This document shows, piece after piece, positions 1 to 64,000 of a DNA stretch of 64,000 nucleotides; the stretch's first letter is position 1, and each line of letters begins with the position of its first letter. The notes beneath the pieces were generated by a model. It was not told the DNA's origin, searched no databases, and saw only the letters and a list, made by a program, of their open reading frames with translations. The stretch lies in the NCBI GenBank assembly GCA_029953675.1, contig JAMWBK010000006.1:1984001-2048000 (forward strand), given 5' to 3'. This DNA is from Rhodosorus marinus CCMP1338. Its lineage: Eukaryota; Plantae; Rhodophyta. Made by a program: the position numbers and the translations under genes.

Positions 1-252
1 CTTCACGATCAGAGAATCACAAGCTCAGGTTTCCTGCACACTTTTTGATACCGAATATTCAGACTTCAAAGCGTCAGAATTCAATGCGTCAGAATTCAAT
101 TTGGTTGCGAGGCAATTTACGTCCATCGATCAACCAACATGGATTCGTCACTCGATCGACGTGCATGGAATTCTTCCGAAGAATTATTTACGTAACAGAT
201 AAGACGGATCCAAGGCGAGCTTCTTCTCTTATTGTACAAGCACGACGACGAA

Positions 253-468
253 TCACTCCTCCGATCCATCTTCCGTTTCGGTCGAGCCTTCACCCAGTCT
301 TGACATAGCGCTGATTTGATTGCGTTCAGCTCGTCGAGCGTTCAGAGTTCGGGCATGATCGCCAGCAAGAAAAACCGAGTACAACACGGTCACCACGGTG
401 CCAAAAACAAGTACACTCGATATCCCCCGTTGAGCACCGTTCATCACATGGCGCATAACGGACCCCAT
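253..468 (-). CDS. Small single-TM protein, possibly COX14-like cytochrome c oxidase assembly factor
   Basis: 71-aa ATG ORF with one hydrophobic segment (ISSVLVFGTVVTVLYSVFLAG) followed by a basic/acidic tail (RTLNARRAERNQ...ETEDGSEE). The layout resembles COX14 but the similarity is weak. Confidence 0.35.
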   Translation of the reverse strand: MGSVMRHVMNGAQRGISSVLVFGTVVTVLYSVFLAGDHARTLNARRAERNQISAMSRLGEGSTETEDGSEE

Positions 469-1979
469 CCTTGTGCTCCTCCAGCTAAAAGCAGTTACTC
501 CTTCTCAGACACCAGAAAAAGACCAATGACTACGACTGGCTCTCGGCAAGCTCCATCTACGTCGAAGCCTTCCCCTCTAGCTCTGCACCGCAGCGCCGAA
601 AGTTTCCCGTCTGCACGGTCGTCAACAAAAATTCAGGAGCGGCACGACTTTTTCGAGCTGACTTGACTGTTACACGGCGTCATCCGCGGACGGCTATTTG
701 AGCCATCATTATATACCATAGAGGGGTTCCAAATATTTAGAAGTACAAGCTTGCAGATCGCAGATCGGCGTTATCCAGTCCAGGACCCGCGGGTTAGAAG
801 AACTTGCTCAAGCGCGTCGCAACGTGATCCCTCATCGTTGTAGCCGGTTACAACGACCGTTGAAAAAGGACTGAACCTGCGCTGACTGTGTCAGCTATTG
901 AATTCCACAGCGGCCCTCTTTGTCGTAGATCAGATCTTGGTCTGAGCGAACTAGGGAAGCTGAAAGCGATTTCTGTGATCATAACCCTCCACGTACCAGA
1001 AGACAAACGCGCGACCGCGAGGGGAAAAGCCGAAGGACTTGAGAGACGGGGGAGGCACGAATCGACTAACAGAGGCCCTGGGAAGTAACCAGGTAGCGGT
1101 ATAGCTCAAACTAGAGCAAGGCAGGCGTTCGATGAACCGCCCTACGTTTTGGCCGCAATCAACGAACTCTGAAAGCCGGCGCATAGTGAACAATCAATTT
1201 TGAATGTTATGATTGATAATATAATATTTTCTTTCACCAATCAGCTCGTACTGACTGCGACTCGTATCCAAAATCGGTATTCAATCATTTAATCTATAGT
1301 TATGTTTAAATTATTCGAGGACAACTCGATTAATGATTGTTCATCAATCCACGGCGTTCAGTAGATCCCAGCCCCTAAGGATGCCCTCGGGCGGAGTATT
1401 TGTCTCTAAACTTTTTGACCCCTTTGACTCGGAGCATAGAGTCGTCCGTACTTCATTTTAAAGAACTTTAGCTGCATGATCGGTCCATCATTGATACAAA
1501 GTATTGGGGCGAGAAACACTTCTCTAACCCCCTAGGGCTCTTAAGATATCAACAGGACGATCTTCTCGAGCGAATCTGACACATTCAACGTATTAATGGT
1601 CGTAGGCTAGTTTCATTTTTCTTAATTTATCTTTTATATATTATCCAAAAAGGGGATACGAGATAACGAAATAATGGTTGAAGTAGTTGATATACGATTG
1701 AGGGTTCTTGAGCAAAAGGGGCAATGATCGTAAGATCGAATTGGGGTGTGTACAAGTGTAGGAGAAAGCGTGCCAGAGGCGAGAGGGAGAGAGGGGGGAG
1801 GGTAACGAAGGGTTGTGGGTTAACGGTGACGTTCAAGTTCTGTTTGAAGATACGGTTTGGAAAACAACGAATATTAAACTCGATTACTTGAGAGGCTGTT
1901 GTTTCGTGGAAAGGGTTCGTATACCGAGTTGGATTTTCTGTTTGTTTTGGTTTTGTGTGAGGGTCTAGTGTTGCGCAGG

Positions 1980-2608
1980 ATGGCGACGGAAGAGATGATT
2001 GATGACGATGATCTTAACTTTGATTATGGAAGGAATCCATCTGTGGTGAGGAGAGGTGCATACTTCTTGATTGCGTTGGTTACGGTGTTGCTTCCGGTAT
2101 ACTTGTATGTTGGCGTTTTGGATATGCAGCTTGATGAAGCGCAGATTACGGTGCTTATTGGATCGATGATGGGATCTTTGCTTTTATCACTTGCATATCA
2201 CAACATCTACTTCTCGAAGAGGGTGCATGTAGTGGCTGATAGCTCGGTGCCAACGAAGAGCTCGTTCAAGAAAAATGTTGCGGCTTACAATGCAGCTGTG
2301 GACGCGTACGAATCGAAGTGCACGGTCACGGCCCTCTGCTGGAGTTTGTTCTACAACAATTTGCTGTACTTGAGCATTGTAGTAGTCTTTGGCATTTACG
2401 TGCTTGCTTCAAAGGTGAGTTTCCGATCTATCAAATGGGCTACTCTTTGTATATAATAGAATGGTTTACGGAAGCTGACTTTTGTATTGGTGGTCCATTC
2501 TTCGAACAGGTACCAAAGGAGGCGAACTTCGTGCTCTCTACGGTTGGTGCATCCGGCTTTGCGTTTTACAATTCGCGTAAGGCGATGCAGGCCATCGGCG
2601 AACTCTAG
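1980..2608 (+). CDS. SSR3: Translocon-associated protein subunit gamma (TRAP-gamma)
   Basis: Exon 1 is 1980-2414, intron 2415-2509 (GTGAGT..GCTGAC..CAG), exon 2 is 2510-2608. Four TM segments; SLFYNNLLYLSIVVVFGIYVL...NFVLS matches the SSR3 C-terminal [21 protein letters not shown]...NYILS. Confidence 0.8.
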
Positions 2609-3268
2609 GAAACCTCCTAGAAACCCGCTTCTGGTATGATGCATGGTCCCCGTATTCACCCCATTTTGCTAGCTAGGATCCGCCTCTGTAAAATTTGTGA
2701 TCCGGCAATACCTGTTTTTGAGTACATATTTGGGGGTCTGGATCTGGAGAAATCTCAAAAAGTACCTAAACAGTCTCTTGGTCTTCTATAAGGTCGTTTT
2801 GGACGAGTACCTCGAAATCGCTGTCCTCTGGCCAGTTTGCTTGATTGTTCTGAAGCACTAAACAGCTCATAAGTCACGAGAGAAGCGCGGATTGAGAACA
2901 ACAGTCTAATCGGCCCAATAGGAATCAGCTGATACCAAGTGCACTTCTAGACCTCATCATCATCCTCTGCCGCGTCCCGGGGATCCGGAAGGCTTTTTCA
3001 ATTGCTTGTAGATGGCTTCCAAACGTGCTAAAGCGAGACTATGCACCCTCCCGCGGCTTTGCTATAATTACGATTTACTTACGACCACTCTCCCCACAGG
3101 AAGGGATCAAGATCAGGAAAGTCTCTGGAGCGATCCATTCTCCACCAGCAGAGAGCATAATCCACGTTGCTGCGTGATCGCTTTGAACGGTTCCAAACAA
3201 AAAGCGGATCCTGAAAGCAAAAAGGGTTAACGCATCAACACTAAAGCTTAACGCAGCACGCACTGCGG

Positions 3269-4542
<1,274 letters not shown>

Positions 4543-5377
4543 GCCGTTGATGCAATAAATAATTCGAGAACCACACAATAACAATAATAGAAAAAAGTAC
4601 CTAAAGACAACGAAACAGACACACCAAATCGATTCCTTGACCGGGAGTCACCAGTAATCATCGATCCCGGAACAGCTCATCCTCAACAGCGCACAAAAAC
4701 ACGTCGTCCCCATGAGCTCCGAATAGAAAATTATGCACAATATTGTTCCTAATTAAGAGTTTTATTTCTAACTAATGCTCTATTTCAGCCATTTAATAGG
4801 ACTTATACTCAATATTATTTTTGAAATATGGATAGATCTCGTAGTTCAGAGATATCTTCTCTTGATTTTGACCATATGGAATAGATTTTGACCTCGTGTA
4901 AGCTGACTGGCTTTCCTTGTTGGTTTCTGTTCAAATCGATCATTCGGGATATCGTCAACGTTGAGATGAAACCCTTGATAGCGTCTCTTGAGTACTCACT
5001 ATCTTCCGTGGAACACTTTTTCTGCCGATCGTAGAAGCTGACGGTACGATCTCGGATATCTGCATTCACCTGCATCAATGCAGCTCGTCAAAGATCTCCG
5101 TGCTCCTGATGTGATTGGAAAGCATAGACTATGTCTCTTGGTGTTCCAGCGACCTGCGGCCGAGGACTAGGCTGCACATCACACGACACCATTCAATAAC
5201 CAGAAGTATGACTGTTGCTTCCATATCGATCGATAGGTCGATTTTTCTCAGAACCAGGATGCATTTTCAAAATCCAATTTTTCTACCAGTTAGACAAATA
5301 AACAAAGCAAGTTTCCGAAACAGAGTGGAGACCTGACCCTCGCATGCCATACATATTACGTGTGCACGTATGTGTGA

Positions 5378-7325
5378 TTACTTTTCCTTCTTCTTCTTAA
5401 CCTTCTTCTTCTCCTTCGATTTGGACTTTGCACCTTCCTCGGGTTCTTCTTCTGCCTTTCTCTTCTTCGATTTCTTAACCTCTCCATCTGCTTCCGCGGA
5501 CTTGTCCTTCTTCTTCTTCTTCTTCTTTTGCTGCGTATCTTCGTCAACGTCCTCCTCTGCCTGATCCGCACTCTTCTTCAACTTCTTCTTCTTCTTTTGT
5601 ACAGGTTCTTCACCATCCTAGACCAGTGCAATGAACGAAGCATTAATGCTTAGCTGGAAACAGAGTAGGGAAAAGAACATGTCGGCGTGCACGACGTCTC
5701 CGACGTTTGTTTCGAGAATCTCCACCGCACTCATGGCTGGCGGGGATGACTCACCATGACCATATCCGCAGAATCGTTGTATGTTTTCGCTGGCTCATCC
5801 GGTGCAATATATACACCTTGGGAAGAGTTGCGGCCTGCTTTGCTAATAGCGTTGCTCTGTTTGCCTTCCAACTGCCTCAGTCGATTCTCAACCTTGAGGC
5901 GGTTCTCTTCACCAACAGCACCGTCATTTTCTCCCTCCCCGAGAGCATCTAGGCGGATCGAAAGGGCACATTTGGCCGCTAGAACGCGCGAGATCTTACC
6001 CTTGTGTTTCGGTGCCGCCAATCCAACAACCGACGCGTGATAGATAAGACCTGCCCAGAGCAATTTTCTCCACATGAGCTGATATCATTACATGAGGACT
6101 CCAGATCTGCGGCTACTCACCGTATTTTGGTGTTGCGTGCTTCGTTTTCAAGGCTCGGAAGAGCGCCTTCTCAGCTCCCAGCAGCTGTACCGTACTCGCA
6201 GGATATTTGGCAAGATTAAGAAGAGAGCCAGCATGGGCAATCAGCCGAGCCCCAACCAATTCTCCAACCATCGCAGTTAAGTTCGGCGCAATGGCTCTCA
6301 TACGATTCTTGAGATACTCGAACAGCTTGAACCTGTACTCCGATAGAGTAGTGACCTGCTTGATGGAATGTGAGAGAAAAAGGTTAGAGTACTCAGTGAC
6401 CAGAAGACTCAATGCTTTTCTGAGGGGAAAGGTCGAGAGAAAATGCCATACCTGGCTGCACAACGAGGTAATATTTCGGACGTCCTCCTCAGAGATTTCA
6501 GTACCCATGGATACTTCAGCGGCTTCCTTCAACTCCTCTTCGACCTCTTCCTCGAGAATATCCTTGAAATCGAGACCCTTTGCGTTGCTCCGAATCTTCA
6601 TTCGAGCTACGACTTGTGCGTATTTAACATTTTCGTTGATGATCTTCACCATCTCCGGGAAATGCCATCCGTACCATTCCTTCAGTCTCATTGCGTACGT
6701 ATTCAGCTCCTTGTCCAGGTCGTCCAAGAGCCCGATCGCCTGAATCGAGGAGACAGCCGGTTCCACTGTGAGTTATCGGGGTGACGGGTTGGTCCATGTT
6801 CTCTACGGTGATAATGGCGTGCAAACTTACCTGAACGATCATTGTATCGACTTTGTCTGGTGAAAACTTCAATTTGTAACGGGACAGAGAGTGGGCGAGA
6901 CCCAGAATCATGGCTTTGCGCTCGTGCTCTGTGGACTTTTCTCCTACGAGATCCTCAAAATTCGCTCGAATAACCCGAATTATCTCTTGCACCGACGAAT
7001 CAAATATACACTGGAGACCCAATTTCGACTTGATCGCATTTCCGAGCTTAGACTCCCCGACGGCGAGCTCCTCAGCGTCCTTCACATTCTTCTTCAAGAA
7101 CTTCTTGAGCTGCTTAGAGATCTTGCCCTCAACAATTGCAGTTGACGCGGCCAACGCATCCGTTGTGCTCTCAAACTTTCCAAACGCCTTCAGTCGCAGC
7201 GACGAGCTCAGCGAATCGCCTGTCAAAATCCCCCCAATCTCCTCCGGCTTCACATCCTTCAGCTTCGCAGTATCCGTCACCTTAAACAAAGCATGACCGG
7301 ACGGCGTCTCAAACAAAACCAACAT
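5378..7325 (-). CDS. NOP58: Nucleolar protein 58 (box C/D snoRNP core), multi-exon
   Basis: Starts [16 protein letters not shown]; contains [79 protein letters not shown] and a KKE/D tail. TAA at 5378-5380. Confidence 0.95.
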
Positions 7326-8375
7326 GTCTTTTAACAAGCGGGGCCAAAACACCAAAGCAAAATTCGAACCCAACCCCTAACCCACTTCCCAAAAATATCC
7401 ACCTCCAAAACCTCTACACGATGATCCTCCTAAACTATGCCCTAAGGTTCAAATACTTTCCTTAAGACATGTTTGCATCCGGCCTTCCTAGTTCAAACCT
7501 AATCGCGCTCTGCTAAACCCTCCGCAACTGCGCGAGAGGGTGACATCCTCTCCTCCCTGTACACGGCATTGGCCAACCTCCTTAAAAACAACAAAAGACC
7601 AAACACCGTCGACGCTCATAGCTGTGACAGTTATAATGAGGATAGCGCTCTAGTACTTATCTGCCGTATATGATATTTTTATACAACAATATTTTTGGAT
7701 AATAGTATAAGTATTATTGTACAAAACAATTGATCCCTATTATTATAACTGTCATCTACTGGGTGAACTCCTCAAGTTGATATGGCAAAGCAGGCAGATG
7801 GCCTCTATTTATTTTCGTAATATCCCAATATGTGTGCTAGCTTCAAGGAGAGGGGGGGGTAATAGGTTTTGGCGAGGGGTGTGATGATCGACAATTATGA
7901 ACAAGCTCGGGGGAAGTGGATAGGAGGGGAGACAGCGGGTTGGAGAGAAGGACGTTTCTTGTGTAGATTGTTTCTGTCGAGCCCACGGTGGCGCTCACTA
8001 CAGCATTAGTAGAGCGTTTGCTTTTTGTGAAATTTGTTATGAAAAACTTATGAAGTTTGTCCAGGTCGCGATGATGCCTACCGCTCGAGATGCACACTGG
8101 AGCAAATTCCGTTTATGGGTTTCCACGTTCTGCATCGCCTCCTCCAAATTGCCATAGGCGATCGAGTTTGAAGACGTGGGAGTGAGTGGCGGTGGATTGG
8201 ACAGGACCAGGAGTTTAATCTACAGTACGACCATTTCTGGAATTTCTGCTGGGAACGAATTTGGTTAATAGCATTACGCCCAGCAACCGGTCCGCGACAT
8301 GGGCTGAAGTCAACAATGGTTACATTTACATTATCTCCCGGACTAAATTATTCGATATTGCGAGACAAGCTAGTA

Positions 8376-9909
8376 TTAGCTTTGCTCCAGGCACATGTCT
8401 ATGTGCTGGTTGAGATCCGCATTGGACTTTCCGGGCAATGACCGATTGCATATCGGGCATTCTGGTGCTCTTGTCCGAGGCTTCCGGCTGAAAAAGTCCA
8501 TCAGCTGACTGGTTCCCGGTTGTGGGATGAGATTGACAAAGTTGCAAGCGCCCACACCGAGGAGGGTGAGGTGAAATGGTTCTGCAATCCCGCTGGCTTT
8601 GAGCACGTGAATCATCGCATGCTGCAGAGCATTTACCTCGACGTCTGGAAAGGGGGTGGACCGACTCTCTCTATTTCTTTTCGCCTTTCGGAACACCACA
8701 CGAAGTGTTGACGCTCGCCGTCCTGGGTGCAGCTCGGCATCAATCTGAAGCCGATCCTTCAGCTCTCCACATAGCTTAAGCGTCAGGTTGTGTACTTCCT
8801 CCCACGTTTTTGCAGACTTAAACGAATCCTCCACAGAAACAATCTTCGTTGCAATCGTGTTCTTCACCTCTGTCCGATCCTCTCCTCGAGCTAAGTCCCA
8901 CAACCATGCAGCTTTCTTCGACCCAAGAACGTTTTCAAGCTGCGGGAGGTTGTAAGCAGAACGCAAATGCCCAGCGGTTTTCACCTCTTCACCGAAGATC
9001 TGACGAAATTCATAACTGGCCTTCCAACCCACCCCCGGCAGTTTCCTCAGCGGTAGCTCGGATACATACGAACCGGCAATGCCAGGCATTAAGGAAGTTT
9101 GGGAGTTCGGCTTGTGTATGTTCGCGGCCAACTTCGCCAACATCTTGTTGTTGGCCACGCCAGCACAGCAAGTCAGTTCACTGTCTTCTAAGATTTTCGA
9201 GCGAAGTCGGGAGGCCAGTTGCGACCCAACCATCAGAGCTCTCTCCGTCTCAACGTCCTCCGCCGTTGAACCTGACGAGATTGCCGCAAAGCAAAGAATC
9301 AGGATGTATCCTGTGGGTGCCACGGAAGGTTATTACAGAAAGTGAAAGGGGCATACCTTCAGATAATTGGTCCATAGCAGGATAAACAAATCCTTCAAAG
9401 TTGTAGTTGTACGATTTCGATTTTATAGTCTCGTCAACGATGTGCGTGGCGTCAATGAAGAACTCGTCAAGCCCCAGTTTTTCTATCCTCGTACTTGGTC
9501 CACATACACTGCGCACAGCCTGATGTACAAGCTCATTAGCAGCTCTGTACCTGGTAAGATCCTCACCATTTATCAGGATAAGCTCTGGACAGCTCTTTAC
9601 CGCGTCAGCGGTATTCATCAGCTTTCTACAACCGAACTTCCGCGCAACGTAGTTGCACGTTACGATAATATGCTGTTGGGTGACGGCTACAGGCTTTTCC
9701 TCAAGCTCGGGTCTAGCAACAATCTCGACCTGAGCGTAGAAGCAGTCCAAATCAATGGCTAATACAACCCTGTCGGTAGCCACTGGCTCGACCGCAGTCA
9801 GGAAAGTCGCGGACACTGGTGCAACATTATCATCCCCGTCCTCCGCATTGCCGTGTACAGCTGCTCTATGGTTTTCCTTCAGTTTGGTTTCCTGATTGCC
9901 AACCTCCAT
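8376..9909 (-). CDS. POLI: Y-family DNA polymerase iota with C-terminal UBZ4-type zinc finger
   Basis: IDLDCFYAQVE, VTCNYVAR, KLMN, NGEDLTRYR, EKLGLDEFFID, GSQLASRLR and AGVANNKMLAKLA match Pol iota. One intron at 9272-9356. C-terminus is CPICNRSL..LNQHIDMCL. Confidence 0.9.
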
Positions 9910-10394
9910 GTTCCCTCAACAGCCTGCCGACCTCCTCTACATCTTAAAGCGTTGAAAACGCAACAAACGGAAGATCCTCCATTACCAATAACCTAGCTTC
10001 TTCTCTGCAAACACCACGGATTCCATAGTACAACCTTGTGTTGTCGAGGCTGTGCTCTACGGTCCTCATCGTCGTCACCACCTCTTCAAGCTCCGACTAA
10101 GAAGACAGATATCATGTCCAGACCGATGCATCCGAAACTTCCTACAATTCGGGACACAGTACAACATTCATCTCGCTGTCAACGTTCAAGCTATTCACCC
10201 AGAATTCCTGTACCCAATTCTGAGACTCTTGAACTTCATAGAGGTAGGTAGAGACACCAGTGTCAATATCCTCCCCATCCAAACCGGACACGCTGCTTCG
10301 AAAGTCTTGTCACAGGGATATGGATGCGGGGAGGTAAGAACACTGGTGCTGGTTAAAGAGCTTTCCTCTGTGCGGAATTTTTCGTTTGCGCCCA

Positions 10395-10560
10395 AAGCAC
10401 ATTGGCCGATGATACTTGGTGTAGTCATAAACATTGCTGGCGATTTTGGGGGGTTTTGGACAGGAACATTGGCAGATGACATTTTGATGTTGGCCAAGAA
10501 CATTGGCCGATGACATTTTGGTTTTGGCCAGGGGGGAACATTGGCCAGGAACATTGGTGT
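10395..10560 (+). repeat. Degenerate ACATTGG / TTGGCC short-repeat cluster
   Basis: At least five (A)ACATTGG copies; TGGCCGATGATAC at 10403-15 is identical to the copies at 53 kb. Confidence 0.6.
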
Positions 10561-11089
10561 TCAGTATTTTGGCCGGCTTTACATTCCAGCAGAAGTGGTC
10601 AAGGACAACCGAACCTGGCTACTACTGGAAGAGGTTGGGCTGAGCTCTCAAATGTGCAGTGATAAACGTCGAAGCTCCAGATCACAGAACAATCTAGTTG
10701 GTAGCACTGGCTCCAATGCTTGTCGATGTTGTTTCGCTTCCCGCCTCCAACGAATCGATGTTAAGAGTGGTTCTTGCTTTGTGCCAGAGAGCTTTTGCAC
10801 GGCCAAGCCAACTGGGCAGCAGCATCGGGAACCTTATCGTCAACAGCAAGTTTGCTGTACGGAAGGCCTCCGTCCATTACCCTTCTCGACGACCCAGTCG
10901 TTGGCCCTTGTCTGTTTCCACTGTTCATATCCAGTTAGTTTGCTTCTCAGTAAGGTTTTCCTGAAGTAGTCGGCGATGCCGATGAACAGATCCACGCTTC
11001 GACTATCCCTGCACACCAGCAGGCGCTGGCAGTTGTTTCAGGATGAATTCCTTTGGTTGTGACCGTTGCAAATCAGTTCGCTTCTACCT

Positions 11090-12762
11090 TCACGCAATGG
11101 ATTCCGGGTCAGCTCTCCAGAGGGTGATCTCGGTCTGCTTAAAGTACCGACGATCGGCGTCGTCAACCTGAAACATAAAGTGTTCAATAGTGGAGTACTG
11201 AGCAAGAGGGTTCGCGAGAGGGGGCTAGTCCGGTATCAGACATGGAAAAAGTGAGCTCACCAAAACGAGATTGAGGAAATAACGAACAGAAAAAATGTTG
11301 TTCACAGATCGGTAGGTCCTATAAGTACGTAAACCAACGCTTACAAGTTTAGCGTGTTTGTTGTGCGTGAGAAACTCATTGCTTGTGGAAGTAAGTGTTG
11401 TACAGAAAATCTTACGGTGTCAGTGAGTCGTAAGCTGATAGGAAGAGACGAATAGGAATCTTCTCGCTTCGAACAGGAGCACCGTCCATGACCTACCGAA
11501 TACGACAACACCCATTAGCCAAGGACAGCCTCCCACCCACGATCTGCAGGAACGACCTGTGCTTACCTCAAACTTGCCAATCGTGTCAGTCTCATTATGA
11601 ACATTAGTCCCAGCAGGCCCAGCGCTTTCTTTCCTTTTCAACTCAATTTCCATCCGCTTGATTTTGATCTTAGCCTTTCCGAACGAGTCAGAATAACAAA
11701 TGACGGTTCTTAACCCTGCGTTGCTAGGTGAAAACGCGAGTTTTCCTTGAGGTAGACGCAGGTCCCAAGCCGTCGTTTGGCTGGACTGGTTCCTTACCAA
11801 CACGAAGTAGATCCATCCTCTTACCACGTCTGTCGTATGATACTTGGATCTATCGTAGTCGAATTCAATGTGGAGGACGTCCTCAATTCCGACTTCCATA
11901 CCTGATGTTGGCATGCACAAGGTGAGGTTGAGCCGGTTGGTATTCGGATCAAATGTGCCTGCGATGTAAGTTCGAAAGGCTTACGAATGGAGTTATTGAT
12001 TTCTGGTTCTGGTTGAGTATGCTGAACTGATATGTCGAACTCCTTCTTGAAGTCCGGGGATGTGTGGGGTCTCTGTATTGTGACGCGCAGAAAGTACCTC
12101 AGCTGAACCTACACACAGAGACAAGGATGACATGTCCTGATCAGTTGCGAAGAACTTCGCTCCGTAGAGGGAAATATACAAGGGCGAGTTCTGTGTACAT
12201 TAAGCCCGGAGTAGGTATCAAACGCCTTCTCTACATCTGAGAATGCGAACGCGTATTGCTTAGTCCCAGTAATAACCCCCGGTTCATCGAGCTCTCGTAT
12301 CAAAGAGACGAACTCTTGATTTTGGTCACGGTCATACAACCTGAACAAAGCAAAGGGGTGGGTGATGGAGTAGGCTTAAGAGAGGGTGCAGACGTATACA
12401 ATATGTGACAAGTGTTCCGCACAGTTCAATCGTTCCCACGAATTCTATTCTGACCCCAAGAGTCTGAAGCGCCTTCCCTTCTTTTACCGAAACTGTAACC
12501 TTTCCGCTGACGGAATCACGATGTCCGTACAATGGTAGTTGTTTCTCTTCACCCTTTGCATTTGGTGGCACTACCTTTACATATGGACGATTCTGGGCAC
12601 CATCGAGGGCCTTTTTTCGAAACCATAAGTTGAAGCGGAAGTCAGCGTCTATCCTATCTGTCGAATCTGATCCAATGTTGATCCGATCTTTCCGTGCTTT
12701 GTACTCACGAACGAGATCTGACAGGGCTGGGCCAACCCAAACAAGCTTAGGGCGGCGTCCAT
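11090..12762 (-). CDS. VPS26: Retromer subunit VPS26, multi-exon
   Basis: Exon 1 MDAALSLFGLAQPCQISF; then DSVSGKV..GVRIEFVGTIE, MEVGIEDVLHIEFDYDRSKYH, and C-terminal VDDADRRYFKQTEITLWR. TGA at 11090-11092. Confidence 0.93.
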
Positions 12763-13446
12763 CCACTTCTCGTGAAATCCTCAGCAAGGCAAAAAAATAC
12801 AGACTCGACCTCGCTTAAATCAACAATTCTCCTGCACTCTTGAGCTGGAAAAACTCACTCCTCAAACCCCCTCCCCACTCTCTTTCACCAAACAGCTCTC
12901 CCAGAAGATCAAGGGCCAAGAAAGCTCGAACTAACTCCGATCTTCATAGTCGAACAAGAGGATCTTCAACCTAAACAAAGCAGCCAAGAAAAAGCTACTG
13001 AGGGACATCCCACTCCCCTCCTTCCTAATTTCCACCTAAAGTTATGGTCCTTATCCGATGAATAATGATTGAACAATCATTATACTATCAATAAATACAA
13101 TTTTTATACGTTGAGCGAGAAATACTTTAATTCAAGCTAATTGGAATAGAAGTGGATATGAAGAATTTCCCTAAGGAGGTCAATGCTCTGGTTGAAGGGG
13201 TGACGTAGATTTCGATGTCATTCGTTTGCAACTGGTTGTCGATGTGTGGACCGTATGGTAATCTTGTACTGACTTTTGAAGGTGCTGCTCGTTGGGTGAG
13301 CAAACCTCGGATCGACCACCTCAACCCGATTTGACGTCCGCATTGTTTTGTGTTTGTGGACTGAGATCGTGTGAGGTTCGCGGGTTGGGTCTGAACTTTG
13401 AAGCTACCAATCCGCAAGACGTGCGTGCAAAAATTAGCTCATCCGT

Positions 13447-15434
13447 TTATGTAATCACAGTTGGCTTCTCACGTCCGGTGAAACCTTTCAGGTTTGATAC
13501 TTGAAGAGCCAAGTCGATGTACTCCTTCAGAGCAACTTGGGCATCAAGCAGCTGCTTTTCGGGATCGCTCTCATACTTTTCAATGTACATGCGAATGGTT
13601 GCACCGGAGGAACCAGTTCCAGAAAGCCTGAAGATGATTCTCGAGCTGTCCTCGAAGGCGAACATGAGTCCTTGTTTTTGAGCTACCGACCCATCAATGG
13701 GGTCCGTGTAGGAAAAGTTCGTCGCTGTGGTCAACTGCAGACGCGCGGTAACAACGAAGCCATGCGTCAGCAAGAGATCCATTGGAAAAAGGAAGCAACA
13801 AAAATTTACCCTCTTGCTTACCTTGACGCCAAAGTTATCGAGCTTCATCAACCCGTCAACCGCGTTCTTGTTCAGTCCGTCCTGAACCTCCGCCAGGTGA
13901 CCCATCATCTTCGCGGCGGCATCGGTCTCCACTCCTTCGTAGTCATACCTACTGAAGAAGTTTCGGCCGTACGTGGCCCAATGGTCCTTGACAATGCTCT
14001 CAACACTGACTAGCGGAGCAGATGCATCAGCATTCTTGACGGCAAGAATCTGCAGCCAGCAAAGAATAGCGAAAAGCCCATCCTTCTCCCTCACGTGATC
14101 TGCTCCAGTTCCGAAACTCTCCTCTCCGCAGATCTGCGCCCTTCCAGCATCAAGCAAATTTCCAAAGTACTTCCACCCAGTTGGAGTTTCGAAGCACTCC
14201 AGACCAAGCTTTTCTGCTACCTTATCAACTGCTCCTGCCGTCGGCATCGATCTTGCGGCTCCAGTTATCCTCCCCTTGAAGTAGGGAATACACTCCGACG
14301 CAAGAGAGACAATGACAGCCAGCGAGTCGTTCGGAGTGACAAAGAATCCCTTTCCAAGAATCATGTTCCGATCTCCGTCACCATCAGAGGCAGCCCCCAT
14401 GTCTGGGGCCGAGTCGTTTTGCGCTGGATCACACTTCTTAACAAGTTCTGCTGCATAAGTCAGGTTCGGGTCTGGATGGCCCCCTCCGAAGTCCTCAAGA
14501 CACGTACCTCTCATAACACTGTTTTCCGGGGCCCCCAGAATCTCGATGAAGAGCTTCCTTGCGTACGGGCCAGTCACTGCGTTCATTGCGTCAAAGAGAA
14601 AAGTGAAGTCCTCTCTGGCAAAAAGCTTTTGAATGGATTCAAAGTCAAACATGGTCTTCAAAAGCTCAAAGTAGTCCTGTGTTGAGTCAATAACCTCCAC
14701 TTCAAACTCTTTCGGCCCAGAGAACTTGCTGACTCCGATTTTGTCAATGTCGAACATGCTCACGCAGTCAGTAGTTGAGTCAGTCTCGCTAGCTGACGCC
14801 ATCTTCAGCTCGGAAATTTGGAGAGTCTGCTCAAGGATCTTCTCAGTTACTGATTCTGGGGCTGGTCCGCCGTTGGACACGTTATACTTGATCCCGAAAT
14901 CCTCCTCGGGTCCAGCCGGGTTGTGGCTTGCAGTCAAAATGATTCCACCTGGTATCCATCACCCGGGATTAGCGAACGTGGGGTATCGATCTTTGAAGGA
15001 AAACTACAGGCTACTCACCGTATAGACCTCGTTTCCGGATGACGGCCGACAAGCCAGGGGTACACATGATGCCACTCTGTCCAATGATCACCTTGGCAAC
15101 ACCGTTACCAGCTGCAAGTCGCAAAATAATTTGGATCGCCTCCTTGTTGAAATATCTCCCATCACCGCCCAGAGCAATCGTCTTCCCTATAGCATAAAAG
15201 AGCAGAGTTCCCACTAGATGTCAGTTCCGTAACAAAACCAGCATGCCAAAACCAAAACCATGCAACGAGCATCTCCAAACCTTCCAGATCATCCAGAGAA
15301 TTGAACAAGCTCTGAACCCAATTGGCAAGATAGTTCTCCGACGTGAACAGCTTGGTCTTCTTCCTAAGACCAGAGGTACCAGTCTTCTGGCCCTCGATCG
15401 GTTTCGTCTCCACACTCTTCACAACAAACGACAT
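13447..15434 (-). CDS. PGM1: Phosphoglucomutase, multi-exon
   Basis: [20 protein letters not shown], active-site TASHNP, metal loop [41 protein letters not shown]-terminal GREKPTVIT. Confidence 0.96.
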
Positions 15435-15485
15435 ATTTGATACGTTGCTGCAACTATAATCCTCAATACAAACAGGATTCTTCAA

Positions 15486-15535
15486 CCTTCCCTTCCCCTC
15501 CCTTCCCCCCTCCCACCCTCCCACCCTCCCCGTTC
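15486..15535 (-). promoter_or_regulatory. G-quadruplex-prone tract in PGM 5' leader
   Basis: Minus strand reads GGGGAGGGTGGGAGGGTGGGAGGGGGAAGGGAGGGGAAGG, about 50-100 nt upstream of the PGM ATG. Confidence 0.5.
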
Positions 15536-16257
15536 AAGATTCCCAACCCAGTATATGAACTTCCGCAAACTCGAATCCCTTCATACTTCCCCACTCAGCC
15601 CAAACCCCAAAACTTTCAAATTGAAAAATAAAATTCCCATCATCAAAATCTCAGCTGCCAAACTCCTTTAGATTCACAGGTTTCCTTTGTCCCAATAGAA
15701 AAATCCAATTTTCACGTCTGTTCGTCAACTGTTACCTACCCATATATTTTCAAAAAAAAGGAACAACGGACCGTACACGAGAGGCCATTTCGACCACCCC
15801 TTAGTTAACTCCAACAAGTCTTCTTATAATTAAAATAATTACACATATTTCAGCGAAGGTAGATACTCTATTTGAGGGGTGGGATAGATCGTCCTGTGAA
15901 TCCGATGCGGTCGATGTTGGATTTTTGTTTTATTCATATTGTGGAAGAAATTTGGGCCAACGTCGTCCGTTAGAATTATTTTGATTGAACAGATTTTTTT
16001 GATTGACTGAGTAGAGCGTATGGTTCTGGTTGGATGGGTATGGAAGGGGACTGGATAGGTGGGAATGGGTCGGCCTGTGGGGTTGTAAAAGCCTCGAGTC
16101 GTCGGAGCTATAGTGTCTCGTAAAGTAGAGGAGCGTTTGTAATCATAGAGGAAAAATGCTCAGCTCCCAGCAGTAGGGGCTGGAGTGTATTCGAATGATC
16201 GTGGATGGTAGTCCTATGGCGTTTGGAAGAGCGCCACCTACGATGTGGGTCAAAGAA

Positions 16258-16440
16258 CGGCAATGATGAATCTACTTACTCCGACAAACTGCTAGCTCTC
16301 CTTTTGCGTTGATCGTACAGTTTCGAAGAGCATAGGCGTAGTCTCTCCTCGTGGGCCTCTAGTTCTGAAGCGGTAGGGTTGGTTGTCCGCGATGATGTTC
16401 TTTACACTCTCTCAGCAGTGCCGCGACCAGCTGATTGCCG
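16258..16440 (+). ncRNA. Candidate box C/D snoRNA/scaRNA (~183 nt)
   Basis: Terminal stem CGGCA(16258-62)/TGCCG(16436-40); box C ATGATGA 16263-69; box D' CTGA 16365-68; internal stem GCGG/CCGC; box C' GATGATG 16391-97; box D CTGA 16431-34. Confidence 0.7.
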
Positions 16441-16571
16441 AGCCAAACTGGGCTCTTCCCCTATGCGGATGGGAGAGGGCAGTTGGGTGTTCTTGCGTGT
16501 TCAGTGAACCCAGCACCACCTCCCCCACCCGGCCCCTATTGAAATCCTCCACATCGGAAGAGAAGACTGAT

Positions 16572-16731
16572 CCAGCCCACCACAGACGTCCGAATAGATG
16601 TTGTCGCCTAACTTTGGGGCCTGTCTGCCATCTCTGGTAGAATAATAGAGTTCATTGAGCGTGGAATCTCATCCTCCGATCGAGAGTCGATCAATAAGAT
16701 TCTAGTCCACCGGGATTCTACTCCCATATAC
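16572..16731 (+). ncRNA. Candidate box H/ACA snoRNA
   Basis: 5' hairpin (CCAG/CTGG, AGAC/GTCT), H box AGAATA 16639-44, 3' hairpin (TAGAGT/ATTCTA, GTGG/CCAC, GAATCT/AGATTC, GATCGA/TCGATC), ANA box ATA 16726-28. Confidence 0.4.
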
Positions 16732-17437
16732 GCACGACCACGCAATTTGCAGTTTCTTCTCCTACACCGCGCTGTACTGTCACCTCCAATCTAAGTTTTC
16801 CAAGGACCGCATTCTGCCAGGGACCAGAAAACCCCTCTACCAGGACGCTGGCGTCCCTCCTAGCGCACCCTAAAAAACCCTCACAGGCCGGTCCATTTGG
16901 GCAGCTGCAGTCCGCACGCGCCCGAACCGATACTACTTGCCAAGGACGCACCAAAGCCCGAATCGGACTACGCTCATTCTTTCCAACGTCTAACCTAACA
17001 GTATCCTCAGAAAGTATATCATTCCCTGTCTTCAGCATTACAACATGGGCCAAAGCTTCAGTATCTTCTAAGCAAATCGACGACTCAACAGATTTTTTCT
17101 ACGCAGCATTTCAAAACCAATATAATTTCTTCGAATTTATTGAATTCAGAAGGTTTCATGAGAAGATCGTGTAGTTTTTCCTGCGCATCTGCTATGTATG
17201 GCTTACTTGTGTACGAGATTGGAAATGGGTTTGGGGAGGGAGGTGGCAGATGGATGATGTCGATGAAGTAGAACGGATTTCGTAGTGCCGTAGAAGGAGT
17301 GGAAACGGTCAGGGATCTTTTGCAAGATTTTGTTTGCAGGGGAAAGCAGTTTGAGTGTTTTTTGTTGCTTAGTTTGGGTTGAGAAAGTAATCTTATTGAG
17401 TTCTGGGGGGGGAGGGGCTGGTTGGGGGGTTTTCAAG

Positions 17438-19614
17438 ATGATGGAAGAGGATGAGATTGTGGACGGAGGGGATTTGGGAGCGGATGGGGCTGTTGGGGAC
17501 AATTCGAATGCTATGGATGAGCTTACCGAGACAATGAAGAAGGTTAATGTGAATGGAGTTCCGTATGAACCGCTTGCTGATGGTGAATACGATGCGATTG
17601 TCTTGGGAACTGGACTGACAGAATGTGTCATTTCCGGGATCTTGTCCGTGGCCGGTTTGAAGGTTCGTAGATGTGCGTCTTGTCTTTGATTTGTTCAGGC
17701 AGTGGACTTGATGATGCTTGCTTAGAAGGGGGGTTCCGCGCGAACGGGAAAAACTTGGGTTACCACTGCATAGGGATGGAACCAGCCTCGCGTTGCTTGT
17801 CGTTTACAAAAGGTACCTCCCAAATTTGACTAGGTTTTACACGCGGATAAAAATGAATATTACGGAGGCCAATCAGCATCAGTGAGTTTAGAGCAATTGT
17901 TCGACAAGTTTAAGGAGTCAAAGGTGGAGCTGCCGAAGGACGTCTATGGAAGCTCGAGAGACTACAACATCGACTTGATTCCGAAGTTCATCATCGGAAA
18001 TGGCGACTTAGTTCGGCTCTTACTTCATTGTGACGTTGCGAAGTACTTGGAATTCAGAGTTGTCGAGGGTTCGTTCGTTTACAGCGGCTCCAGACCCCAC
18101 AAGGTAACACAACACGTGCTTAACTTTCTGGCCTAAAACAAAATCTGTTAACTGGCCTTATGGATCTTTGACAGGTCCCTGTTACTGCGCGAGAGGCGAT
18201 GACATCTGGTCTTCTAGGACTGTGGGAGAAAAACAGATGTAGGCAGTTCTTCAGCTATGTGAACGGCTACAATCCAGACGATCCGGAGGCACATGAGAAG
18301 AAGGACTTGAAGAAAATGACGATGCGGGAGTTGTTCAAATACTACGCACTACAGGCTGAAACAATAGAGTTTGTCGGTAAGAGCAGGTCACAAGCTATAG
18401 CGTGCCAACAGGCGAAGCTGGAGTTTGTTGATACGATGTGCTTTTACTCATCTTTGTCGCAGGTCACGCTTTGGCTTTGTACACTGATGATACTTACTTG
18501 GACAAGCCTGCGGAAGTCACTGTAAAAAAGATCCAGCTATACGCAAACAGCCTGCTGCGCTTCACGAAGAGCCCATATCTGTATCCTTTGTACGGTCTAG
18601 GTGAACTCCCTCAGGCGTTTGCTCGACTGAGTGCAGTCCATGGAGGTGAGCAGTGTAAAACGAGCGCAGAAACAGTGTTTGGTCGAACATACGTTTGTGA
18701 CCTCGTCTATGACTTCGTTTTGCTTAGGAACATTCATGCTAAATACGCCAATTGACGAGATTCTGTACAACGGAAGTGAACAAGCGATTGGGATAAAATC
18801 AGATGGCAAGGTTGCGACTTGCAAATATATTGTCGCCGCGCCTGAGTACTTTAGAGAGAAATCGATGCCCGTTGCAAAGGTAGCTATCTGAAAATGACTG
18901 CTGAGAGAAGCTTTTGAAGTCGAAGTCGGAGGGCCGACAAATTCACTGCAACAATCTTCTTATCGTGTGCAGGTCGTACGGTGCTATTGTATCCTGGCCG
19001 AACCACCACCGCATACTCGAGAATCTGGATCCTGTCAGATCGTCATCCCTGCAGCGCAGGCTAAGCGCCAGACTGACATCTATGTCCTTGTCCTCTCAGC
19101 GGACCACAAGGTTACTCCGGGAGGGCGCTATGTGGCGCTTGTGTCAACAACTGTGGAAACTGACAATCCCGCCGTAGAAATTCAGTTCGGCCTCAATCTC
19201 CTTGGTCATATCATTGATAAGGTGGTTACTGTTGATGACGTCCTGGCCCCAAGATCCAGCGGAAACGGTAAGCAAGTCCCGAGCAGGTCATCGATATCTG
19301 TCTGCTGATACAATCGGGTGACTTTGACATGGTGGATGAATCAGATGATAAGGTTTTCCTCTCGAGGGGCTATGACGCAACAACTCACTTCCAGACGACA
19401 AGCGCTGATGTATTCGATCTTTATAAACGGGTGAGTTTCGGAGCGCGCGGGGGAAAACCCCGCCGGTTCATAATCGCTCGCGACTTGGTGACAATTTTGG
19501 GACTCGGTTCTCCGCAATGGTGGTTTCTTACTTACTACTTTTCCGTTTCGCTTCTTTAAGATCTTTGGTCAAAACTTGGAGATCCAGACGAAGAACGCAT
19601 CAACAGAGGAATGA
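17438..19614 (+). CDS. GDI1: Rab GDP dissociation inhibitor, multi-exon
   Basis: [92 protein letters not shown] at 19612-14. Confidence 0.95.
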
Positions 19615-20307
19615 CCTGGTTAGAGCAGTTGAGGATGCAATGTGTGCTGCGATGTGAGTGGCGATTTCACTCTTATGTTCGTGACAACGAGAAAAAGGTT
19701 GTACATGTTCTGGCGGTCTGAAATCCGGTTCGCTTGGTACACGTGGTGTGGGCTGCGTACTTGGTTCATCCCCGAAGCGACTGGACGGATTGAGCGTGTC
19801 GAGTCCTTAGACGGCTTTTGGGACAGGCTGACCACGGAACTCCGAGATCGCTCATTCCATTTACAACAAGTAAAATCCAGCGCTTAGAGCAGGACTATAA
19901 CAGACGCATACTGTTCAGCCTCCAAGGTGGATTGTAACGCGTCCCCCTTTAGACAACTGTGCTCGACCCGCGCAGCTGTTGAAAGTGGCTAGCAGTCGAC
20001 GAGCTGACCAAAAACAGAGTCATTGAGAAATCCCTCTAGACGCAGGTATAGGAGCCTTACGTCGAGGTCGTGGCTTGCCCTCTTCCTGCTCGTGTGACAC
20101 GATACTTGTTTCATGAACTCGGACCTCAACACTCCTCATGCAGGAAACCAGCCTGCCTTCGGACGATTTTTTCTGCACACTCTCATCGTTCGTCATACAC
20201 AGCTTCGTCCAAGTAACGTCTTCATGTCAACCACCCCCCAAGAACGCCCGCGATATCTTTGCACCCCAGTTTCTGAAACTTCAACACGTCAGATACTAGA
20301 ATTGGGA

Positions 20308-20478
20308 GTAACCTTGATTGTAGCATTGGTTGTAACATTGGTTGTAACATTGGTTGTAACATTGGTTGTAACATTGGTTGTAACATTGGTTGTAACGTTG
20401 ATTGTAACATTGGTTGTAACATTGGTTGTCCCACATTGGTTGTAACATTGATTGTAACATTGGGTGTGAGACATTGGT
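20308..20478 (+). repeat. Tandem 12-mer array (ACATTGGTTGTA)n, about 14 units
   Basis: Read directly; the core units are near-perfect and the edges degenerate. Confidence 0.95.
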
Positions 20479-22058
20479 AAGGTGGTGATAGGGCATGCCT
20501 CTGCGGTTATATGGCCGGACCTGTCTGCCCTATGCATATTACGATACTAATTTCAACGGTTTTGCCCTAAAATATGCCCTATTTGCTGGTCAAATCGTCG
20601 ATTCCAACTCGTCCGCTCAACTTTTGATGCCCTATAGCAAGCCCGATGCAAGCCCTATGCAAGCCATATGGCCCTATGCCAAGGTGTTCTTATGTACGAA
20701 CTCTAGGAGCAGATGAGAAGATGTGAAATCGACGGGATAGGGTGCGAGCTCGTAAAATCGCTTCTGCTGGATGGTTAAGGGAGTAAGAACGCTGAATATG
20801 GTCGAACAAGGGTGCTATGGCGGAGGTGTGGTTGCAGTACATCCGTCTGCGGTTTCGAATCTGACGTTTTAGCTACTGTTGTATCATGCACCCCTTGATC
20901 AAGCGAAGAGCTCTTCGTGTTTAGAGAGCTGAGATCTTCTGTGCCTGTTGAACGCGTTCATCGTTGCAGTCGGTGGTAACCAGGAGAGTTGTGGTCGAGA
21001 GCTTCCGCGAAGAAGCTGGCTGCGGCTTCTTTTTCTTGGGGTGTTTATGTTTGGTTTGTGGCTTAGCGCACCCCAGGAGAGTTGATGTCGGGAGCTTCCC
21101 CGGAGAAGCTGGCTGCGGCACCTTTTTCTTGGCGTGTTAATGTTTGGTTCGTGGCTTACCGCACCCGTTTACCACGCGTTGAGACCTATTTTTTCACTGC
21201 TCTTCTACTCTCCCGTTTTGTCTTGGTTTTCATGCTCTCGGGCTTGTTGTCTGAATATGCAATGATGAGGTTGTACTACTAGAAGTAGGTTTTTTTTAAG
21301 TGAACATTGACTTTCACCTGCAGTTCTTTGATTCCCCGAATGATTTCAGGGCCTTTCCGATCTCCACATTGCTTCCTTTGGCCTGTGCAAAACTTTCAGA
21401 AGCGGATGCGGAAGGAGTGCTGAGTATCTCTTCGCTTTCTCCCAGCTTGGCTTTCTCCTCTAAGATCGTGTCCGAGATCAGGATCAAGATGTGCTGAAGT
21501 ATCGAACTCATCAACATCTGGTACAGAATTTGTTTTCAAGTCTTCCTCTCATGCTTCTGTTCAGGGAGCTGGTGAAACCGTTGTTTACCCGGTTCGCATT
21601 GAATCTACCTCAAAAGTTGCATTCGTGTATGCAGTCGGATGTTCATCATCATCCGTTCATTCAGAGCCTAAGTACCCCGAGGAAAAGCGAGTGTTCCGTG
21701 AATTTCTGCTCAAACTTTTTCCTCGAAGCTTCCGGTCAGGTCGATCTCATAGACTATGAATGGTATTGTGAATTTTAATTTAATAATTCATTATAACGAT
21801 AGGGTGATGATTTTTCTTCATAATACGAATGTACTTCAGAATAGCCTATTTTATAAACAAAACATAACACAACCATAGGGCATGAATTAAAAATATATCT
21901 ACTAAATAGGGCAATGAAATAGCATTAAAATTGGCCTTATGGCCCTGTGAAAATGGTGCAGAATCGAGGGGTACCCCGAGTTTTTTTCATTATGCAGGTG
22001 GCCTATCGAAACCTACAAAGAGGTGGCCTTATGACCCTATGGCCCCATATTACCACCT

Positions 22059-22358
22059 TAACACTGGTTGTAATATTGGTTGTAACATTGATTGTGTAAC
22101 ATTGGTTGTAGCATTGGTTTGTAAACATTGGACGTAGCATTGGTTGTAACATTGGTTGTAACAGTGGTTGTAACATTGGTTGTAGCATTGGTTGTAACGT
22201 TGGTTGTAACATTGGTTTGACATTGGTTGTAACATTGGTTGTAACATTGATTGTAACTCTGGTTGTAACATTGGCAGCAACATTGGTCGTAACATTGGAT
22301 GATGTACCATTGGTCTTAACATTGGTTATAATATTTGGTTTTAACATTGGTTGAAACA
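22059..22358 (+). repeat. Second tandem 12-mer array (ACATTGGTTGTA)n, about 25 units
   Basis: Same unit and orientation as 20308-20478, more degenerate. Confidence 0.95.
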
Positions 22359-22443
22359 CATGTCACCGGGTTGCGGTCGAAGGCTTGATTGAGGAGTGTG
22401 GCATTAAGAAGATGACAGTAATGGTTTACCAAGTTTGTTCTGG

Positions 22444-23788
22444 ATGAAACTACAACGCCAATCTATGATTGAGAAGGCTCACCACGGCTGCGTTTGGTGC
22501 GTAGCCTGGTCGCCATCTGGTGAGCTTCTCGGGAGCTGTGGGAATGATTGTGAAATTCATGTTTATGCGTTGAAGGAGGATGGGGAGCCTCTGGTTCCAG
22601 TGGTAAAAACGCGAGAGAATGCGTTTACTAGAACTATCCGGTCAATATCTTGGAGGGCCGATGGAAGGCACGACAAGATCCTCCCGGCTTTTTTTGAAAG
22701 CGCAGAAGGGGTTTTCGTTCCATGTCCTGACTTCTGTTTTGTCCGCGCTGTCGTTCACAATTTTGCAGGAGCATTGCAGCTGCCGGATTCGACGCGACGG
22801 CTTCGATTCTTAGCTTTAAAAACGATGAACTTGCGATTGTTGGTTTGCTTGACCTTCACGAGAGTGAGGTACAGATCAATCCGCCTGCCAGGAGTCCAGT
22901 GGAATAGACTGCAGATTGCCGGTCGCGGGCATACCTAACGGTAGTGTTTCGTTCGCCTCTTAAAGGTAAAGAGCGTATCCTACTCCCCTTCCGGAGCTCT
23001 TCTTGCCACATGCAGTCGCGACAAGGTTGTTTACATATGGGAGAGCGGCATGGACGACGATTTTGAATGCATTGCGGTTCTAAACGGTCACAAGCAAGAC
23101 GTGAAAGATGTCGTTTGGCATCCTACATCAGAACTTCTCGCTAGTGCTAGCTATGACGATTCTATCCGTCTATGGTACTGCCCGCTTTCCCCCAGCTCGG
23201 TTCAGAATTGACAACAGGGTCGTCCGCACTGACGTTGAGACTCGCCAAATGAAACCTGCAGGAAAGAGGACTATGATGAATGGTACTGCTGTGCCAAACT
23301 CTCAGGCCATACCTCCACCGTGTGGTCGTTAAGCTTTGACGAGACGGGAGATCGATTGGCCTCTGTGTCTGCAGACAGGCAGCTGATTGTCTGGCGGCAG
23401 TCCAGCAAGGAGGGCAAGCCCTTGGGGTCTGATCCTCAGTGGAGGGAGGTTTGGAAAACCGACGAGACCGAGCACAAGAGACCAATCTATTCTGTAAGGC
23501 TTGTTCACACACGATCGCTTGTCCAGAAATTCTTATCATCCGGTTCCACACGTTAAAACAACTCAGGTGGACTGGGTCGGTAGTCGTATTGCTACTGGCA
23601 GTGGTGATGATTGTATAAGGATATTCACGGAAACATCTAATGATACCTTTGAAATAACCAGCTGTCAACCAAAAGCCCACAGAGGAGACGTCAACTCTGT
23701 CGCCTGGCACCCACAGAAGGAGGGCTTGCTCGCATCAGCCGGTGACGATGGAGATATCAAGATTTGGAAGCTCGAGGAGGATGTATAA
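22444..23788 (+). CDS. CIA1: Cytosolic Fe-S assembly WD40 protein CIA1, multi-exon
   Basis: [128 protein letters not shown]. Confidence 0.95.
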
Positions 23789-23931
23789 TTGTCGAAAAGT
23801 GCTTAGTGTTTTTATGCCACTCGTTAGAGTGATGGTAGATGCCCTCACAACTGGATCGCCTATCGACTTATTGCCGACTCGAACCCTTCGCTCGCGGACA
23901 ACCTTTGAAGTGGGAGCCCTGTTCCTAAGAA

Positions 23932-24250
23932 AGAATCCAGCACCGTCTACTGTTTGTGCGTGCTAGCCTATTGCACGTTCGTGGTGATTTTGCGCTGGGT
24001 GAGGATGCAAACATCGATAGTCGTGAACTAGCGGTGTTTAACAGCAGGTTGTGCTATTGCTATGGGTAGAATCGCAAGGAAGACCTAGAATCCAACACCG
24101 TCTACTGTTTGCAAGTGCTGCCTATTGCACGCTGGTGGTGATTTTGAGGTGATTTTGCTCTGGGTGAGGATGCAAACATCGATAGTCGACAATTAGAGGT
24201 GTTTAATAGCAGGTTGTGCTATTGCAGTGGGTAGAATCGCAAGGAAGACT
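23932..24250. repeat. Tandem duplication of a ~155-bp unit (23932-24086, 24087-24250)
   Basis: Both copies start AGAATCC..ACCGTCTACTGTTTG and end GGGTAGAATCGCAAGGAAGAC. Copy 2 has an extra GGTGATTTTG. Confidence 0.9.
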
Positions 24251-24363
24251 TAATCACTGTATAAAATAAGAGTAGCTGCACAACCCAACATGAAAAAAAA
24301 AAGACTTCAACGCCTCCTCGAAGACGGGAAAGTAACCTCTTCAGGTACAGTACGTGATCATGG

Positions 24364-26614
24364 TTATTGATTTCTTCTGTTTGTGGAGATCTCGAGTTGC
24401 CCCTCGCTCTTGAAACCTGGCGTATCAGGGATTTCAGCTATCATGGACATGCCGTCATCTCCGCCGTTGCCGAAAAAGTTCTCCAGTACGGTGTCATCAG
24501 CAACGCCCTGGCGAAAATGCAGAGAATCAGCGTTCGGCATTTGACGGGGGGAAACCAGTTTTCGCGAAAGGTAGTATTCGACTTGAGACGGGAGGATTTG
24601 CACCACATACCTTCCTCATCTGCATGCCATCAAAGTTTATCGATTGGTGAAAGTTGTTCACCATGTCGGTCCCTGCATTACTGTTTCGTCCCACACCTAC
24701 GGATCCAGAAAGGCTTCCGAAGAAATCGGTTTCGTCGGGCATTCTACCAGCTGCTACGTTTGACTTGCTCGACTGTTTCGCTATTTCATTTGCCAGTCCT
24801 CGCTGTTGCCCCGCGGCCGCCATTCCGCTCATCATTGCGGTCCTTGGCGTCGTTGCTTGGTGCCTTTGAGCAGCGGCACCGGCACGCTTTCCTCCGCGCG
24901 ACCGGGGCCTTTCCAATGCACCCGCTGAAGTGTCCTGCTCAACGGTGCGCGGACGTCCTCGACCTGCCATCTTTTGCCCCGCCTCCTTTAGCAGAGAACC
25001 AACCTTATTCTCCACTGTCGCGGACTCAATCGTCTTGTCGTTCATACCCATCATCATGGGTACGAGCCCTTCGCCAACCGCGCTTCGAGAGGAAACGCTG
25101 TCGCCAGCTTTTCTGTCTACACCCATTAGGAACATATTTTCATCTGAAAGTGTAAGACCACAAGAAACCTCATCAGTTGTCAAAGACGTGGGCCAAATTC
25201 CAGTACACTCAGCTCGTTCTTGAGCAAGTAAGGTAGGCACTTGACCGGATGCGTAAAGCAACCTACCTGTGGGGTTTGTTGGCTCGGGACTTTTCATGAT
25301 AGTTCTGCTGCTCAGGACACTACGAAACAGGGATTCGGTAGCTTCATCCGTCAACTCACCCGGAAGCGCGGGCAGCACTTTCCCTCCAGGCCATAGTTTG
25401 TACTGTTCGTCCTGAGAATATAATAGACCTTGGCCAGTCAAGCAAAGCGGTTTGGCATCATTTGGTAGCTGCTCTCCTGCTTCGGCTGCGGCCTGAACAG
25501 CGGCTTGAGTCGCAGCAAGAATTGCGTTCCTATGTACAGATCTGTTTTCGCCTGCGGCTCCTCTTGTCGAGGTGCTTTCTAAGGCGGCAGAGTTGGAGCG
25601 CCCGCGCTTTGCTGCAGCAGTACTTTGATTTTGACTCCTTTTTCTGCCCAAGTTGCTCGTGTGAATGGAAGCTTCCGCCGCGTTCGTGCCGTCAAGTTTC
25701 TTCGACTCCTCGCTCATGTTTTGTTCATCCGATACCGCTGTCGTCTTCGCATCCCGGGCCTTTTTCGAAGCGCTCGTTCGTCCGTTACCCTGCACCGGAT
25801 ATCGATTGCCCCCGAAACCCAACGCATTCCCGATACCAATCCCATCCTGACCTTGCTGGGCTCTTATATCCGAGCTGCCGAGAACACCATGAAGCGGATT
25901 GGCCTCGGTCCCCGGCAAACTTGCCGATGGGCTAAATTCTGGTCTCCCCGGCCCAGGCGCATTGCCCATCTAAGGTTACGCAAATGCCAAAGCCGCGCGG
26001 TAAACGGTGAGACGCTTTAAACTTGACCGCCGAGAAGAGATGGTGCTCGCAAACCCCACGCTAACGCCTGCGGACGTCCATGAAAGCAAAACATAATATG
26101 AAACAAGGACAACTCTACGTACCATGTCTGCAATGCGTTGTCGTTGGTTATGATTACCAAAGCCTTGGACGTTGAACTCGGTTCGCTGCTCAATGGGCTG
26201 CATCTGGTCATGAGGAACAACCCCTTCAGCTTTCCCTGCCTGGGCGTCCTTATCCGTCATGGCCAATTTGTATCGAGATGAGAAAACATCCCAGAACATT
26301 CCAAACCTGATTGGCAGGCAAGCAATGTATTAAAAAAAAAGTCAATCAGGTGATGGATTGCACTGGTGCTCTAGATAATTCGCCAACGCATGATCCTCCC
26401 ATTCTTCAACCAACCATTCGAAAAGAAATCCCGAGGGCGTATCCACCGTCGGAAGCTGCAGGCGACATTTCTCGGCCCTGTCAGATGGTGTTATTGATTC
26501 AACCTCATCCTTCAAGGCCGACGCAGTTTTTGCAAAACCCCGCTTTGTTAAATAGTCATAAATATATGACGACAGAATCTCATCAGAACTATCCACCGGA
26601 TAAGCGGAATTCAT
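24364..26614 (-). CDS. LUFS/LisH-domain transcriptional co-regulator (LEUNIG/SSDP/Flo8-like, no WD40), multi-exon
   Basis: Spliced N-terminus DEILSSYIYDYLTKRGFAKTASAL..VDTPSGFLFEWFGMFWDVFSSR matches the LUFS motif. The remainder is low-complexity (G/S/A/M/N-rich). Confidence 0.8.
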
Positions 26615-29600
26615 TCCCCCCCTCCCGCCCAGTCCGGGCCCCCTAAAACAGAAAAACCTTCCAAAACAAACTCGCTTCAACGAGCAAGTATGACCTTCCC
26701 TTTCACCACCACTTCACTTCTTCCAACCTCTCTCTCCAAACCACCCCCCCACCCAAAAAAAAAAGAAAACGAAGACAAAAGATGCAAGAACAACACCTCC
26801 AGAGACAAAACAAAGAAGAAAAACAAACTCAAACGATGCTGTTACACCATAAATACTGAAGCTTCCTCCCCATCGCCACCACCACCCTCCCCTCCCCCCA
26901 TATACCCCGGAGCAAAAACACTACTTCTAGTTCCCTTTCCTCGTTCCCGCTCCAGCTTCGAAACAATCAAAACCCTTCTATCTAAAAAACGTACGTCATG
27001 TACGTCCCCTTCGCAGCAACTCAAACTACTCCAAAACCCCCTTTGTCATCAACAAGGACCACCCTCCACGACGCTCCCCAAACTGTAATATAAGCGGGAG
27101 TGGACACCCTATCGAACCTAACCAAGCCCCCTTCTATGCTTTCAAAAAGCCTGAGAACTCTTTGCTACTCACACACTTAAAACCTAAAATCTTCTTCCCC
27201 TCAAAAACTCCCATGACCATCTACCACTACCCGCAAAACTTGCTCTAAAGACTAGCGACAGTGATGCCCAGGAGAAAACGTCGAGGAGCAGCAAAACCCC
27301 CCCAAAGAGCTTTACATCATTGCAACAGCACTTTCAAGACTTTCAGGAGGCGCTCTTTCTCATCATCACTAGAATTCTGCTTTCTGCTGTTTTCATCCCA
27401 TGAGATGCAGACGATAAAGGCATTTGAGCACATAACGATATCTAGGGGCTTGTAGCACTCTGAACTCTCTAAGATTACTGGCAATCAAGTCTTTCGGCGC
27501 GTCTCTCCATCTTTTCCATCGCTGGACACGCAGTATCCACCTACTAACCTGCTAAGATGAAGGGTTTTTACTTTTTCGTCTTTTCTTTGTTTTCTTGGTG
27601 AAGACCAAAAGAATACGTTGTGTAGGCTCATCCGTATTGTCGTTCTGTTTGTTTACTCATTAGGCTTTGCTCTTTGCTGCTGGAGTGCTTGCCAAGCTCC
27701 CTCACCCACATTAGTACAGGTAGCCTTTCAACGGAGAAGTTGGTAAAAAGGAACCCATAGCAGTGACGCCAATTTATATCTTTCACGACCAGTGTTCACT
27801 CCCCCTATTAGAAGTTATGAATTCAATTTAATCGTTTTTAAAAACTTATTATTCATGATACGATTTTCGTCATGGGGAGGGTATAGTTGTTTTAAGAAGG
27901 GTTGCTCGAAACGCGATGAACGAGCTGGGAGAGCTGGTTTGGAGTGGCCTGTCTCAACCTATCTTCGTAGCTTCAGAGGGGAGGGCTTGCTTAGTGAGGA
28001 GGGTTAGGTTGAGAAAACTCCTGGGAACTAAGAAGCTCGTACGGATTTTTGGTTTGCAGAACCTACTTGAAGACTGCAGCTAGGACAACTGGGCGAGTGG
28101 AGAGGAAGATACGGGGAGTACACCAAGTTTCCTTGCGTGGATTCGAAGTTGAAGTGGGATCAGTGCGCCATTGTCTTTTCAGTATCTTGCTGTCCATTCG
28201 CTCCCTCCTTTCGTTTTGCCAGATCACCTTTGTGGTAGAACGAAGGTTGTAGTCGTACATTTCCTCGGATCCGGGTTGCTCGCGCAAATTCGATCTGTTC
28301 GTTTTGGCATTGTCCGAGATTCGTGATTCATACCAATGGTATTTGTTCCACTGATTCGTTGGTTGTTGCGTGGCTCCATTCAAGAAACGGTGAGGGCATA
28401 GATCAGCAACTTGCGCTTTTTTCGACACACGTGTAAAGACAGTGCGGGTCCCATTCTTCCGAAGCAGCACGTGCAAGTGTCAGTTATTTAGACCGTTGAT
28501 ATTCCTTTCTCCTTGATCCAGGACTATTGGGTGGGTACTCACTGGTAGCAATGAACTTAGACGAGGTCACAAAATCGATCTGCAGGACAAATTCACAGTT
28601 GCGTCTGTTGTTGTCAGCATCTCATGTAATTCCCTCAAGACTCCATTTCCACTCTGTGACGAATGGAGTTGAACAACGCTTCGGAGACAGTCCGCAATTA
28701 TTGCAGAATCCCTCAGCAGTATCCTTTTCGGGTGAACCTTTCATCCAGTCAAGACACCTCGAGGGAAGCGGTACCTTTCTTGCCGCCGTCGGTTCGAGTA
28801 CTCAGCGTCAACAAACTTATCGCCACTCTGCAGGTCGCACGGGAACAGGCTCTACCACCTGCTCACCTTTCACAATTGTACTGCATCCACTCACTCTTTC
28901 CGTCAAGTTCGGGGGGATTTTCACAGAGTACGCCAATAGGCAGCAGGGGTTTGGGACCTGTTGTCAGCTATGCCAGCCAGGATCAAAACCGTCGCATGTG
29001 TGGTAGGCATGGACGCACTACTGGAGAGTGGATTTAGTAGGTAGGCAGAGACCCTAGAACCTGCGGTCGGGATCATCAAGCATTTCCTCTCAGTACACGC
29101 AGCAGTATGCTTGATTGGTAGGATTAGGATACGGGTCAACCACGAGTCCCACGAGACTAGTCCTGCTCGGTAGTGATATTAAAGATACTGAGGATCCCTT
29201 CGAAGGGGCCACGACTACAGCATCCATTCCAATGCGAACAGAAATGCATATTGCTGACCAACGACTTGGTATATGACAGAGCTACATCACGAGGGTTGAT
29301 GCCAGTCACGGGATTGTGTCGCAGGTTAGCGCTGTTCGGGGTGGGATGTCGTTGGCGCGTTGATTTGTGAAGGAAAAACGAGCATCGTCTAAGGAAGGAA
29401 CTTAAATTACTTATACTGGGTAAGCCAAACAACAGAGTATGTCCCGCTAAAGCGCGCTCGGAGAATTTCAGTGTTTGGGTTCATAGCCAATATTCAGCTA
29501 TGAGAGCAATCAAATCACAGACCAAGGCTATGCAACTAGAGCTTAAACTGCAATCCGCTCGGCTCTCAGTGAAACGAGTTCAGATACACCTCCGTGAACA

Positions 29601-30044
29601 CCTGTTCCGGTCGCCAACCAGTGCATCGCTCTCGCAGACATTGCTAGCTGTACATCAGTTGTACATCTGTCGTACATCAGTTCACAACACACCACGAGCT
29701 CAACTTTATCATTCCCCCCCCCCATCAAAAAAAGAAAGTTAAAAATATTAGGGAGGATTCTGAGTGCACATTGATATTCCTGAAATAATTATGCTTTTAT
29801 CAAAAAGCAATCAAATCTGAACTGTGTTATCCAATCAGATGAATACGGCTTCGAATACACCATATAATTCTGTAATTCACGCTACCTTTTTTTTATGTGG
29901 AGATTGCGAGGAAATTATTTTGGAATCACGTTTGTCGGTTTGGTCTTTATATTCTTTAATGGCGTAGTTTTTGGTGGATGTTGTGAAACGTAATGGGTTT
30001 CATGTGTTGGGGTTAGGGTTTTTGGTGGGGGACAGGGGCTGCTG

Positions 30045-30680
30045 ATGATGAAGGACAAAATGCACTTGAAGTATTCCGATTGTAAACGAAAGGGTGGGTG
30101 GGGGGGGGGAAGACTCCCTATATTTTTGTGGACCGTGTTGATTGATGTTGTCTTGACCATCGTAGCGGTAGAGGAAGGCTTGCGTTTTGTTCGTACAGGA
30201 TCATGGCAAGGGAACTTGTTCGTGGAGAACCTTTCGCGTGGTATGAAATTACAGTCATATTGGAGGGCTCAACGTGCTCCTTTGAAATCAGTAATCTCTC
30301 TTGCAGTGGGCTTGTGGAGTCAAGAGTGCGGTGACACAGTGAGCTTGAAGACGACGGATGCTTCGAGCGATGGTGATCATCAATAAGCACATGGGATCCT
30401 TTGGCCAGGCGTCTACGTGTTGGACGCGCTGCTCTAGTGGCTTCCCCACATCACCCTTCTTGCACTTGCCAGGCGGGAGACAGTCCTGTGGGACGAGCAA
30501 AATTTCGGCAACGTCGGCAACGTCGCTACTCACTTTAGGAAGATGAACTCGTCGTGGGTAAAAGAACACTCTGCGCTTTCTGGAATCCCGAAAAAACCGC
30601 TCACCAAGTGTTTCTCTTTGACAGACAGCCAGTTCAAGGAACTTCAAGCTGTCAGAGACAAGCTGCTGATTAGCGATTGA
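30045..30680 (+). pseudogene. Nonsense-interrupted gene relic
   Basis: One frame of about 212 codons with only two internal stops (TAA 30384-86, TAG 30435-37): ..AHGILWPGVYVLDALL*WLPHITLL..FKELQAVRDKLLISD. Preceded by a G/T-skewed leader. Confidence 0.5.
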
Positions 30681-32808
30681 CCTTAATATAGAATATTCCT
30701 ATCGCATTTATCCAATATTATTAGGACGTATGTGACTACTTTTTGGAACCAAGGCCATGTTCGGGGTACCCAACTTGCTCGTATTCTGCCGAGAACGTGG
30801 GGAGGGAAACATGCCTAGTCAATTGCACCATACAAGAATTCCCCACCCCAAATTTTGACGCAAATCCAACCCGTAGAATTTATTTTGTCACCATGAAGAT
30901 CACTTCTTTCTTCCCCATAAAGGCTTGCAATATTTCCCTTTTTTTGGAACCTTATGAAGTCGTTAATGTTCAGCGGGGTACAAAGCGCTCATATAGTGCT
31001 TAGGGGTTGAACAAAATTTTCCCCAGCATTCCCAGCCCCCTCTCCGTGGATTGTTATATGCAGCCTCTAAGCACCACTCACTCTTTCCACTCATTCTTAA
31101 AAATTTAGCCCCCCAATCCATCCCATATTGCACACAATCCCATTTCTGCATAAAATATCGAGCGTTTCTGCTCGTTCCAGAAACATGTGGTACGAACTCG
31201 CTAGAAGACCAACCAATCAACACTGAGCATAAAATGCAATTAACAAATCACAGAAAAGTATCTGTTCAAAGCGCCTCGTAGCGAACATGAATTTACCAAA
31301 ATTAAATAAATCTCCGCTACTTCCCCGTCAAACACACTCAACCCCCCCCTCAACAAATCCAAAAAGAATTTTAATATGATATTAATCTAAAGAAATATAT
31401 ATAAACCTCAACACTTGGGCGTGTTTGCTTGTAATCCACACATCTCATGAGCGGGCATTTCAATTTTTATTCAAAAAATGAGGTTGAACGGGGTCCCCTA
31501 CCCCGAAGAAACTAATTTAATTTATGTTTTTGCTGGCCAATCTTCCTAAATAGAGATTGCCGTTTAAACGCCCAGAAAATTATGGCAGATGAAATACGGT
31601 TTTTGTATTTAGAATATTTATATGTAGTTTTGTGGGGGATATAATCGATTTTACCAACCCCCTCCAATTCCAACCCACAGGAAATTAGGCACAGCCAATA
31701 TTACTCTACCCAATTAGAAACGAGGTTGAGGGACCAAAATGAGAAGGTGGTCCAGATTGACGTGGGGGGGGGAAGGAGATGTATGGTTTAGTGGGGTCAG
31801 ACTTTGGTATGTTGGCAGGCGGCTTTTTATGCTTTTGTGAAGTGGTGGTCTATTTGGCGTTGCATTTGGGGGGCGTTTTGGGTTTGTAAGGTTTAGGGCT
31901 GGTGGTAGAGAGCATCAGGGTTTGTGTGTCACAATTTTGGACGGTAGATCCTAGGGATGAGGAAGGATTTGTTTGAGGGAGGAACAGGGATGGTTATGAA
32001 GTGAGGGACTGGTTGTTTCGGTTTTTTTTTTCGGTTTTTGGTAGTGTTTTTTCGTCTTCTGGGGTTTTGGATATGGTAAGCTAGGTGTTTCTGGCGGATA
32101 CGGGTTTTGGTCCGAACGTTGATGAGGCCGGGAAGGTTTTGAATGAGGACAATGACGATTGGGTTGCACAGTCTTCTGGTTTGAGGGCTCGGAGCGGTTT
32201 GGGGTTTTGGTTTCAGACTAGGTGCTTTGGAAAAGAGCGTGGAGACATGCGCTAGGGAGAGTGGTCTCCCGTTTTTGTTGGTTTCTTAGGGTTTTTTTGG
32301 GACGTGGGGAAGGGGTTTTGAGTGCAACTTCTTGCTAGTGGCGGGCCGGGGTAGGCGGGCGGGCTAGCTCGTCTTTCTGTTGCTGAGGGGGTAGAGAAAT
32401 GGAAGCTCGGGATTTTTCCGAGCAGAATAATACGAATGAAATGGTACGGTCGCCCGCTCAGAAACACGTTCCCGCCTTGGTCTATCTTTCGCCTTAAGGA
32501 TTTTAGTTCACTCTACTTAGCTGTGGTTTAGCGACATCACATTGGCATGTTGATGCTGGATTGCTGACCCAGAGTTGAATCTAACCTGTAGCCTGCTCGA
32601 GTTTTTTCTGTTTGACGTTCATTACTTCTACTTCTGGGTTTGCCAGAGTTCGGACTGACAGTGACCAAACTCTAGGGCGCAGTTGTTGTTAGTCCGCGTT
32701 GAAACTGTACTAACCTCTCCTTCTGCTTCCTCATTCGAATTGCAGTGGCGAGAAGGAGAAGCCAATCCAGGAGACTTTCTTCCCATAGAAGAGGAAGGGG
32801 AGACCAAA

Positions 32809-33801
32809 ATGAATTCGAATACGGGTGAAAATGAGTACCTACTATTCAATCTGGATTCAGAAGCAGCTGTTGTGCAGTCCAACATCGATTATAATCCAAT
32901 GGAAGAGACAGACATGGTGAACGTGAACATGATTCTCAATGATGGGGACGCCAACGGTGGCGGTGAATTTGTCAACGGTTCGTTTCAGAATTCCAATTGG
33001 CAGATGGAGGAGGAGTATGATCAGTCGACGTACGAAAACGGAAATTCTGGTTCCACGGCATCAATTTCGAACGCGGCAACGACAGACTGGTCTACGGGAG
33101 GTTCGTCGATGCAGGTGGGTGATGGAAAATCAACTAGCGATGTCAGTCAACCGAAGGATGCAAACAGAAAGAATCCAAAGGGGCAGCAGTCAACATCATC
33201 TGCGAAGAGGAAACGTGGTGCAAACAGTAGGGAAAATACTAAGGGAAAGCCGAAGGTTGTTGTGCAAACCGCCAAGTGCCGACTTTGCAATAGGGAGACT
33301 GCTACAAACGGGGCGAATTTCAAGCGACACGAGGAGGCGTGCATGAGGCACAAGAAATTAATACCGCCATCCGGGTCGCCCTTGAAGAGCAGTTCAGCTT
33401 TGACAAAGTCGGAAACACCTCCAGAGAGTTTGCAGCAAAGCGTGGGACAGGGTATGCAGCAGAAGGAGGTACCGTACCAAGGCTCAGTGAGGAAATGCGA
33501 GCCCGTAGAAGAAGTAACTGTCAACGAAGCACCTCCGATGATGATGGGAGGACAGCGGGATAGAGAAATGTCGAACAGAATACGACGACTTGAAGGCGTT
33601 ATTTCAACAATAGACGTGCAAGCGAGGGTATCCTTACGGGACTCTCTAGTTTCTCTTTCGAATAAGGCGGCGAATCCTAACTATCCACGAACGCCAGAGC
33701 AAGAGGAGTTGAACCGGACCGCTGAGTATCTAGTTTTGAGAATGTTGTTTTCCTCAAAGCATGAGATGCACGGTAGACCAGCTGAGTCATTTGAGCCCTG
33801 A
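32809..33801 (+). CDS. LNK-like protein with C2HC/BED-like zinc finger
   Basis: Open frame 32683-33801. Acidic N-terminus, basic NLS (KRKRG), CRLC-x13-H-x3-C finger. C-terminal RRLEGVISTIDVQARVSLRDSLVSLSNKA..LNRTAEYLVLRMLF aligns by eye with the plant LNK R1/R2 motifs. Start codon uncertain. Confidence 0.7.
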   Translation: MNSNTGENEYLLFNLDSEAAVVQSNIDYNPMEETDMVNVNMILNDGDANGGGEFVNGSFQNSNWQMEEEYDQSTYENGNSGSTASISNAATTDWSTGGSSMQVGDGKSTSDVSQPKDANRKNPKGQQSTSSAKRKRGANSRENTKGKPKVVVQTAKCRLCNRETATNGANFKRHEEACMRHKKLIPPSGSPLKSSSALTKSETPPESLQQSVGQGMQQKEVPYQGSVRKCEPVEEVTVNEAPPMMMGGQRDREMSNRIRRLEGVISTIDVQARVSLRDSLVSLSNKAANPNYPRTPEQEELNRTAEYLVLRMLFSSKHEMHGRPAESFEP

Positions 33802-34388
33802 CTAACACGGTTGAGGGGAACTTGAAAATTTTGTCACCAGGCTTGTTTCAAAGTGACGAATTCATGTCGTTTCCAGTCAGCGCGTGCAGTGCTCTTGGTC
33901 AAACCTGCGAGAACGTGCGTACTACTATTTATTTTCACAACTTTTGCGAATTTCCGCTTGTACCTGTAAGATCTGTTCGGCAAGAAGCAGCCGATTTTTT
34001 TTGGTTTTTTTTGGAGACGAGTTTGCATGGGGCACCCCGGGCTAGGTAGTTGTCAGGCGTTCCTCTCTTTCAGAGTTGAGGGCAGGACGACGGCGTCGGA
34101 AGGAAAGCCAAACCTAAAAATGTATCATAGATACTACACGCAACTTTTCGCCCTGCTGGGCTTTCGGCTTTCTTGCACCAGATGTAAATTTGAGAGTGAA
34201 TTAATAGCTTCTTCCGTGAACAAGTAAATGTTGTTGCTTTCGATGAATGGCAGATCCTGAACCGGCGTGGTTGGGGCGGAAAAGCGGACTACGACCTTCG
34301 TGTTCACAGTTCATCGTTTTATAACTTAGCCGAGAGGTGTTAGGGTTTCTTAGCAATCTCATATTAGTCGCCGAAGATTTTCTTAGAG

Positions 34389-36173
34389 TTAGGCACCCCT
34401 TTTCCGACGCTTATGCAGCGGTGTTTGGCCACCCATTGCTGGACCCGCTGACGAACTCGCCGGCGTGAGCGCATGTGGGGTTGCCGCTCCAGCTGCACCC
34501 TCTTCGTGCTTCCTCTTCTTATGTGACAGGTTGATTCCTGGAGGAGGAGCGGGCGGTGCTTCCTTCTTCAGTTTTGCCAGTTTGACTTTGAGAACGTGCA
34601 CCTCCTCCTCCTTTCGAGTGACAGTCCGCTGCATCTCAATATGGGCGAGGATCTCAACTCTCAACATATCATAGGCGTCAACGACCGCGGCTGTCGCCAT
34701 CGGCCTCAGCCCTACTTTCAACTCGTCAAGAAGAATCTAAGCAGTACCAAAAACGAGAAAAGCTTAGCAATCGCTACCTTTCTATGGAGGAATCTGCTTC
34801 TCAAGGGTGAATTTTCTTGCGGTCGATTGACTCCATGCCGCAGAAAGAGCGGGAGAGTCGTTCCTACCTCAACTCGTTTCGCAAGTCGTGCAGACTGCTT
34901 GATGCTCTGGTAAATGAAACTGCTCCGAGCGTGGGCACAGTTCCAAGACTTTCTGTGCTGGAAGCTCTTGGTTGGAAGGGTGAGTATTGGTTCCACAGTC
35001 CCCGGAATCGTCATCTTCATCGATTTCGATTTGTGCCCTCTGGATGGGCCTGCGTCGTCAACATCAGTGACAGCAATATCTCCAGCTGGGAGTAAAAGTT
35101 TCTGGATCCGTTGTCTCTCCTTCAGGATCCGCTTCCTATTTGCCTCGATTCGTCGTGCCTCTCTTACTGTCTCCTCTTCTTGTCGCAGCTCGCCCTGTTT
35201 CACCAATCACGTAGGCAAAATCACATTTAGCAACCACAGCCCGAAGATTGTTCTGGGGGAAAGGCGCAAAATTGAAACACAATACCTTTGACCTTCTATA
35301 CTGGGCCTCAAGCTGCCTTTTTCTGAGCATTTCGTATTCTACATCGTACGGATTCAAAACGATCGCAGAGCAATGCTTTGCAAAAGCCCCAGTTGGTGCC
35401 GGTTGCTTGGCCTTCTGTCGACTTTCCAGAATTTTCCTGGCTACGCTGAAGTACCTAGAGAACACACCAGACGAGCGACATTTGACCTATTTTCAGAGAC
35501 TTCATCAAGAACAAGAACAAGCAAACCCAGCTCATCCTACCGATCCTTCAGTTCATCCGTCGATCTCCGCTTGAACTTCGGTGGCCATCGATCGTTGATG
35601 ACCACAAACCGCAGATCATACTCCAAGCACATCTTGAAGAGTTCGTCAGTCTCCTCCCTCGTCCAAGGCTCAAATCCGTTTGGCTCCTTCTCAGTCTTCT
35701 TCGGTAGCGGCTGGAAGTTGTTCAGCATTGACTTGTAGTCCTCGTCGCTGTACTCTACAATTTTCACTTTGCGGTTGAACTTGGCAAATGGATATTCACC
35801 CACTGTTTCATCTTTTGTCCATTGACTTAACTTGAGTTCGTCTGTTCTTGCCGAGTTAGAAAACTCTTTTCGATGCCATGAGACCTGAAACAAGCCCACA
35901 AGGAATTAATTAGAAAAGATTCTATTTTCTATTGATATTAGGAATACTGCTACTACACTCGTGTACCTTCTGCTGTGGTTTTTCCTTGAAGGAAACGGTA
36001 GGCGCTATCGTCGGACTCGAATTTATCCCTCCGCCCAAGTGCAGCAGTTCCCTTGGTACACCCTCCTTCTTCCTTGAGACTGGTGGTGGTGGGGAAGCCG
36101 CAAACTCTGTGGGCAAACCCGAACCAGAAGGAACCTTCTTCGGAATCCCAAGGATGTCCTTCGCAAAAGACAT
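34389..36173 (-). CDS. SWC4: SWR1/NuA4 subunit SWC4/DMAP1/EAF2, multi-exon
   Basis: MSFAKDILG..KKEGVPREL, WHRKEFSNSARTDELKLSQW, YPFAKFNRKV, SANT-like WTREETDELFKMCLEYDLRFVVINDRW..RSTDELKDRYFSV, YDVEYEMLRKRQL, VVDAYDMLRVEIL. Confidence 0.92.
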
Positions 36174-37899
36174 CCTCAAAAACCGTTAGCAAGCCTAAAC
36201 TCTTGACTACACCTCAACCAAACACACCTCCGGTGTGCCGTGCTACGCACACAAAAACCTCGTCCGTCCTCAACACTGGATCAAAAGCAGAAAGTCTTCA
36301 TACGGATGAAGTTCATTCATTCCGTTCAAGCAAGCTATTCCGTCTACGGAGAGACGGAAGCCCTCTTCAACCTGTCCGCTCTCACATCACCAATCCGAAT
36401 CACGTTGGAACCCGTTCCTCACCCTGAAGTCCACCAGTGTTTCCGGAGGAAAAAGCTGGAATTTCGAAAACGACTACTAGCAAAAGAAGCAGAATTGCGA
36501 AGAAAGGAACCGAGACACAACATAGAAGAGCTCGTGAAGACTGTACTACGATGGGGAAGACCATCATGGTGGTTCAGGTTCTCCCTACGAGGTGCCGTTC
36601 AAAGAGAACAGTTCCCAAACATTCTGTTCTTCGGACCCAACTTCTTTTTGCACGGATTCGCGAAACACAAAGCCAGTTATATTCTCACAGTCATTCACAG
36701 ATTTTTCTACAGAGCTCAGAATATCTTGGATGGTCAAAGCTTCACCTCATCTACTGTCCCTAACTTTCCATCGATGTAGACGCTTTACTTCCTTCAGTTG
36801 CTAAATCTCCTCTCCTACCCTCGGAAAACAATGAAATCGGAATTCTTCCATTTAGATTGCAAACGTGGAAATTGACTGACCGTCATTGAGGTTGAGAATC
36901 ATAGTTTTGTAGTTGAGCGATGATTCACCATTCGCAGAACAGATGATACTCAAGCACTCACGACCAGTTTTATGAGTTTCAATAAGCCGATTCTCCCTTT
37001 GCAGACCAAAGATCTCAGGATCAGGTAGCTCGTTGTTAGCTTCCGGTCATTGAAAGCCTGTTTTAACTTGACCGCTACCATGATGCTTGTGTGGACCGAT
37101 AGTTGTCGAAGCTGTTTGAAATGCGGAGTGCCACATATCGGCTAGGCTCTGGTCAAGCCCGTTACCCTAGTGTGGGGCCCTCCTGAGCAGTAGCTGAGTC
37201 AACTTAGAAAATTCTACCGCAATTGGCTCACTGCGTGTAGGAGGACTTGATACTTAGGCTACCTATTTATCACTTCCTAGTATTATTGTAAAGAAAGCAA
37301 CGATCTGGACACAAGTACCAGCAGTGTCACCGGCACGTCAGTTCTGGTGCTAAAGTGAGACCAGGGAGAGCACTAGAATGCACTGGTCCATTTGTTTGCT
37401 GTGGAAGATGGGAAGAAGACATGAACTCGTTTTTCTACCGAACGATTTTTCGACCTTCGCACCACGCATTGATGAAGATATTCGACTTCCCAGCGGACGT
37501 TGGATGTCTCTCAAGTGGTCAAAATCAGTATCATCTAGAAATTGGCCTTGCATATGACGGTTTGCGTAACTTGAAAATCTGCCCCTGAAACTGCTCATAC
37601 CCAATAACTGGCTTCGGCCTTCTCACAGATAGATCGCGCTATAAACTCTGACAACCCCCCTGTTTTTGAAACAGTGCTCCATTACGGATGTCAAGTAACA
37701 TGCTGTTTTGATGGAAAGGCTGAGCGCGGTAACTCACCGGAAACAGGATACTCGAGGTGCTTTGTATGCGAAACCAGAGCCCTGTAGTGGTCTGAACGCT
37801 GATCTGGGATTCTGCTTTGTTTGTGGACGCGCGTCATCAGCGTCTTGTCTCTCGCTTCTCAGGGTAGTTAGCCTCTGAATAAACGGATCTGGGAATAAT

Positions 37900-39237
37900 T
37901 TACCATGGAACTTGGCCGCTAAATTTAGAATTTCCGCAGTGAAGAAGGACACCAGACATTTCAGGACAGCCAGCGGGATACGGGATCGTGCGAGCGAATG
38001 GGTTACGCTTTGCCCGCTTGCTTGTCAGGATCGTGTGTTGGCATCCGTTCGGGTCTTGCTCGAACGGCACAGCAGCACTGCTCAGCTCTCCGGACGTGGC
38101 TTCAACCTTTTCCGGGCGAGCGTTTGGAGATAATTTCAGTTTAGGACTGCTTCCTAGTGGTAGGTCGTCAACCAGACCCGAACAGCGCGCAGTAACGTAC
38201 CATGATAGGAGGATCAACCCCTAAGTAGTGCACAGTTGATTTTGGAAGCGAAAGTGCTTCTGCGTGCAATTCCAGAAATCTCCTCTTCTTGAACTTGAAT
38301 GACACTATGGTAGTATTTGATGGGTAGCGTCCTGTGAGCTCACGAAATCGGCACATGGAAAACGATAGGTTCTCAAACGAATCTCGAGCGTGCTCCTCCG
38401 TGAACGCTCTACTCGCGACCTGCGGATGGCCAAACCAGCCCAGTGCATCCGCAACAAGCCAGTACGTTTGCGCTTCGGAACGCGGTCCTGCCCTGTGACA
38501 CACCAAATCATCTTTCCTCAGCTCCATCAGATCAACTACCTCCTAGTCGGCGAGTTCGTGTGTCTCGGGCATGAAGGAGGCTCTGCTCCTCGCTTCAAAA
38601 CTTGCTCTAATAAGTTTGGCGGTTGCTTAGTTCTTTATCACTAAAACCAGGAGCAGAGCCGCTTTCAACAAGATCGAACGTCACAAGCATCGCTCGCAGA
38701 CGAGAGCAGGAAAGATACCGAACTTTTTCATGCGCAGAACGCACCCTTTCCTTGTTTCACCCCCAGAGAATATGAGGAGCGACATGGAGTCCGTTGCAGC
38801 TGCTTCAACTCCGGTTTTCATATGTTCAATGAATGTAGACACCTGCCCTGCCTGACCTTGTTCGAGAAACCAGTTGCTTTCATTATAAATTGATTCCCTT
38901 GTCCAAACTCCAGAGACATAAATAGCATGGCCAGCGACCATTACAAGAGATTCCAGTCCTGTTCGGAGGAGACAACAGCCCGATCCAGGGGCAATCAAGA
39001 AATTCTTCCATCAGGCAAAAGCGGACAGACACGAGGTCTTGAGCAAGTGGATTAGATCTTACCAAATCCAGGCATCATCGGCGGTCTATAAACGGGCAGC
39101 GTGCGTCCCGTCGTATTGACATCGGCATGTCGAAACTCACCAAACCCGTTCAGCCGTATGATCAAAATTCCCGCCACATAAAGCCCGACAATGATGAGAA
39201 ATCGCTTGCTTCGCAAAAAGGAGCTACTGACAGCCAT
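37900..39237 (-). CDS. YOR238W/C57A10.07-family (DUF218-like Rossmann fold) membrane-anchored protein, multi-exon
   Basis: N-terminal TM; LVMVAGHAIY, LLIFSGGETR, AGPRSEAQTYW, TEEHARDSFENLSFSMCRFRELTGRYP..KFKKRRF..H, FEQDPNGC..KRAKRNPFARTIPYPAGCPE..W. Confidence 0.85.
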
Positions 39238-39597
39238 TCCTTCTGAGTTCCTGTGGAACTTTCATCAGACCGACCAGGCTTTCAATATCCGACCAACTCC
39301 CCCGCCACTTCAATGCGATCATCTCATGCACGCACCAATAACAGAATCATCTAGCTGAGCAATGGCTAAATCGATACAGAGAATCTCTCTCTCAACTAGA
39401 CACGATCTTGTGAACGGGAGGAGAGGGCTTCATAGATTCTATAGCTTTCTCTCGCTGAGGATCTAAGTTCAAACGATTCTGGGCAACGAAAAGAGATCGA
39501 TTGAGTCCATGGGGGTTCCTCACACGATCCCTGGGACTGTAGTGAGCGACTGGTCGACAGCACAGCATGGTGGATGTTGTTGTCGCGTTCATTGATT

Positions 39598-39725
39598 TGA
39601 GTTATTTGGCTCTATCGGAGTGCTTGCTTTCTTTGCACGACAGATGCACCTGTCCTTCAAGAAAAGTAGGATCTCTACATTTGTGAGGTTCATGGCAGGG
39701 TGTCGCGTGTACAGATCTCACAAAT
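39598..39725 (+). ncRNA. Candidate box H/ACA snoRNA (~128 nt)
   Basis: 5' hairpin GGAGTGC/GCAC..TCC, H box AGAAAA 39660-65, 3' stem GATCT.TACA/TGTA.AGATC, ACA 39720-22. Confidence 0.3.
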
Positions 39726-40117
39726 TTCGGAGGAGGGGGTGTCGATGTTCGCCGGCTTCAATCGAAACTTTCGAGTGGTACCCTTGGACCTTGCGCGATG
39801 ACTGTTAATGGTACGGTGAAGCGGCCGTGTGTCCTCCCTTCAGCGCGTCGTTTCTCTCCAGAGGAAATCAAAATCTACATCGATTTACTTCCCATGCGGA
39901 TCGCTTCCTCTCTTGTCCCTTTGGCCTTCTTCCCATTCAGCCTTCCTTGAGGCAAACAGGGCCGAACTGTTCGTTGGCAACTGGATAATTGTCTAAGAAA
40001 AAACGATCTGGGACTGCGTCGTGTTTCAATCCATTCTACCGTGCATTCGTTACGATGGGGCTTTGTTACGGATCTTCTTCAAAAGGTCGGGTCGTCATTG
40101 CAGCCGCCGCGTGGCGC

Positions 40118-40966
40118 TCAGCTTCGAACGTCCTCTTCGTCATCGTCGTCGTCATCATCGTCGTCGTCGTCATCGTCCTCATTGTCTTCCCCGAAATCCA
40201 GATCCGCCGCGTCCTTGTTATCCCAATTTGAACCTTTCCAAGAGATCAGATGAATAAAATGGTCAGCACTACTTCTCATGCTGCGCCGTATGCGCAACCA
40301 AGAATGAAGATTTCAATTACCGAAGTTGTAGTCATCTTCTTCATCTTCGTCTGTCCAATGGTTCCAATCGATCTTGCAGTGAACGTTCTTCTTCGTGTCC
40401 TTCAGCAGGCGCTCCCAGTACGGCCCCTTCTCATTCTTGACTATTTTTAATTGAACGCTTCTGGCTTCAACGCTACATTTTGTCTCCTATGAAAGCGTGA
40501 TTCAAGTGAACAAACGGGTAAGCGGGCTGGCAGAGGTTATGAGCAGCTTTTCGCATTGGCAGTGATTGAATATTACGCACCGATGCTTTTATCGGATGCA
40601 ACAGTTGGACGGACATCTCATACAGATGCTCATCTCCAGCAGGTCCACCAGTTCCCTTAAAGTAGATCGATCCTTCGTCCAAAGCCTTGATCTGGGCGTC
40701 CGAACTCCTCACGTTGGGAACAGTGATCGTCATGAAGATCATGTCTTTCGTTTGAGCCCACAAGAACTCCGGGTGAAGTGCGCTATTACCATCGAAGCGA
40801 AACATAGACCAAACCGTAAAAAATGGACGACATGTGATTAGTACAATAGCACTAGCAGCATCCACCACACCCGCCGGTCACGCTACGTAAAACATCCAAG
40901 CAATACGAAACCACACAAACGATCACCCAAAACTTCTAAAACACTGACGATCTCTCACCTTTCCAT
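40118..40966 (-). CDS. Hsp90 co-chaperone p23 (CS domain, acidic tail), multi-exon
   Basis: HPEFLWAQTKDMIFMTITV, YWERLLKDTKK..KIDWNHWTDEDEE and a poly-Asp tail match the p23/PTGES3/Sba1 family. Confidence 0.9.
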
Positions 40967-43309
40967 ATTTCCAAAAGCTCTAACAAACAAGACAAACAAC
41001 TTCAAACGACCCGGCTAGACACAAAACCCACACAATCAACGGGCCTCCCCACCGCCCAACACAAAAACCCCACCGTAAGATCTGGAACCGTCCGACTAAT
41101 CGAACAAATTCTCAATCCCCAACGAAACGATTTCTCCAAAATCACAGAAGCCCAATCTACCCCTTCACACCCTCCAGCAGTCCTCGGCAATAACAAAATA
41201 TTACCCCAAACCCTCTCCCCCGTTCTTAGAGCCGTTCTCATCAAATGCCCCCAATTCGCCCGAAAAACTGCCCAAGAACAACAAACAGAGCTCTATAGAC
41301 ATACTAATCCAAATTACCATTTTACATTATATTTATGACACAAAACTTAAATAATATCCCATTTTCATTAGCCTATCCTCCATGAATTTTATAATATATT
41401 CCAATTGTACGGTATATTTATATTTTAGACAGTAAATATTATTTGATAATAATATATTTCTTCCCCTCTGTTTGCCGATGAGATACTACATGAAATCCGA
41501 CGTCCACCCACCCATCTCTCTCCCCCTCCCCGCCGCGACCCACACCGATCCCCCCCTGTTAATTTCTTTCTACTGTGAATAGCCTTTGGATATCCAAAGT
41601 ATCGTTGAATTTAGTTTTATAAAATATATTTAGGAATTGTTATGGAAGGGAAAGGGGGGGGGGGGAAGAGAGGGGAGGGGTCTGATGGATAATCTGGCCT
41701 CGGTGTCCGAAAAAAGATAAAAAAGAAGGTTCTTCGAGAAGCCTCCTAAATGAATGATGATCGTCTGTATTGATGGTCGCGTCCGTGCCGTGAGGGACGT
41801 TGAAGGGGAGAGGGAGGGGCGGGGATAGTGCGCGGGACCTCTTTTAAACTTGTACGGAATAGAAGGAAGAAAGGGTTTTTATTTTTGTTCGTTGGCTAAA
41901 TGAGTAGCCCAGAGTCACAACGCAATTCATCAATACAATGGAAAAAAATTATGCCTAGGTGTCCGATGGGGGGAAGAAAATACCGCAATACTTTTGATTT
42001 AATCCAATCGTCGATGATAATTGGTCATGGAGTCAGTCAATATAAAACTTAATCCAATTAAGTTGCTGGTCCATCGCGCGAATTTGAAGTATCTGCTGCG
42101 GTAGAACTCCAGAACCGCCGTACGCTTTTTTTTTCAAGTTTTAGAAAAAGAATAAGGACTTTCAGTCTATGAATAAGTTGCTTATGAGGTAATTGGCTGG
42201 AGGAACACTATTATATTCTAATATGATTTTATTATAAAACAGTATCACCGTATTAAAGATTGATCTTCAATCATTTAGTTTTTGCATGGACCTCAACAGT
42301 GGGTGGAATTGCGAGTCTTCTTCAATATAGCTTTTGTTTCGGACTATAAAAATGTTATGTTATTGATGAACTCTCCAAATAGAGGGGTAGGATTTCTAGC
42401 CAAATGTGTTTGGATTGATGTCTTGGTTTCCTTTTGTGCTTTCGTTCGGTCCTCGTTTGGACTGAAGAAGCGGACAGCAGCTAAAACTGAAAACTCTAAC
42501 CAGTTTTTGGTCGGTTTTCAAGGGTCGGTTTGCTGCGATTGAGATGGGCATAAATTGGTAAGGAAGAAACGCTCCTTCGTTTACGTTGGGTGAACGCATA
42601 TATGTTGGTATGTTGTTCCTACTGCTAGGCTCTGTGCCGATGATGGTAGTCATCAGGCTTCCCACCCCTAAGGATGTTTTCGGATAGTGCGAAGATAGTA
42701 GCCTAACCACCGATCTGCAGACTCGTGCGGATGGCAGAGTTTTCCCCTCCCACTTTTTCTCGCCGTGGACGTTGTACACGATCTTCAGCGTGATACTTGG
42801 GACAACAGTAACCCGAATTATCTACAACTGTGCTCAGGCAAGAACTCGTCACAGTAGAAACAGTCAGTTTTTCTGGATATGTGCCTACTTGGAAACCTGA
42901 GAGTTCAGATCAGTTCAGTTGCAAACCTAGGGAAGAAAACAAGTTACCAACTCCTATCCTTTGCGGGACTAGAAAGTCCAACTGAACTTCTAGTCCTGCA
43001 CACATGTTTCAAAAGATGCAGTGATCTACTGCACGAACCGCCTCTGCTGTTTCTCCCAAGCATTTGCGATACAGATGCGCCGGCTTCGTACTATATTGTA
43101 AAGTACAACATAGTACTGCGGTACGATTCAAGGACGGGGCGTGTGCGGATGGTCAAGTCGAGCAACAGGCATGCGAGGAGGGGGAAAGGGAAAGTGCTAG
43201 TCTTTCCTTGATGAAAAGCACTCTATAGATTGTTAATATTGCATTGAGTCTTCGATATCGTTGACTCTTGATCCTGTGTTCGTTTTGGGGTAGGGGTAGA
43301 TTCCAGAAA

Positions 43310-43976
43310 ATGGTAAGTCGCGTTGAGCCGCACAACCTTATCCTTGTATTTGGTTCTCACTTGTCTAGAGGGAGAGAGTGGGCAACAGAACGTCTGTAAC
43401 ATGATCAAACCCTCACCGTTCACTTGCTTTTTTCTTTGGCCCGGCCGTTCTAGTCGAAGGGTACTGTGAATCCCAAGCCGTTCCTGCTCGATCTCATCGA
43501 CAAACCGGTGGTCGTGAAGTTGAAGTGGGGTCTTGAGTACAAAGGTAAGAATATGAATCTTTTTGCAAGACTCCCAGATGAAGATCTAGATTCCATGGGA
43601 TACGGGCTTCTGGTAGTGTCCGGGAATGCACTGCATCGGAGCAACTTCTCTAGTGGGGGCGTTTGCTCCCGACGTTTGTTGCTTTCTTCAACAATTCCAT
43701 CGGGCTAAGCACTTGAAACTTGTTTTCACTCTACAGGATTTCTTGTATCTGTCGATTCGTACATGAATCTTCAACTCACAAGCACCGAAGAATGGGTAGA
43801 CGGAGCCATGGCGGGGAAACTGGGAGAAGTTCTCATTAGGTGAGTTTGTGGGGTTCGTGCGCGCTTCTATCAAAGCGAAGACGTAGGAACCTGAACTGAA
43901 ACGGCTTTCGAACCTTCAATCTAGGTGCAACAATGTTATGTACATTAAGGCAGCCGAAGAGGCCGTAGAAAGTTAA
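43310..43976 (+). CDS. SNRPF: Small nuclear ribonucleoprotein F
   Basis: First coding exon is ATG alone (43310-12, then GTAAGT). Then [27 protein letters not shown]|[22 protein letters not shown]|CNNVMYI. Confidence 0.95.
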
Positions 43977-44645
43977 TTTTAAGTTCGCCGTTGGCGGTAC
44001 ACTATCATTTTGACTCCTTGCTAATGGCAAGCACAAGAGTAAACATTGAGAGCGCCTCAGCTGTTGAGCTAAACCCAGATTTCCCAGATTTCCCAGATCC
44101 GAGATGCAGCGTATTCATCTGCACGGAAGGACGAATACGAATTCCCGGCTGTGGGCAGTGAGGCCAATTGCGCCGTCTGCGGTGCTCCGTTGAGTTTTCC
44201 GTCCCTGTCGTGGCTTTCTTTGCCGCGATCACGCGTGGAAATTGGCAAGTTAGCTGGTTAACAGAGGGGAAGATCTAGTCCAAATAAAAGATCTCGTCTG
44301 AGTAATTAACTAATGCTCGTTGTCACTGGTCAGCTGATTTCGTCCTAATCACTGTCAAGCGCGGTTACGGCACTTTTGCAAACGAGCTTGTATAGCACCG
44401 TGGTAATCTACGATCGACATCCAAACGCGCGAGCTTCGGGCACACTTGTCACGGGAAGGGTGGAAATAATTTACATTGTTAAACTTCGCATTCTATGCAA
44501 CAGTACCAAGGTACAATAAAGAAAACTGTATCTACACAAACCTATGTACTTTTCTCTCAAATTCAGACTCTCATCTATCCACGGATCATAACCCGGCTAT
44601 ATCCATGCTAATTGAAACATGGGCCAGATTTCCAGAACTTCTCGT

Positions 44646-45272
44646 CTAGTTGCTGACGGGTACGCAGGGATTAAAAACCTTGTAAATTGGCACCTGTGCG
44701 GCCTTCTCCTGAAGTTCTGCGGATCCGCTTCTCTTGTTTCTTCCCAAAACGGAAATCGCAACTGCCTCAGCGTTCGCATCCAACCCTACCCAGGCCTTGG
44801 TTCGGATGCACCGTCCCTTGTCTTCAACATTGGCAATGTCGGCAAGGTTGAGGTCGTCGAGGACAATCCAGGATCCCTCGTATTCATTCCGCTTAATCCA
44901 ACTCTTAATCTCGTCCCGACGCGTTCTGGCGCTTACGGTGCCTTCCGCCAGAACGGGGGTAGTATCTATCCATCTTAGCCCGTGGACTTTAAAGCACTTC
45001 CTCAGATTTGTCAACAACTTCTTCGACTTTCTCCAATTCGAACTAATCACAATTTCACACCTCGTTTCCGTTACAATCCTCTTCAATCTGTGGAGGCAAT
45101 CTTTCCTCAAAAGTCCTCCTCTCCCGGATATCGGGTGCAAGACCCCATCAACATCCAGAAAGATGATCTTCTCCGGCGACTTCGACGGCGCAAACGCCGA
45201 TAGACTCAACGTACGAGGCATATTCAAACCCACGCCCACTCGCTTCCCTTGCTTCACCTCCTCAGACCCCAT
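44646..45272 (-). CDS. HAD-superfamily phosphatase, HAD_SAK_2 (Swiss Army Knife RNA repair-like) type; intronless
   Basis: IIFLDVDGVL (motif I), IVISSNWR, TTP, RRDEIKSW, WIVLDD (motif IV), VGL. Confidence 0.8.
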   Translation of the reverse strand: MGSEEVKQGKRVGVGLNMPRTLSLSAFAPSKSPEKIIFLDVDGVLHPISGRGGLLRKDCLHRLKRIVTETRCEIVISSNWRKSKKLLTNLRKCFKVHGLRWIDTTPVLAEGTVSARTRRDEIKSWIKRNEYEGSWIVLDDLNLADIANVEDKGRCIRTKAWVGLDANAEAVAISVLGRNKRSGSAELQEKAAQVPIYKVFNPCVPVSN

Positions 45273-47998
45273 TACTACTTGTAAAAGCACAGAACAAGAT
45301 CGCAACTTTAAGTCCTCTCAATACAAGTCAACACCTCATCCACCGTTATACCTATAAACCTCACAAACTACCAAATTTGCCAAGTCCACAAGCATGCACA
45401 TCTCCAGCCCATCTTCATGCTGCCGCCGCCTTCCACAATATATATATATGACCCGCCACCTCATCGTTTCAAGCACGGAGTAAACCAAAAAAACGAACAA
45501 AAAACAAAAACCCAAAAAAGGGCTGGGTGACTACGTCAAATCGAAAAAAACCTACTCCAATATTTCCAGCCTCAAAATGTCCCATTCTTAGACATTTTTC
45601 CAAAATTATCGACGCCCACATCGCGTTTCCTCTCCTCATCAGGAGAAACTCCTGGTGTTTTTTTTAATCCATTCTACCTTCTCACGAAACCGTCACTTTT
45701 GTTTGTCATATGAAAAACAAAAAAAATATAGCTGTTGGAGGGCAGGGTAAAATACGTGTTCCAAGTTCACTATTTCTTGGTGTTGTTTCATCTTGCCGGG
45801 GGGGGGGGGGTCTCGTGAATTTTTGGAATATAAATTTTGGCAGTACAGGAGATTCATCCTTTATCAGAAGGGGGTAGAAGAGAGTATATAGGTGTTTCGA
45901 TAGACAAAGAAAGGTCACGGGAGGGGCCAAAGGGCTCTGAAAAACTCATTAGATTTCTCAGAATTTTTTCAGTGCCAACAAAAAAGGAGGAGCCCTAGGC
46001 GTAAATATCAGAAAGATACACCTTCCACACACACCCCCTACCTTTATCACGAATAGATTGAGTTGGGAAGATTGCGAAGGGTTACATATAGTTAGCCAAG
46101 TTTTTTCCCCGAAATAAATTTAACCAATACAAAATATCTTCTTTTTAGGGTTGTTTGGTGGGGTTGGAGCATGCAACCGTTTTCGCGTGCACCTACGGTT
46201 CACCTGAACGCCTTGCTCGGAGCTCGCAAAAGGCTGCCGTTTTTACTAGAAAAAATGAGCCTATCCGTATCACTTACAATTCATTTTGGGAAGAATTGTT
46301 TCGTATCACTAGGTGCTAGAGAACACGCGAGGGATTGTTGTCCATCACAGACACAACTTCTCCCTACCGCCAAAAAGTGACGGGATTTCTTCCTGTTTTT
46401 GTTTTCCTTATTCATGCCCAGCTGGAAATAGAGCGTAGCAAGACCAAGTACTTTTTTAAGGGCGAGGAGACCGAACTCGTTCAGGAATTCAGAAACGCGG
46501 GAGAAGGTGTTTTTACGGTAATCATGAACTGTCGGATAGAGCGATATCGGACCGTCTGATATTGAAAAGCCCCTACCATGCATGAATTCGCACTGTGAAC
46601 AAAAAGAAGAAGATTGAGATTCAATCAATAACTGTCGTTGATTGCTAATATCGGACGTCAATCGGTTACGATTGAATTTGTTTTTGGTTACTGTTTTCGG
46701 AAGAGTATTTTTTTTCTTCAAATTCAGATATGATGAGCTCATATCGGACGCCATCGGAATTTCTTCTGTCCGTATTCTAGAATTAAGTTCTTTTGCCAAC
46801 GAACGAGTTTGTTTGGGAAAAGAAAATAGATGGCTTAGGAAGAGCTCTTCGTGAGCGTGCTCGTTACTCCATACCCGTAGAGCGCGTAGAAGGGTAAGGG
46901 GGGGTTCTAAACACCCTCCTGTTCGGGCTTGTATACGTATGACGAAAATATTTCTGATCAGGATCACATTGGGTAGAGGGGTACGCTCAGGACTACTGCC
47001 CGGGATAATCCTGTTCATCGCCTTTGGGCCTATATATATGTGTTGGAGAGCGTTAACGTACAATTGGTGCATTCATGGTCTCCCCTTGTCGGGTCGAACT
47101 GCTAACCTTTGGGCGGTAATCAGGAAACGGGGAAATTCAGGGGTTTTTATTCCAGCAGTGAACGAACCCCTGAACTCATTCCGGGCTCGGCTGTCAGAAA
47201 TTCACCTCGCCGTGGTTCTTGGCAGGCCTGATCCCAGCGCTGATTTCGACCGAGAAGATTTCACCAGGATCTGTTAGTCGCATCTTTTCCAATGCCGAAC
47301 CTCGGAATTCGAGCGCGGAGGACAGCGACTTGTAAAGCTCTCATGTGTCTGGCGGAGTAAAGTCTGGGGAATCAAAGACTGATGAGGATAGAAGGCACTG
47401 TGGCGAGTGCCGGCTGGAGTCGACTCCAGCTAGCACACTTTTTATGTCCCCCGGCTCAGCGGGCGCCTGCCGTCATGGGGTTCGTCAAAGGAGCAAGGAC
47501 CGCGTGCTCGCCATGATCCAGTGCCATGAGAAAATGACAGTTGCTCATCAATTCTGCTCCTTTACGCTTGCATACGCAAAAATCAAATTCGATTTAAAAT
47601 TAACACATTCATATCCAAAGAGGCCGTTCTTTTTCCCCCTTTCTCCCTTCCTATCTTTTCTAGAGCCTTGGTTGAATAATGAATATTGAATACTTTTATA
47701 AACAGTGCGACCGCAAGGCTAAAACTTTGGTAGAAAATTGCCTTCCAACGAGAAAACCCTTGTTTTTGAAGAGGAATGAGGAATTCGCGCTTAGCATTTG
47801 TGATCAAAACGGCCCCTTTTGAGAGCTGGTCTTTTTCTCCCAAAAGTTTCAAAACTTCATCTCCAGAGGGTTTTGGATCGTTACGGGAAATCGTTTTTCC
47901 ATTTTCGCCAAAGTAGTAAATACCACGGTGGCGAGCGCTGTGCTGGAAAAATAGAAATTTTTTGGCGTCCACACTGGCTGTATTATGCCGTGGAGGAC

Positions 47999-48042
47999 GC
48001 TGCTTCCCCACCCACTACCGTCGTAGTGGGTGGGGAAGCAGC
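47999..48042. repeat. Perfect 20-bp inverted repeat with 4-nt loop
   Basis: GCTGCTTCCCCACCCACTAC-CGTC-GTAGTGGGTGGGGAAGCAGC, checked base by base. Confidence 0.95.
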
Positions 48043-49715
48043 AGATCTCTTGTGTGCTGGCTCCAGGACTAAGCTCGTCAATATGAAGATACAAAGAAAA
48101 AAAAATTCGATTCTGATGACAGTACTATCAATATGTGAAAGAGTTGCACCGCCTTCAGCCCAGTTGAGTGGATGGAGATCGCCATCGGACCGGTCCAGAT
48201 GCCTTATTCTGAGTTTAAAAAAACGTTTTTCTTTTTTGAATGGCACGGGGCAGGCGATCCTAATCTCCTTTAGGACCAAAGGGGGACCGGAGGTGTGCCG
48301 CGTCTCTGCAGTATTGCTGTCTGCTTTCCGTCCCATGCTCGAAGCAAATCAGCCGCCACATCTTAAGCCGGCCGAGTCGTAGCGATATGAGCACGGGTAG
48401 CGCTGTGCTCTGGTCAAAAGCACCACTTGGAAGAGTTCTCTGCAAAAAACTAAACACGTGCAAGAAAGTGGTCGTTGGCGAAACTCAGTTCCTCCTTTAC
48501 TGACTCCTCTTACAAGGCTGGTGAATGATGATTTACTCAAGAGCCCAACTACCCCGCTAAGAGACGGCGGGCATTCAAGTTTCACCCCGTCCTGCAAGAA
48601 AAGCCCTTACACCCTCCCGTACAGCCACAAAATGAAGAGGGATTTAAGAACCACCTTTTTTGCCTTCCCCAGCCTCCAGAGATTGAGGACGCCGGGTGAC
48701 AAAGCGGGACAAGCGGGACAAGGATTGATGAATTCGAGAAACTATGAGCCGTACCCAACCCTGCCAAGCTGAAGCCTCCGCACTTTCTGATCATCTCATT
48801 GTTTTATCAGTGATACATTACCTTCTCATATACGCTTTAACAAAAAAAAACATATCTAAATCCGGAGAAAATTGATAAACTTAGAAACTCTCTGAATATT
48901 GTTTCTTATACCAATTATAGTCTTTGAGAAGATAGATAGTTGTGATCAGGATATGATTGGCTAGAATGCTTGGGATCAAGCCAATCATAGGATGGAAGAG
49001 GTAGTTTGGGTGTGGCGTCCACATGCACTTCCTGGCATATACCTAGAACGGGCGTGAGGAAGTGATCCATCGGAACAGTGCAATGTATTCATGGAGAACT
49101 TGGTGAGAACAAAAACTGTACGGGAGGGCTACGCGAGTTGCTACATATCTCGGCTCTACTGCCTGTGGATGATGTCCTGGTATGTGGCAGGAGAGCAGTG
49201 CCAAACGCAATCGAATCCTTTCCAGAGTATCCTTCGGGTGCGAATTGCTGTGTTTTCCGTTTATGGACATCCTGTGATTGTTGACCATTTGCTGATGGGC
49301 TTGAGAGATCTGAGCAGGCGGTCGTCGGTTTCCGGATGAATGGAAGTGTAGATAGTTGCACCCGCGGAAAACAAGGAGATCATTGATTTATTCTTCAGCA
49401 AGAGGCCTGTTGCTATTTTAGCGACATGGAGCGGCAGGAATAGCGGGACTGTGCCATATACTACGTGGCTCCCGGAGAGAGAGCACGACCTTGTTGATCT
49501 GAACCTTCCAACTTTGGTCCCCAAACTTGGCAATACGCCGTACAGCCTGTGTCCTCGGCAAGGGTCTTTGTTCTGGCCTATCAAAGGAGCCTGTGGTCTA
49601 AAGCGACTGAACCCGCAATTTCGAAAGCGGCCGTTTTCGACATGCTTCGAATTCCATTAGCCTTCTGCGGCCCCCTTTCCGGTACACCGTCTTTTCCACA
49701 CATTAAATGTTCTAT

Positions 49716-51991
49716 TTAAGTAGCAAGGTCGTTACAAGTTACATTCCAACATGGTCTATGTTCAGCTGTCCAAATCGTGTCTCCGACAATAATACTCGTC
49801 TGCACAAAGGAGGCGATTCCTTGATTAAATGCTATGCAGGGTACGTTCACGGCAACAGAAGCCCCAGCGCAGATGCGACCCAACGTAATATGCGACCGGA
49901 GAGGTAGCAGTGATCCTTTCTCTATGACCAGTACGCTGCTTTCAATATCTTTCCCCGTATTGTTTCGAGCGTTGACCTGAACATTGAATTTCTCCCCAAC
50001 GAGCGCCTTAGATGGAAAGCAAAGCTCAATAGAAAAACGGGAGACCACCTCCGCAGACTTCCAGTGCAAGGCGAGGACTGACGTGCTCACTTCGTATCGG
50101 CTCAGGAATTGCCTTCCGTCCTACCGAACCAAAAAAGCGAGATGGCTTCCGCCCAGGTATTAGGAAATTACTTGTCGTACAGTGACTTGTGTCAGTTGAT
50201 AGCAGACCTCCGGGTCAACGCAGACACTCCACGGGATAGTTGCGGGGGTGCAGAATGACAGATTGGGGTCGGTCGAAGTGGAGTCATCAGTGCTCTCCAC
50301 AGCGTACAAAAAGTTGAAAACTTCGCCCGGGTCCAGAATTGTTGGGGTCCCGCTTAGGAGTCTGAAACAGGCACGAGTAGAGCAGATTTGAGTACTGGTT
50401 ATTGGGTTTCTTCGCATCTTCCCACTTTGTACTGGGCATACTCATGAATGTATTCCCAACTGCCTTCATCAATGAACTCTACATCGCCTGGTTCATCAAA
50501 GTCGTGCAAAGGTTTGAACCTATACTCCTGAGCACCTGTAACGCTGTCCTCCGGCTTCTTCTGTTTCGAAATATTTGCCAACTGATTGGCATTCCCAATG
50601 CTGACTGAGGAGGATGTGTGAAACGTCGGTGGGAAGACGACCACCTTTGAATCCTGCCTCAAGTTCCTCGCGGAGACTCCAATAATCATGTTCTCGTTAG
50701 TACCTTCGCTTATAGCCTCGAATTCTACCGGTGGTTTCATCAGCATAGACTTCTTCAGCGTCGGACTCGGAAGGAACGCAAGGCCATCAGACTTCATCGC
50801 TTCGTCCAAAACCATGGTGAGTTTTTTCTCTTCGTCCTGCGGAGCTACCACTCTAACCGTGACATTAATATTCCTCTCCTCATTGAGAGGGAGCAAGTAC
50901 CTGCTCTTGATCTGAACGCGTAAAGCGCGAACGACTAGGTCTCGTTCCACTTTCTCCGCTTCTGACGTGAGCACTATCCAAGGACCTTCATAGATAATTT
51001 CCAGACTCTCCCTTTCTGATGGAGGAGAAAGCCACCGCTTAAGAGCAGCTCCTTTCGCATGCCCTATGTCCTTCCAAGAGTCTTGGCGAGAAGCCTCCAG
51101 GATCACCGAAGTGCCGTTTATCCTCTCCGCGGCTGCTAGGATCTCCGCACGGTCATGTTTGGCCGGGAACCAGATTCCAACTAAAATGGTGGCTGTGTCT
51201 CCCCAGTAAAGGAAAGGTCGATCGTCCAAGAGCATCTTTCGTAACGATCACGACCAGATAAGCATTCTGTTCAGCTGCTGGGAAGGATCCTCTCTTCTCG
51301 CCTGGCACAGGTATTCATTGATCGCTCCTTACCATTTTCTCGAGAGACAGCGCTCTCAGCTTTTGCTCATCGTGGACCTCTTCCCGTGCAGGTATTCTAA
51401 GAAGGAACTTGACAGTGCTCCAGTCCACTCCATTCCTAAGACCGCCCCGACGTGCACTGGACGACCTGTTAACTCGCAAATCAGTGCTCGACATTTGAGC
51501 GTTTCAACTTCACTGAATTCGAACCCTGAGCCAAAGCCCTCAGCACTATTTCGTCTCACTCATCGCTCTCGAATTCCCCTGCTTTCTCCCCAGAGCATGA
51601 GCAAAGCTGGTGACGCAAAAACAATGCTTCCCACTGTTTAAGTCATCTCCAGCTCCAATCCACGACCAGCGCTCCTCTGGCAACAGAAGGTCTTTAGAGT
51701 CTCCAATTACTTGGGAAAGGGGATGAGAGATTCGTGAATTCTAATCGGAAATCTTCGGCATTGCCAATGCTAACTAAAGTGAGCGGAACTAGAAGAGTGA
51801 ACTCGATTGAAAACCTGCCTTCGCCAGTCGAGAATGGTGATCGTTACTTCCTAGAAGAGATTCTTGATGAGAATTTTGGATTATAAACTCTGATCGTCGG
51901 TACCGGGACTTGAGGCGGTCAAATCTATCTTCGCGGCCATAATCAGCTCCTCCAATATCGCAGGGCTGACCGCATCTTCAAGAGGTGCGAC
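49716..51991 (-). CDS. TRAPP-complex Trs65/TRAPPC13/14-like subunit (Ig-like C-terminal domains), multi-exon; 5' end unresolved
   Basis: Long exon 50399-51235, then LDPGEVFNFLY and a C-terminal IELCFPSKALVGEKFNVQVNARN..LGRICAGASVAVNVPCIAFNQGI pattern resembling TRAPPC13/14 C-termini. Confidence 0.5.
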
Positions 51992-52619
51992 TCACTAGGT
52001 TCTCTAACATCCATTCCTGGCAAATTCTAGACTTCTGGAAGATCGGAATACCCCGGGACAAGTACCTTATGTGCACGTTTAGGTGATTCGTAGAAACATT
52101 TTAGGTTTATTTTGCAAAATATATGAAAGCCTTTTGGGAATGTACCCCCCGTACAGATGTTCGCATAATTCGAATCTTTTCCCTAGTTTTAGATGTATAT
52201 TCATCTATTTTATGATATGCGGTTGAATGCTTTGGTTGTGTCCATGGAGCCGATAGTTGTTTGCCCGAGAGCAATTACTGTGACGTTCTGACTATATGTA
52301 ATAATCCAGTGGCTCCACCGCATCTTCATAGCTCCTGATTCTTCAGCCGACCGCTTATTAACCGCCTTCCGCAGCGAATTCTCTGACAATCCGGGTTGAC
52401 CTTCCCAAGGCTTCCCGACCATGCCGGTCATAGACCGGAGGATTGACGGGAATGAGATGCTACCTAATTCCAGCAACGAGGGAAATACTAGTCTAAGATA
52501 AGTCATCTGTGTTCATGGCTTGGACAGAAACAGAGGACCGTGGCAATTCAGAGCACATCAAAAGGCGCTGAGGAAAGGCCAGGCGTCAGTGCCCAACCCG
52601 CGTGCTTTTCTTCCTGAAC

Positions 52620-53150
52620 GCACAACTTCGGGGGTACCAAAAACGCATTTCTTTCTAGTATAAGTCCATCCTCTCTTGGGTATCCACCCAGCAAAACTCC
52701 AAGAACGCAACCCAATGGACTGCACTGTACAGTGCAGCTAAAACTCAGGGGGGAAACCCGAGTTTTACTGTGCGAATATGCACGCAAACCCGACCTGCTC
52801 GGAACAGAAACTGCTCTCAAGGTATATTATATTAAAAGATATCCGTTTGCGTCAATTCCCCTTGCTCACGGCCTGCTGATGTGTTCCCACTCCATCGAGT
52901 TCCCGAAACGACATCAGGATTCCAAAAAAAACCCTTTTTCGGTATGTCCTCCTTGGCCAAGAAGTCTCAAGCCGATGATGCATGTGAAAATGCACCGACT
53001 GGTTAGGATGGCCGATGATACCAAACGCTGGCCAAAAACAGAGTTTCATTATGCTGGCCAAGTCCAGTGGCCCATGATACCAAGCACGGGCCAAGCATCA
53101 ACTGGCCGATGATACCTATACAATCCTCAAAACTTCGGGCCAGTGGTATT
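52620..53150. repeat. Palindrome- and motif-rich repeat related to the 10.4-kb and 21.9-kb repeats
   Basis: 18-bp palindrome CTGCACTGTACAGTGCAG at 52720-37; hairpin AAAACTC/GAGTTTT at 52740-66; TGGCCGATGATAC at 53009 and 53103. Confidence 0.6.
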
Positions 53151-53744
53151 CTGCTTCATGCTTTTGCGCTAACATTCATCGGGCCAAATTTTTGTCTGTT
53201 CATGACGATGCTTGCAAGACTTTCTAGAAACCTTTCTCGGCTTGTAGAGGACGCTGTTGACGTACTGGTCGATGGTCGCAAGCATGTTCTCCGTCATGAA
53301 ATCCCCAGTTGATGTTTCCATTGAGATGATTTAAGAGAAGGATTTCTTCCTCTCAACTAGGGCTTCTTCCATCCTTGGGAAGGGAAGGATGGGTTTCACG
53401 TAGGCACCGATACCGTTTTTCAGTGAACGGCGAGATTTCAGTTTTTATGCTTGAAGAAGGCGAGTAGATGTTGAGTGAGGTCATAAGGTGCGAGAGGGGG
53501 TAAGGCCGGGGGTTTTGAGGTGCATCTATCGTTCTTTTAGCCTTCGTTGAGGTGGAAGAGGGAGGAAAACTGGATTGGATTCGGCGGGGGGATGTTGTTG
53601 GGTTGTTGGGTGTGGTGGCAGGGATATTTATTACCGTGACTCTAGCGTAGCTAAGTTTTAGTTGGGTTGGTAAACGTTTGAGAAAGAAAAGGGTAGCAAA
53701 GGTTGAAGTAACGGAGTTTGCGCAGGTGGAGGAGTTCGGCTCCA

Positions 53745-54806
53745 ATGGCGGGGTCTGAACATTCGATGGCCGCTGTGGAGAGACCGGAGCCTTCGGTTGT
53801 GAGGACTGGGACGAAATCTGGGATGTTGGGGTCTGGTGGAGGTGGAAGAGGGGGAGTGAGGGTGACTGGGGAAGGGACTGGAACGGGAGCGGTCGCGTCT
53901 AACGCGGATCAGAGCTACGGAGGTGAAGGTGGGACTGTCGGTGCTGGTGATGTTAGCTCCGATGACCACTCTGCGGAGAGCTCTGTTTCAGAGGATGCGA
54001 CTTGGATATCCTGGTTTTGCTCTCTAAAGGGAAACGAGTTCTTTTGCGAGGTTGATGAAGATTTCATTAATGATGATTTCAACTTGACCGGCTTATCGTC
54101 GCAAGTTGCATATTATAATTACGCACTGGATACAATACTGGACGTCGATATACCAGAGTCTGAACTGGATGACAAGCAGCAAGAGCTAGTTGAGGTTACT
54201 GCAGAGACTCTTTACGGATTAATCCACGCAAGGTACATTCTCAAGAAGCTACTGTTTGTTTAGGAATACGTAAGCAAGGTAATGTCAATTTGATCTTGAA
54301 CTTATCCGGGTTGAAATTTTGGCGATTTTTTCCAGGTATATCCTAACAGTAAGAGGGATGCACGCGATGTTGAAGAAGTACAAGGAGGGTGCTTTTGGTC
54401 GCTGTCCGAGGGTGCACTGCTCCGGTCAAGCAGTTCTGCCAGTCGGCCAGTCTGACATGCCGAGGAACTCCACAGTGAAAATATTTTGCCCAATGTGTTG
54501 GGATATATATTTCCCCCGCTCTCGCCACCATTCCACCCTGGATGGCGCATACTGGGGAACTACCTTCCCACATCTTTTCTTGCATACATACAACAATCTT
54601 GTACCACAAAGGAACCCCGAGAAGTACACTCCTCGGATATACGGATTCAAAATTCACAAATCGGTAAGACACTCCTGCATCGATGAGATCTTGTTTGGAG
54701 CCTTCATGTATAACACAGCGTGCTTACCAAAATCTTCTTGATTTTGCGACAGGCGGTGCAAGTCCAGCGCAACAGAGCTTCCCTACCTCACGATGAGAAG
54801 AGTTAA
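53745..54806 (+). CDS. CKB: Casein kinase II regulatory subunit beta with plant-type N-terminal extension, 3 exons
   Basis: [101 protein letters not shown]. Confidence 0.96.
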
Positions 54807-55654
54807 GTTTTGTGGCAACGCATGGTGAACAGTGTTTCCTTTTTGGAGTCTAAGTAAATATGAATCTGAAGCTCTCAATGTTCGACATCCGTACTGGACA
54901 AAATTCGGACATTCGAAAGCCCTCATTGGAAGTTCAGGGGTATCACCAATTGGAGGAAGCCAGGTCGATGATTCAACTACTCTATATCTGCAGTTTGTTC
55001 TTTCCCCTTTTTGGTTTTTTTGCTTGTTGTTCGCTCCCTTCACAGTTTTAATGACGATGCGGGCACAGACGAAATACGTCTTCCAAGGTTGCGAGAAAAC
55101 TTTCGGAGCATGAAGGAGAAACATGTGTGCCCCCTTTCGTGAATAAACAGTTCGTCCTCGTGAGAGCTGATAAGATTGCGGTAAACTCCTAGGTGAACCA
55201 GCTGAACTCGTTCTTGCTGAGAAAGTGCTTCTTCCTCAGTTGACGGTTAAACCATCTAATATTGCTGTAAGCCGCAGCCCCGCTCCATGTTGAGCACCTC
55301 GAGCTTGCGGAGAATCAAGCTACCTTCATCCGAATCCCCGAACATGTGAACTCATGGCCGCGGGAACATATATCTATGTTCGAGCTCAGACAGCAAAAAA
55401 AATGCGGTTGCGGAACAAAGCTGTCTACTTCGCGAGTTCAGAAAACCCCAAGCCATCGTCCATCCAATGAAATACCCGGAGAGAACAGCGAAATCATGCT
55501 AACCGTTTTCACCAACCTCGGAGTGACCAAACACGTTGACATCGGGTCCAGCAAATCCAATTGTCTAGTGTAGATCCGCGCTTGAAACGATAAGGGCTAC
55601 AGCATCGTTCATCCATTGAAAATCTTGGCTGAGAAATCCTTGTCATTCGATTAT

Positions 55655-56805
55655 TTAGCTGTCAGGAACTTTCGCTGATGAACTGAGATCTGCAGTTATC
55701 CCCTGTACAACCTCCAGGCTCTTGTTGATCTCTGTCTGCAGGTTTCTGAGGTCCGACAGGTAAACGTGATTCAGCACTTGCGCGACCTTACTCGCTACGT
55801 CGCGCCAATGCAGTGACATGATTTAGTACTCGTTTTGTAGTGTTTTTTTGCCAAGGGGAAGCTTTCAAAGCGCTCACCGTTCCTAAACGCTTCATCATCT
55901 GCCGCTCTGAATTTCACGAGGTCGGGCGAAATTTTATCGAGATCCAAACGATACTGGACGCGGTCGCCTCTTTCTCTGGCTCTGCGCGCCATCACAGCCC
56001 TTCTGATAGACGCGCTGATCTACGAGGATAAGAATGGGCTCGCCTCAATTGTCTTCTCAGCTTTTCTGTTTTGAAGGTGTTGAACGTACCTCAGTGAGTT
56101 CGTTGTCCGGCGCGGGAGTAGGTAAACCCAGCACCTCGCATAGATTTTTCAAGGACTGCCTAATTGACTGCAGATTTTCATCATCTAAGGTATGATGCAT
56201 TTGCGTTTCTTCGCACTCGTGGCGCCATATCGACTCCTGAATGAGCCATTCGACAAGCTTGTCCCTCGCTCTGGCGTCGAAGAGCTCCTCAGGACAGTCC
56301 AGATCGCCTAGATACTGATGTGCAGAGAGTAATAGCCGCGAGTTCAGAAGGTGAGAGAGTCTGCGCTCCTTGCGCTCTCCACAAAAGTCGGGCCGCCATA
56401 CCTTTTGCAGGCCTTTGGTGTCAACGGGTGCACTGCGAAGCACGTGGCGTTCAGCGGGCTCCCAAATTCGGATGAATCGATCCTCAAGCCAGGATAGAAC
56501 ACGAAGAAACGCCCGATCGTCTTCCAGTGAAACAAAAAAACAGACCTTAGTAGCAACGAAAAGAAAATATCCAAGTTGACCCCAAGCCCAACCTCACCTC
56601 TGTTTCCATCATAGGTTTGGTGAAACGGACAGCTTAGCGCCTCCAATCTACGCTTCACAGCAGAGAGCTCAATGTCGCCAGTCCACTCATAGCTCATGCT
56701 GGAGAATCGCTTTCCTATATCAGCATCAGTCTTACTCGCAGCGCCAACGCCAAGCGGTGCAGCCAAACTTCGGTACCGAATGGCCTTGTTACCAGTACTG
56801 TCCAT
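55655..56805 (-). CDS. RTRAF: RTRAF/CGI-99 (RLL-motif protein, tRNA ligase complex subunit), multi-exon
   Basis: KRRLEALSCP, RAFLRVLSWLEDRFIRIW, YLGDLDCP..KLVEWL, KVAQVLNHVYLSDLRNLQTEINKSLEVVQGITAD match human RRKLTAL, VWLEDQKIR, YLRDVNCP..AIDWL, LHIEELRELQTKINEAIVAVQAIIAD. Confidence 0.85.
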
Positions 56806-59484
56806 GCAAAACCCTTCAATTTCACAGGTCACTAATTCTCCATTAAAATACTTCCATAATATAATATATTGGAATACTCAATACTTGTCTTTGTTCAATG
56901 GAATAGTCAAAACCTTGTTTTTGACAAAATACAAATCATGCTTTCGAGATCGCTGTTTTGGTGTGGAAGCTGTAAAGAGGATCCGCAGCCTTCTTCGTCA
57001 AGCCTGGGTGTGTTTAGTAGTCTTCGAGGGCGACGATAAGCAGAATTTGTCACTCGCCAAGGTTTGTCATACGTTTATGATAGGGTGCGCTATACGAGAT
57101 AGCCATGCACAGGGCAGGGAGCTCCGGGTGCCGCTGAAGGTGTACATCGAATATGATGAGGACGACTAGGCGCGTTGGTCATCTGCTTCAACAGAGTCGC
57201 AACCGGCTCTTATGTGCGGTTCATTAAAGCGGAGGCCGTGTTTGAATGATAGTGCAGTGTGGATAATGGATGAGGTTTGTAAACGATTCTACCAGGATTT
57301 TTGCTTTTCGGTTCCTGGTTTCATTCGCGGCATTAATTCGCCGATGGTTTCGCAGTGTTTCCTTGGGTTCGCCCACATAATATCTCTTTTATGAGCTTTT
57401 GTTAGATTGTTGTTGTTACATGAATCCTTCTATGACTCGAGCGACTGCGATGGAAGGAAGAGGCTTCAGGTGGCGGACACATCGACTGAGTAGGAAGGCT
57501 CAATGACGTACCTATCGGTGCTATGACGTGCTGACCAAGAATCTTGAACAGCTCTACGAGGATATTAATCAAAAGAGTATCCGATTAGACTCTAAGGCTT
57601 GGAAGGAAGCGTTGAATTTGAGACTAGCTTACTTGGCAACGATTCGTGAGCGTTTTCGTATGCTTCCGCGGCTGTTTTAGTGGCGCTGTCGCGCTTCTCG
57701 TCTCCTACAGATAAGAAAAACAGCCGGGCGGAAAGGCTTTTCAGTCGTTGTGGACCAATTCTGTCGGCCCTACCACCGAAATTCGTCGACTTGAAGCATA
57801 CCTGTAGTCACTCTCGCCTCCTGAGGACCCGCACGTTCGATAGACCCCCGAAAAAAGAAAAGTCAGACGCGATATGAAGAAGGAAGAGCACGGCGTAGCA
57901 GCATCATTAGTATCAAGGAACTCCTGCAATTATCGGAAGACGAAGACTGGAAGCATCCAAACCTCGCGAATCATAACTCCAGTAACTGACACGGCTGCTC
58001 CAAACATCAAGATCGTAGTTACGATTAATGTGTTCTTCACACCATCACTTATGTAAACAGTTCCTCCTGCCATTATTCACAAACTTGAAGAAGTAGTATC
58101 TGAATCCTACTGTAACTCTCTTTACGTCTCCCAACACCTCCCACCACACCCGACCCTCATCCGCCATCTCATTTCCCTTTAAACCGATTGAAAAAGTCCT
58201 CGGGACCAAAACGATGCCGGAAAAACACATTGTAGATTTCCACGTATCGAGGAAATCCGTTAGGCATCGAGACTGAAAAGACACAAACCCTTTCTGAAAG
58301 CAATTTTATAAGCCTTTTTCATCTCCGTATATTACCACAATTGTCTTGACTTTTAAAACCTGAGGAAAAATTGCCAAATTCCCGGTTTATTGTCTTGAAG
58401 ATGGCATTTTCGGTTTTTTTTGTTTTTACCGTGTGAAAGCCCGGATAGGCTAAGGGTTTGGATGGCGTGATTGGTGGTATTAGAAAGTGCCTCTCGACGT
58501 GTAGTTCTCACCTTGTGTGAGAGACTCTCTATTTCTCAATTGACCGCAACAGAGCTTGACTAATCGATCCCTGCAGTACGACAAAGCGGCGGGCACACTG
58601 TTTACATATCAAGCTGCGCTTGTAGGAGTCCTGAAGATGCTCTAGATGGCGAGTGTGGATTGTCATAGATAACAAACCGAATCGAAAGTTGTCCACCCGC
58701 TACTTGTAAGATCTAGCGAGAACTTTAACGGCCAGGTAGACCTGGAATTCAGCCGATGCTATTTAGGCATGTCACTGGCTTGTAGGCACAGGATTTCCCT
58801 GGCAAACTGTGGATGAGGTATGAAGACACTACCATCAAGATCGTAGGTAATCGAACTAATTGTCCGGACTTGATCGTCCTACCCAATCTCTCGCAGACAA
58901 ATACTAAGGATGGAAAGCAGGGTCCGCGCCTCTAGATGGTGGGGAGGTCGGTTGTCCCCGCTGGAATGCTTAGCGGCATTTCGTAGAGCGCTTGCACCCA
59001 ACTGGGGTCACCAAGTTGGTAACCTATCAAACACGGTCCGGGCTTGTCCATCCTTCCTTCTGTGAGCTCCGTCATAGCCCAAATTTCCAGTGTGCGACGC
59101 TAAAAATTCCAATCAATCGCTTTTGATGGAATACGTCTTGCTTTACATCTGTTTACCAGGGCGTGGACAAAGGCTGATGAAAACGGTCATTGAGATCTTA
59201 TCTGATCAAATTGCGTCCAAGTGCTTTGCTCCTTCCTTGGAGATGTACCACAGCCTAAACCCGAGCGTCCAGTGATACAATGCCATCGATAAATGGCGGG
59301 CAGGTTGAGAATCTGATGGGCAGGGTTTTGGATACTAGTTCGATAGATTTGTGTGTTCGGAGACTTTGAGAAAGGATCGAGGTTATAGTATTGACTTATC
59401 GAGGCTGGCGACTCGCTCTCTTGACGAAGATAAGTGATGAACATGTAAGGACGGCTGTACAAAGAAGTTGTGGCGGTCTCGACA

Positions 59485-60437
59485 ATGGAGCTTTTCGAGG
59501 ATGGGAAAGGGATTGCCGTTGGAGACTGGCAGTTCAGAGTAGAAAAAGGCCCCATCGGTAGTTCGGAGGAAACGGACAGTCTGTCTTCAAAGCTGAATAT
59601 GAAACTTCCCGGCATGGTCTTCACGAAGAATGTGGTGGAACTCGACGCCAAGTTAACAACGCCGTCGGAGTCGAAGGAAAGTGTTTTTTTTAAAATGTCG
59701 ATTGATCCCGTCGGCGCGTTGAGAGGAATTGGGAAGAATGATCCAAGGATTCAAGTTAAAGCTGCAAAGCATTGGGATGCGAGAAGGGCCCATGAAGACG
59801 TTCAGGTCATCAAAGCAGAGACCGATTGGACTTTCAGCTCGACGTATATGGGTGACATTGTATCTGGTATCAGTTCGATTGAAGAGAATACAACCCGAGG
59901 AATCAACATCGAAAAGCTGAAACGAAGAGACATTCCTGTACTGTACTTCAACGAGGCAGTCTTGTACGAGGACGAACTTGATGACAACGGTACTTCGTGC
60001 TACAACGTGCGACTGGTAAGATGGAACATCCTTTAGGGCAAATCGTGGCAGCTCAAGGTTTCTAATGAACAAGGTTTCCTTGTCCGTGACAGAGAGTTTC
60101 CGAAGGATTCTTCCTCCTCCTCGCTCGATTCTGGCTACGGGTCGACGGAGTCGTCGGCCGTCTCTACGAGACTAGATACTACTATGAATTTGGCACAGAT
60201 GCTATTGTCAGAGATTGGAAGCGTCAAGAGAGCTTTCTACAGGACCTTGGAGTGAGAATTGATGCAAGCATTCGGACGCTCGTGTTCCACCTCGTCGATG
60301 AAACAGCAGATTAAACGAGTGTTTTTTTGGGTTTGACTCCGCAGGGAAGAGAGGAAGTACTCCAGACTCCTGAACGAGCGTCAAAGTACCTGAAAACAGT
60401 TGCCCACGGGCGTGAAGCACTGATCTTGTCCAAGTGA
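59485..60437 (+). CDS. TIP41: TIP41-like PP2A regulator, multi-exon
   Basis: LPGMVF, IQVKAAKHW, DWTFSSTYMG, INIEKLKRRDIPVLYFNEAVLYEDELDDNG, LARFWLRVDGV..RLYETRYY. Start codon approximate. Confidence 0.92.
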
Positions 60438-61259
60438 TGCCTGTCGAGCCCTGGCCGATGCCTTGGATGATAGCGACCGAGAACTATTGTACAAATATTA
60501 TTTTTCTAGACAGACACGCGACGGAGTTGACAAGATAAGGCCTATCAAATGACGAGCATGCTCTTCATTGCTTGAAACATGTCTACCGACGAACCGATCC
60601 AGATCAACGATACATCGCTCGGCACGCAGTGAACAGAGCCTGGACTCGTATCAGGGCTGAGACTGTTGAACACTCTGATGAGAATCTCTCAGCCAGTCCC
60701 ATACTCTTATTTTTGGTCTTATTGAGCTCCAGAATGCGATGTAGCTGAAGTAAAGGAACAAAAGCAGGAGCGTCGAAGATCGAAACGAGCGTGACACCTA
60801 ATTTTCCCAATATCATAATAAAACAAACAATTTGAGCTCTGTCCCATTCAGATTTTCGACGAAAGGGTTAACTCACATTCACAAAATCCACAAAACCCCG
60901 CAGATAATTAAAACTAATTAGATTCCAATATGTGAGTGTGAATTGTGAATGTTTCCAATCACACTACACAATCTCCGTTGTCCCAGCCCGTGGGACAATT
61001 CACATTCATATATATATGCTCTGTTTGTATTTGAAAATTAAATATTTATTGTGATTTATGAATATGAATTTGTAATTTCGTGAATGGCCTGAAATTGGTT
61101 TTCACGGTCGGCGTATCTGTCGATCGGTTGGGATGGGGATGCTGGACGTGAGTCTTTAGGGTGATCCAACATGAGAACTGTTCATGTGAAATGAAATCTT
61201 ACTGAATGAATACTGTACAAAGCTTCTAAAAGAGTCTTAACTAAGTAAATTAGCTGAGA

Positions 61260-63109
61260 ATGAGGAAGCTGGTCGGCTTTGTGGCTGGAGTCCTCCTTCC
61301 CGCTAGGAATGGAAACTTGAGGTGAGGCGTTGCGTGACATTGTCGCCTGTCGCATGCCAACGGATTCAACAGTCGGAAGTGGTCTACTATTCTCTGTTGC
61401 GTACTGATACAAGAGTTTTCTGTTCTTGCATCGCGGTAGACCCCAGTTATGTCGGCGGCCCGCCTCAACCGCTCTCAAATTGATTGATGACGTACTGAAG
61501 GTGTGCCTGCGTCGGAACTCCCACCACGAATTTAAACTCTCTTTGGGTTCTAACTTGCATTGTATACATGCAACGACAAAAAATTCTAGGGCGAGCAACA
61601 TTTTCTAGCCGAGCGGTCGTTCTGCAAGGAGCCAGGTGCTGTTTATGTGGTTGCCACCCCCATTGGCAATATGGAGGACTTTACTCTCCGGGGGCTTCGA
61701 GTTCTCAGAGGTACTTATTTTGCATTGTATCATCGAAAGGGCTCAAAGTTCTAAGGAAAAATTGCAACACATCCAACCACTGAACCCCGAAATCCAGGAG
61801 TTGACGCTGTTTGCATGGAAGACACGATCCATAGTGGTGTTATGTTCAAGAGAGTGTTTGGAGAACGAGACCCTAGTCAAACTTTTATCCACTTTGCACA
61901 CGCAAACTGGGCTCGTGCGACGCCTCAGATTCTGAGAAGAGTCGCCAGAGGCGAAGCTGTTGCCGTAAGTCACTTCTGCCGCCATCGCGCTGCAGTTAGT
62001 AGGTGAGGGCAGAGACACCGGATGCTTACGACAAAAATCGACCCTCGTAAATATTATGTAGGTCATTGCTGATGCTGGTACGCCATGTATATCTGACCCG
62101 GGTTGGCAAATCATTGACATTTGCCTTGAGAAAGGTGTTAAAGTCATTCCCATACCTGGAGTCACTGCAGCAACGGCGGCTTTGTCCGTAGCAGGTATGG
62201 CAGTCTGTGCTTGAAGGACTGTGATTGCTCTACATCGCAATATAGGAAGCGACCCTTCTGAAAGTAGTTTCTTTGGTCCCCTTTTTGAAGGCTGCTCATC
62301 TCAAATATACTCGTTTTTCGGCCTGATATCTAATCAAAAGAAGAAGCTGAAGAAGAAGTCATTCAAACTAATTCAACAATGCGATGAGGCCATTGTCCTG
62401 TATGAATCGAAGCACAGGCTCGTGAAGACGTTAGAGGTAAGCAAATAGGCTTGTCAATGTTTAGAACAAGCGTTTAGACTGTGTATCAGAGGAAAGTGTC
62501 AACACTAGCCTCAGAGAATACGCACGTTGAGCGAGAGCTTGGCTAACGCGCTTGGACTTTGAGCATGTTCCTTCTTGAGACCTCTCATTGGCGACAGGCA
62601 TAACATCGAAAACCTGTCCTTCTGGAGCTCTTCTAATTGTATTGGCACTCTAATCGCAGATACTCTCGAAGATGAGGGGGTTTGAAAGTCGACCGGTAAC
62701 GGTGGGCAAGGAGATAACCAAGATGCACGAAGAGATCCAGAGGTTTGAGAACTGCATGGAGGCTGGTTTACACTACGCCGAGCGCAAACCGAGAGGAGAG
62801 TACACTTTGGTCATCTCGCCGAAGGAGAAGGCACAAGAAATTCAGATTGGTGAGCTGGACATGTACGAAAGGCAAGAGGAATTCAAAGAAGATTATGATG
62901 CCGAGTACATGAACGCCATGGATATTTGTAAAGCACTTGTGGAAGACGGATGTCCAGCACAAACAGCGTGCAGAGTTCTAGCAAGGTTTAGCAAGCTCAA
63001 CAGGCGCCAGCTTTACAACGCCACAATATTATCGAACCAGAAAACCCGGTTGCCCGAGGAAGGGGAAGGGCAGGTTGGCAACGTGATCGACGTTGACTCA
63101 ATTGATTGA
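61260..63109 (+). CDS. rsmI: 16S rRNA (C1402-2'-O)-methyltransferase RsmI/YraL, probably plastid-targeted, multi-exon
   Basis: GAVYVVATPIGNMEDFTLRGLRVL, MEDT, ADAGTPCISDPG, VIPIPGVTAATAALSVAG, VLYESKHRL, GKEITKMHEE, RGEYTLVI. N-terminal MRKLVGFVAG.. resembles a red-algal Phe-motif transit peptide. Confidence 0.93.
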
Positions 63110-63173
63110 ATTATTCTGAGCATAGGCACTTCAAAAAGCCATTTTTGTGTTGTACCCTATTGGGAGCTGACAC

Positions 63174-63957
63174 CTATAAGAAGCTCTCCCACTCGCTGAC
63201 GGGGCTTACTTTGTAGTATGCGGTGGTACTATCACCGTCCACCAGCGCCAGAATGACATCTTGCTTGTGTTCTTTTGCCCTACTAGAAGCGAACCTCGAA
63301 ATTCTTCATATCAGGCAAGATCAAATGATAAATGTCGAAATCACATCAGCCCCACATCCTGAAATTGCCATTCGGATGCATGCACCAGAATTCATTGCCT
63401 GCTTACTTCGCCAGAGGGACCTGCTCATCTGCTCTGAGAGGAACCACCCAACATGTCTGCACCCCACCGGGTGGATTTGATGCACGATCGTGTCTCCCTT
63501 GCAGCATTATCCTATTGAGAGTTTCATTACGGACAGGAATCGCCGCTTTCCATTTTCTCACCCGCAATAGATCGCTCCACACCTGAATTTTTTCAGAAAG
63601 GCAACAAAGAAGGCTGAGAAACGCGAAGCTAGGCCAAGTGGCAGCAGTCGCGTGTCATATGTTGCGCGAAGCGATTGCTAACATGAGAGTTTAGCGCATC
63701 ACTGATGAAAGACTGGAAGTACCTGATTACAAGACGAGAATGCTCACCTGGTAAACAAGCTCGGCTTCAATCTCAGACGCAGCCAATGTGTTTTTCAGTC
63801 GCTCAAAGTCATCTAGAGCTTCTTCAAAATTCGAAGCATTCCAGAATTGAATAAAACACAGCGCGTATTAGACACAAGACTTCCTCGGCCCGCGCACGGT
63901 CTGTGACCTCAACTCACTCGAGATTTCATCAACCCTCCTCCGCTTGCTTTCTGTCAT
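63174..63957 (-). CDS. SEN15: tRNA-splicing endonuclease subunit SEN15, multi-exon
   Basis: Spliced LVYQ|VWSDLLRVRKW, VVPLRADEQV, and C-terminal VILALVDGDSTTAYYKV match human TSEN15 FTLAIVESDSTIVYYKL. An additional upstream exon cannot be excluded. Confidence 0.75.
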
Positions 63958-64000
63958 TTTGTGTTTCCCAATCGACTAAAAGTTCGCAAATCAAGTTCTG

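Follow-up and report, generated by a model that had tools for sequence, protein, structure and literature searches.

A 183-nt RNA encoded on the + strand at 16258-16440, in the spacer between the genes for PGM and Rab-GDI, is probably the product of a genuine box C/D snoRNA gene that is unannotated, lineage-specific and unusually long. The assignment draws on nested C/D and C'/D' motifs with perfect closing stems and on their expected frequency in the window (the whole 64,000-nt stretch of R. marinus DNA analyzed here). The sequence-only reading of this DNA had proposed a fully formed, unusually long + strand C/D RNA divergent from PGM, a description that the motif statistics support.

The candidate is closed by a terminal stem in which CGGCAA (16258-16263) is the perfect 6-bp complement of UUGCCG (16435-16440), all elements being read on the + strand. 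Box C, AUGAUGA at 16263-16269, is an exact match to the RUGAUGA consensus, and box D, CUGA, is seen at 16431-16434. Within this frame, box D' (CUGA, 16365-16368) is joined to box C' (AUGAUGU, 16392-16398, one position off the consensus) by an internal stem-loop at 16370-16390, formed by 4 bp between GCGG (16370-16373) and CCGC (16387-16390). Two features that the box C/D class demands were therefore found: boxes C and D with a short terminal stem, and between them D' and C', which gives the order C-D'-C'-D. The spacer from C to D' measures 95 nt, that from C' to D 32 nt. The former consists of a long 5' part (16270-16339) and a putative D' guide (…CCUCGUGGGCCUCUAGUU, 16340-16364), assigned by its position relative to D', and the whole arm is weakly structured (z = +1.68). 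Counted upstream from D', the fifth base is U16360, for which the predicted modified base is an A. Similarly, a putative D guide (…CAGCAGUGCCGCGACCAG, 16399-16430) was assigned by its position relative to D, with A16426 as the fifth base upstream and a U as the predicted modified base. The RNA body folds less stably than shuffled sequences (z = +1.82), which was counted in favor of a snoRNA. Thus, the architecture first described by eye held in full: all boxes and both stems are present, the arm is of the length given (~95 nt), and both guide sequences had been quoted correctly.

The frequency of such motifs was examined on both strands of the window. The outer motif was defined as RTGATGA followed 50 to 300 nt on by CTGA and closed by a Watson-Crick stem of 5 bp or more, and gave two matches: the candidate, with a 6-bp stem, and a match with a 5-bp stem in a WD40 coding exon. 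The latter (23273-23432) was rejected as a snoRNA on account of its location in the exon. For a stem of at least 6 bp, 300 second-order Markov simulations gave an expectation of 0.06 outer motifs per window, and one was observed, the candidate. The inner motif (CTGA, 0 to 2 nt, a stem of 4 bp or more, 0 to 2 nt and RTGATG) was expected 0.44 times per window and was likewise observed once, nested in the candidate with its elements correctly ordered; for a given 170-nt interval, such nesting has a chance of ~5e-4. The joint expectation for the outer and inner motifs is ~3e-5 per window, a figure that rises to roughly 1e-3 without the stem requirement, the inner motif having been defined post hoc. 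An accidental origin of the nested architecture is very unlikely under either the strict or the loose definition.

The alternative that these figures address is that the boxes and stems are coincidental, lying in a non-functional spacer between two promoters from which no stable RNA is made. In its favor, 6% of windows would contain the outer motif alone by chance, the arm between C and D' has an unusual length, and the searches described below yielded no guide target, Rfam family or transcript and no support from conservation. However, the internal D'-stem-C' motif is unique in 128 kb (both strands together), exactly nested and in the right order, and a joint expectation of ~3e-5 to 1e-3 per window leaves coincidence an unlikely explanation.

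The position of the candidate was defined relative to the neighboring genes. In the NCBI annotation (GCA_029953675.1, contig JAMWBK010000006.1), which was consulted for window positions 3447-25434 and holds seven annotated genes there, PGM is on the - strand with its start codon at 15441, and Rab-GDI is on the + strand with its start codon at 17445. The 2-kb spacer between them carries no gene model in that annotation. Transcriptome contigs from other R. marinus strains (MMETSP/JGI) place the 5' end of the PGM mRNA at 15491/15492 or beyond and that of the GDI mRNA at ~17313, the latter mapping contiguously with no spliced exon upstream. Because the GDI mRNAs begin near 17313 and are contiguous, the candidate RNA is not in a GDI intron or 5'UTR; together with the PGM mRNA end at 15491/15492, this places it in true intergenic DNA, outside the mRNAs and introns of both genes. 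The + strand open reading frames of the spacer had no Pfam match, and two reading frames across the candidate RNA had no relatives in large protein collections. The earlier impression that the spacer has no credible + strand open reading frame was thus borne out by the Pfam result and by the lack of an NCBI gene model. No tRNA genes were found within the window. Downstream of GDI, a 12-nt minisatellite (GTAACATTGGTT, about 14 copies with 87% matches) occupies 20308-20478 and gives rise to repetitive open reading frames in several frames.

A gene with NOP5NT and Nop Pfam domains (Nop56/Nop58 family) is located at ~5385-7332 (-) in the same window. Hence, at least one snoRNP core component appears to be encoded here. 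The gene lies ~9 kb from the candidate snoRNA, and this proximity is probably coincidental.

The R. marinus MMETSP transcriptomes, in which PGM and GDI transcripts are present, yielded no transcript of the locus when searched with two frames and by exact look-up. Between the MMETSP strains and the genome strain, coding exons differ by 5 to 9% and the GDI 3'UTR by ~20%, as measured by comparing contigs L122-L125 (JGI samples 3300017118 and 3300016967) with window positions 13434-15492 and 17313-19908. Divergence of this order suggests that the strains labeled R. marinus are possibly different species. The PGM-GDI synteny was absent in Porphyridium purpureum.

The base composition upstream of the candidate had been taken to mark a gene start, in the form of a G/T-skewed leader. 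A G excess does exist at 16000-16199, with a GC skew of +0.62 at 16000-16099 and +0.32 thereafter, but it proved to be non-specific. All seven annotated genes (start codons at 4549, 7332, 9916, 12769 and 15441 on the - strand and at 17445 and 22587 on the + strand) have a G-rich sense strand near the start codon, extending throughout the last 300 nt in 6/7. In addition, 6/7 genes show an antisense G excess in at least one 100-nt bin 400 to 800 nt upstream of the start codon (skew -0.32 to -0.66), and this upstream excess is also seen at genes with no divergent partner. The pattern looks like a genome-wide GC-skew signature of promoter flanks. Since it is common to promoter flanks here, the G skew is not evidence of a + strand gene.

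The skew would nonetheless fit a precursor whose start lies at ~15800-16010, in an AT-rich zone shared with PGM. The AT-rich region and the G-skewed stretch that follows it (15800-16100, no strand assigned) form a possible shared bidirectional promoter, in which the sign of the skew flips near 15850. On the other side of the candidate, in the half of the spacer that adjoins GDI, the + strand of 16500-17100 has a C excess (GC skew of roughly -0.3 to -0.4). This excess mirrors the G skew near PGM, and divergent transcription from the GDI promoter may be its cause; CACCCTAAAAAACCCTCA lies within this stretch at about 16868-16885. A 17-nt direct repeat, GAYTSAACAGATTTTTT, is found on the + strand at 15983-15999 and 17082-17098, in each case just upstream of a G-skewed stretch: the supposed leader of the candidate and the 5' region of GDI. 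It has no other copy in the window and is not enriched elsewhere, and the two copies are compatible with chance.

Independently transcribed and polycistronic snoRNA genes of yeast and plants resemble the candidate locus in being intergenic, lacking an open reading frame and having a structured 5' flank. No TATA-like sequence is present within 200 nt upstream of the 5' end of the RNA, a point of difference from such genes. A precursor processed at its 5' end is thus favored over a capped primary transcript. Independent transcription of the candidate is plausible. The 5' flank (16110-16257, +), a possible precursor leader with processing hairpins, has a minimum free energy of -44.5 kcal/mol and is more structured than shuffled sequences (z = -2.35, with 4/200 shuffles as good). 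It could hold processing hairpins or processing sites of a precursor.

A different route to the same RNA would be release from an intron, by splicing and debranching, of an unannotated non-coding host gene that starts near 16000. GT donor-like sites do occur upstream (e.g., GTAAAG at 16120), a YAG acceptor-like sequence, TGTTCAG, ends at 16503, 63 nt past the RNA, and the G-skewed stretch at 16000-16200 resembles gene 5' ends in this DNA. GT and AG sites commonly arise by chance, however, and the intron would need to be ~380 nt long, compared with 66 to 159 nt for the nine mapped PGM and GDI introns; nor was a spliced transcript found in the MMETSP transcriptomes. An intronic origin is accordingly quite unlikely.

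The sequence-only reading had placed the C/D RNA in a polycistronic snoRNA cluster, with a single precursor that would also yield hairpins at 16130-16250 and an H/ACA-like RNA at 16572-16731. Apart from the structured 5' flank (z = -2.35), what speaks for such a precursor is an AGAAUA hinge of the ANANNA type at ~16639 and, in 16650-16731, a lower stem of 10 bp with AUA behind it. The hinge is, however, the sole H/ACA feature that fits in 16572-16731 (+). This stretch folds no better than shuffled sequences (z = 0.06 for the whole, -0.6 and -1.3 for its halves), its 5' hairpin is only a mini-stem of 6 to 7 bp, and its 3' end has AUA where ACA is expected. In H/ACA RNAs the pocket-to-box distance is usually 14 to 16 nt, whereas a hand count gave 18 to 33 nt here, depending on the fold. 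An H/ACA snoRNA is accordingly not supported, and the stretch was excluded from the feature. The hairpin described at 16443-16490 (+), 3' of the C/D RNA, does exist (-20 kcal/mol) but is indistinguishable from chance (z = -1.0). The region contains no second C/D motif, no Rfam match and no complement to conserved rRNA. A polycistronic cluster requires at least two units on one strand and in one precursor, and only one unit here passes any snoRNA test, which also separates the locus from the polycistronic genes of yeast and plants. The cluster model is thus most improbable, and the feature is best confined to the single C/D RNA at 16258-16440.

Known families were searched next to the motif analysis. 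Rfam covariance models gave 0 matches over the whole window at gathering thresholds. With permissive filters and E values up to 10, nothing relevant was found in 15700-17300, including with the U3, U8, U13, U14 and SNORD models. The Rfam comparison, which had been named as a check from the outset, therefore links the candidate to no family either at threshold or at E up to 10, and by this measure it is a member of no curated Rfam family.

Guide targets were sought in 120 eukaryotic rDNA stretches from metagenomes, fetched by the universal 3' end of 18S rRNA, of which ~10 comprise a complete 18S-5.8S-LSU unit. The set thus represents foreign rDNA. For a positive control, the conserved targets of U14, U38/snR61 (the SNORD38/snR61 site is described in PMC6461891) and the U24 region were looked up and were present in 15 to 30 loci of the set. 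Three possible guides were considered, namely the stretches that precede D and D' and the one that directly follows box C. In box-anchored searches the three scored 12 to 13, and the D and D' guides 12.5 to 13, compared with means of 10.6 to 11.8 and maxima of 13.5 to 14 for shuffled guides, so that none did better against the 120 rDNA units than its shuffled counterparts. Put as guide complementarity (at least 10 nt beside D or D'), no match beat the shuffles within this foreign rDNA.

Searches that were not anchored on the boxes gave the same picture. Neither an unbiased duplex search with the whole RNA nor a G-U-tolerant search revealed a credible target in the 120 rDNA units, and a pure Watson-Crick search found no complement of at least 10 nt in the RNA that was common to more than two loci. 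When a 10-mer index of conserved rRNA was run over the whole window, 16000-17200 contained no Watson-Crick complement of at least 11 nt. The C-to-D' arm showed no significant complement to rDNA and no bipartite pairing with h45 or h34. Searched against the window itself, the guides returned self-matches only.

The best lead for the D' guide was the LSU segment GA(C/U)UAGAGGCC, with 11 to 12 bp in two of the rDNA loci (L003 and L035), which is at chance level relative to shuffled guides. By the fifth-base rule, the methyl group would fall on the A of UAGAGG. In yeast numbering this site would lie near A1009, which we take as a lead only. It was rejected as the U38/snR61 site, which is ~124 nt downstream. 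A 16-nt complement to loci L002 and L070 was rejected, as it spans box D' itself and falls in a non-conserved segment.

Elsewhere in the window, the 14 nt at 11886-11899 (+) are perfectly complementary to conserved LSU rRNA (AUGGAAGUCGGAAU), with CTGA 2 nt later. As a snoRNA, 11886-11905 (+) was judged to be a chance match, being antisense to a Vps26 exon and lacking a box C. Similarly, 60068-60079 was rejected because it has no boxes.

The guides had been called possibly orphan. They show no pairing with conserved rRNA above shuffles, and the RNA matches no Rfam family; this part of the claim stands for the conserved core only; "orphan" therefore applies in a limited sense, with respect to the conserved rRNA core and curated families. 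Because no guide matches conserved rRNA above shuffles, the targets most likely lie outside the universally conserved rRNA core, in variable rRNA segments, pre-rRNA spacers or another RNA.

Comparison with established snoRNAs shows where the candidate resembles the class and where it departs from it. Like the canonical box C/D guides (e.g., the SNORD38/U38/snR61 and U14 families), it has the full box set in the order C, D', C', D, a terminal stem adjoining C and D, and single-stranded stretches of guide length just 5' of D and D'. Canonical box C/D snoRNAs are usually 70 to 120 nt long, whereas the candidate is 183 nt, and its 95-nt C-to-D' spacer is atypical. It is not complementary to the U14, U38 or U24 target sequences that are present in the test set. 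Identity with U14 was rejected, there being neither a Rfam U14 match nor complementarity to the U14 target sequence. The 3' domain of U3 consists of a C'/D terminal and a B/C internal kink-turn, and the candidate is similar in combining a terminal kink-turn with an internal one closed by a stem. In contrast to U3, no GAC, A' or A boxes were seen by eye in the 180 nt upstream, and U3 identity was rejected, as no U3 model matched at E up to 10.

A further comparison is with guides of rRNA acetylation, whose antisense elements pair on either side of the acetylated C, in helix 45 or helix 34 of 18S rRNA. Passages of PMC5464676 and PMC9226516 describe snR4 and snR45 of yeast and SNORD13/U13 of vertebrates and plants as 18S acetylation guides, and a passage of the latter gives these guides two antisense elements. 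Like them, the candidate is a long box C/D RNA for which the conserved rRNA core offers no methylation target. It differs in showing single 8- to 10-nt matches, some of them with G-U pairs, and no second element. Identity with SNORD13, snR4 or snR45 was rejected, as the bipartite 18S pairing (helix 34/45) was not found. Nevertheless, these RNAs provide a model for a true orphan, that is, a long box C/D RNA specific to red algae in which neither the arm nor the guides serve rRNA methylation; the chance that the candidate is such an RNA is slim. By analogy with acetylation guidance by snR4, snR45 and SNORD13, its role might then be that of a chaperone for pre-rRNA folding or processing, or of a guide for another enzyme or RNA class, an assignment to which we give similarly little weight.

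For the preferred reading, a single box C/D snoRNA gene, established box C/D snoRNP biology suggests how the RNA might be made and act. RNA polymerase II would produce a longer precursor, beginning at about 15850-16050 in the AT-rich region that also serves the divergent PGM promoter. The RNA would be cut from this precursor, and exonucleases would trim it to the terminal stem protected by proteins. Box C and box D, joined by the 6-bp terminal stem, can form a terminal kink-turn, and D' and C', joined by the 4-bp stem-loop, an internal one. Both motifs would be expected to bind Snu13, Nop58, Nop56 and fibrillarin. By the fifth-position rule, the particle would direct 2'-O-methylation to a U opposite A16426 and to an A opposite U16360, and the 95-nt C-to-D' arm may provide extra pairing or a contact of the chaperone type.

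Almost nothing on nuclear snoRNAs of red algae was found in a limited search of the literature. The kind of gene proposed here is itself ordinary, and it is of use mainly for annotation and as a starting point for finding the remaining snoRNAs. That a well-formed box C/D gene was left unannotated implies that such genes can be found by motif alone in this genome. If its targets do lie outside the conserved rRNA core, the gene would add a lineage-specific modification or chaperone function.
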